NCBI GenBank assembly: GCA_964438935.1
Contig: CAYTNC010000001.1
Span: forward strand, 17,975 to 81,974
Source: an uncultured Bacteroidales bacterium
GTDB taxonomy: Bacteria; Bacteroidota; Bacteroidia; Bacteroidales; UBA10428
Direction of reading: 5' to 3'
DNA: 64,000 bases
The notes beneath the pieces are model-generated. The model saw nothing but the letters and a program-made list of their open reading frames with translations. It did not search any database and had not been told where the DNA came from. Both the position numbers and the translations under genes were made by a program. This document shows, in pieces, positions 1 through 64,000 of the stretch; position 1 is the stretch's first letter; each line of letters opens with the position of its first letter.

Positions 1-1
1 T

Positions 2-175
2 GATATCTCTTGTAGGTGCAGCGATTGTTCTTATATGAAATTGAATACTGTTAAAAAGCTTTATAATGCCCTTTTATTTGAAATGCCTGAAATTGTTGTA
101 AAAGAAGAATTACTTTTGAAAGCCAGATCTTCCATTACCAGAATGCTTGAAATTTCAGAAAAACTGGGATTATGA
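2..175 (+). CDS. nadA: quinolinate synthase NadA, C-terminal fragment (5' end lies outside the window)
   Basis: Frame 2 is open from the window edge to TGA at 173-175. The translation [57 protein letters not shown] resembles the NadA C-terminus (last cluster Cys followed by xMK..T..K, then a ..RMLE tail). The stop overlaps the next gene's ATG (ATGA). Confidence 0.5.
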   Translation, partial: DISCRCSDCSYMKLNTVKKLYNALLFEMPEIVVKEELLLKARSSITRMLEISEKLGL

Positions 176-1746
176 AATGGTTTTTATACAGAGGGATTTT
201 TCTTTTGGGCTGCTTGTCACTGTTTTTACAATTAGCAGGCCAGGAAAAACTGATGGATAATGGATATAATAAAATCTACCTTCCCAACGGAAAGATATCG
301 AGCGAGGGCTTTATGAAAAACGGTAAACCTGAAGGGCTGTGGAAAACATATTATCCAAGTGGTGTTATACGTTCTGAAGGAGTGCGAAATAATCATTTAC
401 TCGATAGTGTTTGGGTTTTTTATAACGAGGCAGGAGATACCCTTCAGAAGGTTAGTTATTCAATGGGAAAGAGAAATGGGTATACCTACGACTATTATCA
501 ATCTGCTGGTGCTGATCCAATGGTCAGGGGCAGAATAATTTCAAGGGAGTTATATGTAAATGATAAAAAGGAAGGATTGTCATCTTATTATTATTTAAGC
601 GGCGCCTTGAAAGAGGAAGTTGCTTATTTGAATAATAAGAGAAATGGACTTACCCGCGAATTTGATGAAAAGGGTACCCTGATTACCCTGCTTACCTATA
701 GAAATGGAATATTAACTGATAGAGAAAAGATTAACCGGAAGGACGAGCAGGGTCTCAGGCAGGGAACATGGAAAACCTACTACGATAACGGCCGGTTAAA
801 AAATGAAATGTACTTCAAAGATGACCTGTTGTCCGGTGTATACAAAGAATATGAAGAAAACGGTAATCTCAAAGTTTTTATGCAGTATAACAAGGGACTG
901 ATTGTGGAAGAAAAAGACACAGTTGCTTTGGATATTGAAATAAGAAATGAATATGATAATAGCGGAAATCTTATTTTCTCAGGTTCCTTCAGAAAAAATG
1001 TACCGGTAGGAATTCACCGCAATTATGATCAGAGCGGCAAAGTAACCGGTGCTGTTATATATTCTGATGAGGGAGTTCAGATGGGTGCGGGTATTCTTAC
1101 CAATGAGGGAAAAAAAGAGGGTAACTGGAAATATCTATATGCAAACGGAAAGGTAAAATCGAGCGGTAACTATTCAAATAACCTGGAGCAGGGCAAGTGG
1201 CTGTATTATTTTGAAAATGGAAAAATGGAACAGGAGGGCGTTTTTAAAAATGGCAAACCCAACGGATTATGGCAATGGTTTTACGCTACAGGCGGAATAA
1301 AAAGGGAAGAAGCGTATTTTGAAGGTAAAGAAGAAGGCCAATATGTTGAATATGATACGGTAGGACAGGTGCTTGTAAAAGGCACCTATTTCGACGGACA
1401 GAAGGAAGGTGAATGGTTCTATCAGGTTGGTGATTATACGGAAAAGGGTAAATATGTGGGTGATCTCAAGGATGGTAAATGGCAGGCTTTTTATAGCAAC
1501 GGAAAGTTAAAATATGAAGGTAATTTTGTGCAGGGAAATCCTGATGGGGAGCACACTTTTTATTACAGTAACGGAGTGGTTAAAGAAATTAATTATTATA
1601 GCATGGGTATTTCGGAAAAGAATTGGAAGAAATTTGATGAGAACGGATTGCTTTTACTTACCGTTACCTACAAGGATAACCGCGAATACCGAATTAACGG
1701 CGAGAAGGTCGAATTTGCAGAAGAGGATATCAAATTAATACAATAG
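172..1746 (+). CDS. secreted MORN-variant (YwqK-family) repeat protein
   Basis: 524-aa ORF with a signal-like N-terminus ([15 protein letters not shown]). The body is about 20 tandem ~23-aa repeats of the G-x-W-x-x-Y-Y-x-N-G-x-(L/K) type, e.g. [20 protein letters not shown] and [19 protein letters not shown]. Confidence 0.7.
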
Positions 1747-1754
1747 AGGACCTC

Positions 1755-2780
1755 ATGGAAAACGATTTTTTGTACAGAGAAGGTCTCGTTAATGATGAAG
1801 AGCGGGAACTGGATAAGAGTATCCGGCCCAAGAGTTTTAGTGATTTTAGCGGACAGGAGAAACTGGTTGAGAATCTGAAGGTTTTTGTTGAAGCTGCCAG
1901 GATCAGAAATGAGTCGCTTGATCATGTGATACTTTCAGGTCCTCCTGGATTGGGAAAGACTACCCTGGCCAACATAATTTCTAATGAACTCAACAGCAAT
2001 ATCCGGGTTACCTCCGGTCCGGTTTTGGAAAAAGCGGGTGATCTCGCCGGTATTCTAACCAATCTGGAAAGTCATGATGTGTTGTTTATTGATGAAATAC
2101 ACCGGCTTAATGTGGCTGTTGAAGAATTTCTTTATTCCGCAATGGAGGATTTTAAAATTGATTTGATTATTGATAAAGGGCCGGGTGCGCGATCCATTCA
2201 GCTTAATCTGAATCCTTTTACGCTTATTGGCGCAACTACAAGGGCGGGTTTGCTTTCGAGCCCGTTACGTGCCCGTTTTGGTATTAACATGCATCTTGAG
2301 TACTACGATTCAGAAGTACTGGAAAAAATAGTATATCGGTCCGCGGGGTTGCTGGGTATTGAAATTGATGCTGATGCCGCACATGAGATTGCCATGCGGT
2401 CGCGCGGAACCCCGCGAATTGCCAATTCATTGTTAAGGCGTGTCCGCGATTTTGCGCAGGTTAAGAAGCTGAACCGGATTCATTTGCAAATAGCTGAATT
2501 TGCACTGGAAGCACTAAATATTGACAAAAGGGGCCTGGACGAGATGGACAACCGTATTTTGCTCACCATGGTTGATAAATACCAGGGAGGCCCGGTAGGT
2601 TTAAACACCATTGCCACTGCCGTTAGCGAGGAACCCGGAACAATTGAGGAAGTATATGAACCCTTTCTGATCAAGGAAGGTTTCCTAAAGAGAACCCCCA
2701 GGGGAAGGGAGGTGACTGCGCTCACATACAAACACCTGGGAAGAGAGAAGCACGATAATTTGAGCTTACAATTCGATTAA
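1755..2780 (+). CDS. ruvB: Holliday junction branch migration DNA helicase RuvB
   Basis: Walker [12 protein letters not shown], Walker [11 protein letters not shown], and the sensor/arginine region [18 protein letters not shown]. The 341-aa length is typical. Confidence 0.95.
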
Positions 2781-2811
2781 ACCCTTTACCGGTTGTTACC
2801 TGATTGTTAAA

Positions 2812-3828
2812 TTAATAGGAACTATTGAACTGGTTGATAAAGCGAACATCGTTTTCAAAATACAAACGAAGATCGTTGACTTGGTATTTAAGCATTGCTA
2901 TTCGTTCAATTCCCATCCCAAAAGCAAATCCGGTATATTTTTTACTGTCGATGGAAGAAGCCTCAAGTACGTTGGGATCGACCATACCGCACCCCAGAAT
3001 TTCGAGAAAGCCTGTGTGTTTGCAAACATTACAGCCGGTTCCACCGCAAATGGTACATGATACATCCATTTCTGCCGAAGGTTCGGTAAATGGGAAAAAT
3101 GAGGGTCTTAAGCGGATCTGCGTTTTTTCGCCGAACATTTCACGGGCAAAGAACAGGAGTGTTTGCTTCAGGTCTGCAAAGGACACATTTTCATCAATAT
3201 ACAAGCCTTCTATTTGATGAAATATGCAATGGGCCCGTGCAGATATGGCTTCATTTCGAAAAACACGACCGGGAAAGATTTTTCGAATGGGCGGAGCTGT
3301 GTTTTCCATCACACGAACCTGAACAGAAGAAGTATGTGTTCTCAGCAGTATGTCGGGATGCTTTTCAATAAAGAATGTATCCTGCATATCCCTGGCCGGA
3401 TGCTCTTTCGGAAAATTCAATCCTGAGAATACGTGCCAGTCATCTTCAATTTCTGGTCCTTCGGCTACCGTAAAACCAATTTTAGAGAAAATAGAAACTA
3501 TTTCTCTTCTGATTAAAGAAACAGGATGCCGTGAACCTCTTGCTAAGGGTTCTGATGGCAAGGTCAGATCTCCGGAAAATTCCTTGGCTGAGTCTGCAAG
3601 CGTATCTTTAAACTCCTGATATTTTGCTGCGGCCTTTTCTTTAAGAAGATTCAAATGCTGACCGGTAGCTTTTTTGATTTCGGGCGGTAACGTTTTAAAT
3701 TCTTCAAAGAGCACAGCGAAAAGTCCCTTTTTGCTTAAATATTGCAGTCTGAAGCTTTCTAGTTCCTCGCTATTGGTAATTTGGAATTTTTCTATTTCCC
3801 CGGAGTATTTTGCAATGCGGTCGTTCAT
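2812..3828 (-). CDS. pheS: phenylalanine--tRNA ligase alpha subunit
   Basis: Class II aaRS motifs are present: FPFTEPSAEMDV and GFAFGMGIERIAMLKY. Length 338 aa. Confidence 0.95.
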   Translation of the reverse strand: MNDRIAKYSGEIEKFQITNSEELESFRLQYLSKKGLFAVLFEEFKTLPPEIKKATGQHLNLLKEKAAAKYQEFKDTLADSAKEFSGDLTLPSEPLARGSRHPVSLIRREIVSIFSKIGFTVAEGPEIEDDWHVFSGLNFPKEHPARDMQDTFFIEKHPDILLRTHTSSVQVRVMENTAPPIRKIFPGRVFRNEAISARAHCIFHQIEGLYIDENVSFADLKQTLLFFAREMFGEKTQIRLRPSFFPFTEPSAEMDVSCTICGGTGCNVCKHTGFLEILGCGMVDPNVLEASSIDSKKYTGFAFGMGIERIAMLKYQVNDLRLYFENDVRFINQFNSSY

Positions 3829-3839
3829 TTTTCTATTCT

Positions 3840-4511
3840 TTATTCGGCAATATAGGCCTTTAGTATTTTAATATCAGAAACGGGACGATTGCGTTGATCT
3901 GTTTGTGCTGTAGCTATTTTATCAACAATATCAAAACCTTCTGTCACTTCCCCGAAAACAGTGTAGGCATTGTCAAGATGCGGTACACCGCCAACTGTGG
4001 TGTAGGCATTACGTTGCTCCGGAGTAAAAGGTTCATGCTTTCTGGAACTGACATAGGAATCAAGCTGGGGATTTGTCAATACTTGTCCCTGCACAATATA
4101 AAATTGTGAACCTGATGACTCTTTTTTCGGATTCATGGCGTCCCCCAATCTGGCAGCGGCAATAGCTCCGTTTTTATGAAAGTGTTTGTTTGAAAATTCA
4201 GCCGGAATTGTATAGCCAGGTCCGCCTTCACCAAGCATCTTACCGGAAGGAGCGTTACGTGAGTTGGGATCACCAGCCTGGATCATGAAATCTGAAATAA
4301 CACGATGGAAGAGTAACCCGTCATAATACCCCTGTTTAACCAGTTTGATGAAGTTTTCTTTATGCTTTGGGGTATCATCATAAAGAATAATTTTTATATC
4401 TCCTGCAGTAGTTTGCAGAACTATACTTGTTTGGGCTTTGCTGTTCATAGAGAGGATAAAGGTTAATAAAATAACTACTGGCGCTAAAAAAAGTAATTTG
4501 CTGTTTTTCAT
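3840..4511 (-). CDS. cyclophilin-type peptidyl-prolyl cis-trans isomerase, secreted
   Basis: Cyclophilin signatures FHRVISDFMIQAGDP and GSQFYIV, with an N-terminal signal peptide (LLFLAPVVILLTFILSMNSKAQ). Confidence 0.9.
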   Translation of the reverse strand: MKNSKLLFLAPVVILLTFILSMNSKAQTSIVLQTTAGDIKIILYDDTPKHKENFIKLVKQGYYDGLLFHRVISDFMIQAGDPNSRNAPSGKMLGEGGPGYTIPAEFSNKHFHKNGAIAAARLGDAMNPKKESSGSQFYIVQGQVLTNPQLDSYVSSRKHEPFTPEQRNAYTTVGGVPHLDNAYTVFGEVTEGFDIVDKIATAQTDQRNRPVSDIKILKAYIAE

Positions 4512-4607
4512 GAAGCGTGGTTTTTTGAAATATATTTACGCTATAATAGCGTGTGAAATTATAAAATATTTTGTCCTGATTAATCGTTTGATACAAATTT
4601 TACTTCT

Positions 4608-6095
4608 TTGAATCCTTATAAAAAGCTGGGCGGTCAGGCTGTAATTTACGGTTTGGGTAATGTGGTACCGAGGTTGCTGAATTATGCGGTATTGACAGTT
4701 TATTACACCAGACGATTTTCCATTGAGGAGTTTGGTATGATTACTGAACTCTATGCCTATGTTGCCATTTTACTGATTATTCTTACTTATGGCATGGAGA
4801 CCGGCTTGTTTAAATTTTCTGTTGGAAAAGAGAAAAACAACGCGGTTTATTCCACGGCTCTTATTTCTGTCATCAGTACTTCTGTTTTGTTTTTTTTACT
4901 GATCTTACTTTTTAATAAAAGTATCGCGGTATTAATTGGTTATAAAGGCAATCCTGAATATATCCTTTATCTGGGGCTTACTCTTTCTTTAGACGCCATT
5001 ACATCTATAGCATTTGCGAAATTGCGGATTGAAAACAAGGTGCGGAGATTTGCGACTTTGAAAATTATCAATGTTGTTGTTACCATATTTTTTGTTTTTC
5101 TGTTTCTTGAAGCACTTCCTGGAATTCAGCATATTTCAAAATCAGCATGGTATGTTCAAAAAATTCAGTCTGTTGGTGTTGGATTTGTTTTCATATCAAA
5201 CCTGTTGGCTAGTTTTGTCGTTCTTATTTTGATGCTCAAAGATCACTACCGGCTTAAATGGAGCGTTGATTTGGTGTTGCTTAAGAAACTTCTTATCTAT
5301 TCACTCCCGCTTTTAGTTGCAGGTCTTGCAGGCACTTTTAATGAAACGATTGACCGTATTTTGCTCAGGTCTTTCACGCCAGAGGGATTGAATCCGTTGT
5401 ACGAAATAGGAATTTATGGCGCCAATTATAGGATTGCTGTTCTTATGACACTTTTTGTACAAATGTTCCGCTATGCCGCTGAGCCTTTTTTCTTTAATAT
5501 GACTAAAAGTTCCGATTCAAAGGTTGTTTATGCCAATGTGCTCAAGTATTTCACTATTTTTCTAATGGTAATTTTCCTGGTGGTTGCACTGGGCATTGAT
5601 GTTTTTAAGTTGTTTATAGACAGCAAACATTACGAAGGCCTTAGTATTGTTCCTGTTGTTTTGATGGCTAACGTATTTGTGGGTATGTTGTTTAACGTGA
5701 ACATGTGGTATAAAATTACCGGACATACTATTTATGGGGTTTATATTACCAGCCTGGGAGCGTTGGTTACCATTGTGATGAATATTTTACTGATTCCTTT
5801 ATACAGTTATCATGCCTGTGCCTGGATTCATCTGGTCAGTAATTTTGTTATGCTGAGTCTCACTTATTTGATTGGTCAAAGGTTTTACATGGTTAATTAT
5901 GACCTTGGAAAGATAGTTTTCTACATGGTACTGGCCCTCGGCTTTTATTTTGTTGGGATTGCGTTAAGAACGGATAAAGAATATGTTAATATTGCAATAG
6001 GCCTGGTTTTTGTTGCTGTTTATGTATTCATTTGCAATAAAAGGGAAAATCTATTTAACGTATTTTTGGGAAAAAATGAAAGTAAAGATTGTTAA
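4608..6095 (+). CDS. polysaccharide/oligosaccharide flippase family membrane protein (MOP/PST superfamily)
   Basis: 495-aa polytopic membrane protein (more than 12 hydrophobic spans) with a PST-type N-terminus ([30 protein letters not shown]). It uses a TTG start at 4608, because the first in-frame ATG is far downstream. The position just upstream of dut is common in Bacteroidota. Confidence 0.6.
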
Positions 6096-6507
6096 CAGAT
6101 CGAAACATGCATGTCCGTCTTACGCAACGATGTTGTCTGCCGGCATGGATATTTTTGCCAACCTGGATCAGCCGGTTTTACTGAAACCTTTGGAAAGGGC
6201 GTTAATACCAACAGGATTGTTTATTGAATTGCCGGAAGGATTCGAGGCCCAAATCAGGCCAAGAAGCGGACTGGCTCTAAAAAAGGGAATTACTGTATTA
6301 AATAGTCCGGGTACGGTTGATGCTGATTACCGGGGGGAAATTGGAGTGATACTTGTAAATCTTTCAAATGATGATTTTCTGGTTAATGATGGTGAACGCA
6401 TTTGTCAAATGATTGTTTCAAGACATGAGAAGGTGGAATGGATTGAAACAGATTTACTTAATGGAACAGAAAGAGGAAGTGGCGGTTTTGGTCATACAGG
6501 ATCCTAA
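6076..6507 (+). CDS. dut: dUTP diphosphatase
   Basis: dUTPase motifs [30 protein letters not shown] and [11 protein letters not shown] moved the start to ATG 6076 (MKVKIVNRS...). The track ORF start at 6010 would overlap the flippase gene by 86 nt. Confidence 0.9.
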
Positions 6508-6516
6508 ATTTTATTT

Positions 6517-8256
6517 ATGCAAAACGTGAGAAAGATATTCTTATATTGTTTAATTGTACTCAGTTTTAATCTGTTTGGTAATACTTCATTTGCACAGGAG
6601 GTTTCGCGTGTTTTAAGACCTAACGTGGAAAGAAGCGAGCAGGACTATTACTTTGCTTTTACTGAAGCAACTCGTTACTTTATGACCGGCAATTATATAC
6701 AGGCTGTTAATCTGTATAACGAATGCCTGAGAATCAAATCTTCTAGCGGCGCTCCGCACTATCAGTTGTCACGAATTTTTCTGAATGCCGGTAATAATTT
6801 GCTGGCACTGGAGCATGCAAAAAAGGCTGTTGCATTTGATAAATCCAATAAGTGGTATCTCCAGGGGCTTGCCAATATTTATCAAATCGAAGGGAAGAAA
6901 GATAGCGCTGTTGTTGTTTTAAAGCAACTCTTATTACTTGACGGGAATAATCCTTCTTACCTGATGAATATTGCGGGTTTAAATGAAGAATTGGGCAGGT
7001 TGGATAGTTCAATGAAGTATTTGGATCTGATAGAAAGAAAAATTGGTACTTCAAAGGAGGTATCATTAAAGAGATATCAAATTTATGAAAGCATGAGGTT
7101 GTCAGATAAAGCTCTGGGCAGTCTTAATAAGGCTTATTCATTGGATACATCAGATTATGTTGTTTCTGGAATGCTGGCTGAGTTTTACCGGGGAAGAAGT
7201 CAGGCAGACTCTGCAGCAAAGTATTACAGCAGAATATATCCTGAATATAAATCAGAGCCTATGGTTTCTTATTCCTATGCTGAATTTCTGCTTGAATTGC
7301 ACGATACTGTTAATGCGAGGGATGTATTACTGGAAACTATGAAGGACAAAAAAACTACTGTCCTGCAGAAGTCTGAATACTTTTTGAAATTAATACAGAA
7401 TAAGGAAGTATTTGATTTGAATAGGCCCATTTTAGATACAATTGCAAACGCATATCTGAAGGAATATCCCAATGATATACGTGCTTTATCTGTTTATTCC
7501 GATTTACAAATTCGCCAAAGAAATTACAAGAGGGCAACAGCCGTATTAATAAGGGTTTATGAACTTGATAGAAGGAATTATCTGGCACTTGAACAGTTGT
7601 TGTATACCTTGAATATTTTAGGCAAGAGCGATAGTGTCTTTTTATTTTCAGAAGAAGGGCTTAAAAGTTTTACAGACAGGCCATTGATTTATTTGTTTAA
7701 CGGATCCGCAAAGAACGATCTAAAGAAATTTAGTGAGGCTCTTGTTTCTTTAAACAGAGGATTAAGTATTGTTACGGACAGTGCAATGAAAGTTCAGTTT
7801 TATAATTTGCTGGCCGATTCATACCGGAATCTTGGTGAATATGCCAAGTCTGATGATGCCTTTGAGAAGGCCTTGTTGATAGATCCGGTTAATATTGTTA
7901 TCAGAAACAATTATGCCTATTACCTTTCAGTGCGAGGAGAGAGATTAAAAGTTGCCCGTAAAATGAGCCGGCAAACTTTAAAAGTAGAACCTGAAAATGC
8001 CACCTATCTGGATACCTATGCCTGGATCCTTTTTAGGATGAAAAAGATTTCGAAAGCACAAAGATACATTACCCTTGCACTGAACCACAGTGGTGATCAA
8101 AATAGTGAAATATTGCTGCACGCCGGAGAGATTTTTTTAAAAGCAAGAATATATGATAAGGCTTTGATTTATTATAAGAAGGCAATTACATTGCTTCAGG
8201 GCACTGAAAGACAAGATGCTGAAAATAGGATTAATGCAATAATGATGAAACAGTGA
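6517..8256 (+). CDS. tetratricopeptide (TPR) repeat protein, secreted
   Basis: 579 aa with a signal-like N-terminus (LYCLIVLSFNLFGNTSFAQ) and repeated 34-aa A/Y/L-patterned helices (e.g. GNYIQAVNLYNECLRI, EYAKSDDAFEKALLIDP). Its stop overlaps the next gene's start (ATGA at 8253-8256). Confidence 0.7.
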   Translation: MQNVRKIFLYCLIVLSFNLFGNTSFAQEVSRVLRPNVERSEQDYYFAFTEATRYFMTGNYIQAVNLYNECLRIKSSSGAPHYQLSRIFLNAGNNLLALEHAKKAVAFDKSNKWYLQGLANIYQIEGKKDSAVVVLKQLLLLDGNNPSYLMNIAGLNEELGRLDSSMKYLDLIERKIGTSKEVSLKRYQIYESMRLSDKALGSLNKAYSLDTSDYVVSGMLAEFYRGRSQADSAAKYYSRIYPEYKSEPMVSYSYAEFLLELHDTVNARDVLLETMKDKKTTVLQKSEYFLKLIQNKEVFDLNRPILDTIANAYLKEYPNDIRALSVYSDLQIRQRNYKRATAVLIRVYELDRRNYLALEQLLYTLNILGKSDSVFLFSEEGLKSFTDRPLIYLFNGSAKNDLKKFSEALVSLNRGLSIVTDSAMKVQFYNLLADSYRNLGEYAKSDDAFEKALLIDPVNIVIRNNYAYYLSVRGERLKVARKMSRQTLKVEPENATYLDTYAWILFRMKKISKAQRYITLALNHSGDQNSEILLHAGEIFLKARIYDKALIYYKKAITLLQGTERQDAENRINAIMMKQ

Positions 8257-9461
8257 TATTTAACACAATGAGAATTCTTTTTGTTATAGGTTTGTGGTCT
8301 GTTTTATTCTCATGTCAGCTATTTGGCCAGGATAATGCTAAAAAGATTAGGGAAAACCGGGATAAGACGTTACAGGAAATTGAATATGCAAATAAATTAC
8401 TGATTGAAACGCAGGGAAAAACAAAGGAGTCGCTGAATGAAGTATCCCTGATTAACCATAAATTAAACAAGAGAAAGGAGTTTTTAGTTGGGGTTGAAGT
8501 TGAGATGTCAGTTTTAGATCAAGCCATTGAGGGGAACCAGATGACTATTTACGGTGTTGAAAAGGAAATAGAAAAGCTGAAACAACTTTATGCTAAGATG
8601 ATTCTCAATGGTTATAAAAATCAGAGTAAACAGTTTGTAATGATGTATTTTCTGGCCTCCGAGAATCTGAATCAGCTTTACCGGAGAATTAGAATTATTA
8701 AATTGTTTAACAGCTATTTGAGAAAGAAACATGGTGAATTAAATGGGTTAAGAGCCGACTATTTAATGAAGATTAATGAATTGCAGCGGCTTAAGGGGGA
8801 GAAAGATGTGTTGGCAAAGAAGGCAAAGAAGGAAACGCTCATCATTCAGCAGGAAGTTAATCAGAAGAAAAATTTAGTAAACCAACTTAAAAAAAAGCAA
8901 AAAGAAATTGAGGAGGAAATAAGAAATAAGGAGAAAACAGCTAAAAAGCTTGAAAATGAGTTGAAAAAGATTATTGATGAAGAGCGGAAAAAAATAAAAT
9001 CTTCGGGGTCAAAGGAAAGGATGACCCCTGCTGAGAAAATTATTTCAAGCGACTTTGAAAAGAACGCCGGACGACTTCCCTGGCCAACCCAAAAGGGGGT
9101 GATTACGGGTCAGTATGGTGAGCATCAGCATCCCGATTATAAGTCTGTTACTGTGCGAAACGACGGGATTTACATAGCAACTGGTGCCGGGGAGTCTGCC
9201 AGGTCGATATTTAAAGGTGTTGTTTCAAGAGTTTTTTCAATTCCGGGTGAAAACTTTACTGTTATTATTAAGCATGGTCAATTCTATTCGCTATACCACA
9301 ATTTAATCAATGTGAGCGTAAAAGCCGGACAAAGTGTGGATATTAAGGAAAACATCGGCAGGGTTTTTACAAATAATAATACAAAGGAAACGGTCTTGTA
9401 TTTTCAGATATGGAAAGAAACTGAAAGAAGAGATCCGGAATTGTGGCTGGCTCCTTTATAA
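8253..9461 (+). CDS. EnvC-like murein hydrolase activator (coiled coil plus degenerate M23/LytM domain)
   Basis: Long K/E/Q-rich coiled-coil N-terminal half and a C-terminal LytM fold (GVITGQYGEHQHPDYK..., IIKHGQFYSLYHNL). The usual HxH metal motif is replaced (VLYFQIW), as in non-catalytic EnvC-type activators. Confidence 0.65.
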   Translation: MIFNTMRILFVIGLWSVLFSCQLFGQDNAKKIRENRDKTLQEIEYANKLLIETQGKTKESLNEVSLINHKLNKRKEFLVGVEVEMSVLDQAIEGNQMTIYGVEKEIEKLKQLYAKMILNGYKNQSKQFVMMYFLASENLNQLYRRIRIIKLFNSYLRKKHGELNGLRADYLMKINELQRLKGEKDVLAKKAKKETLIIQQEVNQKKNLVNQLKKKQKEIEEEIRNKEKTAKKLENELKKIIDEERKKIKSSGSKERMTPAEKIISSDFEKNAGRLPWPTQKGVITGQYGEHQHPDYKSVTVRNDGIYIATGAGESARSIFKGVVSRVFSIPGENFTVIIKHGQFYSLYHNLINVSVKAGQSVDIKENIGRVFTNNNTKETVLYFQIWKETERRDPELWLAPL

Positions 9462-9558
9462 ATTGAATTGGTTTTTTTAATAATTTAGCATAAAACTTTC
9501 CTAAAAGAGTAACAAAAGAAGTTTTATTGAGTATATAAAATGAACTGAAATAACCCTG

Positions 9559-9960
9559 GTGATGAAAAGAAGTCTTAAAGTAGCCTCAAAAATTGAGAAT
9601 TTAAGAAAGGTAGAGAAGCTGATAGACGAGTTATCTACCGAATACAATATAAGTGCAGATGTATATGGAAATATTCTTATTGCTGCACTTGAAGCTGCAA
9701 ATAATGCCATTTTGCACGGAAATAAGCTGGATGAAAACAAGAATGTGAATATTGCAGTAGAAATTGATGAGAAGAAGCTTAGAATTAAGATTGATGATGA
9801 AGGAAATGGTTTCGACTATAAGAATGTGCCCGACCCCACTGCCCCGGAAAATATAGAAAATGTTAATGGAAGAGGTATTTTCCTTATGGAAAAGCTCTCA
9901 GATCATATTGTGTTTACTAGGAACGGAGCTACTGTTGAACTTGAGTTTAATATTAAGTAA
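9559..9960 (+). CDS. small GHKL ATPase, anti-sigma-factor-type Ser/Thr kinase-like (RsbW/SpoIIAB-like)
   Basis: 133 aa. N-box LEAANNAILHGN, G1 box DDEGNGFD and G2-like NGRGIFLM are present. There is no HisKA domain. Confidence 0.6.
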   Translation: MMKRSLKVASKIENLRKVEKLIDELSTEYNISADVYGNILIAALEAANNAILHGNKLDENKNVNIAVEIDEKKLRIKIDDEGNGFDYKNVPDPTAPENIENVNGRGIFLMEKLSDHIVFTRNGATVELEFNIK

Positions 9961-9963
9961 AGC

Positions 9964-10380
9964 TTGAAGATTAATTATTTTTATGATGTTTATAAGAAAA
10001 AGGCAATTGTTGATGCGATTGTTGTAGAAAGGCTGATCAAAAACCTGTTAAGGAAAGAGGAAAAGAAGTTAGGAGAAATAAACATTACATTTACCGGCAA
10101 CCCGGCTATACTTGAGGTCAATCAAAAGTTTCTGAATCATAGTTATTATACGGACATTATTACATTTAACTACTGTAAAAAAAATGTGGTTTCCGGAGAT
10201 CTGCTGATCAGTCTTGATCAGGTTGAAATCAATTCCCGTAAGTATAAGAGTATTTTTGAAAGAGAATTACTTCGCGTAATTATTCATGGTGTACTTCATT
10301 TGGTGGGATACAATGATACGAGTGAGGATGAAATTCGAATCATGAGAAAGAAAGAAGATACGTATCTTTGCGAATTGTAA
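9964..10380 (+). CDS. ybeY: rRNA maturation endoribonuclease YbeY
   Basis: Zn-binding signature HGVLHLVGYND. 138 aa. TTG start 4 nt after the preceding stop. Confidence 0.9.
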   Translation: MKINYFYDVYKKKAIVDAIVVERLIKNLLRKEEKKLGEINITFTGNPAILEVNQKFLNHSYYTDIITFNYCKKNVVSGDLLISLDQVEINSRKYKSIFERELLRVIIHGVLHLVGYNDTSEDEIRIMRKKEDTYLCEL

Positions 10381-10397
10381 ACAAAAACTGAGTTTTC

Positions 10398-12272
10398 TTG
10401 CTTAACGAAAAATATGACATCATTGTCGTGGGTGCAGGTCATGCAGGTTGCGAGGCTGCGCATGTTGCTGCTGTAATGGGTGCTAAGGTGCTGTTGATTA
10501 CCATGGACATGACAAAAATGGGCCAAATGTCCTGTAATCCTGCTATGGGAGGAATAGCTAAAGGTCAGATAGTCAAGGAAATAGACGCGTTAGGAGGAAT
10601 GTCCGGTATCATTACAGACCTTTCCATGATACAGTTCAGAATGCTGAATCGCTCCAAAGGGCCTGCTGTTTGGAGTCCTAGAGCCCAGTGCGACCGAATG
10701 GTGTTCAGTGCAGAATGGAGAAAAGCTATTGAGAACAATAAAAATATCCATTTGTGGCAGGATTCGGTTAATGAACTGAAGTTTGAAAACGAAAGGGTTT
10801 GTGGTGTAAGAACTATAATGGGAGCTGATTTTAGTGCTCAGGCTGTTATTTTGACAACGGGTACTTTTGAAAACGGGCTGATGCATGTTGGAAAGGTGAA
10901 GATGCCGGGCGGACGCATTTCAGAACCTGCTTCAGGGGGTATTACTGAACAGCTTTTACTTTTTGGCATCCGATCGGGCAGAATGAAGACGGGTACACCG
11001 GCACGGGTAGACGGAAGAACCATCAATTTTGATTTGATGGATGAGCAAAAGGGGGATGCTGATATCAGAAGATTCTCATATCTTGAGACCAGACTTCCTG
11101 AGAAACAACTCAGTTGTTACATTACTTATACAAATGATGACGTTCATGAGGAACTTCGAAAAGGATTCACTGATTCGCCATTATATAATGGAACCATAAA
11201 AAGTATTGGCCCCAGGTATTGCCCCAGTATTGAAACAAAAATTGTGACTTTTGGAGAACGCGATAGACACCAATTGTTTTTGGAACCTGAAGGATGGAAT
11301 ACAGCTGAGTATTATTTGAATGGGTTTTCTTCTTCCTTGCCTCTTCATGTTCAATACCAGGCTTTACGAAAAATTAAGGGTTTGGAACAGGTAGAGATTT
11401 TCAGACCGGGCTATGCCATTGAGTATGACTATTACCCCCCCGAACAGCTGAAACACAGTTTGGAGACAAGGAATGTTTCAAACCTGTTTTTTGCAGGTCA
11501 GATTAATGGAACAACTGGATATGAGGAGGCTGCAGCCCAGGGTCTCATGGCAGGAATTAATGCAATATTGAAAATTTCAGGAAAGCCGGACCTGGTTCTT
11601 GCGAGAAATGATGCCTATATTGGCGTTTTGATTGATGACCTCATTACAAAGGGTGTTGATGAACCTTACAGAATGTTTACTTCGCGTGCCGAGTATCGGA
11701 TTTTGTTGCGACAGGATAATGCTGATTTTCGTCTTACACCTAAGGCAATTGAATTAGGAATTGCCAACGAAGAAAGAAAAGTAAGGTATTTTGAGCGATT
11801 GCGTCAGCGGCAGAAACTGATGAAGTATTTTAAGGATACACGACTTTCTCCGGATGAAGCAAACACTTTACTGAGAGCTAGAGGTACGAATGAAATCAAA
11901 CAGAAAGTGAAATATGAAGAGCTTTTGTTACGACCGCAAGTTTCTATAATTGATTTGCTGGATATTGTGAGGTCTGCACAGCCTGATTTTTTTGAAGGTG
12001 AGCATTTTGAAATCGATCTTCTGGAGGCTGTAGAAGTAGAATGTAAGTACAAAGGATATATTGAGCGGGAGAAGTTGTTGGCCGAAAAGATAGAAAGATT
12101 AAACAGCATTAGAATTGACAATGGAGTAGAGTATGATTCACTTCATTCTATTTCAACTGAAGGCAGATTCAAGTTAAAGAAGTACAAACCCCAAACATTG
12201 GGCGAAGCTGCAAGAATTTCGGGCATTTCTCCGAGCGATATCAATGTGTTATTGCTCTATATGGGTAGATAA
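10398..12272 (+). CDS. mnmG: tRNA uridine-5-carboxymethylaminomethyl modification enzyme MnmG (GidA)
   Basis: FAD dinucleotide fold YDIIVVGAGHAGCEAA and GPRYCPSIE. The 624-aa length is typical. TTG start. Confidence 0.95.
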   Translation: MLNEKYDIIVVGAGHAGCEAAHVAAVMGAKVLLITMDMTKMGQMSCNPAMGGIAKGQIVKEIDALGGMSGIITDLSMIQFRMLNRSKGPAVWSPRAQCDRMVFSAEWRKAIENNKNIHLWQDSVNELKFENERVCGVRTIMGADFSAQAVILTTGTFENGLMHVGKVKMPGGRISEPASGGITEQLLLFGIRSGRMKTGTPARVDGRTINFDLMDEQKGDADIRRFSYLETRLPEKQLSCYITYTNDDVHEELRKGFTDSPLYNGTIKSIGPRYCPSIETKIVTFGERDRHQLFLEPEGWNTAEYYLNGFSSSLPLHVQYQALRKIKGLEQVEIFRPGYAIEYDYYPPEQLKHSLETRNVSNLFFAGQINGTTGYEEAAAQGLMAGINAILKISGKPDLVLARNDAYIGVLIDDLITKGVDEPYRMFTSRAEYRILLRQDNADFRLTPKAIELGIANEERKVRYFERLRQRQKLMKYFKDTRLSPDEANTLLRARGTNEIKQKVKYEELLLRPQVSIIDLLDIVRSAQPDFFEGEHFEIDLLEAVEVECKYKGYIEREKLLAEKIERLNSIRIDNGVEYDSLHSISTEGRFKLKKYKPQTLGEAARISGISPSDINVLLLYMGR

Positions 12273-12293
12273 CAAAGGATTAGAGCGTTTTAT

Positions 12294-12315
12294 AATTGTT
12301 CCACGTGGAACAATT
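12294..12315. repeat. perfect 22-bp palindrome AATTGTTCCACGTGGAACAATT
   Basis: I read it directly; it is self-complementary over all 22 nt with a CACGTG centre. It starts 22 nt after the mnmG stop, in the 181-bp mnmG/uvrC spacer, and has no following T tract. Confidence 0.8.
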
Positions 12316-12453
12316 GCTAAAATTCTCTTCAATATCATTGAGTTATCCACTTCATATTAACAATTTCTTTGATGTAAGTGCGTCATTTTTGCTTTATTTT
12401 GGTTTATTTCGATAGAATGAAATGGGGCATCAATTCTTTATATTTAGGTTTGC

Positions 12454-14256
12454 ATGGTAGAGAAGGATTATTTAACAAATTTAGTCAGCAAGTTACCTGG
12501 AAAACCGGGCGTATATCAATTTTTCAATAATGCCGGAGAAATCATTTATATTGGCAAAGCGAAGAATCTGAAAAACCGGGTTTCCTCCTATTTTTCTTCT
12601 ACAGAAGTTGGCAATTATAAATTGGGTGCCTTGCTGAGAAAGATAAATGACATTAAATACATTCTGGTCGAAAATGAGTCGGATGCCTTACTGTTGGAAA
12701 ACAACTTGATTAAGGAATATCAGCCCAGGTATAACATCCTGCTTAAAGATGATAAAACCTATCCTTGGATTGTAGTCAGAAGAGAGCCTTTTCCCCGGGT
12801 TTACATGACCCGAAATTTTGTAGAGGATGGTTCCATCTATTATGGCCCCTACACATCGGGCCTGATGGTGAAGACGCTTTTGGAGCTGATCAGGCAACTT
12901 TTCAAACTCAGAAATTGCAATTATCTGCTTTCACAAGTTAATATTGAAAAGCACAAGTTCAAAAGGTGCCTTGAATTTCATATGGGAAATTGTCTGGCTC
13001 CCTGTGAAGGACTTCAAAGTGAAGAAGAATATGAACAGTCGATTGAGCAGATTCACGAGATTCTTAAGGGGCAGATGCATACTGTGATCAGGCATTTAAA
13101 GAGCAAAATGGCTCATTATGCTGCACAACTTTTCTTTGAACAAGCAGAAATTGTAAAGAATAAGATAGAAATTTTGGAACGATTTCAGGGGAAATCAACC
13201 ATTGTGAACCCTAAGATGGGGGATATAGATGTTTTTTCAATGGTTGATGAAGATGAATTTTCCTATGTAAATTTTTTGAAAATAGTAAACGGAGCCATCG
13301 TTCAGGCCCACAATACAGAAATAGTGAAACGCCTGTCAGAAGACAAAAGTGAAATACTTGGGACAGTAATTTTTGATTTGCGCAAGCGTTTCAAAAGCAC
13401 AGCAAAAGAAATCATAGTTCCATTTGTTCCAGATATGATTATTGACGGAATAAAATGTACAATTCCATTCAAAGGAGATAAGAAACATATTTTGGATCTT
13501 TCACTCAGAAATGCTACTTCATATAGAAATGACAAACAAGCCTTGCGATCAAAAGACAAATGGACTGAAAAGGAGGACCAGGTGTTGGTTAAATTGAAGG
13601 AAGATCTCAGGATGAAGAAAATACCTGTCCATATTGAATGTTTTGACAATTCAAACATACAGGGAACCGAAGCGGTGGCATCATGTGTGGTATTTAAGAA
13701 TGGAAAACCAGATAAAAGTTCATACAGGCATTTTAATATTAAAACAGTTAGTGGACCGGATGACTATGCATCTATGGAAGAAGTTGTTGGTAGAAGGTAT
13801 CGGCGTATGCTTGATGAGAATCAGCCACTTCCTGATTTGGTTATCATTGATGGGGGGAAGGGCCAATTGCATGCTGCAGTGAAAAGCTTGAAATCTATCG
13901 GGGTATATGATAAAGTAGCCATTATCAGTATTGCCAAACGACTTGAAGAAATTTATCTGCCCGAGGATTCAGTTCCCTTATATTTGAATAAAGTTTCAGG
14001 CAGTTTACGTCTCATTCAAAGAATGAGAGATGAAGCGCACAGATTTGGAATTACTTTTCATCGGAAAAAGAGAAGTCAATCGCAACTTCATTCGCAATTG
14101 CTTGATATAAAGGGCGTTGGCCAAGTAACGCTCTTGAAATTGCAACAGGCTGGGATTGACATGAAACAACTGAGCCAGATGGATGCTGATCAGATCAGGA
14201 GTATTGTAGGCGAACGAGCTGCAAAGATGATTTTGAACTATTTTGCAAATAGTTAG
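12454..14256 (+). CDS. uvrC: excinuclease ABC subunit C
   Basis: GIY-YIG domain (GVYQFFNNAGEIIYIGKAKNLKNRVSSYF), a UVR-like region, an endonuclease V-like domain and a C-terminal HhH (IKGVGQVTLLKL). 600 aa. Confidence 0.95.
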   Translation: MVEKDYLTNLVSKLPGKPGVYQFFNNAGEIIYIGKAKNLKNRVSSYFSSTEVGNYKLGALLRKINDIKYILVENESDALLLENNLIKEYQPRYNILLKDDKTYPWIVVRREPFPRVYMTRNFVEDGSIYYGPYTSGLMVKTLLELIRQLFKLRNCNYLLSQVNIEKHKFKRCLEFHMGNCLAPCEGLQSEEEYEQSIEQIHEILKGQMHTVIRHLKSKMAHYAAQLFFEQAEIVKNKIEILERFQGKSTIVNPKMGDIDVFSMVDEDEFSYVNFLKIVNGAIVQAHNTEIVKRLSEDKSEILGTVIFDLRKRFKSTAKEIIVPFVPDMIIDGIKCTIPFKGDKKHILDLSLRNATSYRNDKQALRSKDKWTEKEDQVLVKLKEDLRMKKIPVHIECFDNSNIQGTEAVASCVVFKNGKPDKSSYRHFNIKTVSGPDDYASMEEVVGRRYRRMLDENQPLPDLVIIDGGKGQLHAAVKSLKSIGVYDKVAIISIAKRLEEIYLPEDSVPLYLNKVSGSLRLIQRMRDEAHRFGITFHRKKRSQSQLHSQLLDIKGVGQVTLLKLQQAGIDMKQLSQMDADQIRSIVGERAAKMILNYFANS

Positions 14257-14263
14257 TCAGGCG

Positions 14264-15241
14264 CTACTTGTTACGTTCAATAGTGTAATTGACAAATTCG
14301 GTAAGTGCTTCACGAATTTCCATATTCGGGAACTCATTGAGTTCGTTTAATGCTTGGGAAGCATATTCCTTCATTTTCATTTCGGCATAGGTAAGCCCTT
14401 TATGACTAACTATAAAGTCTGTCAAAATGCGAACCTTTTGCGAACTCTTATCCGTTGAATTGTTCATTATTTTAAGAATTCTTCGCTTTTCTGCCGAACC
14501 GGCTTGCTCCAATGCATGAATAAGGGGCAGAGTCAGTTTCTTTTCCTGGATATCGTTTCCAATGGGTTTGCCCGTAAGGCTATTAACCTGATAATCAAGT
14601 AAATCGTCTTTTATTTGAAAGGCAATTCCCAATAATTCTCCGAAGTAACGCATTTTAGTAACAATTTCCGGCGGTGTTTTCATGGATTGGGCTCCGCAAG
14701 CGCTGCAACTGGAAATGAGTGTAGCGGTTTTTTTCCGAATTATTTCAAAGTATTCGGGTTCAGAAATATTGAGTTTTCTGGATTTTTGAATCTGCATCAA
14801 TTCTCCTTCGCTCATTTCCTTAACGGCATTACTAACCAGGTCAAGTATTTCATATTCCTTTTTGTTTATTGCCAGCAGCAAACCTTTAGCTAAAAGAAAA
14901 TCACCCAGCAGCACGGCTATTTTTGATTTCCAGATTGCGTTTATTGAAAAGAAACCGCGCCTTTCATTTGACTCATCCACAACATCATCATGGATTAGTG
15001 TGGCTGTATGCAGAATTTCGATTAATGCAGCTGCGGTATAGGTGGACTCATTGGGTTTGCCAAAGAGCTTTGCAGTAAGAAAAACAAGGATGGGGCGCAT
15101 TTGCTTTCCTTTGCGTCGTAATAGATATTGCATGATTATATTGAGGAGAGACACCCGGGTTTTCATTTCAGCATGAAAGAAACCCTCAAAGAATTTGAGC
15201 TCATCCGCAATGTGGCGCTTTACTTTTTCTAGTTCTGCCAT
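14264..15241 (-). CDS. trans-polyprenyl diphosphate synthase (IspB-like, long chain)
   Basis: First and second Asp-rich motifs, LIHDDVVDES and QIKDDLLDY. 325 aa. Product chain length cannot be read from the sequence. Confidence 0.8.
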   Translation of the reverse strand: MAELEKVKRHIADELKFFEGFFHAEMKTRVSLLNIIMQYLLRRKGKQMRPILVFLTAKLFGKPNESTYTAAALIEILHTATLIHDDVVDESNERRGFFSINAIWKSKIAVLLGDFLLAKGLLLAINKKEYEILDLVSNAVKEMSEGELMQIQKSRKLNISEPEYFEIIRKKTATLISSCSACGAQSMKTPPEIVTKMRYFGELLGIAFQIKDDLLDYQVNSLTGKPIGNDIQEKKLTLPLIHALEQAGSAEKRRILKIMNNSTDKSSQKVRILTDFIVSHKGLTYAEMKMKEYASQALNELNEFPNMEIREALTEFVNYTIERNK

Positions 15242-15502
15242 TCCTTGTCAATTGTAATTTCAAAGTTAGCAATTATCTTTTTGTCAAAAGCAGCTCAATT
15301 GATCTCTCTGATTTTTGCAGACAGGCAAACGGATAGTTGTGATCTGGTTATACTTATAAAGAGGAATATGTATCAGGTAATCAGAATGCAAGGAGGAGTT
15401 TATTATATTATGCAATTCCAGGTCACTATTATTCATTAACCGGATATTCATTTTCAAGTATTTCTGCTAACTTTACTTTTTTACTAAATAATTACGAAGA
15501 CC

Positions 15503-15799
15503 ATGAAACTTGAAGGTCTTACCGCAGAGCAGCTTGAAAAAGCGGCTAACCTTCTGAAAGCAATTGCACATCCCATGCGCATTGCCATAATCAAGTATCT
15601 CGATGACGGCAAACAATTGAATGTTACTGAAATTCACGAGCACCTGAATATCGAGCAGTCAACCACATCGCATCACCTGGGTATTTTAAAAGACAAAGGT
15701 ATATTGGGCTCTAAAAGAGACGGTAAAAACACTTTTTACTATATTAAAAATGAGCATTTAAGCAGCATTATTGAATGTGTTCGTAAATGTACATGTTGA
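15503..15799 (+). CDS. ArsR/SmtB-family winged-helix transcriptional regulator
   Basis: 98 aa with the ArsR HTH pattern (LLKAIAHPMRIAIIKYL ... TSHHLGILKDKGIL). C-terminal CxC (RKCTC). Confidence 0.75.
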   Translation: MKLEGLTAEQLEKAANLLKAIAHPMRIAIIKYLDDGKQLNVTEIHEHLNIEQSTTSHHLGILKDKGILGSKRDGKNTFYYIKNEHLSSIIECVRKCTC

Positions 15800-15822
15800 A
15801 ATGTTGTGTATTGAATAACATT

Positions 15823-15851
15823 AAATCCGGGATGTGCTTCCGGATTTTTTT
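15823..15851 (+). terminator. intrinsic terminator downstream of the arsR-family gene
   Basis: AAATCCGG (15823-15830) pairs with CCGGATTT (15840-15847) across a 9-nt loop and runs into a T7 tract. It lies 24 nt after the stop at 15799. Confidence 0.75.
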
Positions 15852-15862
15852 ATCTTTTATTT

Positions 15863-18616
15863 ATGGAAAAACAACCACGCCTTTTTCTGTTTGATGCTTA
15901 TGCTCTCATTTACAGGGCATTTTACGCATTTATCAACCGGCCGATGATCAATTCAAAAGGAGTGAATACCTCAGCTATATATGGTTTCACAACAACGCTC
16001 ATGGACATTTTAAAGCGTGAAAACCCTGAATATGCTGCGGTGGTTTTTGATCCGCCGTCACCTACTTTCAGGCATGAAATGTACGATCAGTATAAGGCAA
16101 ACCGACTTGCAACTCCGGAAGAAATCAGAAAATCAATTCCGTGGATCAAATCCATAGTTGAAGCCTTTAACATTCCGGTAATTGAAGTAAGCCGCTACGA
16201 AGCGGATGATGTGATCGGAACATTGGCGCGAAAATCAGAGAAGGCCGGACTTATTACAATAATGGTTACTCCTGATAAGGATTACATGCAATTGGTCAAT
16301 GAACAAACATTTATGCTTAAACCTGCTAAATCGGCAGGTGAGTATGAATTGGTTGACGCTGCAAAAGTCAGGAGTTTTTTTGGCGTTGACGATACTTCCA
16401 GTGTCACCGATGTGCTGGCGCTGTGGGGAGATTCTTCTGACAACATTCCCGGCGCTCCGGGAATAGGAGAGAAGACGGCAAAAGAATTAATCAGCAAGTA
16501 CAAAACGCTTGAAAATCTGCTCAATCACGTTGCTGAACTGAAGCCTAAACAAAGGGAAAGCCTGATCACCCATCGGGAACAAATCAATCTTTCTTACCAA
16601 CTGGCTAAAATTGTTACCGATGTGCCGTTCGAACTAAATATCAACCATTTGCAGGTTCAGAAAAGTAATGAAACAAAATTAAAGGAGCTTTTTACAGATC
16701 TTGAATTCAAAACGCTCCTGGGTAGAATACTCAAAACTTCTGCTCCTGCACCGGTTCAGGGAAGTTTGTTTGCTGAAGTACCTGCATCAGAGTCGGAATA
16801 TACAGCAAAACTCAATTCAATCAGTATTGTACCGCATAATTATCATCTTGTTGCAAATGAGGAACAGCTGAACAACTTGTTACACTTATTGGCAAACCAG
16901 CAGGAGTTTTGTTTCGACACGGAAACAACGGGTTTGAATACGTGGGCAGCAGAAATGGTAGGCATGTCGTTTTCCTTTTCACCTCATGAGGCTTACTATG
17001 TGCCGGTACCAAAGGATCAGGCGGACCAACTTCTAAACCGATTCAGGCCTGTTTTCGGGAATGCTGCGATACGAAAAGTGGGACAGAATCTCAAGTTTGA
17101 TATTCAGGTGCTGATGAACTACAGCATTGCGGTGGAGGGTGAATTGTTTGATACCATGATCGCCCATTACCTCATTCAGCCTGATTTAAAACACAACCTG
17201 GATTACCTGGCTGAAATATACCTGAAATATAAGATGGTGCCCATTGAGGACCTCATCGGAAAGAAGGGAATAGGCCAGAAAAATATGCGTGATGTTGATC
17301 TGGACATAATTAAGGAATACGCTGGTGAAGATGCCGATATTACATGGCAGTTGTATTTGATTCTCAAGGATGAGCTGCAAAGCAGAAAATTGTGGCAACT
17401 TGCAATGGATGCGGAAATGCCGCTTGTCCGCGTACTTGCTGAGATGGAGCGTTCCGGTTTCCGGATCAACCGGGACAGCCTGAAGGAATACTCCGGTGTT
17501 CTTCAAAAGGAAATTTCGGGAATCGAATCTTCGATTTATGATGCTGCAGGAATTCAGTTCAACATCAACTCACCAAAGCAGTTGGGCGAAATCTTGTTTG
17601 AAAGAATGAAAATTGCTGATGGAACCCAAAAAACCAGGACAAAACAATTTTCAACAAGTGAAGAAGTATTGCAGAAACTTGTGGATAAACACCCGGTTGT
17701 GAATATGATATTGGAATACCGGGGTCTCCAGAAATTACTAAATACTTACGTTGATGCACTGCCGGTATTGATTGATAAGCGCTCGGGAAAGATCCATTCT
17801 TCTTTTGATCAGGCCTGGGTAAGTACGGGAAGACTCAGTTCACGAAACCCCAACCTGCAGAATATTCCCATACGCGATGAACGTGGTAAGGAAATACGCA
17901 AGGCCTTTATTCCTTCGGATGAAAGTAAGGTGCTGTTATCAGCGGATTACTCGCAGATTGAACTGCGGTTGATGGCACACCTGAGCAAAGATGAAAATAT
18001 GATTGCCGCCTTCGGTAATAACGAAGATATTCACGTTTCAACAGCTGCGAAAGTATTCAAGGTTCCTGAAAATGAAGTGACGCCATCCATGAGGAGCAGT
18101 GCGAAAACTGCCAACTTTGGCATCATTTACGGAATTTCTGCATTCGGATTATCCCAACGCCTGAACATCTCACGCAGTGATGCTTCAACTCTCATTCAGG
18201 GGTATTTCGACTCGTTTCCACAGGTTAAGGAGTATATGAACAATGCCATAATGCAGGCCAGAGAAAAGGGATATGTCGAAACCATTATGGGCCGAAGAAG
18301 ATATTTACCAGATATCAACTCATCAAATGCCATTGTCCGTGGGGTGGCTGAGCGCAATGCAATAAATGCTCCAATTCAGGGTTCTGCAGCCGATATTATC
18401 AAACTCGCCATGGTTAACATCCAGCGTAAATTACGTAATGGTTTTAAAACCACAATGATCCTTCAGGTACATGATGAACTGATTTTTGATGTATTCAGGG
18501 ATGAACTCGAAAGTATTGAAAAATTGGTGCGGCATGAAATGGAACAGGCAATGAACCTGGAAGTTCCACTGGTTGTTGATATAGGTACCGGTAATAACTG
18601 GCTTGAAGCCCACTAG
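15863..18616 (+). CDS. polA: DNA polymerase I
   Basis: 5' nuclease N-terminus (LFLFDAYALIYRAFYA), a 3'-5' exonuclease region (FCFDTETTGL), and polymerase motifs A (LLSADYSQIELRLMAH), B (RSSAKTANFGIIYG) and C (QVHDELIFD). 917 aa. Confidence 0.95.
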   Translation: MEKQPRLFLFDAYALIYRAFYAFINRPMINSKGVNTSAIYGFTTTLMDILKRENPEYAAVVFDPPSPTFRHEMYDQYKANRLATPEEIRKSIPWIKSIVEAFNIPVIEVSRYEADDVIGTLARKSEKAGLITIMVTPDKDYMQLVNEQTFMLKPAKSAGEYELVDAAKVRSFFGVDDTSSVTDVLALWGDSSDNIPGAPGIGEKTAKELISKYKTLENLLNHVAELKPKQRESLITHREQINLSYQLAKIVTDVPFELNINHLQVQKSNETKLKELFTDLEFKTLLGRILKTSAPAPVQGSLFAEVPASESEYTAKLNSISIVPHNYHLVANEEQLNNLLHLLANQQEFCFDTETTGLNTWAAEMVGMSFSFSPHEAYYVPVPKDQADQLLNRFRPVFGNAAIRKVGQNLKFDIQVLMNYSIAVEGELFDTMIAHYLIQPDLKHNLDYLAEIYLKYKMVPIEDLIGKKGIGQKNMRDVDLDIIKEYAGEDADITWQLYLILKDELQSRKLWQLAMDAEMPLVRVLAEMERSGFRINRDSLKEYSGVLQKEISGIESSIYDAAGIQFNINSPKQLGEILFERMKIADGTQKTRTKQFSTSEEVLQKLVDKHPVVNMILEYRGLQKLLNTYVDALPVLIDKRSGKIHSSFDQAWVSTGRLSSRNPNLQNIPIRDERGKEIRKAFIPSDESKVLLSADYSQIELRLMAHLSKDENMIAAFGNNEDIHVSTAAKVFKVPENEVTPSMRSSAKTANFGIIYGISAFGLSQRLNISRSDASTLIQGYFDSFPQVKEYMNNAIMQAREKGYVETIMGRRRYLPDINSSNAIVRGVAERNAINAPIQGSAADIIKLAMVNIQRKLRNGFKTTMILQVHDELIFDVFRDELESIEKLVRHEMEQAMNLEVPLVVDIGTGNNWLEAH

Positions 18617-18635
18617 AAATTCTGCCAATAAATTG

Positions 18636-21455
18636 TCAGGCAATCCATTTGATCAGGGTGTTCCTGAGGGATTCTATTTTTACAGGTTTTGTTATGTAAT
18701 CGTTCATCCCTGAAGCAATGGCCCTGGATTTGGTTTTTGAACTGGCTGTTGCAGTCATGGCAATGATGGGCATCTGGTAACCCAAACCCCTCAATTCAAC
18801 AGTAGCCTGAATGCCATCTCGTTCCGGCATTACCAAATCCATAAAAATCAGGTCATAATTTTTGGATTTTGCTTTTTCAATGGCTTCATTCCCGTTTTTT
18901 GCCACATCGATTTTAAAACCAAGATTTGAGAAAATGGTTTGAGCCACCCGAATGTTAATTTCATTGTCTTCTGCTACAAGAATTGCCAGATTGGGCTTTA
19001 TTACCTGCAAAATTTCGGTAGCATTCATTTCCACATTGGGGAATGTATCATAAAGACAATTCATCAAATCAGATTGTTCCAGGGGCTCGGGGAAGTAACA
19101 ATCAACACCGAAGCGTTTGGACTGAACATAATTCTCCGATTTATGATTCGAACTGATCATTAAAATGAGAAAATGATCCGATAACCCGTTTTCCTGAAGT
19201 TTTTTTGCCAGCAGAAAGCCATTCATTTCAGGGTCATCCAGGATTATGAGCATGTGATAGGGGATTTGGTTTTCCCGAAGCTGAACTTCAAATTTATTCA
19301 TGTTTTCAGGGAGGTAATCAAAAATTTCATAATGAAACTTCTGTATCTCGCAAAATCTGATCAGGCGCGAATTACTTTGATGATGACCCGTAATAATCAG
19401 AACATTAACCTGAGAGAAGGAATTGATCTTTTCCAGTTGCAAGGGTTTCAGAATCTTTTCATTGGAATAAACCTCAATAGTAAAGCTGAACCTGGAACCT
19501 GGATAAGCCGTCTTTTTGGTAATCGAAGAAGGACTTTGTACCCAAATTTCTCCATGCATGAGCGTCACAAGTTGTTTTGCAATAGTAGTTCCCAAACCCG
19601 ATCCGCCGTATTTCCTGGATGTAGAATCTTCAGCTTGTGTGAATGAATTGAATATGCTTTCAATTTTGTTTCGGGGAATGCCAACACCGGTATCTTCCAC
19701 GTAGAAAAGCAGGGTCAGGTTGTTGTTATATTCTTCTTCCAATTCTACACCAACTGAAATTTCACCTTCATGAGTAAATTTAACAGCATTGCTGATTAAA
19801 TTGGAAAGCACCTGACGCAGTCTGAAAGGATCACCAATGATATTTTCCGGAACGTCCGGGTTAATTTTTAGCGACAGGGTCAGCTTCTTGTCCTCAATAA
19901 TTGGTTTGAACAAATCAACGGACAATTTTACTTCCTCACGCAGTTTGAAGGGAATTTCTTCAAGCTGCATCTTGCCCGCTTCAATTTTTGAGAAGTCCAG
20001 AATATCATCAATAAGCGTCAGCAATACGTCAGCTGAGCGCTTAACAATATGAACATATTCCTTTTGATTGGGAGTGAGGTGTTCCTGATCCAAAGCTTCA
20101 GTCATTCCGATGATTCCATTCATGGGTGTCCGGATTTCATGGCTCATCTTGGCAAGAAACTCTGATTTGGCCGTGTTGGAAGCAGCCTCGTACTTCCTGG
20201 CCTTTTCAATGGGAGTTACATCAACAAATGCACTCAAAAGAAATTCTTCATTATCGATGATGTAGGGGAGATCCTTTTTAAAAACAGCAACCTCTTCTCC
20301 TTCATGCCTGTATATGACAAATTGGTTTGAATCAAAAGAATTGTCGGTCCCTGAATCATAATAATCTTTGGAGAGCATGAACCTGTCGGTTACATTTTTA
20401 CCCACAAGCGACTCATCCTGTGTCATTAAAAGCATCTCACGGGCCGTCTGATTGATTATTATCACCTGCTGTTCCTGGTTAATCACTATAATACCCACAG
20501 GTAGATTGTCGAAAATTGATTGCAGGTTGGTCAGTTCCGTTTTTGTTTTCTCTTTCAGCGAAAGACTTTTCCCCATTTTACCCAGCAGAATCAAAAGAAA
20601 CAGAAGCATGATCAGGGTACTTAAAATTCCCGATATAATTACTTTATTCAGTATCAGATCGAAAATAAAAGATTTTCTCATTGAAAAAACCACACCAAAA
20701 CGGTCATTCATCATGTTGAGCGAGGAGAATGCCGAATAAACCTTTTCATCCTTATTGTTGTAACTGATGTTGTGTTTAAAAAAACCGGATTGCTCTGTCA
20801 GCGCCTTGTTTTTAAAAAGCAGCGTATCCTTCACCAGGGCGCCGGAAACGAAATTTGAATACAATGTTTTTCCATTGCTGTCTACAACCCACTGCCAGAA
20901 GGTGTCATCATGAAAATACCGGGTAAACAATTCCCCGAAAAACTCCGGAAGGTCAATCGAAAAAACCATGTTGGCGGTCAGCAGGGTTTCCTTAAAAATC
21001 GGAAAGATATACTGATAGCCGTCATCAACCTTTTTGATCAGTACTTTGTCCTGAAGCTCATTTTGCTTTTGGGTAATGTAGGGGTCAACCAGCAGCCTGT
21101 TGCGCTTGTTAAACGACATATTCAGTACGTTCTTATTCACATCATAGATGTAAATATTCTTAATAAGCTTACTGTTATTGGAAAACAGCAATTCAAGATT
21201 TCTGAGTCCTTCCTGATTGCTGTCGTCGCTGGTCAGATTAACATTTAATAGTGCTTTGGAATAGAGGAGCGCGTTTACTTCATTCTCAAATTTAAGCAGG
21301 GCCGATTCAATTTCTCTGACACTTGATTCGGCCTGACCTGAAAGCATACTATGTTGAAATGAAATCTGGTTTCTGAAAATGGTGATGTTAAAATACAGGT
21401 TGAGCAGAATGACAATCAGTGTTATCAATATGAAGTAAAGCGTATATTTCTTCAT
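18636..21455 (-). CDS. hybrid sensor histidine kinase/response regulator
   Basis: N-terminal TM, extracytoplasmic sensor region, second TM (ISGILSTLIMLLFLLILLG), PAS-like segment, HisKA H-box SHEIRTPMNGIIG, HATPase boxes (NLISNAVKFT, DTGVGI, GGSGLG), a degenerate receiver-like module, and a C-terminal receiver (ILVAEDNEIN ... LIFMDLVMPERDG ... ITKP). Confidence 0.85.
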   Translation of the reverse strand: MKKYTLYFILITLIVILLNLYFNITIFRNQISFQHSMLSGQAESSVREIESALLKFENEVNALLYSKALLNVNLTSDDSNQEGLRNLELLFSNNSKLIKNIYIYDVNKNVLNMSFNKRNRLLVDPYITQKQNELQDKVLIKKVDDGYQYIFPIFKETLLTANMVFSIDLPEFFGELFTRYFHDDTFWQWVVDSNGKTLYSNFVSGALVKDTLLFKNKALTEQSGFFKHNISYNNKDEKVYSAFSSLNMMNDRFGVVFSMRKSFIFDLILNKVIISGILSTLIMLLFLLILLGKMGKSLSLKEKTKTELTNLQSIFDNLPVGIIVINQEQQVIIINQTAREMLLMTQDESLVGKNVTDRFMLSKDYYDSGTDNSFDSNQFVIYRHEGEEVAVFKKDLPYIIDNEEFLLSAFVDVTPIEKARKYEAASNTAKSEFLAKMSHEIRTPMNGIIGMTEALDQEHLTPNQKEYVHIVKRSADVLLTLIDDILDFSKIEAGKMQLEEIPFKLREEVKLSVDLFKPIIEDKKLTLSLKINPDVPENIIGDPFRLRQVLSNLISNAVKFTHEGEISVGVELEEEYNNNLTLLFYVEDTGVGIPRNKIESIFNSFTQAEDSTSRKYGGSGLGTTIAKQLVTLMHGEIWVQSPSSITKKTAYPGSRFSFTIEVYSNEKILKPLQLEKINSFSQVNVLIITGHHQSNSRLIRFCEIQKFHYEIFDYLPENMNKFEVQLRENQIPYHMLIILDDPEMNGFLLAKKLQENGLSDHFLILMISSNHKSENYVQSKRFGVDCYFPEPLEQSDLMNCLYDTFPNVEMNATEILQVIKPNLAILVAEDNEINIRVAQTIFSNLGFKIDVAKNGNEAIEKAKSKNYDLIFMDLVMPERDGIQATVELRGLGYQMPIIAMTATASSKTKSRAIASGMNDYITKPVKIESLRNTLIKWIA

Positions 21456-21542
21456 TGTTTACCCGTTGAAGTTAAGGCAATCAAAGTATAAAATATTCTT
21501 AAAGTTACAACAACAAATCCGATAATTCTTTTAACAACCTGC

Positions 21543-22589
21543 TCAGGCGGTCCGGTATTTTTCATCTTTGTCATGGAAAATATTGACATAACTCCGGTAA
21601 CGCGATTCATGGAGGATTCCCTGCCGGCAGGCTTCAATCACAGCGCAGTTGGGCTCATGGATGTGAGTGCAGTTGTAAAACCGGCAATGTTTTGACAATC
21701 TGAAGATGTCGGTGAAATACAAACCTATTTCGTTCCTGTTCAGGTCAGCAAGTCCGAACCCCTTGATACCCGGCGAATCAATGATGTAAGTCTGGTCTTT
21801 AATTTCGATCATTTCGGGATAGGTTGTGGTATGCTTGCCCGAAAGGTGATACCATGAGATATCGTTGGTTTTCAACTGAAGACCCGGACACAGCCGGTTG
21901 ATCAGGCTGCTTTTACCCACTCCCGAATTGCCTGAGATCAGGGTTAGTTTGTTGGTAAGTAATTCATCAACCAAAGCCATATTCATGCCTGTTTCAACTG
22001 AAATGTCAACCACCTTGTATCCGGCATATTCATAAATGTCATGAACTTCCTGCAACCGGGTCAGCAAGGGCCCCTTATATAGATCCAGCTTGTTGATCAG
22101 CAAGATGCAATTAATATGATAGGCTTCGGCGGAAAGCAGAAAACGGTCAATGAATTCGAGCGGCGTTTCCGGGTAATCCAGCGTAAACATAAGCACCGCC
22201 TGATCAATGTTGGCTGCCAATATCTGCACTTCTTTGGACAGATTTATAGCTTTGCGGATGATGTAATTCCTGCGATCATGAATTTTCGTTATTGTACCAT
22301 GCTGCATATCTGTAATTTCGAAATCAACCTGATCTCCTACAGCAATGGGATTTGTGGTTTTCATACCGTGTGTGCGGAACGTGCCTTTGAGCTGGCAATT
22401 AATTAGCTCTTTTCCGGCTTTAATGGTATGCCAGCTTCCGGTTGTTTTTATTACGATACCTTTACCCACCGATTCACTTAATTTTTCTTTTGTATTAGCG
22501 AAAATACTCAAGAGATTTGTAATTTTAAGAAATAATCGGAAGAAGTAAGAAATGAAACCATTGCCAGAAGTAAAATCCAGATAAAACAA
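21543..22589 (-). CDS. rsgA: ribosome small-subunit-dependent GTPase A
   Basis: Circularly permuted GTPase with NKLDL, GNSGVGKSSLIN and DSPG motifs, plus a Zn knuckle CRFYNCTHIHEPNCAV. The true start is probably internal (GTG 22469 or TTG 22511). The only in-frame ATG, at 22589, adds about 40 non-conserved hydrophobic residues ahead of the conserved GIVIKTTGSW N-terminus. Confidence 0.85.
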   Translation of the reverse strand: MFYLDFTSGNGFISYFFRLFLKITNLLSIFANTKEKLSESVGKGIVIKTTGSWHTIKAGKELINCQLKGTFRTHGMKTTNPIAVGDQVDFEITDMQHGTITKIHDRRNYIIRKAINLSKEVQILAANIDQAVLMFTLDYPETPLEFIDRFLLSAEAYHINCILLINKLDLYKGPLLTRLQEVHDIYEYAGYKVVDISVETGMNMALVDELLTNKLTLISGNSGVGKSSLINRLCPGLQLKTNDISWYHLSGKHTTTYPEMIEIKDQTYIIDSPGIKGFGLADLNRNEIGLYFTDIFRLSKHCRFYNCTHIHEPNCAVIEACRQGILHESRYRSYVNIFHDKDEKYRTA

Positions 22590-22607
22590 TCAGTTAACTC
22601 TTATTTT

Positions 22608-22985
22608 ATGAAGACCATCAGGCAGCATTATTTTGTAAACGCAACACCAGAGGAAGTTTTTATTGCCATCACCAATCCGTTTACCATTGAACTATGGAGC
22701 GGTTATCCGGCCCGTATGGAAGCCCGGGAAGGAACAGAATTCTCCATTTTCGACGGGGATATTGCAGGAAAAAATATCAAAATAACAGAAAATAAGCAAC
22801 TTGTTCAGGAATGGTATTTCGGTGATCAGGCCGATGAGTCCATAGTTACCATTAATCTTGAATCGCATAAACTGGGCACCAAGATTCTTCTGGAACACAC
22901 AAATGTTCCTGATGACGAAGCGGAAGAATTCCAAAAAGGATGGAACGAATATTACTGGGGAGCCATCCAGGAATATTTCAAGTAA
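22608..22985 (+). CDS. SRPBCC-superfamily protein (AHSA1/START-like)
   Basis: 125 aa. The pattern PEEVFIAITNP ... LVQEWYF ... GTKILLEHTNVP ... GWNEYYWGAIQEYF is typical of Aha1-like SRPBCC small proteins. Confidence 0.55.
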   Translation: MKTIRQHYFVNATPEEVFIAITNPFTIELWSGYPARMEAREGTEFSIFDGDIAGKNIKITENKQLVQEWYFGDQADESIVTINLESHKLGTKILLEHTNVPDDEAEEFQKGWNEYYWGAIQEYFK

Positions 22986-23032
22986 TAAGTTAACAGAAAT
23001 CTGTATATGTCATTATATAAACATAGTATACA

Positions 23033-24304
23033 TTGAATACATTGTTGAGGCGTGAGGATGTGGATCTGATGGCCCCTGTGGGATCATTTGAATCTCTTAT
23101 GGCTGCTGTTCGTTCCGGAGCTGATTCAGTATACTTTGGCCTGGGCAAATTGAATATGAGGGCTCGTTCTTCGGTAAATTTCACTTCCGGTGACCTGGAA
23201 AAGATCATGCGTATTTGCCGCAATTTCAACAAGAGAGCTTATCTCACCATGAATGTTGTTTTTTACAACGAAGAATTGGAAGAAATGCGCAGGATGGTTG
23301 ACCTGGCCAAAGAATCGGGAGTGAACGCTATTATTGCCTCAGATCAGGCAGTTATTGAATATGCCAGCCAGCGTGGCATGGAAATACATCTTTCCACGCA
23401 GATCAACATCAGCAACGTGGAGTCGTTACGCTTTTATTCCCGTTATGCCGATGTTGCCGTGCTGGCAAGAGAACTCAATCTGAAACAGGTTGCCGAAATA
23501 TCCAATACCATCGAAAAGGAGCAAATCAAAGGACCTTCAGGAAATCTGGTTAAGATTGAAATGTTTTCCCATGGGGCCTTGTGTATGGCCATTTCCGGTA
23601 AATGTTACCTGAGCCTCCACCATCACAAGCACTCTGCCAACAGGGGCGAATGCCTGCAGGATTGCCGCAGATCTTACACAGTAAAGGAAAAAGAGAGTGG
23701 TTTTGAACTTGACATTCAGGATGAATACATCATGTCGCCTAAGGACCTATGTACCATACATTTCATTAATAAAATGCTGGATGCAGGCGTCAGGGTACTG
23801 AAGATTGAGGGAAGGGCAAGGTCTCCCGAATATGTGAAAGTTGTTTGTGAATGCTATGATCAGGCTATCCGCAGCGTGGCTGACGGAACATACACCCAGG
23901 AAAAAATTGAGGATTGGAAACAAAGGTTGTCATCCGTGTTTAACCGGGGGTTCTGGGATGGTTATTACCTGGGTCAGAAACTGGGCGAATGGAGTCATGT
24001 TTATGGCTCAAAAGCTACTCAAAGAAAAGAGTATACAGCCAAGTGTATTAACTATTTTCCACGTATCGGAGTTGCTGATTTTCTTTGTGAATCCGGCTCA
24101 TTACAGGTAGGAGATCAGGTATTGATTGTGGGGCCCACAACAGGTGTGGTGGAGCAGGAAATAAGGGAAATCAGAGTGGATTATAAGCAGGTGAACCGGA
24201 CCATTGCAGGTGAACGGTTCTCAATGCCGGTACCCCGAAAGGTAAGACGCGCCGATAAAATGTACAACCTGATTGAAACGGAATCCAATAAAGGCATTTC
24301 TTGA
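23033..24304 (+). CDS. U32-family protein (collagenase-like peptidase family; Fe-S type)
   Basis: N-terminal (E/D)LMAPVGSFESLMAAVRSGADSVYFG and the EGRARSPEYV motif. It carries an exact CX6CX15CX3C cysteine motif (23582-23665: CMAISGKC-15aa-CLQDC), the pattern known to bind 4Fe-4S in U32 hydroxylases (UbiU/V, RlhA, TrhP). The start is uncertain: TTG 23033 and other nearby near-cognate codons are all upstream of the conserved DLMAPVG. Confidence 0.8.
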   Translation: MNTLLRREDVDLMAPVGSFESLMAAVRSGADSVYFGLGKLNMRARSSVNFTSGDLEKIMRICRNFNKRAYLTMNVVFYNEELEEMRRMVDLAKESGVNAIIASDQAVIEYASQRGMEIHLSTQINISNVESLRFYSRYADVAVLARELNLKQVAEISNTIEKEQIKGPSGNLVKIEMFSHGALCMAISGKCYLSLHHHKHSANRGECLQDCRRSYTVKEKESGFELDIQDEYIMSPKDLCTIHFINKMLDAGVRVLKIEGRARSPEYVKVVCECYDQAIRSVADGTYTQEKIEDWKQRLSSVFNRGFWDGYYLGQKLGEWSHVYGSKATQRKEYTAKCINYFPRIGVADFLCESGSLQVGDQVLIVGPTTGVVEQEIREIRVDYKQVNRTIAGERFSMPVPRKVRRADKMYNLIETESNKGIS

Positions 24305-24344
24305 AGAAATTCATATTACACCACATCACCCTAAAACTGTTGCT

Positions 24345-27300
24345 ATGAAAAATCAGTCGCTTCTTCGTTCATGTTTCCGGCTGCTGCTTGCAGTGCTGCT
24401 GCTAAACCTGTCCGCATGTAATAAGCAAAACAAGTTCCGCGATTCCATCAATCCTGAGTTTACCGAAAAAATTGCAGCCTTTACTTCCGGAGTAATTTCA
24501 TCTGAATCCACGATAAGAATCATATTGACAGAGGACTGTGCTGCTGCCGGGGAGGGCAATACGCCTGCTGATGACGGACTATTCAAATTCAAACCTGCCA
24601 TTAAGGGACAGGCATTTTGGGTCGACAAAAGAACAGTGGAATACAGGCCATCTGAACCGCTTCAGTCAGGCGAAAGCTATACGGCCCGGTTTAACCTGGG
24701 TGACGTAATGAAAGTTAAAAAGGAATTATCCGTTTTTGAATTTAGTTTTACCATAGTACAACAGACATGGACGGTTACAGATGAAGGTTATCAAACACAT
24801 AATGAAAATGATTTGGTTTGGAATCGTATTAAAGGTACAGTTAACACGGCTGATTATATAGATAATGAGAGTATTAAAAAGTATTTTTCGGTAAGCCAGG
24901 AAAACAAAAAGCTGAAATTTGTCTGGGAGACCGGGGAAGACCGAAGAACATTTCATTTCCGCATAGACAGCGTACAAAGAAAAGAAGAGGCCGGTAAAGT
25001 CATTATTGCCTGGGATGCTTCGCCTGATTACAAAGAGATCCAGGGGAAATATGAAGTGGAAATACCTGCTTTGTCTGATTATAAAGTGCTTGATGTTAAG
25101 GTGGTGCAACAACCTGAACAATATATTCAGATCATGCTCAGTGACCCGGTAAAAAAGAACCAGAATTTTGAAGGCCTCATCTTTCTGGATCAGGGAACCT
25201 CCCTTGATTTTTCGGTTGCCGGAAATATTATCAAGGCTTTCCCGGCATCCCGTCAGAATGGTGCATGCAAAATTACCATCAGGGAAGGACTGGTAAATAT
25301 AATGGGCTATAAACTGAAATCTGATTTTACTTTCGATCTGACGTTCGAGGTTCCCAAACCTGCAGTAAGGCTAATCGGCAAAGGAGTCATCCTTCCCTCA
25401 TCCAAAGGCCTGGTTTTTCCGTTTGAGGCTGTGAACCTGAACGCGGTGGATGTTAAAATTATAAAGATATTTGAAAATAACATTGGTCATTTTCTTCAGG
25501 TTAACAGGCTCGACGGAAGTAACGAGTTAAAACGAGCAGGCAGACTCATTCACAAACAAAAGGTTGAGCTGGGTAATGTTCCAGCTGACCTGGGCAGATG
25601 GAACCGGTTTTACCTCGATCTGGCAAAACTCATAGAGCCGGATCCCGGTGCCATATACCGCATTGAAATCTCTTTTAAGAAACGTTATTCGCTTTATCCT
25701 TGCGAGGAACAGGAAGCTGAAGAAGAGGTTGTAGAGGAAGAGAGTGAGGATGACCCGGAATCAGAGACTTCTTACTGGGACTCTTATGAAGAATATTATG
25801 ATGAATATTACTACGATTATGATGGGGATTATAATTGGGAGCAGCGTGACAACCCCTGTTCCAAATCGTATTATACACAAAACCGTTGGGTAGCAAGAAA
25901 TGTTTTGGCCTCTGATTTGGGAATCATTGCCAAAATGGGTTCTGACCAGACTGTGTTTTGTGCAATCACCAGCCTGGTTACCAGTAAGCCAATCAAAGGT
26001 ACTGAAGTTTCATTGTTCAATTATCAGCAACAGTTGATATCATCGGGAACTACTGATGAAAATGGATTTGTTACACTGCCGTGTAAGGAAAAACCTTTTT
26101 TGCTGACAGCCAGGTTCGAAAAGCAGAAAGGCTACCTGAGACTTGATGATGGGTCTTCATTATCGCTCGGTGCGTTTGATGTTTCCGGATCTTCCATACC
26201 AAGGGGATTAAAGGCCTTCATTTACGGGGAACGTGGTGTTTGGAGACCCGGCGACACCTTATTTCTGTCGTGCATTTTAGAAGACAAACAAAAAGTGCTT
26301 CCTCCCATGCACCCCGTATTGTTTGAATTGTACAATCCAAAAGGACAATTATATGCAAAAATTACAAAAACTTCCGGGATTAATGGATTTTACACATGGA
26401 GTATTCCCACTTCTGCGGATGCCTTAACCGGAAACTGGAACCTGAAGGTCAAGGTAGGGGGTACACAATTTAATAAAACCATTAAAATTGAGACTGTTAA
26501 GCCAAACCGACTTAAAATCAACCTTACTTTTGATACCAAAAAACTGTCGTCATCCAAACCTGATACCCGGGGTGAAATGCAGGTTAACTGGCTCCATGGT
26601 GCCATTGCGGCAAACCTGAAAGCACGTGTTGCAGTAAAACTCACAGAAGCCCCGACAACTTTCGCCAAGTACCCGGCTTTTCAGTTTACCGACCCTGCTA
26701 AAAGTTTCAGCATGGAGGAAATTGAATTGTATGAGGGCTATCTTGACGAATCAGGAAAGACTTCGATTCCCGGAAGGTTTTCTGTTGATCAGTCGGCTCC
26801 CGGCATGCTGAATGCCAATTTCACAACCCGCGTTTTTGAAAAGAGCGGTGATTTCAGCATTGACAGGGTATCCATCCCGTATTCACCCTATTCAGCCTAT
26901 GTGGGATTGAAAACTCCTGAAGGAGACAAACGGGGCATGTTGCTCACCGATACCCTGCATTGGGTTGATGTGGTTCTTTTGGATGAAAACGGTAATGCAA
27001 TATCGCGCTCTAACCTGGAGGCTTTTGTTTACAAGTTGCACTGGCGCAACTGGTGGGAGTCGGCCGGAGAAGAGATTGCTGACTATATTGGAAATACGTA
27101 TAACAAACCGTTGGTAACCAAGAAATTGTCTACAGTAAACGGGAAGGGAAAATTCAGTTTCAGAATCAACCGGCCCGAATGGGGAAGGTTTTATGTAAGA
27201 GTAGTGGATCCGGTAAGCGGACATGCTGCCGGCAAAATAATCTATATCGACTGGCCAGGATGGGCCGGAAGACCCATGCGTGATAACCCGGAAGCTGCCA

Positions 27301-29924
27301 GTATGCTCACTTTCAATTCTGATAAGGAAAAATACCGGGTAGGAGAATTTGCTGAAATCATTGTTCCCACAAGCGGAAGCGGAAATGCCCTGTTGAGTAT
27401 TGAAAACGGCTCAAGAATAATAAGTAAAGAATGGCTTGTTTCAAATGGTAAGGAGATCCGGCACAAATTCCAGATTACTGCTGATATGGCCCCAAACGTA
27501 TACGCTCATGTAACACTCATTCAGCCTCATGCCAGTTCGGAGAATGATATGCCCATGAGGCTTTATGGTGTGATACCTGTTTTGGTTGAAGATCCGCAGA
27601 CCCGGATATCACCGGTAATTGTAATGCCAGATAATCTGGAACCATTACAACAGTTCAAAGTAGAGGTTAGCGAAAAAAGCAGACGGGAAATGACTTATAC
27701 CCTGGCCATTGTTGAAGAGGGCCTGCTGGATCTTACGCGGTTTGAGACGCCCGATCCCTGGAGCCTGTTTTACGCACGTGAGGCGCTTGGCGTGAGGTCA
27801 TGGGACCTGTATGACATGGTTATCGGTGCTTATGGAGGCAAACTAACCAGCATACTGGGAATCGGAGGAGATGATGAACTGAAGGGAGGCCAGTCAGCTG
27901 AAAAGGCAAACCGGTTCAAACCGGTTGTTAAATACCTGGGTCCTTTTACTGTTAAAGCGGGCAAGACCAACAGCCACAAGCTGGTGATGCCAAATTATAT
28001 TGGTTCTGTCAGAGCTATGGTAGTGGCAGGAATAGACGGAGCATACGGTTTTGCAGAAAAAACGGTACCCGTGAAAAAACCCCTCATGGTGCTTGCAACG
28101 CTGCCCCGCGTATTGGGTACCGGTGAATCGGTTAAACTTCCGGTTACCGTATTTGCAATGGACAACCAGATCAAACAGGTTTCAGTTTCAGTAAAAACCA
28201 ATGAATTCTTAATTTCTGAGGGCGGAACAACCCAGCCGCTTACCTTTACCCAAACAGGCGATAAAATGGTGGAGTTTGAGTTCAAAACAGCCCGGAAAAC
28301 AGGTATTGGTAAAGTTCAGGTAACAGCAACAAGTGGCAGAAATACAGCTGTATATGATATTGAGTTGGATGTCAGGAATGCCAATCCGCCGGTGACTACT
28401 TTCACCGGTAATACTGTTGAGGCAGGAAAAACGCAGGAAATCACCTTTACCTTACCGGGTATGGAAAATACCAACAGGGCTGTATTGGAAGTGTCCGGAA
28501 TTCCTCCTATTGACGCCGAACGGAGGTTGCGCTACCTGATCAATTATCCGCACGGATGTATTGAACAGATTACATCAACAGTTTTTGCCCAGCTGTTTCT
28601 TACAGATCTTGTAGAACTTGATGAAAACTCAAAATCAGACATTGAGAGAAACATCAAGGCAGGAATCAGTAAGCTTCAGCGCTTCCAGGTCGCCGGAGGG
28701 GGACTTGCCTATTGGCCCGGGAATCTGGTCCCCGATCCCTGGGGAAGTTCCTATGCAGGACATTTTCTGATTGAGGCTGAGAAGAAGGGCTACGCGTTGC
28801 CTTCAGGAATGAAATCTTCCTGGTTGAAATCGCAAAAGCAATTTGCCAGGCAATGGAGCCCGGTTCAATACCGGGATGATTCCTATCGTCAGGATGATCT
28901 GGAACAGGCCTATCGCTTGTTTACCCTGGCCCTTGCAAAGGAGCCGGAAATGGCAGCAATGAACCGGCTCAGGGAAGTTAAAAACCTCAGCTTACAAGCA
29001 AAGTGGCGCTTGGCTGCTACTTATGCCCTGGCCGGACAAATGCAGGTAGCTAAGGAATTGGTTGGTCGTGAAAGCACAGAAATACAACCTTATACCGGCT
29101 TATATTCAAGTTATGGTTCACAAGAACGTGATCTTGCCATGTTGCTTGAAACAATGGCTCTGATGAACAACCAAACCCAGGGTGCTATACTTACGCGACG
29201 GATTTCCGAATCGCTTTCATCAGCATCCTGGATGAGTACACAAACCACTGCCTATTGCCTGCTTGCAGTAGCCAAGTTTGCCACCGGGTCGGCAACTGAT
29301 AAGTTGAACTTTTCATACAAACTGGCTAATGGAAAAACGATCAATGTTGTTTCATCCAAACCATTAACCCAGGTCAGGCTGTCTTTGCCCAGGAATGCCA
29401 AAACGTTACCCCTTACAATTAGTAATAGCGGGAAGGCCATTCTCTTTACCCGGATTATTATGGAGGGCATTCCGGAATCGGGAGAGGAGAAAGAATTCAG
29501 CAACAACCTGAATATTAGTATAGCTTACCAGACAAGAGACGGAAAACCAGTTGATGTTTCCAGGGTGCCACAGGGAACTGATTTTCTTGCCATAGTCAGC
29601 ATATATAATCCAGGGGCTTTTCGCTACCGGCAAATGGCTTTGACACAGATTTTCCCTCCCGGCTGGGAAATAAGAAACAACCGGCTGGCTGATGCTGCGA
29701 TTTCTGAAAATTTGAGTGACCCCGAGTATCAGGATATTCGTGACGACAGGATATACACCTATTTCGACCTGGCCAAAGGAGAACGTAAGACCTTTGTTGT
29801 GCAACTGAACGCTGCTTACCTGGGACGGTATTACCTGTCAGGTACCTATTGCGAGGCCATGTACGACAACAGCATTTCTGCCCTGAAAAAAGGTCAGTGG
29901 GTTGAGGTAGTCAATGCCGACTAG
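24345..29924 (+). CDS. bacterial alpha-2-macroglobulin family lipoprotein (thioester-containing)
   Basis: 1859 aa counted from ATG 24345. Signal peptide plus lipobox LLLNLSAC. Thioester motif GCIEQ at 28557-28568 (YPHGCIEQITSTVFAQ). MG-domain-like beta-rich repeats run throughout. The track start at 24273 overlaps the U32 gene and precedes the signal peptide. Confidence 0.85.
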   Translation: MKNQSLLRSCFRLLLAVLLLNLSACNKQNKFRDSINPEFTEKIAAFTSGVISSESTIRIILTEDCAAAGEGNTPADDGLFKFKPAIKGQAFWVDKRTVEYRPSEPLQSGESYTARFNLGDVMKVKKELSVFEFSFTIVQQTWTVTDEGYQTHNENDLVWNRIKGTVNTADYIDNESIKKYFSVSQENKKLKFVWETGEDRRTFHFRIDSVQRKEEAGKVIIAWDASPDYKEIQGKYEVEIPALSDYKVLDVKVVQQPEQYIQIMLSDPVKKNQNFEGLIFLDQGTSLDFSVAGNIIKAFPASRQNGACKITIREGLVNIMGYKLKSDFTFDLTFEVPKPAVRLIGKGVILPSSKGLVFPFEAVNLNAVDVKIIKIFENNIGHFLQVNRLDGSNELKRAGRLIHKQKVELGNVPADLGRWNRFYLDLAKLIEPDPGAIYRIEISFKKRYSLYPCEEQEAEEEVVEEESEDDPESETSYWDSYEEYYDEYYYDYDGDYNWEQRDNPCSKSYYTQNRWVARNVLASDLGIIAKMGSDQTVFCAITSLVTSKPIKGTEVSLFNYQQQLISSGTTDENGFVTLPCKEKPFLLTARFEKQKGYLRLDDGSSLSLGAFDVSGSSIPRGLKAFIYGERGVWRPGDTLFLSCILEDKQKVLPPMHPVLFELYNPKGQLYAKITKTSGINGFYTWSIPTSADALTGNWNLKVKVGGTQFNKTIKIETVKPNRLKINLTFDTKKLSSSKPDTRGEMQVNWLHGAIAANLKARVAVKLTEAPTTFAKYPAFQFTDPAKSFSMEEIELYEGYLDESGKTSIPGRFSVDQSAPGMLNANFTTRVFEKSGDFSIDRVSIPYSPYSAYVGLKTPEGDKRGMLLTDTLHWVDVVLLDENGNAISRSNLEAFVYKLHWRNWWESAGEEIADYIGNTYNKPLVTKKLSTVNGKGKFSFRINRPEWGRFYVRVVDPVSGHAAGKIIYIDWPGWAGRPMRDNPEAASMLTFNSDKEKYRVGEFAEIIVPTSGSGNALLSIENGSRIISKEWLVSNGKEIRHKFQITADMAPNVYAHVTLIQPHASSENDMPMRLYGVIPVLVEDPQTRISPVIVMPDNLEPLQQFKVEVSEKSRREMTYTLAIVEEGLLDLTRFETPDPWSLFYAREALGVRSWDLYDMVIGAYGGKLTSILGIGGDDELKGGQSAEKANRFKPVVKYLGPFTVKAGKTNSHKLVMPNYIGSVRAMVVAGIDGAYGFAEKTVPVKKPLMVLATLPRVLGTGESVKLPVTVFAMDNQIKQVSVSVKTNEFLISEGGTTQPLTFTQTGDKMVEFEFKTARKTGIGKVQVTATSGRNTAVYDIELDVRNANPPVTTFTGNTVEAGKTQEITFTLPGMENTNRAVLEVSGIPPIDAERRLRYLINYPHGCIEQITSTVFAQLFLTDLVELDENSKSDIERNIKAGISKLQRFQVAGGGLAYWPGNLVPDPWGSSYAGHFLIEAEKKGYALPSGMKSSWLKSQKQFARQWSPVQYRDDSYRQDDLEQAYRLFTLALAKEPEMAAMNRLREVKNLSLQAKWRLAATYALAGQMQVAKELVGRESTEIQPYTGLYSSYGSQERDLAMLLETMALMNNQTQGAILTRRISESLSSASWMSTQTTAYCLLAVAKFATGSATDKLNFSYKLANGKTINVVSSKPLTQVRLSLPRNAKTLPLTISNSGKAILFTRIIMEGIPESGEEKEFSNNLNISIAYQTRDGKPVDVSRVPQGTDFLAIVSIYNPGAFRYRQMALTQIFPPGWEIRNNRLADAAISENLSDPEYQDIRDDRIYTYFDLAKGERKTFVVQLNAAYLGRYYLSGTYCEAMYDNSISALKKGQWVEVVNAD

Positions 29925-29925
29925 A

Positions 29926-31017
29926 TCATTTCTTATTGTGGGCTACAAGGTCCATGAATTCATCAAAAAGGAATTCTGTATCCTTGGGCCCGCTTGATGC
30001 TTCGGGATGAAACTGGGTTGAAAAGAAGGGTTTGCTCTTGTGTTTCATCCCTTCATTGGTCTGGTCGTTCAGATTGATGAAGAGCGGTTCCCACTCCTTG
30101 GGCAGTGTGGTATTATCAATTGCGAAACCATGGTTTTGCGAGGTAATATAAGCCTTATTCGTGTTTTTCAGAATTACCGGCTGATTGTGACTCCTGTGCC
30201 CGTACTTCAGTTTAAAGGTGTTGGCCCCGGCAGCAAGGGCAAGCAACTGATTTCCCAAACAAATCCCATAAATAGGAGTATCTCTGTCAAGCGCCTTTTT
30301 CAGGTTGTCAATGGTTTTACCACATTGTTTGGGATCTCCCGGCCCGTTTGATATAAACAAACCATCGTAAGGTTCTTCTGAAAAATCATAATCCCAGGGA
30401 ACGAGCACCACAGTGGTATCCCGTTGCAGCAAATTCCGGATGATATTGTACTTGACTCCACAGTCAATTAACAAAATCCGGTATTTTCCGTTCCCGAACA
30501 CCTTCTTTTCACGAATGCTTACCTGTTCCACCAGGTTATCCTGATTTGGATCGTAAAATGCCAGGTCCTGGTTATTACAAACGATTTTGCCGAGCATGGT
30601 TCCTTCTTCGCGGAGTACTTTGGTCAGTTCGCGCGTATCAATACCATAAATCCCGGGTATTTCATATTCCTTCAGCCAGTCGCCCAGACTTTTATTGGCA
30701 TTCCAATGGCTGTATTCTTCAGTATAATCCGAAATAATCAGGCCTGATATATGCAAGGCATAGGATTCGAAAAATTTATACATGGAATCTTCTGTAAGAT
30801 TACCCGGTACACCATAATTCCCAATAATGGGATAAGTCAGTGCCAGAATCTGACCCTTATAGGAAGGATCAGTGAGACTCTCCGGATAGCCCGTCATAGC
30901 CGTATTAAATACTACTTCGCCGGAAACGGATTTTTCACAGCCAAAAGAAAAACCACTAAACTCCCTACCATCTTGAAGTATTAATCTGATACCAGTTCCT
31001 TTATTCATTGAAATCAT
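29926..31017 (-). CDS. carA: carbamoyl-phosphate synthase small (glutamine amidotransferase) subunit
   Basis: Type-1 GATase triad context (PIYGICLGNQLLA, STQFHPEA) and a CPSase small-chain N-domain (VFNTAMTGYPESLTDPSYKGQIL). Confidence 0.95.
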   Translation of the reverse strand: MISMNKGTGIRLILQDGREFSGFSFGCEKSVSGEVVFNTAMTGYPESLTDPSYKGQILALTYPIIGNYGVPGNLTEDSMYKFFESYALHISGLIISDYTEEYSHWNANKSLGDWLKEYEIPGIYGIDTRELTKVLREEGTMLGKIVCNNQDLAFYDPNQDNLVEQVSIREKKVFGNGKYRILLIDCGVKYNIIRNLLQRDTTVVLVPWDYDFSEEPYDGLFISNGPGDPKQCGKTIDNLKKALDRDTPIYGICLGNQLLALAAGANTFKLKYGHRSHNQPVILKNTNKAYITSQNHGFAIDNTTLPKEWEPLFINLNDQTNEGMKHKSKPFFSTQFHPEASSGPKDTEFLFDEFMDLVAHNKK

Positions 31018-31022
31018 GTAGT

Positions 31023-32489
31023 TTATCTTCTCTCAAATGCCTTAATTATTTCTTCCACCTGTTCGGGTGCGATTTTCTTGGCCAGAATTTTTTTGTCTTT
31101 ATCCAGAATATAGATCTGGGGTGTGGTGATCACATCATAGACCATTTTGAATTCGTAGGAATACGGATTCCAGGCATTAATCCAGTCGTACAACCCCTTG
31201 CTGTTGACAAAATCAACCCATTTTACCTTGCCATCCTCACCAAAGAGGGTGCTGATGGACAATACCTTTACCCCCATTGCTTCCAGACTGTTTTTATAGA
31301 TACTGTATAATTGGGGAACAGCCGTTTTACAGTGACCGCAATCAGCTTCCCAAAAAAGCAGCACCAGATATTTCGCCTCAATTCCGTGAATATGATCCAT
31401 TTTACCAACATGAGGGAAACGGCGCAAGGCAGTATCGGTGGCTGCACTTTTAAAGTGTTCGGCAAACACAACCATAAGCTGGGCATCGGGAGTAATGTTT
31501 CCGATAAGCAGGGGTTTTGTTTTTTCAACTTTGTCTTTCAGTTCGGAAAGAAATTTGGGATCACTCCACCAGGAATCGCGGATGTAATATTTGTCGGCAA
31601 TATGCACATATAAAGCATCCATGCCCATGAGGTTACTTTTCCCAAAATGATTAAAAAGAGTGATCAGCACAAATCTATAGGTGTCTGAATCATGTCGTGC
31701 CTTTTCAATGAGGGAATCGGTATGGAGTATCAACGAATCGGGAATTTGAGGAACTACCTTGTTGACAAAGGTCATCAACTTGTCTTCATAAAGGGGTGTT
31801 CTGAGCAGCCTGGGATCACTCAGGTTGAAATTATCAAAGTAGTGATTCCGGTAATAGTAATACTGCCATGTGGAATCAATAACATGGCCATCTTCATCTT
31901 TGGGAGGGTCGGGAACTTCCACATCAAGCGTGGTCATCAGGAAAGTAGACACAAATAGATCCGGATTTTCCTTCGAAATGCATACAATCTTGTTTTTTCG
32001 TTCATCACCCAGTTGTTTAACTTTTGCGGTGAGCTGCTCCCGGACCTCAGGATTGCTTTCTTTCCGGATCAGAGGCATCAGACTGTCGTTCTTAGTCCGC
32101 AGGGCAATCATGTATTTCTGAAAATCCAGGAAGATTTCATTATCCACAGAACCTTTTACATGCATGGTGTTTACAAAATCAATCGTATCGGTTTCCAGCA
32201 AGAAAGTCTGATCATCACCAATAATGACATCAAAATACCTGTCGTTCCTAAGGAACATGACATACATGCCCGACGGAAGTTTCTTGCTGTTTTTGAATAC
32301 ACCGTATCCCTTGCTGTCAAGCTTTATCGTATCGTCCGGATACATGGATTTACTCAGATAATGTCCGAGGATGACCTGTTTGTCTGCTAATCCGTTTATT
32401 TTTACCTTGATTTCATAACCCTGGCCGTTGCTACGCATGGAAAGCAAACAAGAAAAGATCAGGATGAATAAATAGCGGAATCGTATCAT
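31023..32489 (-). CDS. secreted thioredoxin-fold protein (TlpA/ResA-like) with long N-terminal extension
   Basis: Signal peptide (LFILIFSCLLSMRSNGQ). The C-terminal thioredoxin fold has a CxxC site (LLFWEADCGHCK). The N-terminal beta-rich region (GYEIKVKINGLADKQVILGHY) resembles the DUF4369/DUF5106-type extensions of Bacteroidota TlpA-like proteins. Confidence 0.6.
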   Translation of the reverse strand: MIRFRYLFILIFSCLLSMRSNGQGYEIKVKINGLADKQVILGHYLSKSMYPDDTIKLDSKGYGVFKNSKKLPSGMYVMFLRNDRYFDVIIGDDQTFLLETDTIDFVNTMHVKGSVDNEIFLDFQKYMIALRTKNDSLMPLIRKESNPEVREQLTAKVKQLGDERKNKIVCISKENPDLFVSTFLMTTLDVEVPDPPKDEDGHVIDSTWQYYYYRNHYFDNFNLSDPRLLRTPLYEDKLMTFVNKVVPQIPDSLILHTDSLIEKARHDSDTYRFVLITLFNHFGKSNLMGMDALYVHIADKYYIRDSWWSDPKFLSELKDKVEKTKPLLIGNITPDAQLMVVFAEHFKSAATDTALRRFPHVGKMDHIHGIEAKYLVLLFWEADCGHCKTAVPQLYSIYKNSLEAMGVKVLSISTLFGEDGKVKWVDFVNSKGLYDWINAWNPYSYEFKMVYDVITTPQIYILDKDKKILAKKIAPEQVEEIIKAFERR

Positions 32490-32616
32490 ATTTTATCAAT
32501 GTTATCGTCTCATATTCACAGCCGGCAAAATTAATTATAAATCGGCGAATAAAAAATGACCGGAGACCTGTCAGGAGATTTCCTATATTTGAACATTCAT
32601 CTTTACAACTAAGAAC

Positions 32617-33591
32617 ATGTACACGCTGAGCGATTGTCAAAGTATTGTAAACGAACATATCCGGAAAATGCAACTTCCGGTTTTACCGGAAAATCTCTAT
32701 GATCCCATTCGATATTTATTGAATCTGGAGGCAAAAAGAATCCGTCCCGCACTTGTATTGATGGGGTGCAATGTGTTTTCAGACGACATTGAACAGGTTG
32801 TTTTCCCGGCCCTGGCTATTGAGGTGTTTCACAATTTTACACTGATGCATGATGATATCATGGATCATTCGGAAAGACGCCGGAATAATCTCACCGTTCA
32901 TATCAAATGGAATACGAATGTTGCCATTCTTTCCGGTGATGCCATGCTGATCAAGTCGTATGAATTGCTGAACAGGGTTCACCGGGATTTGTTGCCGCAG
33001 ATTCTTCCGGTTTTCAACCAAACAGCCTTGCAGGTATGTGAAGGACAGCAATATGATATGGACTACGAAAACCGCACTGAAGTTACCATTGAAGAATACC
33101 TGAAGATGATTACTTATAAAACAGCCGTTTTGCTGGCTGCCTCTCTGAAAATAGGAGCTCTTTTGGGAGGAGGGAATGAAGAAGATTCAAGCCTGCTTTA
33201 TGAATACGGGAAAAATCTGGGTATTGCTTTTCAGCTCCAGGATGACCTGCTGGATGTATTTGCCGATCCTGACCTATTCGGGAAGGTTACCGGAAATGAT
33301 ATTGTTACCAATAAAAAAACCATCCTGCTTGTTGAAGCATTGCGGGTCTCATCCGGAGCAAAGCGGAAAGAACTTTTGAACTGGTTAAGTTTGGCCGAAT
33401 TCAGCAAGGATGAAAAGATTAAGGCTGTCAGCACCATTTATACAGAACTGGATATTCCCAGCAAAGTGAGGGAGCGCATTGATCAATATCACCGGTTAGC
33501 CATTGACAGCCTGGAAAGGCTCAGTAAAGAATCGGCAAGAAAGGCAGAATTGCTGTCCTTTGCCGACTACCTGTTACACAGAAAAAAATAA
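32617..33591 (+). CDS. polyprenyl diphosphate synthase family protein (second paralogue in window)
   Basis: Asp-rich motifs LMHDDIMDHS and QLQDDLLDVF. 324 aa. A TATATTTG (-7-type) motif lies at 32584-32591, 25 nt upstream of the ATG. Confidence 0.8.
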   Translation: MYTLSDCQSIVNEHIRKMQLPVLPENLYDPIRYLLNLEAKRIRPALVLMGCNVFSDDIEQVVFPALAIEVFHNFTLMHDDIMDHSERRRNNLTVHIKWNTNVAILSGDAMLIKSYELLNRVHRDLLPQILPVFNQTALQVCEGQQYDMDYENRTEVTIEEYLKMITYKTAVLLAASLKIGALLGGGNEEDSSLLYEYGKNLGIAFQLQDDLLDVFADPDLFGKVTGNDIVTNKKTILLVEALRVSSGAKRKELLNWLSLAEFSKDEKIKAVSTIYTELDIPSKVRERIDQYHRLAIDSLERLSKESARKAELLSFADYLLHRKK

Positions 33592-33618
33592 TCCGGTCTG
33601 CATGGCATAACCGGATTA
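33589..33618. terminator. bidirectional intrinsic terminator between convergent polyprenyl synthase and DUF2723 genes
   Basis: TAATCCGGT (33589-33597) pairs with ACCGGATTA (33610-33618). An A7 run lies on the left (a T-run for the minus-strand transcript) and a T-rich tract (GTTGTTTTCTTTT) on the right. Confidence 0.65.
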
Positions 33619-33642
33619 TCCTGGTTGTTTTCTTTTAAAGCA

Positions 33643-36600
33643 TCAAAGGCCGTTCAACATTTTGGTATAAGTTGAATAATGGCCGGTTGAAATTTCGTTG
33701 ATATGTTCACTGATGGCTTTCTGGTCAACGCTCAAGCTTAAATTAACCAGGTTCTGCATGATCTGGAACTGATAAAGGATCTCGTTGTTGATAGATGCTA
33801 TGAAGCGGGGATTCTGGTCAAGATAATAGGCAAGTTTTTCATTGCCAATAAGAGTGAGTTTATTTACCAAATCATTACCCTTGTCGGTTTTATTGCACCT
33901 GTAGTAACCGTTTGCAATCTGGATGATTGTGTGATCATAGGGTATTTTTTCATGAGGTGTAATTTCAATCACACGATCCAGAACCTGAATGGCTTTGGTG
34001 GTATCTCCCTGTTCAATGAGCGCATTGGCGAGTTGCACGAACCGGTTTCTCAGCCGGAGAACAGAGGTTGTGCGTACATGAAAATCATCCAGGTAAACAT
34101 CAGGCTCATTCATCCTGCCCCAGCGGAACTTGTTCATCAGGTTGTCATACAGCAGGTCAACTTCTATGCGGCCTGCTTCATATCTGCCAATACTTTGTGA
34201 TTTAATGGGTACCAACCGGTAGGCAAAACCTTCAAGTTGCATGTAGTCTTCAAGTCCGAGTGTGCCTTCATGACCGATCGAGGCAAAATAAATGGGCCTT
34301 TGCCAGTTGTTGTTGGCCAGAATATCCATTACAATCAGTCCGCTCTTACTCATACTGCTTTGGTTATAAGTCCATTCAATAAAAGGCGGAATTTTATCCT
34401 TGTCTTTTGGGCTCACGGTACCGTTTTTCACAACCAGCGCCGTATCAACCGAAAGCCGGAAGTTTCTGGTGGGAATGAAATTGAATTTTTCTCCTGTTGT
34501 TGATTCAACCTGAGCCTGGGGCAGGTCGCTGGATGCGAAGGCCAATATTTCCTTCAGATCAGCAGCCTGTTTCATTCGTTCCTGAACAAATACCACATCC
34601 CTTGTGCCGTTGATGTATTGTTTGGGGGTAAGAGATATGGGCAGCACGTCGGATTCATAAGCTTTCCGGCGCATCTGATCCACATGCCAGTCCATGTTTA
34701 GCAGCATCAGATTCACCACCCTTACATCTGTGCGGATACCTTCAACTTCCTGGGCATACCAAAGCGGAAAAGTATCGTTGTCGCCATTTGTGAAAAGAAT
34801 GGCATTGGGGGCACAGGTCATCAGGTAATTGTAAGCAACATCCCGGGCGGTAAATCGACCGGAACGATCATGGTCATCCCAGTTTTCAGACGCCATGATT
34901 CCGGGAACCAGGAAGAGGCATAACAACGATGTTAAAACAGCAGAAAACTTGTTTCTGAGTTTCACGGAGAGCGAATCATAAAGAGCTACTACACCTAATC
35001 CGATCCAGATTGCAAAGGCATAGAACGATCCGGCATAAGCATAGTCGCGTTCCCGGGGTTGGTTGGGAGTTTGGTTCAGATAAACCACTATGGCAATACC
35101 GGTAAGTACAAATAGTAGCATGACTACCCAGAAGTTCCTGGAATCGCGCTGCATCTGAAAAATGAGGCCGAATAAGCCCAGCAGCAAGGGCAGGAAATAA
35201 TAGGTGTTTCTTGAGGGAATCTGCTTCATGCTTTCGGGCATCTTTTCCTGGTTACCGATCAGCACTTCATCAATTGCATTGATGCCACTGATCCAGTTGC
35301 CGTTAAGCGGATCTCCGTAACCCTGGATATCATTTTGCCTTCCTGCAAAATTCCACATGAAGTAACGGAAATACATTTGTCCGATCTGGTATGTGAAAAA
35401 GAACTTCAGGTTGTTGATAAATCCTGGCGGATCTTTGGGCGAATTCCGGTCGTAAACAGGCTTTCCTTCACTATCGGTTACTGCATTTCCCTGTGAATCA
35501 CGCCGCAGATTATACAGCCGGCTTTCTTTCAAACCTGCCCATTCCATATAAACATCCACATGATCACGCTCCGAACTCCACATCCGGGGGAACAGAGTGG
35601 TAAACCTGCTGTCATACTGATAGGATAGTTTCTGGTTGGTGACTTTGTATTTTCCTTCAATTGGTGAATAAGTTGCTTTTCCTTGATTGAATCCAACCGG
35701 TTCTGCATTGAAATACTGCCCTTTCATCAGTGGACGATCACCGTATTGTTCCCGGTTCAGGTAGTACTGCAGTGAAAAAATATTATCGGGATTGTTTTCA
35801 TCCATGGGCGGATTGGCAAGCGATCGGATCACAATCATGGTAAAGGAAGCGTACCCGATGATGATCATTACAAACATCAGGATAACAGTGTTCACCAAAA
35901 CCATCCGGCGCTGATGTGTTTTCCACAATCCGTAAGCGATACCGGCAAGCAGCAAGGCAAAGTATACAATCACTCCCGAATGATAAGGAAGTCCGAATCC
36001 ATTTACAAAAATCAGTTCGAAGCGGGAAGCCAGCCATACCAAACCCGGAATGATCACATACATCATAACACCCAGAATGACAACTGAAGCGAGCAGGGCC
36101 TTGATGACTCCGCGGGAAGTTACAGTGTACTTTCGGAAGTAGTATACCATTACGATAGCCGGTATTGCCAAAAGGTTCAGCAGGTGAACACCAATGGAAA
36201 GCCCCATCAGATAAGCAATCAGTACGAGCCATCTGTTGGCAGAAGGCTTGTCGGCTTCGTTTTCCCATTTAAGCACAGCCCAGAAAACAACTGCAGTAAA
36301 CAAGGACGAACTGGCGTATACCTCGCCTTCAACAGCTGAAAACCAAAAGGTATCGGAAAAAGTATAGGCCAATGCGCCAACAATTCCGCTTCCGAAAACA
36401 ATGATCTTGTCGCGTACACTCAATTCTTCAGGATCGGAATTACCGGTATTGGAAAACTGCAAACGGTATCCGATCAGTTTAACGGCCAGGTGAGTGATGG
36501 TCCAGTAAAGGAACATGATGGTAAAGGCACTGGCAATTGCCGAAAAAGCATTGACCATCATGGCAACGCGATCCACCTGGCTTCCTGCAAAAAGCGAAAA

Positions 36601-36789
36601 GAAGCGGGCAATGATCATGAATAAAGGTGCTCCGGGAGGATGTCCCACCTGCAATTTGAAGGCACTGGAAATAAACTCACCACAGTCCCATAAACTTACA
36701 GTTGGTTCAAGAGTCAACAGGTACACCACGGCAGAAATAAGAAACACAATCCACCCGTTCATGTTATTGATAAGCCTGAATCTGGTCAT
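33643..36789 (-). CDS. DUF2723 (GT117-like) large polytopic membrane protein
   Basis: The conserved N-terminal block LEPTVSLWDCGEFISSAFKLQVGHPPGAPLF is characteristic of DUF2723. It has more than 10 TM spans and a large soluble C-terminal half. I moved the start to ATG 36789 (MTRFRLINNMNGW...). The track start at 36975 adds 62 low-complexity residues and overlaps yciH. Confidence 0.6.
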   Translation of the reverse strand: MTRFRLINNMNGWIVFLISAVVYLLTLEPTVSLWDCGEFISSAFKLQVGHPPGAPLFMIIARFFSLFAGSQVDRVAMMVNAFSAIASAFTIMFLYWTITHLAVKLIGYRLQFSNTGNSDPEELSVRDKIIVFGSGIVGALAYTFSDTFWFSAVEGEVYASSSLFTAVVFWAVLKWENEADKPSANRWLVLIAYLMGLSIGVHLLNLLAIPAIVMVYYFRKYTVTSRGVIKALLASVVILGVMMYVIIPGLVWLASRFELIFVNGFGLPYHSGVIVYFALLLAGIAYGLWKTHQRRMVLVNTVILMFVMIIIGYASFTMIVIRSLANPPMDENNPDNIFSLQYYLNREQYGDRPLMKGQYFNAEPVGFNQGKATYSPIEGKYKVTNQKLSYQYDSRFTTLFPRMWSSERDHVDVYMEWAGLKESRLYNLRRDSQGNAVTDSEGKPVYDRNSPKDPPGFINNLKFFFTYQIGQMYFRYFMWNFAGRQNDIQGYGDPLNGNWISGINAIDEVLIGNQEKMPESMKQIPSRNTYYFLPLLLGLFGLIFQMQRDSRNFWVVMLLFVLTGIAIVVYLNQTPNQPRERDYAYAGSFYAFAIWIGLGVVALYDSLSVKLRNKFSAVLTSLLCLFLVPGIMASENWDDHDRSGRFTARDVAYNYLMTCAPNAILFTNGDNDTFPLWYAQEVEGIRTDVRVVNLMLLNMDWHVDQMRRKAYESDVLPISLTPKQYINGTRDVVFVQERMKQAADLKEILAFASSDLPQAQVESTTGEKFNFIPTRNFRLSVDTALVVKNGTVSPKDKDKIPPFIEWTYNQSSMSKSGLIVMDILANNNWQRPIYFASIGHEGTLGLEDYMQLEGFAYRLVPIKSQSIGRYEAGRIEVDLLYDNLMNKFRWGRMNEPDVYLDDFHVRTTSVLRLRNRFVQLANALIEQGDTTKAIQVLDRVIEITPHEKIPYDHTIIQIANGYYRCNKTDKGNDLVNKLTLIGNEKLAYYLDQNPRFIASINNEILYQFQIMQNLVNLSLSVDQKAISEHINEISTGHYSTYTKMLNGL

Positions 36790-36921
36790 TACAATTGAAT
36801 TAATAAATATTGAGATGATTGAATGGCAAAACTGAATAATTTTGAAAAAAACCAAATTTAATAGAGAATATCGGAATAATAAATAGTTTCGCAAAAGTAC
36901 CCTAAAATAACAAGCTGAATT

Positions 36922-37260
36922 ATGAAACACAAAAAACGTGATGGTATTGTATATTCCACAAATCCTGATTTTCAATACCGGAATGATGAAATTGCGGAAT
37001 CAGAAACCCTGCCGGCAGATCGCCAGCTTCTTTACATCTGGCTTGAGTCAAAGGGAAGAAAGGGCAAAACGGTTACGCTTGTAAAAGGTTTTGTGGGTAA
37101 AACGGATGATCTTGAGGCGCTCGCGGTGGAAATAAAAAAATCATGCGGTACGGGAGGGGCTGTAAAAGATCGGGAAATTGTCATTCAGGGTGATTTCAGG
37201 GACAAGATTGTACTTTTCCTGTTGAAAAAGGGATATAAAACCAAAAAGGCCGGGGGATAA
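36922..37260 (+). CDS. yciH: SUI1/eIF1-family translation initiation factor homologue (YciH-like)
   Basis: 112 aa. The SUI1 core ESKGRKGKTVTLVKGF ... LKKSCGTGGAVKD ... IQGDFRDKI matches the YciH pattern. Confidence 0.7.
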   Translation: MKHKKRDGIVYSTNPDFQYRNDEIAESETLPADRQLLYIWLESKGRKGKTVTLVKGFVGKTDDLEALAVEIKKSCGTGGAVKDREIVIQGDFRDKIVLFLLKKGYKTKKAGG

Positions 37261-37272
37261 AGGGCTGTTTTT

Positions 37273-39648
37273 ATGATCAGGCTTTCAAAAAAAGAAGATA
37301 TAATTAATTGGCTATTAAAATATAAATACATTGTAGTTGTATTTATACTATTATTAGCAGGTTATATTCATTTAATAAATAAACCATTATTTAACGATCC
37401 TTATTCAACGGTCGTTATGGACTGCAATGGCCGGTTAATGGGTGCCCGGGCAGCCAGGGATGGACAGTGGCGGTTCCAAAGCAGAAATGACTTGCCTGAG
37501 AAAGTGAAATGGGCTACAATAGCTTTTGAGGACAGATATTTTTACCGGCATCCCGGGGTGAATCCGGTTTCAATTGTTAAAGCCGCCTTCAGAAATCTGA
37601 AAGCCGGGAGCATTGTCAGCGGAGCAAGCACCATTACCATGCAAACTATCAGGCTGTCGCGAAAGGGTAAGCCCCGCAGTGCATGGGAAAAGCTGGTTGA
37701 AAGCGTGATGGCCACCCGCCTTGAATTGGGATTTTCAAAAAATGAGATTCTGGCTTTTTATTTGGCCCATGCTCCATATGGTGGCAATGTGGTTGGAGCA
37801 GAAGCAGCTTCCTGGCGGTATTTTGGAGTTGCAGGCAAAGATTTGTCATGGGCGGAAGCGGCAACTCTGGCCGTACTTCCCAACTCACCCTCCCTGATTC
37901 ATCCGGGAAGGAACCGGGAGCTTCTGCTCAAAAAGAGAAATTTGCTTTTGGCAAAATTATGCAAACTTCAATGGATCGACAGTACCACACTGAGTTTGTC
38001 ACTGGCAGAACCTATCCCGGAGCGACCTTCGGCAATGCCCAGGCTGGCTCCCCATTTGCTCGACAGGTGTTGCAGGGAGCATCAGGGGGAGGTTGTTTTT
38101 ACCACCTTGTCAGCATCCTTACAGGAACAAGCCTCAGGAATAATAAATCAACATCATATTAAATTAAAGTATAATGAAATAAACAATATAGCTGCAGTTA
38201 TACTTGAAGTAGAAACAGGTAATATATTGACCTATATTGGAAATACAACAAATCAAATTTCCGATTCACACGGCAATGAGGTAGATGTGATTGCTGCACC
38301 CAGAAGTACCGGGAGCCTGCTAAAGCCATTGTTGTACGCAGCCATGCTTGACGACGGGAAAATTCTTCCAGGTAGTCTGGTTCCGGATATACCTGTTAAT
38401 TTGGGTGGATTTTCTCCTCAAAATTTCAGTGGCCAGTTTGAAGGTGCCCTACCTGCCAGCAGGGCGTTATCCAGGTCGTTGAATGTTCCGGCTGTTGACT
38501 TGCTTAAACAATATGGAGTTCAGCGCTTTCATCATCTTTTGCGTGATTTGGGCATGGAAACGATTAAAAAACCGGCAGACTATTACGGGTTGTCATTGAT
38601 TTTAGGCGGAGCTGAAGGAACTCTTGAAGAAATGAGCAATATCTATGCTTCTTTATCACGCGTTCTAAATCATTATGGGCAAAAGGGGTTATATTATCCT
38701 GAAGATTACCGGAGGGCGGGTTATGTTACCGATAAGAATGCTAAAAGGTCTGGAGGTAACGACCAGCACGGATATCTGAGTGCTGCAGCCATATGGTTTG
38801 CCTATCAGGCAATGATTGAGGTAAACCGACCAGATGAAGAAGCCGGCTGGAACCGCTTTCTTTCGGCACGAAAGATTGCATGGAAAACAGGAACCAGTTT
38901 TGGATACCGCGATGGATGGGCAATTGGTACTTCATCGGCTTATGTTGTTGGCGTATGGGTTGGCAATGCCGATGGAGAGGGGAGGCCCGGACTCACCGGA
39001 ATAGGCACTGCCGCGCCAATACTGTTTGACCTGTTCAGTCTGCTTCCTGCTGCAGATGCTTTTGTATCTCCAACAGATGAACTTGTAACAGCCGGTATAT
39101 GTAAAACCAGCGGCTTTTTGGCGGGTGACAATTGCCCCGATCGCAGGGAAGAGAAAGTACAGGTTTATGGTTTGAAATCTCCTTTATGTCCTTTTCACAA
39201 AGTAGTGCACCTGACTGAAGACGGACAGTACCGGGTAAATGGCAATTGTTATCCGGTGCGTAAAATGCAACATGTTTCCTGGTTTGTTTTACCGCCTGTT
39301 CAGGAATGGTACTACAAAAAACACCATACTGATTACAGGCTGCTGCCGCCTTACCACATCAATTGTCAGCCTGATAACCAGCGATCAATGGACATGATTT
39401 ATCCCCGTGAGGAAGTTCAGATTTTTATACCCCGGACACTTGATGGCAGCAAGGGAAGGGTAGTTTTTGAAGCGGTTCATACAAATCCGAATGCCTTTAT
39501 TTACTGGCATCTTGATGATCAGTTTGTAACGGTAACCAGGTATATACACCAGGTGGAATTGCTGCCCGCACCCGGCAGGCACAGGCTGGTGCTCGTTGAC
39601 GACAGAGGGGAGGAGTTGGTCAGGAGTTTCGAGGCGGTGGAGCCATAA
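37273..39648 (+). CDS. pbpC: penicillin-binding protein 1C (bifunctional glycosyltransferase/transpeptidase-like)
   Basis: N-terminal TM. GT51 motifs (AFEDRYFYRHPGVNP, GASTITMQ, RKxxE region). Transpeptidase SxxK (RSTGSLLKP) and KTGT (WKTGTS). The extended C-terminal domain is typical of PBP1C. 791 aa. Confidence 0.8.
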   Translation: MIRLSKKEDIINWLLKYKYIVVVFILLLAGYIHLINKPLFNDPYSTVVMDCNGRLMGARAARDGQWRFQSRNDLPEKVKWATIAFEDRYFYRHPGVNPVSIVKAAFRNLKAGSIVSGASTITMQTIRLSRKGKPRSAWEKLVESVMATRLELGFSKNEILAFYLAHAPYGGNVVGAEAASWRYFGVAGKDLSWAEAATLAVLPNSPSLIHPGRNRELLLKKRNLLLAKLCKLQWIDSTTLSLSLAEPIPERPSAMPRLAPHLLDRCCREHQGEVVFTTLSASLQEQASGIINQHHIKLKYNEINNIAAVILEVETGNILTYIGNTTNQISDSHGNEVDVIAAPRSTGSLLKPLLYAAMLDDGKILPGSLVPDIPVNLGGFSPQNFSGQFEGALPASRALSRSLNVPAVDLLKQYGVQRFHHLLRDLGMETIKKPADYYGLSLILGGAEGTLEEMSNIYASLSRVLNHYGQKGLYYPEDYRRAGYVTDKNAKRSGGNDQHGYLSAAAIWFAYQAMIEVNRPDEEAGWNRFLSARKIAWKTGTSFGYRDGWAIGTSSAYVVGVWVGNADGEGRPGLTGIGTAAPILFDLFSLLPAADAFVSPTDELVTAGICKTSGFLAGDNCPDRREEKVQVYGLKSPLCPFHKVVHLTEDGQYRVNGNCYPVRKMQHVSWFVLPPVQEWYYKKHHTDYRLLPPYHINCQPDNQRSMDMIYPREEVQIFIPRTLDGSKGRVVFEAVHTNPNAFIYWHLDDQFVTVTRYIHQVELLPAPGRHRLVLVDDRGEELVRSFEAVEP

Positions 39649-40150
39649 TATACCTCCAGGGCATGCTTTTCCACGGTTCCTGGGCATAATCAATCCCAAA
39701 CCGAGGTGTCCGGTTAATAACGGGTTTCTGATTCCGGTCCTCAATCCATATCCTTTCTGATGTAGCCAGGTTTTCTCCGTAAAAAGAGTGATCAATATGC
39801 AGGGCCCGGGTAATTTTGCCGGGGCCGTCAAAACCGGCTATTCCCCTGATGAGTATAGCCTGAGGCTGGTCATGTTGCCCGGTAACGAAATTAAGCATCC
39901 AGTGCATGCCATAAATCAGATAAACATATATCAGTCCGCCCTGATCAAACATGATTGCGTTCCGGGCAGTTTTACCGAACCGGGCATGTGAAGCCTTATC
40001 TTCGATACCGAGATAGGCTTCTACTTCCGTAATAGTATGGGACGTAATTCCTTCGTTATCTTTCCTCACCAGTGCTTTACCAACCAGATCAGGTGCAACC
40101 ATTAATGCATCCCTGTAAAAATAGCTCCTGTCCAGCCGCATAGGCAGCAT
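39620..40150 (-). CDS. mpg: DNA-3-methyladenine glycosylase (MPG/AAG family)
   Basis: MPG-family pattern FYRDALMVAPDLVGKALV ... ITEVEAYLG..D.ASHA ... GGLIYVYLIYGMHWMLNFV. 176 aa. The 3' end overlaps the pbpC 3' end convergently by 29 nt. Confidence 0.8.
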   Translation of the reverse strand: MLPMRLDRSYFYRDALMVAPDLVGKALVRKDNEGITSHTITEVEAYLGIEDKASHARFGKTARNAIMFDQGGLIYVYLIYGMHWMLNFVTGQHDQPQAILIRGIAGFDGPGKITRALHIDHSFYGENLATSERIWIEDRNQKPVINRTPRFGIDYAQEPWKSMPWRYIMAPPPRNS

Positions 40151-40152
40151 AC

Positions 40153-41205
40153 TTAAATGATCAGCATGGCATCGCCATAGGTGCCAAAATGATATTTTTC
40201 CTTAATGGCTAATTTGTAGGATTCAAAAAGCAGTTCATACCCGGCAAAGGCTGAAACCATCATGAGCAAGGTAGACAGAGGAAGATGAAAATTGGAAATC
40301 ATTCTTGTGGGCACACTGAATTCATAAGGCGGAAAAATAAACTTGTTGGTCCATCCGTCATAGGGCTTCAGATGACCGGCTGTTGAAACAGAGCTTTCCA
40401 GCGTTCGAAGCACGGTAGTCCCAACGGCGCATACGTGTTTGTGAGCGTCTTTTGCAGCGTTAACCATATTGGAAGCTTCCTCTCCAACAATGATCCGTTC
40501 GGAGTCCATCTTATGCTTGGTCAGATCTTCCACATCCACTGTTCTAAAATTTCCAAGGCCCACGTGTAAGGTAATTTCGGCAAAATGAGAACCTTTTATT
40601 TCGAGTCTTTTAAGCAATTCGCGGCTGAAATGAAGTCCGGCTGTAGGCGCAGCAACGGCTCCTTCGTGTTTGGCGAAGATGGTCTGGTACCTGTCGCGGT
40701 CCTCGGGTTGCACTGCCCTTTTAATAAACTTGGGCAAAGGCGTTTCACCCAGCTTGAAAAGGGTTTTCTTAAATTCGTCATAATCACCATCAAACAAGAA
40801 TCTGAGTGTACGACCTCTTGAGGTAGTGTTATCAATTACTTCGGCAACAAGGGTTTCGTCGTCATCCCCAAAATACAGCTTGTTCCCGATCCTTATTTTC
40901 CGGGCCGGATCAACCAGCACATCCCACAGTCGTTGTTCCCTGTTTAGCTCACGCAGTAAAAATACTTCTATTTCCGCCCCTGTTTTTTCCTTGTTCCCGT
41001 AAAGCCTTGCTGGGAAAACTTTGGTGTTGTTTACAACAAATACATCACCCTCATCAAAATAATCAATGATGTCCCTGAAGATCTTGTGATGGATCTTTCC
41101 CGTGCTCCGGTCTACAACCATCAGCTTGGATTCATCACGCTTGTCGGCCGGATATTTCGCAATCAGGTCATCCGGTAAATTGTACTTATATTGTGAAAGT
41201 TTCAT
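40153..41205 (-). CDS. queA: S-adenosylmethionine:tRNA ribosyltransferase-isomerase
   Basis: N-terminal [39 protein letters not shown], and a C-terminal [10 protein letters not shown]. 350 aa. Confidence 0.9.
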
Positions 41206-41267
41206 GTGTTTGTTAGTGAAGTCTGTTTAGACATAAACCTAGAAAATACGATTACAAGAAAAAAAGG

Positions 41268-41972
41268 TTACAAAAAAACAAAATTTCTTTCAAATTCTTC
41301 AATATTTAGCGCATCCTTTATCAAAAAATTACCAATTGCTGTTCGGATAAGGCCTGACAAATAAGCACCCGAATTTAGGCTAACCCCAAGATCCCTTGCC
41401 AGGGCTCTGATATAAGTTCCTTTGCTGCAGGTAACACGGAACTCAACTACAGGAAGCTGGAAGGAAATCAAAGAAATATCGTGTATGGTGATTTCCCGAG
41501 GCTGAAGTTCCAGGGTTTCTCCTTTACGGGCCAACTTGTAGGCACGGGTTCCATTCACAAACCTTGCTGAGAAATCAGGAGGCATCTGCATTTGTGTGCC
41601 CACAAAGCTGTTGAGTTTTTCCCTGACAAGGGTTTCATCGATATGATCGATGGGGAAAGTATGATCTACTGAAGTCTCCAAATCGTATGACGGAGTGGTA
41701 GCTCCAAGGTGAACCTTAACCTGGTATTCTTTCGACTGTGCCTGATAGGTATCGATATTCCGGGTTTCTTTTCCTGTGCATACGATCAGTAAGCCTGTGG
41801 CAAGCGGATCAAGGGTACCGGCATGCCCGACCTTAATCTTTTTCAACTGCAACTGGTGTTTGAATATGGTCTTAACCTTGTTGACCAGGTCAAAGGAGGT
41901 CCAATAAAGAGGTTTGTTGAATAACAGCACCTTGCCGTTAAGCATCTCATCAGCTAAGGTGATTTGATTCAT
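41268..41972 (-). CDS. truB: tRNA pseudouridine(55) synthase
   Basis: Catalytic Asp motif KVGHAGTLDPLATGLLIVC and the motif GTYIRALARDLG. 234 aa. Confidence 0.9.
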   Translation of the reverse strand: MNQITLADEMLNGKVLLFNKPLYWTSFDLVNKVKTIFKHQLQLKKIKVGHAGTLDPLATGLLIVCTGKETRNIDTYQAQSKEYQVKVHLGATTPSYDLETSVDHTFPIDHIDETLVREKLNSFVGTQMQMPPDFSARFVNGTRAYKLARKGETLELQPREITIHDISLISFQLPVVEFRVTCSKGTYIRALARDLGVSLNSGAYLSGLIRTAIGNFLIKDALNIEEFERNFVFL

Positions 41973-41995
41973 CTAATAAAGTAACAATAAGTTAT

Positions 41996-42271
41996 TCAGA
42001 CGTTTTGTGAATCTTTGGGTTTTTTCATTATTGCCCAGATTTCAAAAGCAAAACCAAACAATACCAGCAAAGGGGCAAGCGTTATCCGGCGGAAACTAAA
42101 AATCTCTTCACCGTTAAATACACTGGGATCATCTGATTTTCCACCTATCATGAGCAGAAAGCCCACAATGATGATCACGAACCCGATGAGCAGTAAGAGG
42201 TAATTTTCTTTACCGAGTGCAAATCCCGGAGTTGATTCTTTCACATCTGGTTTTTTTGCCATAATGTTCAT
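41996..42271 (-). CDS. DUF3098-like small two-TM membrane protein
   Basis: 91 aa with two hydrophobic helices (YLLLLIGFVIIIVGFLLMIGG; LAPLLVLFGFAFEIWAI). The position between ftsX and truB is the usual Bacteroidota context for DUF3098. Confidence 0.5.
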   Translation of the reverse strand: MNIMAKKPDVKESTPGFALGKENYLLLLIGFVIIIVGFLLMIGGKSDDPSVFNGEEIFSFRRITLAPLLVLFGFAFEIWAIMKKPKDSQNV

Positions 42272-42272
42272 G

Positions 42273-43157
42273 TTAAGTATATAAATTATCTTTTTTCATA
42301 TTCAGGTACTTGTTCACCGAGAAGTACGTGGAAATCAATGCAATTAATAATCCTGTGATCAGGATAAGGCCAAAGACCATACCCAGAATCTGAAGATCCT
42401 GGAAACTGAACAAACCTTCAAGTTGTTTTTCAATGATGTAAATAGCTGCAGAAAGCAACACGATTGCAAATAGTGCGGCCACAAGTCCCTGAGATACACC
42501 TCTGATCAGGAACGGCCGCCTGATAACCCGGTTATGCGCACCAACCAGTTGCATGGTACGGATAATGAAACGTTTGGAATACACGGTAAGCCTTATGGTG
42601 TTGGAAATAAGGGTAACAGCAATGAAAAACAACAGCACGCTGAGCATCAGAATGGACATGCTGATCTTATTGATATTCAGGTTAACAGCATATATCAGAT
42701 CTTTCTGGTAGGATATATCGGCAACCTGGGTATAGGCCAACCACTCTTTTTGCAGTATGGCAAAGCTGTCGGGATTGGCATATTCAGCGTGCAGTTTAAC
42801 ATCAATGGAAGAGGGCAGGGGGTTATATCCCAGAAAATCAACAAAATCTTCGCCCAATTCCTTTTGGTATTCTTCAGCAGCTTTTTCCCGGGTAATATAA
42901 CGGGTTTCTTTTACACATTTCTTGGCATCGAGCATTTTCTGGAGGCTGAAGATATCCACTTCACGGGCATCGTCTTTCAGATACACTGAAATACCTATAT
43001 TTTCCTTGACATAATTGGAAAGCTTACGGGCATTCAGAATTAAAATGCCGGCAATGCCCAGCAGGAAAAGAACCAGGGTGATACTTACCACGGAAGTAAA
43101 GTAGGATGTGGTTAACCGACGCCTTATGGTATTGTCTTTTACCTGCATGAAAATCAA
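42273..43157 (-). CDS. ftsX: cell division protein FtsX-like permease
   Basis: One N-terminal TM, an extracytoplasmic domain, then three C-terminal TMs with an FtsX-type segment (RTMQLVGAHNRVIRRPFLIRG). 294 aa. No adjacent ftsE in the window. Confidence 0.7.
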   Translation of the reverse strand: MIFMQVKDNTIRRRLTTSYFTSVVSITLVLFLLGIAGILILNARKLSNYVKENIGISVYLKDDAREVDIFSLQKMLDAKKCVKETRYITREKAAEEYQKELGEDFVDFLGYNPLPSSIDVKLHAEYANPDSFAILQKEWLAYTQVADISYQKDLIYAVNLNINKISMSILMLSVLLFFIAVTLISNTIRLTVYSKRFIIRTMQLVGAHNRVIRRPFLIRGVSQGLVAALFAIVLLSAAIYIIEKQLEGLFSFQDLQILGMVFGLILITGLLIALISTYFSVNKYLNMKKDNLYT

Positions 43158-43187
43158 TATATACCGGAGTTCATTTGAAGATAAATG

Positions 43188-44204
43188 TTAAACAAATTCA
43201 ACCCATCCATAGGGATCCGGTTCGTCGCCGTTTTGGATGGCTACCAGTTTGTTATACAGTTTGGTAGATACCGGTCCTGGTTTGCCGTCTTTACAATAAT
43301 CATAGATGATATTCGTATCCGGATCCATTATTTTGCGAATGGGTGTAATAACAGCTGCCGTACCGCATTCACCAACTTCCTCAAATGAGGCCAGCTCCTC
43401 AATGGGTACCTGCCGGCGTTCAACAGTGAGCCCCATATCTTTGGCCAGTTGTTGAATACACATGTTGGTGATTGACGGGAGAATGGAATTTGATTTGGGT
43501 GTAATGTAGGTATTGTTTTTAATGCCAAAAAAATTGGCGGGTCCGGCTTCATCAATATATTTCTTTTCCTTGGGATCCAGATAAAGCGAGGTAGCATAGC
43601 CTTTGCTTTGGGCCAGCTCCAATGAGGCGAGGCTGGCGGCATAGTTACCTCCGACTTTGAAACAACCCGTTCCCAGAGGTGCTGCGCGGTCATACCCCCG
43701 GCATACCATAACATCAATGGGCTTGAATCCATCTTTAAAATACGGACCAACCGGGGTAACAAAAACCATGAAAAGATATTCCTTTGCCGGTTTCACGCCC
43801 ACCTCGGCACCTGAACCTATCAGGAGCGGCCTGATGTATAATGAAGCACCAAAACCATGAGGAGGTATGAATTGCTCATTCAGTTTTATGGCAGTAAAAA
43901 CTGCCTTTTTGAAAAGTTCAACAGGAACAGTGGCCATTCTGATTCCTTCAGCCGTGTCATGCATTCGTTTGGCATTGGCTTCACAACGGAAAACCCTGAT
44001 CTTACCATCTTTACCCCTGAAAGCCTTCAGGCCTTCAAATGCCTCTTGTCCATAGTGCAGGCTGGTAGCAGCCATATGCAGGTTGATGTATTCTGAGGAG
44101 GTAGTTTCAAGTTCGCCCCATTTACCATCGCGATAATAACAACGTACATTGTAATCGGTCTTTACGTAGCCAAAAGGCAAGTTCTTCCAGTCGAAATTTT
44201 TCAT
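43188..44204 (-). CDS. ilvE: branched-chain amino acid aminotransferase
   Basis: Class IV aminotransferase pattern LHYGQEAFEGLKAFR, with the PLP-lysine context FKVGGNYAASL. 338 aa. A minus-strand TATTTTTG (-7-type) motif lies at 44230-44237. Confidence 0.9.
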   Translation of the reverse strand: MKNFDWKNLPFGYVKTDYNVRCYYRDGKWGELETTSSEYINLHMAATSLHYGQEAFEGLKAFRGKDGKIRVFRCEANAKRMHDTAEGIRMATVPVELFKKAVFTAIKLNEQFIPPHGFGASLYIRPLLIGSGAEVGVKPAKEYLFMVFVTPVGPYFKDGFKPIDVMVCRGYDRAAPLGTGCFKVGGNYAASLASLELAQSKGYATSLYLDPKEKKYIDEAGPANFFGIKNNTYITPKSNSILPSITNMCIQQLAKDMGLTVERRQVPIEELASFEEVGECGTAAVITPIRKIMDPDTNIIYDYCKDGKPGPVSTKLYNKLVAIQNGDEPDPYGWVEFV

Positions 44205-44357
44205 AGTGAGAATTATTCTGATTCGGCTTCAAAAATAGGTATTTCGTATGGAACAACAAATTGCCTGCTGTTATATTACCATAATTTTTATTCTTTTTTT
44301 ACCTGATATTCAAAATAAAGAAATAATTTTATAGTTTAAAGAATAAAACCAGCATAA

Positions 44358-45194
44358 ATGGAACACGAGAAAAATTTGATTATGGTAACATGGGACTTTA
44401 CCGAAAAGAACGTGTTTGCCATAGAACATGCAGTACAAATGTCATCCATGTTTAAGGGTGAAATAGCAGTGGTTCACATTGTCAAAAAAGATCAGGAAAT
44501 TGAGGAAGCCAAAAAGAAAATGGCTGAGGATGTCCGGAAAAGATTTCCCGATCCCTCGCTGAATTTCTCCTATGTAGTTCGTAGTGGTTCAATTTTCCAC
44601 ACCATTGGTGAGCTTTCAGCTGAGCTGAACGCCATTATGGTAGTTATGGGAACACACGGCATGACCGGTATGCAGAAATTCCTGGGAAGTTGGGCCCTTA
44701 AAGTGATTGCCAGTTCAAAAGCACCATTTATCGTGGTCCAGGAGTCGCCAAAAAGCGAAGCTATGAAAAATGTTGTACTCCCTATTAACTTTAAAAGAGA
44801 GACCAAGGAATGTGTTTCGTGGACCAATTTCTTCTCCAAGAAATTCGGAACCAAATTCCACCTGTTCAGGGCTAAATATGTCGACAATAATTTCAGGAAA
44901 GGACTTGATTCAAATATGTTTTTTATTACCAAGTACTTCGCCAGCAAGGCTGTTAATTTCGAAGCGCATATAGCCAGCGGTGAAGAAGATTTAGGTAAAG
45001 AAACCATTCAGTACGCTAAAAGTATTGATGCGGATGCCATTATGCTGATGACAACCCGCGACATCGGATTTACAGATTATGTAATGGGCGCTCAGGAACA
45101 ATACATTATTGCTAACAGCGAAAGAATACCGGTGATTTGCATTAATCCCAGGCCGACTAAAAATATCGGAGGTTTTAGTGCCAGTGGAGGTTGA
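44358..45194 (+). CDS. tandem-domain universal stress protein (UspA family)
   Basis: Two Usp-like halves, the first with VVMGTHGMTGMQKFLGSWALKVI. 278 aa. Confidence 0.75.
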   Translation: MEHEKNLIMVTWDFTEKNVFAIEHAVQMSSMFKGEIAVVHIVKKDQEIEEAKKKMAEDVRKRFPDPSLNFSYVVRSGSIFHTIGELSAELNAIMVVMGTHGMTGMQKFLGSWALKVIASSKAPFIVVQESPKSEAMKNVVLPINFKRETKECVSWTNFFSKKFGTKFHLFRAKYVDNNFRKGLDSNMFFITKYFASKAVNFEAHIASGEEDLGKETIQYAKSIDADAIMLMTTRDIGFTDYVMGAQEQYIIANSERIPVICINPRPTKNIGGFSASGG

Positions 45195-45226
45195 TACAAT
45201 GAATAGTCAGCTATTTCAGATATTTC

Positions 45227-45259
45227 AAAAACAAGGGTAATTCCTTGTTTTTGTTTTTT
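45227..45259 (+). terminator. intrinsic terminator downstream of the usp gene
   Basis: AAAAACAAGG (45227-45236) pairs with CCTTGTTTTT (45243-45252) across a 6-nt loop, followed by GTTTTTT. Confidence 0.75.
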
Positions 45260-45290
45260 ATAAAAAAGAACAACCGAACAACAATCTTAC

Positions 45291-45896
45291 ATGAACAATA
45301 AGAAACCCCGACTGGTGTTTGCTACCAATAATAAGCATAAATTTGATGAGATCAGACAGGTCATCGGAAACAACATTGATTTGTTAAGTCTCAGTGATAT
45401 TGGTTTTTCAGAAGAGATACCTGAAGAAAAAGACACATTGGAAGGGAATGCGGCTCAAAAAGCAATGCATATTTATAACCGGTTCGGATTAAATTGTTTT
45501 GCCGATGACACTGGTTTGGAAATAGAAGCGCTGCATGGTGAGCCGGGTGTCTATTCGGCCCGGTACGCCGGACCTTCCTGCTCTTTTGAAGAGAATATGA
45601 ACCTGGTGCTTCAGAGAATGAAAGGAATAAATAACAGAAAAGCACGGTTCAGAACAGTGATCGCGCTGGTTGAAAATGGGAACATGGTTGCATTTAAAGG
45701 AGAAATACAGGGAATCATTACCTCAGAAAAGAGGGGTGAAAGAGGATTCGGGTATGATCCGATTTTTATTCCCGATGGTTTTGATACTACTTTTGCTCAA
45801 ATGACCCTTGAAGAAAAGAACACCATTTCGCACAGAGCCATAGCCATTGAGGCATTTGCACGCCATTTCCGGGAAAGGCAAGTTGACCAGGAGTAA
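45291..45896 (+). CDS. rdgB: non-canonical purine NTP pyrophosphatase (RdgB/HAM1 family)
   Basis: Motifs VFATNNKHKFDEI, DTGLEIEALHGEPGVYSARY, RGERGFGYDPIF and ISHRA. Confidence 0.9.
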   Translation: MNNKKPRLVFATNNKHKFDEIRQVIGNNIDLLSLSDIGFSEEIPEEKDTLEGNAAQKAMHIYNRFGLNCFADDTGLEIEALHGEPGVYSARYAGPSCSFEENMNLVLQRMKGINNRKARFRTVIALVENGNMVAFKGEIQGIITSEKRGERGFGYDPIFIPDGFDTTFAQMTLEEKNTISHRAIAIEAFARHFRERQVDQE

Positions 45897-45908
45897 TTTA
45901 GTGCTGCT

Positions 45909-48227
45909 ATGTTACGTGATTTAAATACTATTTGCTGCCGGTTATGGATGGTTGTAATCCTGCTGACTGTCAATGACTGTATGTATTCTCAAATACCCTC
46001 AGGTGGCTGGCGCGACCATCTGCCCTACAACGAAGGGTTGCGGCTTGCAGAATACAACAACAGAATTTTCTGTGCAACAATGGCAGGCAGTCTGTATTCC
46101 TATGACACAAGAGACAACAGCATTAAAAAGCACTCCAAGGCCAACGGATTATCTGATGCCGCAGTTACCGCCATTGCCAGCTCCCGGTATACAAACACGC
46201 TGATTGTAGGATACGCAAACGGAAATGTCGACCTGATACGCAATGATTCCGTGATTAACATTCCGGACATCAAAAGAAAGGCCATCATGGGAGCAAAAGG
46301 TATCAATAACATCTATTGCAAAGATCACTATGCATACCTGGCCTGTGGGTTTGGTATCGTTTTGCTGGATCTGAACCGCCGGGAATTCAGCAACACCTAT
46401 TTTTTCGGTGCAGGAGGCGCCCAGGTATATGTTAATGACATCACTTCCCACAATAATTATTTGTATGCCGCCACACGCAATGGCATTTACAAGGCCGACC
46501 TGAATCATCCCAACCTGCTTGATTTCAATGCCTGGCAGCTCATGCTCACCCTTCCTGATCCTGATGCGGATTATCGTTTTGTTGCATACCATAACAACCG
46601 GCTTTTTACTGTTTTCCGCGACCCGGATTCCCCCCAGGATGATATTGTTACTTTTGACGATTCAGGATGGGAGGTTTGGTCAAAAAGCTATGCCGACAGG
46701 TTTGACTACCTGGGCGAGCAAAACGGATTTCTGGTGCTTTCATCTCTTTTAAAAACCAAAGTTTACAGTGGAAATGAGGAGTTAATAAGGGATAATACAA
46801 CCTTTTATGCAAAGCATGCACTTTTTGATACAGGGATGAATTTATGGTATGCTAATCCAAGTGTGGGTCTGGTCCGTCTGGATGCTTCCGGAAACGGAAC
46901 AATTATTGCTCCCAACGGACCTCCGGCAAAAACAGTAGGTGATATTGAAATACTTTCCGGGCAGGTATGGATTGGTTGCGGAAATACGGAATCGCAGTTT
47001 GCCGGTTACGGAGCCAGTTCTTTCATCAACGACCAATGGATCTGGTATAACAGAAACACCATTCCAGAGATGGTTAATTTTTACAATGTTTCTGAAATCT
47101 CCATTGATCCCGCAAATCCCGGTCACGTTCTTGGTGGATCATACGGTTTCGGTGTTGTTGAATTTTTGAACGGACAACTGGTTGATTTGGTTGATCATGA
47201 GGATGACATCTTCGTTCATGTTACAGGTTATGAAAATTTACCGGAATACATTCGCATTACCGGCGTGGATATTGACAGGCAGGGCAACATGTATGCTTCT
47301 GCCTCAAACAGCGAGGTTGGCCTGTATAAGAAAAAACCCGGTGAAAACTGGAAGGCTTTGGAAATTGATTATGACGACTTTGGTTTAACGGTGGATGTAG
47401 GACAACTCCTTGTCCGGGATGAAAAGCAAATCTGGATGCTGGTAAAAGATAAAGGAATACTGGTTTTGGAAGAGGAGGAGGAAGTTTCCGCCCGGGAGCG
47501 GTTTTTTGCTGCCAGAGACCAAAGTGGAAATTTGCTTAACCCTGTTTTTTCCTTAGCTGAAGACAAGGAAGGGGCTATTTGGGTGGGAACTGCCAACGGA
47601 CCGGTAGTGTACTTCAATCCATCCGAAATTTTTGATGAAGAAACCATTTTGGGCTACCAACCACTGATTCGAAGGAATGACGGGTCAAATAATGCAGATC
47701 CGCTGCTTGAAACCGAAAAAATAAGCGACATTGCTGTGGACGGAGCCAACCGGAAATGGTTTGCCACTGAAAAATCGGGGGTATTCCTTATATCACCTGA
47801 TGGGAAAAAAGAAATTCTTCATTTCACCGAAGATAACAGCCCGTTGCTTTCCAATAATGTGCTTACGCTGGCAGTGAATGATGTAACCGGTGAGGTATTC
47901 TTCGGTACCGACAAAGGAATTATCTCATACCGGGGGAGCGCTACTGAAGGAAGTGATGATTTCAATGAGGTACACGTTTTCCCCAATCCGGTTAGGGAGA
48001 CCTACCAGGGAGACATTACAGTTACTGGCCTGGTTGGCAATGTGAACGTCAAAATAACCGACATTACCGGGAATCTTGTATTTGAAACCACGGCAATGGG
48101 CGGACAGGCCTTGTGGAACGGGAAAAATTTCAGGGGAGACAGGGTGCAAACCGGCGTGTATCTCGTGTTTTGCACCAATGAAGACGGATCAAAAACTCAT
48201 GTAGCCAAGCTGTTATTTATTCACTGA
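45909..48227 (+). CDS. porZ: PorZ-like T9SS component/cargo (double beta-propeller with C-terminal sorting domain)
   Basis: 772 aa with repeated two-component-regulator-propeller-type blades (ATRNGIYKA, GTANGPVVYF, GTDKGIISY). The C-terminal ~80 aa is a T9SS CTD (VFPNPVRETYQGDITVTGL...VYLVFCTNEDGSKTHVAKLLFIH). Size and architecture match PorZ. This call is by architecture only. Confidence 0.5.
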   Translation: MLRDLNTICCRLWMVVILLTVNDCMYSQIPSGGWRDHLPYNEGLRLAEYNNRIFCATMAGSLYSYDTRDNSIKKHSKANGLSDAAVTAIASSRYTNTLIVGYANGNVDLIRNDSVINIPDIKRKAIMGAKGINNIYCKDHYAYLACGFGIVLLDLNRREFSNTYFFGAGGAQVYVNDITSHNNYLYAATRNGIYKADLNHPNLLDFNAWQLMLTLPDPDADYRFVAYHNNRLFTVFRDPDSPQDDIVTFDDSGWEVWSKSYADRFDYLGEQNGFLVLSSLLKTKVYSGNEELIRDNTTFYAKHALFDTGMNLWYANPSVGLVRLDASGNGTIIAPNGPPAKTVGDIEILSGQVWIGCGNTESQFAGYGASSFINDQWIWYNRNTIPEMVNFYNVSEISIDPANPGHVLGGSYGFGVVEFLNGQLVDLVDHEDDIFVHVTGYENLPEYIRITGVDIDRQGNMYASASNSEVGLYKKKPGENWKALEIDYDDFGLTVDVGQLLVRDEKQIWMLVKDKGILVLEEEEEVSARERFFAARDQSGNLLNPVFSLAEDKEGAIWVGTANGPVVYFNPSEIFDEETILGYQPLIRRNDGSNNADPLLETEKISDIAVDGANRKWFATEKSGVFLISPDGKKEILHFTEDNSPLLSNNVLTLAVNDVTGEVFFGTDKGIISYRGSATEGSDDFNEVHVFPNPVRETYQGDITVTGLVGNVNVKITDITGNLVFETTAMGGQALWNGKNFRGDRVQTGVYLVFCTNEDGSKTHVAKLLFIH

Positions 48228-48242
48228 TATCAAAAAGGATCA

Positions 48243-48947
48243 ATGCTCCACAAAACCAGGGCAATTGTTCTGCATTATATTAAATACGGCGAGTCCAGCC
48301 TGATCGTAACTTGCTATACCGAGCAATTTGGACGCATTACCTGTATGGTTAACGGAGCAAGAACAAAAAAGTCAAAAATGCCGGTAACCCTTTTTCAGCC
48401 TTTAAGCTTGCTGGGAATCGACATGTACTATAAACCCAGTAAGGAAATTCAAAGACTGAAGGACGCCTGGTGCCCGCAGCATTATACTTCCATACCCTTT
48501 AACACCACCAAAAGCACTATTGCATTATTTCTGGCCGAAGTTTTGTTTCTGTCGCTCAAAGAAGAAGACAGCAACCCCAAACTTTTTTCCTTCCTGTTTC
48601 ATTCATTTCAGCTTCTTGATGCCAAAGATGCAGGAATTGCCAATTTCCACCTGTGGTTTTTACTGCATCTGACGCGGTATCTGGGGATTTCGGTTAAAGA
48701 GCTTGGTGAAGGTAGTGACCTTATATCTTTGTTTGAAAGTAAGTTATTTTCAAATCTTTCACCGGATGCCCGTGGCGCTATGAAGCTTTTTCTGAACAAT
48801 CCTCAGGGCACGCCGGACACAGTTATGCTCACCCACACAGGCAGGACGGAACTGCTGGAAGAAATAATCAGGTACTATGCCATCCATATTGACGGTTTTT
48901 CCAGAATGAAGTCGTATACTGTGCTCAGGGAAATATTTAAGCCATAA
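48243..48947 (+). CDS. recO: DNA repair protein RecO
   Basis: N-terminal OB-fold pattern KTRAIVLHYIKYGESSLIVTCYTEQFGRI. 234 aa. Confidence 0.8.
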   Translation: MLHKTRAIVLHYIKYGESSLIVTCYTEQFGRITCMVNGARTKKSKMPVTLFQPLSLLGIDMYYKPSKEIQRLKDAWCPQHYTSIPFNTTKSTIALFLAEVLFLSLKEEDSNPKLFSFLFHSFQLLDAKDAGIANFHLWFLLHLTRYLGISVKELGEGSDLISLFESKLFSNLSPDARGAMKLFLNNPQGTPDTVMLTHTGRTELLEEIIRYYAIHIDGFSRMKSYTVLREIFKP

Positions 48948-49053
48948 AGAATTTTTTAATAGCCGGCAGAAAGTCAATTCATCATAAGGCCAAAAACAGG
49001 ATTTACAGCATGAAAATATATGTTAAATTTACAAATTCATTAATCATAGGCAT

Positions 49054-50121
49054 ATGGTAAAGAAGAAAAGTAAGGCCAGCTATGCCAGAAAGGCAGGATT
49101 GCCTCCTGAAAGCCTAGTTTACACAGGAAACAAAAAGCCATCACATGGCGACCTCGAAATTCTTGTTTATGATGAACAAGGATGCCTGCATACACAGATA
49201 TCTGATGCTTCAAAGCTCAACAGCAGTGTAGATAAAAATAAAATTAATCTAATAATTATCAATAATATAACAGACATTAACTTAATTGATAATGTAGGTA
49301 AGTTTTTTGAAATACCTATGATGATGCTGGAAGACGTTCTGAATACTTCCCATTTACCTAAAGTTGAAGAATCAGGAGATGAACTGCTGATGACCCTTAA
49401 ATATATGGAGTATTCAGCCGGGGATGGATTGATTCAACAGCACATCAGCCTGATTCTGGGGCCCTATTATGTGATTGTTTTTAAGGACTTTGAGAACAAG
49501 CTTTTTGAAGACATCAAAACGCGTATTGTTAATGGGAAAAGTAAAGCAAGGGTAAAAAAGGTTGATTATCTTTTCTATTTATTAACAGATACATTAGTAG
49601 ACACTTTCTATAGTGTTATTAATGAGATAGAAAATGATATTGATAAGCTGGAAATTCAACTTCTTGAAACGCCTGAACTCAATTACATCCAGGGTATTTA
49701 TAAAATAAAACAACCACTGAATGACATGCGCAGTGTTATTTTTCCCATCCGGGAGGCGTTGATGAACATTGTACAGGGAGATTATTCGCAGATTGATGAT
49801 GCCACCGTTCCGTATCTTCAGGATGTGAAAGACCACATCAACCACATTATCCACATGTATGACAGAGACAGGGATACGGTGTCGGACCTCATTGATCTGA
49901 ACAGTTCAAATATTAACAACAAGATGAACCGGAGCATCAAAGTGCTCACCATCATTACCACACTTTTCATACCGCTTACACTGATTGCCGGAATATATGG
50001 AATGAATTTCAGAAATCTTCCGGAGTTGGCCTGGAGATTTGGTTATCCGTATGCATTGGTGCTGATGTTGGTCACCGCTTTAATCATGTTGTTGATTATG
50101 AGAAGGAATAAATTGCTTTAA
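49054..50121 (+). CDS. corA: CorA-family magnesium/cobalt transporter
   Basis: Two C-terminal TMs with the signature YGMNF loop (IAGIYGMNFRNLPE). 355 aa. Confidence 0.85.
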   Translation: MVKKKSKASYARKAGLPPESLVYTGNKKPSHGDLEILVYDEQGCLHTQISDASKLNSSVDKNKINLIIINNITDINLIDNVGKFFEIPMMMLEDVLNTSHLPKVEESGDELLMTLKYMEYSAGDGLIQQHISLILGPYYVIVFKDFENKLFEDIKTRIVNGKSKARVKKVDYLFYLLTDTLVDTFYSVINEIENDIDKLEIQLLETPELNYIQGIYKIKQPLNDMRSVIFPIREALMNIVQGDYSQIDDATVPYLQDVKDHINHIIHMYDRDRDTVSDLIDLNSSNINNKMNRSIKVLTIITTLFIPLTLIAGIYGMNFRNLPELAWRFGYPYALVLMLVTALIMLLIMRRNKLL

Positions 50122-50124
50122 AAC

Positions 50125-50757
50125 ATGGATCGTATTCAGGATAATTACAATTGGCTTGATATGGCTAAGCGCCTGCAGGCTGTAGCGCAGGCAGGGATTA
50201 CCTATTCCGAAAATAAGTATGATATCGACCGTTACCAGCAGATCAGGCAGCTGAGCATTGAGATCATGCAGGATTTCACAGGCATGGACATGAAGAAACT
50301 GGCCGATGTGTTTGCCTCCGAAAAGGGATACCAAACTCCCAAAGTAGATGTCAGGGGCGTTGTTTTCAGGGATAACAAAATTTTGATGGTCAGGGAAACC
50401 ATTGACGGGTGTTGGTCAGTTCCCGGCGGATGGGCAGATGTAGGGCTTACGCCATTTGAAGTGGCCAGCAAGGAAGTATTTGAAGAGGCCGGGTTGATCG
50501 TATCTCCGGTTCGGTTGCTGGCTGTTTTGGATAAAAAATGTCACAACCATCCACCTGATCTGTATCATATTTACAAGATTTTTGTGCTGTGTGAGGAAAC
50601 AGGAGGCACTTTACAGGGGGGTATGGAAACAAGTGAAACGGGCTTCTTCAGTTGCGACAACCTGCCTCCTTTGTCCATGCCCAGAATAACCGAAGAGCAG
50701 ATCAGGCTGATGTTCGAGTATAAAAACAATCCGGAGAAACCTGCCAGGTGTGATTAG
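50125..50757 (+). CDS. NUDIX hydrolase with N-terminal Nudix_N-type helical domain
   Basis: Nudix box GGWADVGLTPFEVASKEVFEEAGL. N-terminal helical region WLDMAKRLQAVAQAGITYSENKYDIDRYQQIRQLS. The stop overlaps the carB stop convergently by 4 nt. Confidence 0.75.
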   Translation: MDRIQDNYNWLDMAKRLQAVAQAGITYSENKYDIDRYQQIRQLSIEIMQDFTGMDMKKLADVFASEKGYQTPKVDVRGVVFRDNKILMVRETIDGCWSVPGGWADVGLTPFEVASKEVFEEAGLIVSPVRLLAVLDKKCHNHPPDLYHIYKIFVLCEETGGTLQGGMETSETGFFSCDNLPPLSMPRITEEQIRLMFEYKNNPEKPARCD

Positions 50758-53700
50758 TATTCGCTCCAGCTTTTAATAGTAATGTCGTCAATGGAAATTT
50801 TGCAAAGAGCAGTGAGAAAAGCACTGGCAAGTCGTGCATTCGTAATCAGTGGGATGTTAAAATCCACGGCGCTTCTACGAATGAGGTAGTCGTTGCTGAG
50901 TTCGGTTTTTGAAAGATCCTTGGGAATATTAATAACCAGATCAATCATCTTGTTTTTAAGGTAATCCAGCGTATTGGGCTTTTTGTCCTCGTCGGGCCAG
51001 TGGAGCGTGGTACAGGATATACCGTTCATTTCCAGAAACTGTGCCGTTCCCCGGGTAGCGAAAAGATTGTAGCCTTTCTCTGACAGCAATTTGCAGCTGT
51101 TGACAAGTTCCACCTTGGAACGCATCGGTCCGGTTGATAACAATATGTTTTTCTTGGGATAAGAGTATCCAACCGAAAGCATTGATTTAAGAATGGCGTC
51201 GTAAAAATTCTCTCCGATGCAGCCAACTTCGCCTGTTGAAGCCATATCCACACCTAAAATGGGATCTGCTTTGAGCAGGCGGGAAAAAGAAAACTGGGGT
51301 GCCTTAACCCCGATACAATCCAGATCAAATGCTGATTTGGATGGTTTTTCAATCTTTCTGCCCAGAATGGACTGTGTAGCCAGTTCGATAAAATTAACTT
51401 TAAGCACTTTGGAAACGAAGGGAAAGCTGCGTGAAGCCCTGAGATTGCATTCAATTACCTTAATGTGGTTATCCTTGGCCAGAAACTGGATGTTAAAAGG
51501 TCCCGAAATATGCAATTCCTCTGCAATTTTCCTGGCAATACGCTTAATGCGGCGCATGGTTTCGAAATAGAGCTTTTGTGCCGGAAACACAATGGTGGCG
51601 TCTCCGGAATGAACGCCGGCAAATTCAACATGCTCGCTGATGGCATAGGCAATCAACTCACCGTTCTGTGCCACGGCATCCAATTCAATTTCCTTGGCCT
51701 GCTCAATAAACTCAGATACCACTACCGGATATTGTTTGGAAACTTTGGCCGCCAGGCTGAGGTAGTGTTCCATTTCTTCCCTGTTGGAAACCACGTTCAT
51801 GGCAGCACCCGAAAGCACGTAAGAGGGCCTTATCAAAACCGGAAAGCCGACTTCATCAACAAATTCAGAGATCTCCACGATGCTGGTGAGCTCTTTCCAC
51901 CTGGGCTGATCAATCTTCAACCTGTCGCACAGCATGGAAAATTTATGGCGGTTCTCGGCATTATCAATGGAAAGGGGAGAGGTCCCCAGAATTTTCACCT
52001 GCTGATCGTGAAGCCTCATGGCCAGGTTGTTCGGAATTTGTCCGCCCATAGAAAGAATGACGCCATGTGGATTTTCCAGTTCAATGATGTCCATTACCCG
52101 TTCAAACGACAATTCATCAAAGTAAAGCCGGTCGCATACATCATAATCTGTACTCACGGTTTCGGGGTTGTAATTGATCATAACCGACCGGTAACCTTCC
52201 TTATTGATGGCATACAGCGCGTTTACCGAGCACCAGTCGAATTCCACGCTGCTACCGATGCGGTATGCGCCTGATCCGAGAACTATAACCGATTTATGAT
52301 CACCTTTATATTGTACATCATTTGAGGTTCCGCTATAAGTAAGGTAAAGGTAATTGGTCATGGCGGGGTATTCGGCAGCCAGCGTGTCTATTTGCTTTAC
52401 AACAGGCAATATGCCGTTTTTCTTTCTCAGTTCCCGTACATCCAATAGGCCCTCATGCATGTGTTCCTGCACGTTCTTTAACACGGCACGGGCAATCTGA
52501 AAATCCGAAAAACCTTTTACCTTGGCCGATTTCAGCAGTTCAACAGGAAGTTCGGTTAGGGAGTTGTATTGCTCAAGTTCCAGATTGAGGGTGAAAATGT
52601 TTTTGAGCTTGTGCAGAAACCAGAGGTCAATGCGGGTAAGTTCATGAATTCGTTCAACCGAAAGCCCTTTGGAAAGGGCGTCGGCAATAACGAAAATGCG
52701 CATATCGGTGGGTTCGCTCAGCTCTTTTTCAACCTGCTCAAACTCCAGATCCCGGTTGCCGATAAAACCGTGCATACCCTGCCCGATCATTCGAAGACCC
52801 TTCTGGATGGCTTCTTCGAATGTGCGGCCTATGGCCATAACTTCCCCTACACTCTTCATACTGCTCCCAATTTGTTTGGAAACGCCGATGAATTTATTCA
52901 GATCCCAGCGGGGAATTTTACACACAATATAATCCAGAGCAGGCTCGAAAAATGCGGAAGTGGTTTTGGTAATCGAATTTTTTATTTCGTGCAGTCCGTA
53001 TCCCAGAGAGAGTTTTGCTGCCACAAAAGCCAACGGATATCCGGTGGCCTTGGAGGCCAGAGCACTTGATCGGGATAACCGGGCATTAACTTCGATTACC
53101 CGATAATCCTCAGAATCCGGATCCAGGGCATATTGAATGTTGCATTCTCCTACAATTCCGATGTGCCTGATAATTTTTATGGCCAACTGCCTGAGAATAT
53201 GATATTCCGAATTGGTTAGTGTTTGTGAAGGGGCCACCACAATGCTTTCACCGGTATGTATACCAAGCGGATCAAAGTTTTCCATGTTACATACGGTGAT
53301 GCAATTGTCGTAACAATCCCTTACAACCTCATATTCAACTTCTTTCCAGCCTTTCAGTGATTTTTCAACCAGAATCTGAGGGGCATAAGAAAAGGCCTTT
53401 TCGGCCATCTTTCTCATTTCATCCTCATTGTTACAAAAACCACTTCCCTGGCCACCCAGTGTGTAGGCGGCCCGGATAATAACGGGATACCCGAGCTCCC
53501 TGGCGGCCTCAACAGCCTTTTCGGTTTGGGTTACTGCGAAACTCTGGATGGTTTTTACCTGAATTTCGTCGAGTTTTTTGATAAACAGATCACGGTCTTC
53601 CGTGTCCATAATGGCTTGAACAGGAGTCCCCAAAACACGCACCCTGTATTTTTCCAATACGCCGGTTTTAAACAGCGCAATACCGCAGTTGAGGGCAGTC

Positions 53701-53972
53701 TGACCGCCAAAAGCAAGCAGAATCCCATCGGGTTTCTCTCGGGCAATCACTTTTTCCACAAAATAGGGAGTAACCGGAAGGAAGTAAATGGTGTCTGCTA
53801 TACCCTCAGATGTTTGCACAGTGGCAATGTTCGGGTTGATCAGCACAGTCTTTATTCCTTCTTCCCGCAAGGCTTTCAGAGCCTGGGAGCCGGAATAGTC
53901 GAATTCCCCTGCTTCTCCAATCTTCAGTGCTCCTGAACCCAGCACGATAACTTTGGTAATTGATTTATCCAT
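50754..53972 (-). CDS. carB: carbamoyl-phosphate synthase large subunit
   Basis: Duplicated ATP-grasp halves (VIVLGSGALKIGEAGEFDYSG and VIVLGSGAYRIGSSVEFDWC) and an MGS-like C-terminus. I moved the start to ATG 53972 (MDKSITKVIVLGSG...); the track start at 54062 adds 30 residues of promoter-region sequence. Confidence 0.95.
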   Translation of the reverse strand: MDKSITKVIVLGSGALKIGEAGEFDYSGSQALKALREEGIKTVLINPNIATVQTSEGIADTIYFLPVTPYFVEKVIAREKPDGILLAFGGQTALNCGIALFKTGVLEKYRVRVLGTPVQAIMDTEDRDLFIKKLDEIQVKTIQSFAVTQTEKAVEAARELGYPVIIRAAYTLGGQGSGFCNNEDEMRKMAEKAFSYAPQILVEKSLKGWKEVEYEVVRDCYDNCITVCNMENFDPLGIHTGESIVVAPSQTLTNSEYHILRQLAIKIIRHIGIVGECNIQYALDPDSEDYRVIEVNARLSRSSALASKATGYPLAFVAAKLSLGYGLHEIKNSITKTTSAFFEPALDYIVCKIPRWDLNKFIGVSKQIGSSMKSVGEVMAIGRTFEEAIQKGLRMIGQGMHGFIGNRDLEFEQVEKELSEPTDMRIFVIADALSKGLSVERIHELTRIDLWFLHKLKNIFTLNLELEQYNSLTELPVELLKSAKVKGFSDFQIARAVLKNVQEHMHEGLLDVRELRKKNGILPVVKQIDTLAAEYPAMTNYLYLTYSGTSNDVQYKGDHKSVIVLGSGAYRIGSSVEFDWCSVNALYAINKEGYRSVMINYNPETVSTDYDVCDRLYFDELSFERVMDIIELENPHGVILSMGGQIPNNLAMRLHDQQVKILGTSPLSIDNAENRHKFSMLCDRLKIDQPRWKELTSIVEISEFVDEVGFPVLIRPSYVLSGAAMNVVSNREEMEHYLSLAAKVSKQYPVVVSEFIEQAKEIELDAVAQNGELIAYAISEHVEFAGVHSGDATIVFPAQKLYFETMRRIKRIARKIAEELHISGPFNIQFLAKDNHIKVIECNLRASRSFPFVSKVLKVNFIELATQSILGRKIEKPSKSAFDLDCIGVKAPQFSFSRLLKADPILGVDMASTGEVGCIGENFYDAILKSMLSVGYSYPKKNILLSTGPMRSKVELVNSCKLLSEKGYNLFATRGTAQFLEMNGISCTTLHWPDEDKKPNTLDYLKNKMIDLVINIPKDLSKTELSNDYLIRRSAVDFNIPLITNARLASAFLTALCKISIDDITIKSWSEY

Positions 53973-54010
53973 CCTGTAAAAAGCTGCAAAAAATAATCCT
54001 ATATTTGGCG

Positions 54011-54018
54011 CAAAAGTA
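54011..54018 (-). promoter_or_regulatory. candidate -7 promoter element for carB
   Basis: The minus strand reads TACTTTTG (TAnnTTTG), 39 nt upstream of the carB ATG at 53972. I found no convincing -33 TTTG. Confidence 0.3.
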
Positions 54019-54057
54019 CAAATATTTTTAAATTCCGCTTGTTTATTATTAATATTG

Positions 54058-54092
54058 TGCATACATTTGCAACACCAATGAATATATATACA
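54058..54092. promoter_or_regulatory. two ARG-box-like ArgR operator sites, 21-bp centre-to-centre
   Basis: TGCATACATTTGCA (54058-54071) and TGAATATATATACA (54079-54092), compared with the cross-phylum ARG-box core TGMATWWWWATKCA, have about 2 and 1 mismatches respectively. Box 1 contains a TACATTTG -7-type promoter motif (54062-54069). Box 2 ends 2 nt before the argR ATG. Confidence 0.45.
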
Positions 54093-54094
54093 TC

Positions 54095-54571
54095 ATGGGA
54101 AACAGAACAGAAAGGCTTCTAGCTATCCGCAACATCATTTCTTCACAAAAGGTCTCCAGCCAGGAAGAGCTGCTTGATCTGCTTGAGAAGAAAGGGTTGA
54201 ATTATACACAAGCCACTCTTTCAAGAGATTTAAAATTCCTTAAAGTGAACAAAATATCCGATACTGAAAGGGGCTATATCTATGAACTTCCTGACCAGCA
54301 TCACTTACCCGGTCAGGAATTGGCTGAAAGCTATGCAGCACAAGGATTTGTGTCGATTCAGTTTGCCAACAAACTGGGTATTATCCGCACACTTCCCGGT
54401 TATGCTCCCAGCATTGCCTCTCTTATCGACAAATTCAACGCCTTTGAAATTGTAGGTACGCTGGCCGGAGATGATACCATTCTGATCATACCCCATGACA
54501 ATGTGACTGAAAAAGACGTAATCAATACCCTGATTATTATTGTACCTGAATTAAAAAACAAGATTAAGTAA
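54095..54571 (+). CDS. argR: arginine repressor
   Basis: N-terminal winged HTH ([27 protein letters not shown]) and the C-terminal oligomerisation/arginine-binding motif [12 protein letters not shown]. 158 aa. Confidence 0.85.
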
Positions 54572-54576
54572 ATAAC

Positions 54577-55815
54577 ATGAAGAAAGAGAAGGTAGTGCTG
54601 GCCTACAGCGGCGGATTGGACACATCGGTTATATTGAAATGGCTTATTGACAGGGGATATGATGTGATTGCTTACATTGCTGACGTGGGGCAGGACGATG
54701 ATTTTGCAGAAGTAGAAAAGAAAGCATTAAAAATAGGAGCTTCCAAGGTTTATATCAAAAATCTTCAGAAGGAGTTCGTTACCGACTATATTTTTCCGGC
54801 CCTTAAGGCCAATGCCATTTACGAGAACCGCTACCTGCTGGGCACTGCTCTGGCACGCCCCGTTATTGCAAAATACCACATAGAAGTTGCAGAACAGGAG
54901 AAAGCACAATATGTTTCTCATGGCGCCACAGGTAAAGGCAATGACCAGGTGCGCTTTGAACTGGCCTACTACGCCCTGAATCCTAAAATAAAAGTGCTGG
55001 CCCCCTGGAAAATGCAGGAATTTCTGGATCAGTTTAAAGGCAGAACAGACATGCTGAATTATGCCAAAGAAAAAGGAATTCCGGTTAAGGCAACTGTGAA
55101 AAAGCCTTACAGCGAGGATGACAACCTGATGCATATCAGTCACGAGGCAGGAATACTCGAAGACCCTGCTTATAAGCCGGAGAAAGATATGCTCACCAAA
55201 ATAGTACCCCCGCAACTGGCTCCTGATAAGGAAACGCATCTTGAAATTCATTTCAAAGACGGCATTCCGGTTAAGGTGGTCAACAAAGAAAGCAAGATCA
55301 GCATTACCGAACCCCTGAAACTTTTTAATTACCTGAATCAGGTTGGAGGCGAAAATGGTATTGGTATGCTCGACATGGTTGAAAATCGCTTTGTTGGCAT
55401 CAAATCAAGGGGTGTTTATGAAACTCCTGCCGGAACCATCCTGCTTCAGGCTCATATGGATATTGAAGGTATTGCCATGGACCGTGAAGTGATGCGGCTG
55501 CGCAATATGCTGTCGCCTGTATTTGCTGAAATAGTATATAACGGTTTCTGGTTCAGCCCCGAAATGGAATTTCTCAGAGCGGCTATCGACAAAAGCCAGG
55601 AGCTGATTACCGGCGTTGTTTTCCTTACCCTGTATAAAGGCAACGTAATCATTGACGGACGTACTTCGCCCAGCTCGCTGTATGATAAGGAATTATCGAG
55701 TATGGACATTGATGGCGGATTTGACCAGAAAGACAGTGCAGGTTTTATCAAGATCAATGCCATCAGGTTAATGGCTCATCATGCCATTACCAAACGCAAG
55801 GGGAAATCATCCTGA
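54577..55815 (+). CDS. argG: argininosuccinate synthase
   Basis: ATP pyrophosphatase P-loop AYSGGLDTS and the motif [13 protein letters not shown]. 412 aa. Starts 5 nt after the argR stop. Confidence 0.95.
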
Positions 55816-55890
55816 TTTTAACTGCAAGAATCAAATAGAAATTGAAGTTAACTTCGGGATGTTGATTCCGAAAGATGAGATACTATTGCC

Positions 55891-57237
55891 ATGAAACTTT
55901 GGGACAAAAATATTCAAACTGATCGGTTGATTGAGCAATTCACCATCGGAAAAGATCGTGAACTCGACCTGTTGCTGGCCCGGTATGACATACTCGGATC
56001 GCTGGCTCACATTACCATGCTCGAAAGCATTGGCCTGATCGGTAAAGACGAGCTTCAGGTGCTTATCAAAGAACTGTTGGCCATTTACCACGATGCAGTG
56101 CAGGGCTCCTTTGTTATTGAAGACGGGGTGGAGGATGTTCATTCCCAGGTGGAGCTCATGCTTACACGCCGCATCGGCGATACCGGGAAAAAGATTCATG
56201 CCGCACGCTCCCGCAACGACCAGGTGTTGCTTGACATCAAGCTTTTTATCCGCGACGAAATTCAACAGGTTGTCGGAGAGGTTAATACCCTTTTCAAACT
56301 GCTTCTTTCTCAAAGTGATCAATACCGGCATATACTTATTCCCGGGTACACACACCTGCAAGTGGCTATGCCTTCCTCTTTCGGACTCTGGTTTGGCGCC
56401 TATGCCGAGAATCTGGTTGATGATATGCTCATGATGCAGGCTGCTTACCGGATTAGCGACCAGAATCCCTTAGGTTCGGCAGCCGGATACGGATCCTCAT
56501 TTCCCATTAACCGAAAAATGACTACCGAATTACTGGGTTTTGGCAACCTGAATTATAATGTAATCAATGCGCAAATGAGCCGTGGCAAAACGGAACGGGT
56601 ATGCTCCTTCGCCCTGGCCTCGTTGGCCGGAACACTTTCTAAAATGGCCGGTGATATTTGCCTGTTTGCAAGTCAGAATTTTGGCTTTCTCAAACTTCCC
56701 GATGAGCTGACCACCGGCTCGAGCATCATGCCGCACAAGAAGAATCCGGATGTATTTGAGCTGATCAGGGCCAAATGCAATAAAATACAAGCGCTTCCCG
56801 GAGAAATTGACCACATTTGGAACAACCTGCCTTCGGGTTACTTCAGGGATATGCAAATCATTAAGGAATCCTTTCTTCCAATTTTCTCAGAGATGCATTC
56901 CTGCGTTGACATGGCATGCTATGCTGTTGCCAGGATCACACCCGTTGAAGATGTACTCAATGACAGCCGCTATCAGCATGTTTTTTCGGTTGAGGCAGTC
57001 AATAAACTGGTAATGAACGGAATTCCATTCAGGGAAGCCTACCGCAAAATTGCCATGCAAATTCAGGAGGGCAGCTACCAGCCTGACAAGGAAGTGGTTC
57101 ATTCACACGAAGGAAGTTTGGGCAATTTGTGTAACACCGAAATTGCCACTAAAATGGAACAGGTTCTGAGCCAATTTCACTTTGAAAAGAAGGACAAGGC
57201 TTACCATGATCTTTTAAACAGAAAAGATGGGAAATAA
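55891..57237 (+). CDS. argH: argininosuccinate lyase
   Basis: Fumarate-lyase signature GSSIMPHKKNPD, plus RSRNDQV and PGYTHLQVA. 448 aa. Confidence 0.95.
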   Translation: MKLWDKNIQTDRLIEQFTIGKDRELDLLLARYDILGSLAHITMLESIGLIGKDELQVLIKELLAIYHDAVQGSFVIEDGVEDVHSQVELMLTRRIGDTGKKIHAARSRNDQVLLDIKLFIRDEIQQVVGEVNTLFKLLLSQSDQYRHILIPGYTHLQVAMPSSFGLWFGAYAENLVDDMLMMQAAYRISDQNPLGSAAGYGSSFPINRKMTTELLGFGNLNYNVINAQMSRGKTERVCSFALASLAGTLSKMAGDICLFASQNFGFLKLPDELTTGSSIMPHKKNPDVFELIRAKCNKIQALPGEIDHIWNNLPSGYFRDMQIIKESFLPIFSEMHSCVDMACYAVARITPVEDVLNDSRYQHVFSVEAVNKLVMNGIPFREAYRKIAMQIQEGSYQPDKEVVHSHEGSLGNLCNTEIATKMEQVLSQFHFEKKDKAYHDLLNRKDGK

Positions 57238-57910
57238 GAAAACCATAGTCGTTCGGGTGGAAATATCCACTTTGCTGGGTCCTAACGGTAAAATCAGTCC
57301 CAAAAAGATGGATCGCCTGGCCATGGTAATAACCAATTTGCACAACAGCGGAAAACACGTACTTGTTGTTTCTTCCGGAGCCATAGTACTGGGCGCCGAA
57401 AAGCTGAAACTGCATAACCTGCCCGACAACCTGGTTGATCTTCAGGCTACGGCCGCTGTGGGTCAGGCCGAACTGATCCGGTGTTACCAAAGATACTTCG
57501 ACGACTATAACCAGATTATCGCCCAGGTACTGCTTACCAGCGATATCATCGAATACCCGCAGCGTGTTGAAAATACCCGCAACACCTTCAATACGTTGCT
57601 GGATATGAGCATAATTCCCATTATTAACGAGAACGACCCGGTATCCACATCCGATATAGAATTTGACGACAATTACCCACTTGCGCGAATTGTTGCCGGC
57701 ATTGCCCAGGCTGAATTCATTGTAATCAAAATGGACCTCAACGGAAAGTATCTGATTGTTCCCGCTGGCAATTTTACGGCCCAGGTGGTGGATGGGGAAA
57801 CAGAGCTTCAGGGAAAAATTGATTCCTTCTGTGAGCTTTCCACAACTTGTGAAACTACCGGAAATCTGAATTTTCCGGCTTCTATTGGGGATATTGTTTT
57901 TAACAATTAA
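57227..57910 (+). CDS. glutamate 5-kinase-like protein, catalytically degenerate paralogue of ProB
   Basis: 227 aa. It aligns by eye with the adjacent ProB over about 170 aa, with long identical strings VSSGAI, AAVGQAEL, YNQI.AQVLLT and IIPIINEND. The N-terminal K-x-G-T-S-S loop is replaced (VVRVEISTL against VVKIGTSSL), FGDNDTLSA becomes FDDNYPLAR, and the C-terminal nucleotide lobe (SDIDGLY ... STGGMITK) is absent. The start overlaps the argH stop by 11 nt. Confidence 0.6.
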   Translation: MGNKKTIVVRVEISTLLGPNGKISPKKMDRLAMVITNLHNSGKHVLVVSSGAIVLGAEKLKLHNLPDNLVDLQATAAVGQAELIRCYQRYFDDYNQIIAQVLLTSDIIEYPQRVENTRNTFNTLLDMSIIPIINENDPVSTSDIEFDDNYPLARIVAGIAQAEFIVIKMDLNGKYLIVPAGNFTAQVVDGETELQGKIDSFCELSTTCETTGNLNFPASIGDIVFNN

Positions 57911-57928
57911 ACGGACAAACACGTTATC

Positions 57929-58747
57929 ATGAATTACAGGGAGGTACTGAAATACAAACGCAGGATTGTGGTTAAGATTGGCACGTCATCGCTATCATAT
58001 GCCAACGGTCGGATGAATTTTCACAGCATCGCGAAACTGGCGTACGTGTTGAGCGCAATTCGCAGACAGGGAACCCAGGTTATCCTGGTTTCATCCGGCG
58101 CCATTGGAGTGGGGGCAGGTAGGCTGGGATTGACCAAAAGACCTCAGGAGCTGGCCCGGAAACAGGCATTGGCTGCTGTTGGGCAGGCTGAACTGATGAA
58201 GATTTATCAGAAGTTTTTCGAAGAGTACAATCAGATTGTTGCGCAGGTGCTGCTTACCAAGGATGTGGTGGATATTCCCTCACGAAATCAGCATGCCGGA
58301 CGTACCTTAATCAATCTGCTCGAAAAGGATATCATTCCCATTATTAATGAAAATGATACCATTGCCACCAATGAAATAGAATTCGGTGATAACGACACGC
58401 TTTCTGCCATTGTAGCCTCACTGGTTGAAGCCGACCTGCTTGTCATGCTGTCGGATATTGACGGGCTGTATAATGCAGATCCCAGGTCGGATAAACACGC
58501 TGAAATGATTCATTCGGTTCTTGAAATAACCCCGGAATTGGAACAGCTTGCCTCCGGGGCCGGGTCTTCATTCAGCACAGGCGGCATGATCACCAAGATC
58601 TCTGCTGCCAAAATATGCCTGAAGCAGGGAATCGACTGCCTCATTACCAGTGGTTCTGATCCGGCCATCCTGTTTGACATACTCATAGGTAAGGAAGTGG
58701 GTACCCATTTTGTTGCACAAAAAGAAAATTCTACACATCATGCCTGA
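57929..58747 (+). CDS. proB: glutamate 5-kinase (no PUA domain)
   Basis: Amino-acid-kinase family motifs RIVVKIGTSSL, VSSGAIGVG, FGDNDTLSA, LSDIDGLY and STGGMITK. 272 aa. Confidence 0.9.
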   Translation: MNYREVLKYKRRIVVKIGTSSLSYANGRMNFHSIAKLAYVLSAIRRQGTQVILVSSGAIGVGAGRLGLTKRPQELARKQALAAVGQAELMKIYQKFFEEYNQIVAQVLLTKDVVDIPSRNQHAGRTLINLLEKDIIPIINENDTIATNEIEFGDNDTLSAIVASLVEADLLVMLSDIDGLYNADPRSDKHAEMIHSVLEITPELEQLASGAGSSFSTGGMITKISAAKICLKQGIDCLITSGSDPAILFDILIGKEVGTHFVAQKENSTHHA

Positions 58748-59999
58748 TTTGAAAGAGACATTAACAAATATGGCCGGTAAGGTGAAACTGGCCTCACGTG
58801 AACTTGCCAAAGCCAACACGGCTTTAAAAAACACGGCCCTGAATTGCATTGCCGAAGAAATCGATTCAAACAGACAGGCCATTATTGCAGAAAATAAGAA
58901 AGATATTTTAAGCGGCAAGGAAAAGGGATTGTCGGAGGCTTTCATTGACAGACTTACCCTGAGTGATAAGCGGATTGACGGCCTGATCGGCGTACTGCAT
59001 GAGGTGATCAACCTGAAAGATCCGGTGGGGGAAATATTCAATATGAACGCACTTCCAAACGGGTTAAAGGTAGGTCAGATCAGGGTGCCCATTGGTGTGA
59101 TCGCCATTATTTATGAATCACGACCCAATGTGTGTATTGAAGTTGCCGCCCTAACTATTAAATCCGGTAACGGCGTTATTCTGCGCGGCGGATCCGATGC
59201 CATTCATTCGAGCCTGATTCTTGCAAAGCTGATCAGAAGCGGATTGAAAAAAGCCGGCATTCCGGAAGATGTCGTGGCCATGATTGAAAATACAAACCGG
59301 GAATCAGTGCTTGAGCTGGTTAAACTAAAAGACTTCATAGATGTTATTATACCCAGAGGAGGCCTTCAACTGATCCGTCTGGTCGAGGAGAACTCCATCA
59401 TTCCTGTAATCCGTCACGACATGGGTATCTGTCATACCTATGTAGACGAAATGGCCAATCTGGATATGGCAAAAGAAATATGCTATAATGCCAAAGTTCA
59501 GCGTCCGGGTGTTTGCAATACCATGGAAACCCTTCTTGTTCATCACAAGGTGGCTGAAGAATTTTTGCCTTTAATGAAAAAGGCCTATGATCAGGCAGGT
59601 GTCCGACTGAAGGGTTGCACAAAAACCCGGAAGATACTCCCGGCAGCAGAAGAAGCCACAGAAGAAGATTGGCGTACCGAGTATCTGGATCTGATACTTT
59701 CTGTTAAGGTTGTGGAAAATCTGGACGAAGCCATTGACCACATTAATAATTACAGTTCGCACCATTCCGATGCCATTGTTACCGACAGCTATGAAAAAGG
59801 TATGCGCTTTATCAACGAAGTTGATTCGGCTGCCTGTTTCATCAATGCATCCACCCGTTTCAGCGATGGTAATGAATTCGGATTGGGCGGCGAAATGGGA
59901 ATCAGCAATCAGAAACTTCATGTAAGAGGACCTATGGGACTTAAAGACCTCATGGCTCCGAAATACATCATTTTTGGAAATGGCCAGGTGAGAACCTGA
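58740..59999 (+). CDS. proA: glutamate-5-semialdehyde dehydrogenase
   Basis: Aldehyde dehydrogenase fold with the catalytic Cys context QRPGVCNTMETLLVH, plus IYESRPNV and ILRGGS. I set the start at ATG 58740 (MPDLKETL...), which overlaps the proB stop by 8 nt (ATGCCTGA). The track start at 58710 is 10 codons further upstream. Confidence 0.9.
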   Translation: MPDLKETLTNMAGKVKLASRELAKANTALKNTALNCIAEEIDSNRQAIIAENKKDILSGKEKGLSEAFIDRLTLSDKRIDGLIGVLHEVINLKDPVGEIFNMNALPNGLKVGQIRVPIGVIAIIYESRPNVCIEVAALTIKSGNGVILRGGSDAIHSSLILAKLIRSGLKKAGIPEDVVAMIENTNRESVLELVKLKDFIDVIIPRGGLQLIRLVEENSIIPVIRHDMGICHTYVDEMANLDMAKEICYNAKVQRPGVCNTMETLLVHHKVAEEFLPLMKKAYDQAGVRLKGCTKTRKILPAAEEATEEDWRTEYLDLILSVKVVENLDEAIDHINNYSSHHSDAIVTDSYEKGMRFINEVDSAACFINASTRFSDGNEFGLGGEMGISNQKLHVRGPMGLKDLMAPKYIIFGNGQVRT

Positions 60000-60034
60000 C
60001 CTCAATGTATTATTAACCGTAAATCTAATTTACC

Positions 60035-61387
60035 ATGCAACCACTTAATGAATTCATGCAGAAGCTTGAGGAATTAACCGTCAATGCTTCACAAATCGAC
60101 AAGGATCTCTTTGAAACCTACAATGTCAAAAGAGGACTCAGGAACCAGGATGGTTCAGGCGTACTGGTAGGGCTTACCAACATCGGTGACGTAGTTGGAT
60201 ATGAAAAAAAGGAGAACCAGATTATTCCCTGTGATGGAAGGCTTTACTACAGGGGAATCAACGTGGAGGATCTGGTGCATGGATTTCAGAAGGACAAAAG
60301 GCATGGCTTTGATGAAACCGTTTACCTGTTACTCACAGGCCGGCTCCCGTCAAAGGATGATATGGACCTGTTCACTTCCTATTTGGCCGGTCACCGCGAT
60401 TTGCCAAATGCTTTTGTTAATCTCATCCTTTCGTTCCGGGGAAAGAATATCATGAACATGCTGACCCGGTCGGTACTGGTAATGTACACCCAAGACGATG
60501 AAGCAGAAAACTATTCACACATCAACCTGCTGAAGCAATCGTTGAACCTCATTGCTAAGTTTCCGGTAATTGCAGCCTATGTGTATTTCGGATTCCGCCA
60601 CACCTACCAGCGAAAATCACTGATATTCAGGCATCCGGATCCGTCACTAAGCACAGCAGAAAATTTTCTTTACATGCTCAAGGGTGAGAATTACAGCAGG
60701 CTGGAAGCCGATATTCTTGACCTGGCGCTTGTGCTTCATGCCGAGCACGGTGGTGGTAATAACTCCACCTTTGCCACCCGCGTAATCAGTTCTGCCGGAA
60801 CCGACACCTATTCGGCCATATCTGCCGGCCTGGGTTCACTGAAAGGATTCCTGCATGGCGGGGCCAATCTTCAGGTGGAGGAAATGATGAAAGACATCAA
60901 GAAAAATGTGAAGGACTGGAACAACAAACAGGAAGTTCTTGAATACCTGAAGAAAATCCTCAAGGGCGAAGCAGGTGACGGCTCAGGAAAGATATATGGA
61001 ATCGGACATGCCATTTATACGCTGTCAGACCCCCGGGCTGTGCTGTTGAAGGATAAGGCACGGGAGCTGGCCGGATCCAAAGGAAAAACCGATGAATACC
61101 TGCTTTATGAAGCCATTGAAGAACTCGCTCCCGAAGCGTTTGCAAGCTTTAAGGGAGGTAGTTCCAAGGTGATCAGTGCCAACGTCGACTTTTATTCCGG
61201 TTTTGTATACAAATGCATCGACATTCCCAAGGAACTGTTTACCCCTATTTTTGCCATTGCCCGTATGGCCGGCTGGTGTGCGCACCGCCTCGAAGAAGTG
61301 ACCTTTGCTTCCCGAAGGATCATCAGGCCGGCATATAAAAATATTTTTGGCAGGGTGGATTATGACCCTATGGAAGGAAGACAGTAA
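60035..61387 (+). CDS. gltA: citrate synthase
   Basis: Catalytic-site contexts LVLHAEHGGGNNSTF, GIGHAIYTLSDPRA and NVDFYSG. 450 aa. Confidence 0.85.
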   Translation: MQPLNEFMQKLEELTVNASQIDKDLFETYNVKRGLRNQDGSGVLVGLTNIGDVVGYEKKENQIIPCDGRLYYRGINVEDLVHGFQKDKRHGFDETVYLLLTGRLPSKDDMDLFTSYLAGHRDLPNAFVNLILSFRGKNIMNMLTRSVLVMYTQDDEAENYSHINLLKQSLNLIAKFPVIAAYVYFGFRHTYQRKSLIFRHPDPSLSTAENFLYMLKGENYSRLEADILDLALVLHAEHGGGNNSTFATRVISSAGTDTYSAISAGLGSLKGFLHGGANLQVEEMMKDIKKNVKDWNNKQEVLEYLKKILKGEAGDGSGKIYGIGHAIYTLSDPRAVLLKDKARELAGSKGKTDEYLLYEAIEELAPEAFASFKGGSSKVISANVDFYSGFVYKCIDIPKELFTPIFAIARMAGWCAHRLEEVTFASRRIIRPAYKNIFGRVDYDPMEGRQ

Positions 61388-61422
61388 TATTTGCAGATAG
61401 CCCTATAAAATATAGGGTATCT

Positions 61423-61453
61423 TTTGAAAAATAATAACTTTTATTTATATTTG
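61423..61453 (+). promoter_or_regulatory. Bacteroidota sigma-A-type promoter (-33 TTTG / -7 TAnnTTTG) for the gltB leader
   Basis: TTTG at 61423-61426, a 19-nt spacer, then TATATTTG at 61446-61453. This matches the published Bacteroides consensus TTTG-N19-21-TAnnTTTG. Confidence 0.5.
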
Positions 61454-61471
61454 CCTCGTAAAAAACAGCGT

Positions 61472-61522
61472 ATGAAAAATTTGATTAATAATTATAATCA
61501 TAATATACCTCAATCGTGTTGA
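61472..61522 (+). promoter_or_regulatory. candidate leader peptide ORF (MKNLINNYNHNIPQSC) upstream of gltB
   Basis: ATG 61472 to TGA 61520-61522, 16 codons, of which 5 are AAT (Asn) at codons 3, 6, 7, 9 and 11. The 3' end and stop codon are embedded in the first hairpin of a terminator/antiterminator set. Confidence 0.4.
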
Positions 61523-61548
61523 GGATGGTATTCTTGTTATTTTTTTTT

Positions 61549-61583
61549 AAAGGCCATTCTCAACAGCGGGAATGGCCTTTTTT
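61549..61583 (+). terminator. intrinsic terminator in the gltB 5' leader (candidate attenuator)
   Basis: AAAGGCCATTC (61549-61559) pairs with GAATGGCCTTT (61570-61580) across a 10-nt loop. The T tract runs to 61583, ending 26 nt before the gltB ATG. Confidence 0.7.
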
Positions 61584-61609
61584 CATTGAATAATTTAACA
61601 TGAACATAT

Positions 61610-64000
61610 ATGACGAGTTACGGATTGCCAAAAAAGAAAGGACTGTATGATCCTTCTCAGGAACATGACAGCTGCGGGATTGGATTTGTAGCACAGATCA
61701 AGGGAATTAAATCGCATGAGATCATCCACCGCGGACTGGAAGTATTGGAGAATATGTCGCATCGCGGAGCCGAAAGTGCAGACAACGTGACCGGAGATGG
61801 GGCAGGAATACTGATTCAGCTGCCTCATAGTTTCTTCCTTGCCAAAGGTGTTCAGGTTCCGGCCGAAGGTAAGTACGGAGCAGGAATTGTATTTTTTCCA
61901 AAGGACGTAAAAGAGAGACAGGAATGTGAGCAAATTCTGGTTGATTCTGTTACCTCCGAAGGGCTTTCCTTGATTGGATTCCGTGATGTTCCGGTTGACA
62001 GCGAGATACTGGGTGAAATTTCAAAGGCGTCGGAACCCTTTATGCGTCAGATTTTTGTTTCAGGAGACTTTGAACAGGATGAGCTGGAGCGTAAGTTGTA
62101 TGTTGCCCGCAAACAGGCAGAGAATCGTGTGCGAAATTCAGTTATCCGGCATAAGGAAGCCTTTTACCTCACCGGCCTGTCATCAAAAGTAATGATATAC
62201 AAAGGGCTGTTTACATCCCAGCAGCTGCGTCAATATTTTGTTGATCTCCGCGATCAGAAACTGGAAAGTGCCATTGCCCTAATACATTCACGATTTTCAA
62301 CCAATACCTTTCCCACCTGGGACCTGGCACAACCGTTCCGTTTCCTGGGCCATAACGGAGAAATCAACACCATCAAGGGGAACCGGATGTGGATGAGTGC
62401 CCGTGAAGCCCTCATGAAAACAGGGGTACTGGGTGAAGACCTGAAAAAGATTTTCCCGGTTATTGAACCCGATAAGAGTGATTCGGCCTCACTTGATAAC
62501 GCATTGGAATTCCTGGTGCTTACCGGAAAATCGTTGCCTCACGCCCTGAGCATGCTGATACCTGAATCGTGGAACGATAAAAATCCGATTCCCGAAAGTC
62601 TTAAAGCCTTTTATGAGTATCATTCAACCATTATGGAACCCTGGGATGGCCCGGCATCAATAGTGTTCAGTGACGGGCGATATATTGGCGGCACACTTGA
62701 CCGGAATGGACTTCGGCCATCACGCTATATCATCACCAAAGATGATCTGATTGTAATGGGGTCCGAAGTTGGCGTTCAGCATTTTGCTCCCGACCAGATC
62801 AAGGAAAAAGGCCGGTTGAAACCAGGGAAAATACTGTTGGTTGACACCCGGTTTGGAATCATTGTCCCCGATGATGAGTTGAAAAGGCAACTCACGGAAA
62901 GAAATCCCTATTCAAACTGGCTGAAGGAAAACCGGATTGAACTTTCAGATATTGTAGTTAAAGAGCGGATACCCACAACATTGGGTGAGCAGCACAATAC
63001 CTACATGAAGGTTTTCGGTTACAACAAGGAAGACCTTGAAGTGCTTATCAGACCCATGGCGGTTGACGGTCAGGAACCGGTTAGTTCAATGGGAAATGAT
63101 ACACCGCTTGCCGTAATGTCTGATAAGCCCCAACGCCTGTTCAATTACTTCAGACAGCATTTTGCGCAGGTAACAAACCCACCTATTGACCCAATACGGG
63201 AAGGCCTGGTGATGTCGCTTACCAATTATATCGGATCGGTTTCCAGGAATCTGCTTATTGAATCACCTACACACTGCAAACTGATCAAATTCCGAAGTCC
63301 CATTGTTTCCAATACCGACCTGGGCAAGATCAAGAACCTGGACCAGGCACAGTTTTCTCATGTTGTACTGCCCATGCTTTTTGCAGCTGATTCGGACAAT
63401 CCGGGCGATACGCTCCAAAAGGCAATTGAAGAATTGTGCAAAAAAGCTGAAGATGCCGTTGATCAGGGAAAAAACTTCGTCATTCTTTCAGACCGTAACA
63501 TCAGTGAATCACTTGCTCCCATACCCTCACTGCTTGCAGTATCGGCAGTGCACCACCATCTGATTAACACGCAAAAGAGAATGCAGATTGGACTTATCGT
63601 GGAAACAGCCGAACCCAGGGAGGTGAACCATTTTGCGCTGCTTTTTGCTTTTGGCGCCAGTGTGGTCAACCCTTACTTTGTCTTTGCCATCATTGAAAAA
63701 TTGTGTGAAACCGGCCAGATCAAAGACGATTATGTAACTGCACGGGAGCATTATATCAAGGCCATCGACAAGGGTTTGCTGAAGGTCATGTCAAAGATGG
63801 GCATATCCACACTGCGCAGTTATCATGGTGCCCAGATATTTGAAGCAATCGGGTTGGCAAAGGAAGTGGCTCATACCTATTTTACCGGAACCGATTCCCG
63901 GATCGGAGGCATAGGGCTGAATGAAATTGCACAGGAAGCCTTGATGCAGCAAAGGATGGCCTTCACGCACAACAATCAGGAAACTCTTATTCCCGCCACT
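61610..64000 (+). CDS. gltB: glutamate synthase large subunit, N-terminal 797 codons (3' end lies outside the window)
   Basis: Not in the ORF track because the frame has no stop in the window. Frame 2 from ATG 61610 gives MTSYGLPKKKGLYDPSQEHDSCGIGFVAQIKG... (Ntn amidotransferase Cys in SCGIGF). I spot-checked the frame at 62282 (IHSRFSTNTFPTWDLAQPFRFLGHNGEINTIKGN) and at the window end; other-frame ORFs in this region are short. Confidence 0.9.
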   Translation, partial: MTSYGLPKKKGLYDPSQEHDSCGIGFVAQIKGIKSHEIIHRGLEVLENMSHRGAESADNVTGDGAGILIQLPHSFFLAKGVQVPAEGKYGAGIVFFPKDVKERQECEQILVDSVTSEGLSLIGFRDVPVDSEILGEISKASEPFMRQIFVSGDFEQDELERKLYVARKQAENRVRNSVIRHKEAFYLTGLSSKVMIYKGLFTSQQLRQYFVDLRDQKLESAIALIHSRFSTNTFPTWDLAQPFRFLGHNGEINTIKGNRMWMSAREALMKTGVLGEDLKKIFPVIEPDKSDSASLDNALEFLVLTGKSLPHALSMLIPESWNDKNPIPESLKAFYEYHSTIMEPWDGPASIVFSDGRYIGGTLDRNGLRPSRYIITKDDLIVMGSEVGVQHFAPDQIKEKGRLKPGKILLVDTRFGIIVPDDELKRQLTERNPYSNWLKENRIELSDIVVKERIPTTLGEQHNTYMKVFGYNKEDLEVLIRPMAVDGQEPVSSMGNDTPLAVMSDKPQRLFNYFRQHFAQVTNPPIDPIREGLVMSLTNYIGSVSRNLLIESPTHCKLIKFRSPIVSNTDLGKIKNLDQAQFSHVVLPMLFAADSDNPGDTLQKAIEELCKKAEDAVDQGKNFVILSDRNISESLAPIPSLLAVSAVHHHLINTQKRMQIGLIVETAEPREVNHFALLFAFGASVVNPYFVFAIIEKLCETGQIKDDYVTAREHYIKAIDKGLLKVMSKMGISTLRSYHGAQIFEAIGLAKEVAHTYFTGTDSRIGGIGLNEIAQEALMQQRMAFTHNNQETLIPAT

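Follow-up and report, generated by a model that had tools for sequence, protein, structure and literature searches.

The closest described systems are the ribosome-mediated attenuators of Escherichia coli and Salmonella (trpL, hisL, leuL, thrL, ilvL and pheL), in which regulatory codons cluster in a short translated leader ORF, an intrinsic terminator sharing one arm with an antiterminator precedes the first structural gene, and the position of the ribosome selects the helix that forms. Leaders with mixed regulatory codons are also classical, as exemplified by thrL (Thr and Ile) and ilvL (Ile, Leu and Val). As for glutamate synthase (GOGAT), its known control involves transcription factors (Lrp, GltC/TnrA and the Ntr systems) and, in some bacteria, glutamine riboswitches. 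RNA elements linked to glutamate synthase genes include glnA RNA, which is the glutamine riboswitch, and a riboswitch candidate termed gltD or SRC-18-1 (PMC8632094). For Flavobacterium, attenuation by leader peptides ahead of amino-acid operons has been mentioned (PMC9723704).

We analysed a stretch of 64,000 nucleotides from an uncultured Bacteroidales bacterium, hereafter the window, in which a leader upstream of gltB has the short ORF with clustered codons, the terminator before the first structural gene, the antiterminator sharing a terminator arm and, presumably, the ribosome-dependent choice of helix that characterise the classical attenuators. Our preferred reading, to which we assign a probability of roughly 0.8 on the basis of comparative sequence analysis, is that the gltBD leader is a ribosome-mediated (leader-peptide) transcription attenuator in which stalling on Asn/Lys codons would give read-through. 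Unlike the classical systems, to which it has no sequence or Rfam relationship, its target is a central nitrogen-assimilation enzyme rather than an end-product pathway, and the enriched codons are not those of the operon product. Furthermore, the antiterminator arm itself has the stop codon of the leader within its first bases. With a 1:2 protector hairpin that is weak or missing, the untranslated state probably corresponds to read-through rather than super-attenuation. Like glnA RNA and SRC-18-1, the gltB leader is a cis-acting 5' leader RNA at glutamate synthase genes and a presumed reporter of nitrogen status. Those elements are ligand-binding folds devoid of a leader ORF, whereas the spacer of the gltB leader is variable and offers no conserved pocket.

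A search of Rfam 15, whose families include the His, Leu, Thr and Trp leaders, Bacteroid-trp, the glnA glutamine riboswitch and T-box, gave no match at gathering score, either across the complete window or in the leaders of seven related loci, and at a cut-off of E <= 10 no family, glnA RNA included, fits the gltB spacer. The best sub-threshold match, L10_leader (26 bits vs a threshold of 44), was driven by the terminator. The searched literature yielded general remarks only on gltB/GOGAT leader peptides or attenuators and on Bacteroidota leu/ilv leaders. A ribosome-mediated attenuator of gltBD has no prior description in that literature, and the element is absent from Rfam 15.

Anatomy of the gltB leader in the window

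The gene downstream of the leader was identified as gltB by its Pfam GATase_2 and Glu_syn_central domains and by the NCBIfam glutamate synthase large subunit model (E = 1e-256), and Pfam and NCBIfam both identify the upstream flanking gene as citrate synthase. Direct reading of the spacer between them recovered every element of the preliminary description, namely the promoter, the ORF, the segments, the terminator and the stop codon within segment 2, at the positions given in Table 1.

Table 1. Features of the gltB leader region, numbered from the first letter of the window
Feature	Position	Strand	Details or basis
Citrate synthase ORF	end 61387	+	window sequence
Small hairpin CCCTATA/TATAGGG with T-rich tail	61400..61418	+	consensus scan; 13 nt past the citrate synthase stop
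Bacteroidota-type promoter	61423..61453	+	-33 TTTG 61423-26, 19-nt spacer, -7 box TATATTTG 61446-53
Leader ORF, 16 codons plus TGA, peptide MKNLINNYNHNIPQSC	61472..61522	+	sequence and comparison
Putative regulatory codons AAT (Asn), codons 3, 6, 7, 9 and 11	61478..61504	+	61478-80, 61487-92, 61496-98, 61502-04
Segment 1 (CCTCAA)	61508..61513	+	complementary to TTGAGG 61519-24
Segment 2, antiterminator 5' arm (TGTTGAGGATGGT)	61517..61529	+	includes leader stop TGA 61520-22
Segment 3, shared arm (GGCCATTCTCAACA)	61552..61565	+	pairs with segment 2 (antiterminator) or segment 4 (terminator)
Segment 4 (GGGAATGGCC, 61568-77) and T6 run (61578-83)	61568..61583	+	terminator 3' arm and U-tract
gltB (glutamate synthase large subunit), 5' part, regulated gene	61610..64000	+	continues beyond the window edge

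Counted back from the stop, the five AAT codons of the leader ORF occupy positions -14, -11, -10, -8 and -6. Within segment 2, the sequence TTGAGGATGG (61519-28) matches the complement of CCATTCTCAA (61554-63) apart from one G-U pair, and the complete antiterminator comprises 13 bp, formed by 61517-29 with 61553-65. The semi-conserved trinucleotide TAT (61529-31) comes after segment 2. The core of the intrinsic terminator consists of GGCCATTC (61552-59) and GAATGGCC (61570-77), followed by the T6 run at 61578-83, which ends 26 nt upstream of the gltB ATG at 61610; a consensus scan of the window scored this terminator with 13 pairs. T and A runs flank its stem.

The same scan revealed a second, weaker hairpin with a T-run at 61400-18, directly after the citrate synthase stop. 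By eye, CCC...GGG hairpins are also found past the citrate synthase stop in the related loci L001 and L003-L005, among others. This hairpin probably terminates the gene string argH-proB-proA-citrate synthase that lies upstream and, although outside the switch, divides two transcription units.

Conservation of the leader and its kinship with leuA and ilvD leaders

We compared related gltB loci, with GltB identities of 70-95%; those numbered L081-L200 come from wetland and sediment samples, and contigs CAWGGG010000002, CAVTDR010000006 and CAWAHF010000004 are among those that bear the leader. The full layout, comprising a TAnnTTTG promoter, an ORF of 14-19 codons, the antiterminator and the intrinsic terminator, is present in 42 of 80 loci, and in most cases the cassette is located 20-57 nt upstream of gltB. 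The assignment of a promoter to the leader itself, made from the TTTG and TATATTTG boxes of the window, is strengthened by the exact TAnnTTTG box found in 30 of the 37 loci examined; in the majority of those 30, the box precedes the leader ATG by 17-24 nt. Alignment also confirmed that relatives have a short ORF: ATG-initiated ORFs of 13-22 codons ending at the equivalent stop occur in 31 of 33 loci, as compared with 1.76 expected from dinucleotide shuffles, and the other two reading frames of the leaders contain trivial ORFs only. The sequence of the leader peptide is not conserved, while ORF length and stop position are kept. The location of the stop codon inside the antiterminator 5' arm is likewise a family trait, as it falls on the same first bases of segment 2 in 31/37 loci. 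In two loci TAA replaces TGA at this site, preserving the stop. The stop is lost by a TGA to CGA change in L012, L018 and L135, where the ORF extends by at least four codons.

The mutually exclusive helices are conserved as well. Across the family, 92.0% of cells are paired for segments 2-3 and 93.8% for segments 3-4, as compared with 32-53% for slid partners (33-53% for segments 2-3), and the terminator stem followed by T4-T9 is present in all 42 loci. Segment 3 provides the most invariant columns of our alignment (A1), and segments 2 and 4 vary almost solely from A to G, which retains G-U pairs with the invariant segment 3. The compensatory changes anticipated in the preliminary description were only partly found. 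They are exemplified by L040, where segment 3 carries an A-to-G change for which segment 4 has a compensating change and which segment 2 accommodates as a G-U pair. With helix columns that are nearly invariant, true double-sided covariation is rare, and the covariation statistics for the antiterminator are weak, with 49-92 of 500 shuffles matching the observed values. Support for the structure therefore comes from conserved complementarity and from the kinds of change that are tolerated. Between segments 2 and 3, the spacer varies both in sequence and in length (18-30 nt).

Scanning metagenome sequence with an exact pattern recovered the cassette UGAGAAUGG...GCCAUUCUC...GAAUGGC-Un upstream of leuA, ilvD and gltB, in the same layout. 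In 1.47 Mb of sequence retrieved around gltB loci, the 64-kb window included, the motif had no further copy. The leuA and ilvD leaders share with those of gltB the string (U)GAGAAUGG(UAU), a spacer of 16-34 nt, GCCAUUCUC, a loop, GAAUGGC and a U-run, as well as the TAnnTTTG promoter, a leader ORF ending with UGA at the same base and regulatory codons from -5 upstream. They differ in length (20-21 codons vs about 17 for gltB) and in their Leu/Ile/Val share (51-56% vs 21%). The leuA leaders are Leu/Ile-rich (51% Leu+Ile) and those of ilvD contain 56% Ile+Val+Leu, their sequences being U/C-rich and hydrophobic. The leuA/ilvD leaders of these metagenome contigs are textbook cognate-codon leaders; we found no name or curated entry for them. 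The gltB leader belongs to this Bacteroidota UGAGAAUGG/GCCAUUCUC group of attenuator cassettes, from whose consensus the window departs by one A-to-G change in segment 2, with retention of a G-U pair. The occurrence of mutually exclusive antiterminator and terminator in 42 gltB loci, and of the same cassette on leuA and ilvD with cognate codons, thus upholds the ribosome-mediated attenuator that had been put forward for the window.

These comparisons bear on two other readings. One is that there is no regulation, the hairpin being a citrate synthase or bidirectional terminator and the ORF a chance occurrence in an AT-rich spacer. AAT-rich short ORFs are indeed cheap in AT-rich DNA, and the T and A runs on both sides of the window stem point the same way. 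Nevertheless, citrate synthase is followed by its own hairpin and T-run, with a promoter between these and the leader. In addition, upstream sequence is unrelated in several leader-bearing loci, the cassette also precedes leuA and ilvD, the excess of ORFs over expectation is large (31/33 vs 1.8) and the upstream complement of segment 3 has been conserved. The absence of regulation is already contradicted by the comparative data, and we give it next to no credence. Alternatively, a trans-acting factor (RNA-binding protein, small RNA or metabolite) might read the invariant UGAGAAUGGUAU / GCCAUUCUC, with the ORF incidental or auxiliary. The primary sequence of the stems is conserved across operons and lineages, and an unpaired UAU-R following segment 2, near-invariant in leuA/ilvD leaders and looser in gltB leaders, hints at a sequence-specific reader or at a polymerase pause. 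However, the triple complementarity by which segment 3 fits both 2 and 4 itself slows sequence change, and the 18-30-nt spacer leaves no space for a ligand pocket. No Rfam riboswitch or protein-binding leader was matched. The presence, length and stop position of the ORF are conserved far above chance, and leader composition follows the operon (Leu/Ile in leuA leaders, Ile/Val in those of ilvD and Asn/Lys in those of gltB), a specificity that a single shared factor could not confer. A trans-acting reader is therefore very unlikely in our opinion. As for UAU-R, we considered a T-box-like tRNA contact (UGGU vs ACCA) and an anti-Shine-Dalgarno contact; neither has support.

Energetics of the alternative folds

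The 133-nt leader of the window folds with -33.1 kcal/mol (z = -3.6 vs shuffles), and its individual helices have energies of -7.4 (1:2), -17.0 (antiterminator) and -19.6 kcal/mol (terminator). Across loci, antiterminator and terminator are iso-energetic, with medians of -12.8 and -13.2 kcal/mol. The full-leader equilibrium fold is the terminator in 33 of 42 loci, regardless of masking. Folding with ribosome masks had been suggested as a check of the switch; at equilibrium the window leader folds into the terminator under every mask, and the antiterminator appears only in the shortened, co-transcriptional fold. Since equilibrium folds favour the terminator, the switch is not demonstrable by equilibrium folding alone, and the model relies on co-transcriptional kinetics. 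Nascent RNA that ends after segment 3 has the antiterminator as its minimum-energy fold in 41 of 42 loci, also when segment 1 is included, which implies that read-through rather than super-attenuation is the default.

The preliminary description had invoked the complete trp-type logic of 1:2, 2:3 and 3:4 pairings, the first of which does not extend to the family. In a fixed register, segments 1 and 2 have 59% of cells paired, and the pairing is absent from many loci. In a register-free comparison with shuffles, the 1:2 duplex has a median of -4.2 kcal/mol and a mean z of -0.74, and is clearly better than shuffles in only 8/42 loci. The segment 1 hairpin is thus weak and lineage-specific, possibly serving as a pause or protector hairpin, and the switch is essentially two-state.

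Leader codons and the proposed nitrogen signal

Asn and Lys together make up 34% of the codons of gltB leaders. Their share is 10% in leuA leaders and 7% in ilvD leaders, 12.7% in genes, 15% in short intergenic ORFs used as controls and 23% in the A-rich controls. Among 43-50 distinct gltB leaders, Lys accounts for 18% of codons and Asn for 15%; four leaders have no Asn, and none is without Lys. Relative to A-rich control ORFs, Asn is the most clearly enriched residue (2.0-fold, p = 3e-5), and the 1.25-fold excess of Lys is not significant. Glu codons are depleted. The enrichment is frame-specific: AAT occurs 61 times in frame vs 24 and 15 times out of frame (p = 2e-8), and AAG 25 times vs 6 and 4 (p = 1e-5). 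It is also positioned. Asn and Lys occupy 28-72% at positions -5 to -12 but do not exceed 19% at positions -1 to -4, with at least three such codons within -5 to -13 in 42 of 43 leaders, i.e. 15-39 nt upstream of the leader stop. This zone coincides with that of the Leu/Ile/Val codons in leuA/ilvD leaders.

The sensing of asparagine had initially been proposed. The window's own leader is indeed Asn-dominated, and Asn is enriched in the family; what has to be given up is strict Asn specificity, ruled out by the composition of the leaders across the family, which is Asn/Lys-rich and not Asn-specific. The associated proposal that asnB might be co-transcribed downstream of gltBD is not borne out by the syntenic, 95%-identical locus L001, in which Pfam identifies gltD, an EamA transporter, a GH3-family protein and a deoxynucleoside kinase after gltB. 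Using an approximate E. coli AsnB sequence as query for tblastn, which tolerates errors in it, we found no AsnB homologue in the window, nor less than 10 kb from gltB in any leader-bearing locus, as far as the contigs extend. The only matches were in three leaderless Alkaliflexus-type loci, with the gene upstream and on the opposite strand.

Given the mixed codon content, a genuine leader-ORF attenuator might instead report general translation capacity or transcription-translation coupling. Its inputs might, for example, be a lack of energy or of any amino acid, the availability of ribosomes or the (p)ppGpp state, and the A-rich codons would be a by-product of an unstructured, efficiently initiated ORF. 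Part of these codons could in fact reflect selection, in Bacteroidota, for initiation regions that are free of structure and independent of a Shine-Dalgarno sequence. Such a role would agree with leaders that mix Asn and Lys without long homopolymeric runs, some of them devoid of Asn, and with the non-significant Lys enrichment. It would also agree with a product of glutamate synthase that is neither Asn nor Lys, with asnB lying outside the operon, and with a default nascent fold by which any ribosome delay gives read-through. However, the leuA/ilvD leaders carried by the same cassette are U/C-rich, which indicates that the cassette does not need A-richness. The frame specificity of AAT and AAG and the two-fold excess of Asn over A-rich controls also argue against a by-product, as does the fact that Asn/Lys codons peak at codons 6-13 and not at the initiation-proximal codons 2-5, and stop at -4 like the cognate codons of leu/ilv leaders. 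We consider a general-capacity sensor rather unlikely.

Under our preferred reading of an attenuator responding to Asn/Lys codons, we infer the following sequence of events. Transcription would begin at the leader's own Bacteroidota promoter, a few bases past 61453, and the 16-codon ORF would be translated as RNA polymerase advances. An unhindered ribosome arriving at the UGA (61520-22) would cover segment 2 (61517-29), leaving segment 3 (61552-65) to pair with segment 4; the terminator would form and transcription would stop at the U-tract, around 61583. A ribosome stalled at Asn (AAU) codons, or at Asn and Lys codons in relatives, 5 to 13 codons before the stop, would leave segment 2 free to pair with segment 3 once the latter is made, thereby blocking the terminator and allowing read-through into gltB. 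In the absence of a ribosome, the antiterminator would also be the favoured nascent fold, and a ribosome on the stop codon would therefore be the cause of termination. The geometry fits this scheme, given the usual ribosome footprint sizes: a finishing ribosome masks the antiterminator 5' arm, and a stalled one spares it.

The regulated enzyme makes Glu, yet the leader has a frame-specific Asn/Lys cluster, and the link to nitrogen supply is indirect. The nitrogen of Asn and Lys derives from glutamate and glutamine. Poor charging of tRNA-Asn and tRNA-Lys might thus signify a shortage of assimilated nitrogen, in response to which glutamate synthase would be raised. It is conceivable that, in a large uncultured Bacteroidales lineage, the charging of these tRNAs serves as a translational 'nitrogen gauge' setting glutamate synthase transcription, that every attenuator of this type in these bacteria (leu, ilv, glt) has the one invariant cassette, and that the UAU-R and frozen stems of this cassette encode more than pairing. 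We put forward this combined proposal tentatively, with somewhat less than even odds. If true, the additional information in the cassette might be a built-in polymerase pause that keeps the ribosome in step with the polymerase, or a site at which a shared factor acts, and the gltB leader would be the first attenuator to sense downstream proxies of an enzyme's product rather than the product itself.

Shine-Dalgarno-based ORF calling fails in Bacteroidota genomes, and the signature TAnnTTTG, short ORF and UGAGAAUGG...GCCAUUCUC...GAAUGGC-Un should help annotators to find attenuators and small ORFs in this phylum. If the proposed attenuator is confirmed, leader-peptide attenuation in Bacteroidota would reach past end-product pathways to central nitrogen assimilation, and Asn and Lys would join the codons that can be used for regulation. 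The re-use of a single modular terminator/antiterminator cassette with different leader ORFs would then represent a natural plug-and-play sensor design.

A conserved leader upstream of gltB

The preliminary description had proposed an Asn-sensing attenuator of the trp/his type between citrate synthase and gltB. A direct reading of 61200-61800 found all of its elements in this 222-nt spacer where it had placed them (see table). The 133-nt leader has a calculated fold energy of -33.1 kcal/mol (z = -3.6). Its isolated helices reach -7.4 kcal/mol for the hairpin between segments 1 and 2 (the 1:2 hairpin), -17.0 kcal/mol for the antiterminator (segments 2 and 3) and -19.6 kcal/mol for the terminator (segments 3 and 4).

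Features of the gltB leader region, its relatives and other cassette loci (unprefixed positions are those of the window; L001-L080, related gltB loci; L081-L200, metagenome contigs)
Feature	Position	Strand	Details
Upstream gene string	55891-61387; 4200-9800 in L001, L004, L005, L009, L013, L015, L019		argH-like lyase to citrate synthase
Citrate synthase ORF	ends 61387		450 aa; Pfam + NCBIfam
Second, weaker hairpin + T-run	61400-18		directly 3' of citrate synthase stop; consensus scan
Promoter	TTTG 61423-26; TATATTTG 61446-53		19 nt between the boxes; from sequence
Leader ORF	61472-61522		encodes MKNLINNYNHNIPQSC, then stop; five AAT codons
Segment 1, CCTCAA	61508-13		complementary to TTGAGG 61519-24
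Segment 2 core, TTGAGGATGG	61519-28		complementary to CCATTCTCAA 61554-63
Antiterminator	61517-29 with 61553-65		13 bp
UAU-R	61529-61532		directly 3' of segment 2
Terminator, GGCCATTC/GAATGGCC + T6	ends 26 nt 5' of gltB		13 pairs in consensus scan
gltB, glutamate synthase large subunit	ATG 61610		GATase_2 + Glu_syn_central; NCBIfam PRK11750, E = 1e-256
Stop-loss leader ORFs	L012 9950-9965; L018 1245-1330; L135		TGA replaced by CGA
AsnB homologues	L058 8071-9501; L064 8033-9433; L079 4161-5561	-	38-40% identity to E. coli AsnB
Example cassette locus	L081 3520-3740	-
Example cassette locus	L091 9140-9330
Example cassette locus	L127 5660-5830	-
Small SRP RNA	L091 9004-9110		RF04183, 99.9 bits

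With the 450 N-terminal residues of GltB as query and one genome kept per species, a scan yielded 80 loci with 10-kb flanks, from uncultured Bacteroidales (70-95% identity) and then Marinilabiliaceae, Prolixibacteraceae, Alkaliflexus and Bacteroides fragilis (67-70%). The same leader is present in 42 of the 80, essentially all of L001-L044 plus L059, and is absent from the more distant families of this set; by eye, L049 and L077 seem to carry it too. Loci with masked N runs over the region upstream of gltB (L008 at ~9830-9925, L032, L072) were excluded from the statistics. The leader alignment has three nearly invariant blocks, (T)TGAGAATGG, GCCATTCTC and (GA)GAATGGC followed by T4-T9. The first two are separated by 18-30 nt of variable sequence. 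The resulting cassette (segment 2, spacer, segment 3, loop, GAATGGC and T-run) lies 20-57 nt from the gltB ATG in most loci and up to 90 nt in L043; the motif has no further copy in 1.47 Mb of retrieved sequence or the 64-kb window. Of 37 loci, 30 have an exact TAnnTTTG -7 box, mostly 17-24 nt upstream of the leader ATG. In L003-L005, L013, L015, L019, L020 and L025, the 18-24 nt between box and ATG hold a CCC(C)...N6-10...GGG leader start (e.g. ccctcaatgaaaaggg), possibly a 5'-terminal hairpin, with its 3' arm AGGG 5-8 nt before the ATG; in the window and L001/L002 it is reduced to 3 bp. Such a hairpin might stabilise the 5' end or control initiation of the leader.

Many relatives share the order argH-like lyase, amino-acid-kinase-family protein (225 aa), proB, proA, citrate synthase, leader, gltB and gltD, so that a glutamate-family cluster adjoins gltBD. 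Since upstream sequences are unrelated in several leader-bearing loci and the cassette also occurs before leuA and ilvD, it goes with the downstream gene, which contradicts its reading as a simple citrate synthase terminator. The weaker hairpin after the citrate synthase stop, immediately 5' of the promoter's -33 TTTG, is probably the terminator of the upstream operon. Citrate synthase would thus have its own candidate terminator ahead of the leader promoter; as this hairpin is weak, transcripts that read through it may run on into the attenuator as well. A small CCC(T)...(A)GGG hairpin with a T-rich tail is kept at this place in L001, L003-L005, L019 and others.

An asnB gene downstream of gltBD had been offered as a physiological rationale, which is not supported. 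In the syntenic locus L001 (95% GltB identity), the genes after gltD encode an EamA transporter, a GH3-family protein and a deoxynucleoside kinase, with no asnB among them, and tblastn with an E. coli AsnB sequence detected no homologue in the window or any leader-bearing locus. The only homologues come from three Alkaliflexus/Marinilabiliaceae loci without the leader, where they lie 5' of gltB on the other strand, directly adjacent to it in L058 and L064. Judging from gene order, asnB-gltB linkage exists in Bacteroidales, though not combined with the leader attenuator. Other leaderless loci have conserved blocks ~250 nt 5' of gltB: GTTCAGTATTATTCCTTCTTTATTAATATATAGATATG, preceded by a variable hairpin, in Saccharicrinis/Marinilabiliaceae (L052, L056, L061, L063, L067, L071, L073, L076, L078), and GATTGATTTACTTATAAATTTTCGTTTTCGTGGATTGATTTG in Prolixibacteraceae (L060, L065, L068-L070). 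gltB therefore seems to have different cis-elements in these groups.

The leader ORF and its codons

In 31 of 37 loci, an ATG ORF of 14-19 codons ends exactly at the canonical TGA, which overlaps segment 2, its GA being the first bases of GAGAATGG. L037 and L038 have TAA there, retaining a stop despite the altered pairing base. The short ORF is conserved in relatives, as had been expected: among the 33 loci with a stop at this site, 31 have an ATG ORF of 13-22 codons ending there, against 1.76 expected from dinucleotide shuffles of the same 66 nt (nominal binomial tail 1e-37, a value that common descent inflates). Divergence among the peptides precludes their alignment. Such conservation of length and end point but not of sequence is the signature of a regulatory leader rather than a small protein. 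The site reads CGA in L012, L018 and the metagenome locus L135, natural variants that would be informative for the attenuator model. In L012 and L135 the ORF runs through segment 2, four codons longer, to end in ...REWD or ...REWN; that of L018 continues across the whole terminator.

The 31 non-redundant genome leaders contain 18% Lys and 15% Asn (z = 3.7 and 3.5, respectively, against stop-free shuffles of the same nucleotides). Together they make up 34%. The corresponding share is 15% in control short ORFs (260, taken from intergenic DNA at these loci) and 23% in the A-rich subset of these; it is 17% in codons 2-17 of long genes and 12.7% in the window proteins. AAT occurs 61 times in frame versus 24 and 15 times in the other two frames (p = 2e-8), and AAG 25 times versus 6 and 4 (p = 1e-5). 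Asn is 2.0 times as frequent as in the A-rich control ORFs (p = 3e-5) and Lys 1.25 times, the latter difference not being significant. At least three Asn/Lys codons lie within positions -5 to -13 from the stop in 42 of 43 gltB leaders. The earlier label 'Asn-codon-rich' suits the window, the Asn-rich extreme with five Asn and one Lys, but not the family: Asn is missing from 4 of the 43 leaders and Lys from none, so that the family is best described as Asn/Lys (AAN)-rich.

Alternative helices

Standard pairs occupy 92.0% of the alignment cells of segments 2 and 3 (33-53% with the partner shifted by 1-3 columns), and 93.8% of those of segments 3 and 4 are paired. With so little variation in the arms, double-sided covariation is scarce, and a shuffle control of the antiterminator on this alignment was unimpressive. 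Segment 3, which needs two matching partners, is the most invariant, and substitutions in segments 2 and 4 are almost all A to G, which leaves a G-U pair with segment 3. A compensatory change of the kind sought is found in L040, where segment 3 has G in place of A: segment 4 restores the pair with C instead of U, and segment 2 accommodates the change as G-U; by eye, L049 and L077 follow the same pattern.

Antiterminator and terminator are balanced in energy (median -12.8 vs -13.2 kcal/mol). A transcript ending just past segment 3, segment 1 included, is predicted to adopt the antiterminator fold in 41 of 42 loci, and the complete leader the terminator fold in 33 of 42. Of the nested pairings first proposed, these two are thus upheld, but not a general 1:2 hairpin, which is seen in the window and close relatives and missing in many gltB loci (59% of cells paired in fixed register; median duplex -4.2 kcal/mol; mean z against shuffles -0.74). 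Given this weak hairpin and the antiterminator as default nascent fold, we favour a two-state switch.

Transcription would start a few nucleotides past 61453 and the leader ORF would be translated. The antiterminator would form by default, the terminator being allowed by a ribosome parked on the stop: at UGA 61520-22 it would mask 61517-29, 61552-65 would pair with 61568-80, and polymerase would terminate near 61583. If the ribosome instead stalled at AAU (or AAA/AAG) codons 15-39 nt upstream, segment 2 would stay free for the antiterminator, and gltBD would be transcribed.

A cassette shared with leuA and ilvD

An exact-pattern scan of metagenome contigs (GAGAATGG-N16-34-GCCATTCTC-N2-14-GAATGGC) returned at least 120 loci; only ~25 among the matches listed precede gltB. 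Most of the other matches listed repeat the whole layout, from the promoter box through a short ORF that stops at the U-GA to the cassette itself, before genes identified by NCBIfam equivalogs as 2-isopropylmalate synthase LeuA, dihydroxy-acid dehydratase IlvD (two forms) or an aminotransferase-ilvD-ilvB string (leader MQQTVVISSIINIIIMVNKM). Leu, Ile and Val amount to 54% (Leu+Ile 51%) in at least 38 distinct leuA leaders (e.g. MEKLVIILGIILLGLLRTPA), 56% in at least 15 distinct ilvD leaders of the main form (e.g. MKYIHIILFLLVVSVITPHK) and 21% in at least 50 distinct gltB leaders; for Asn+Lys, the values are 10%, 7% and 34%, respectively. Rfam 15 holds no family matching gltB, leuA or ilvD leaders. 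On L091, the small SRP RNA lies ~130 nt 5' of the ilvD leader and identifies the contig as Bacteroidales.

Among the matches listed, the leu/ilv leaders carry Leu/Ile/Val codons at -5 to about -15 from the stop, at 94-100% at -5 and -6 and falling at -4. Asn+Lys in gltB leaders occupy -5 to -12, with 60% and 72% at -5 and -6, and also fall at -4. Because these positions coincide, the gltB leader represents, by sequence comparison, a genuine amino-acid attenuator cassette put to paralogous use, its regulatory slot filled by Asn/Lys codons. Specific sensing of Asn/Lys charging is slightly favoured; its main competitor is a leader that responds to the progress of ribosomes in general, with no specificity for Asn/Lys.

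The leader clearly combines a predicted promoter box, an ORF with its stop in segment 2, mutually exclusive helices, a terminator, a codon cluster in the regulatory slot and kinship with leu/ilv leaders. We consider it likely, with a probability of about 0.8, that it is a functional ribosome-dependent attenuator of gltBD. The original proposal of ribosome-mediated attenuation thus survives in part, with its exclusive helices and stop in segment 2 but without a conserved 1:2 hairpin, Asn-only sensing or asnB.

In Asn, the amide comes from glutamine or ammonia and the amino group from glutamate; Lys derives both nitrogens from glutamate, via aspartate and diaminopimelate aminotransferase. Either amino acid would thus be a plausible early sign that assimilated nitrogen is running short. 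As the glutamate pool is very large, Glu codons would be poor sensors, and they are in fact depleted in gltB leaders.

Leader-peptide attenuation is a textbook mechanism. It has been mentioned in passing for Flavobacterium amino-acid operons (PMC9723704), and short ORFs within long 5' UTRs are on record for B. thetaiotaomicron (PMC7366714). RNA elements reported near glutamate synthase genes, the glutamine riboswitch and the gltD motif, are of the riboswitch type (PMC8632094), unlike the leader-peptide attenuator proposed here. Our literature search found no description of a leader-peptide attenuator on gltBD/GOGAT, nor of Asn/Lys regulatory codons.

UAU-R, at positions +8 to +11 relative to GAGAATGG in every copy of the cassette, has no pairing partner in the antiterminator or terminator helix. 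Among the matches listed, it is near-invariant in leuA (T 1.0, A 0.9, T 1.0, R 1.0) and ilvD leaders; it is semi-conserved in gltB leaders. It may be a polymerase pause signal or contact site. The attenuator would be unusual in targeting central nitrogen assimilation, in using regulatory codons that are not cognate to the enzyme's product, and in deploying one frozen cassette, with its unpaired UAU-R, common to several operons.
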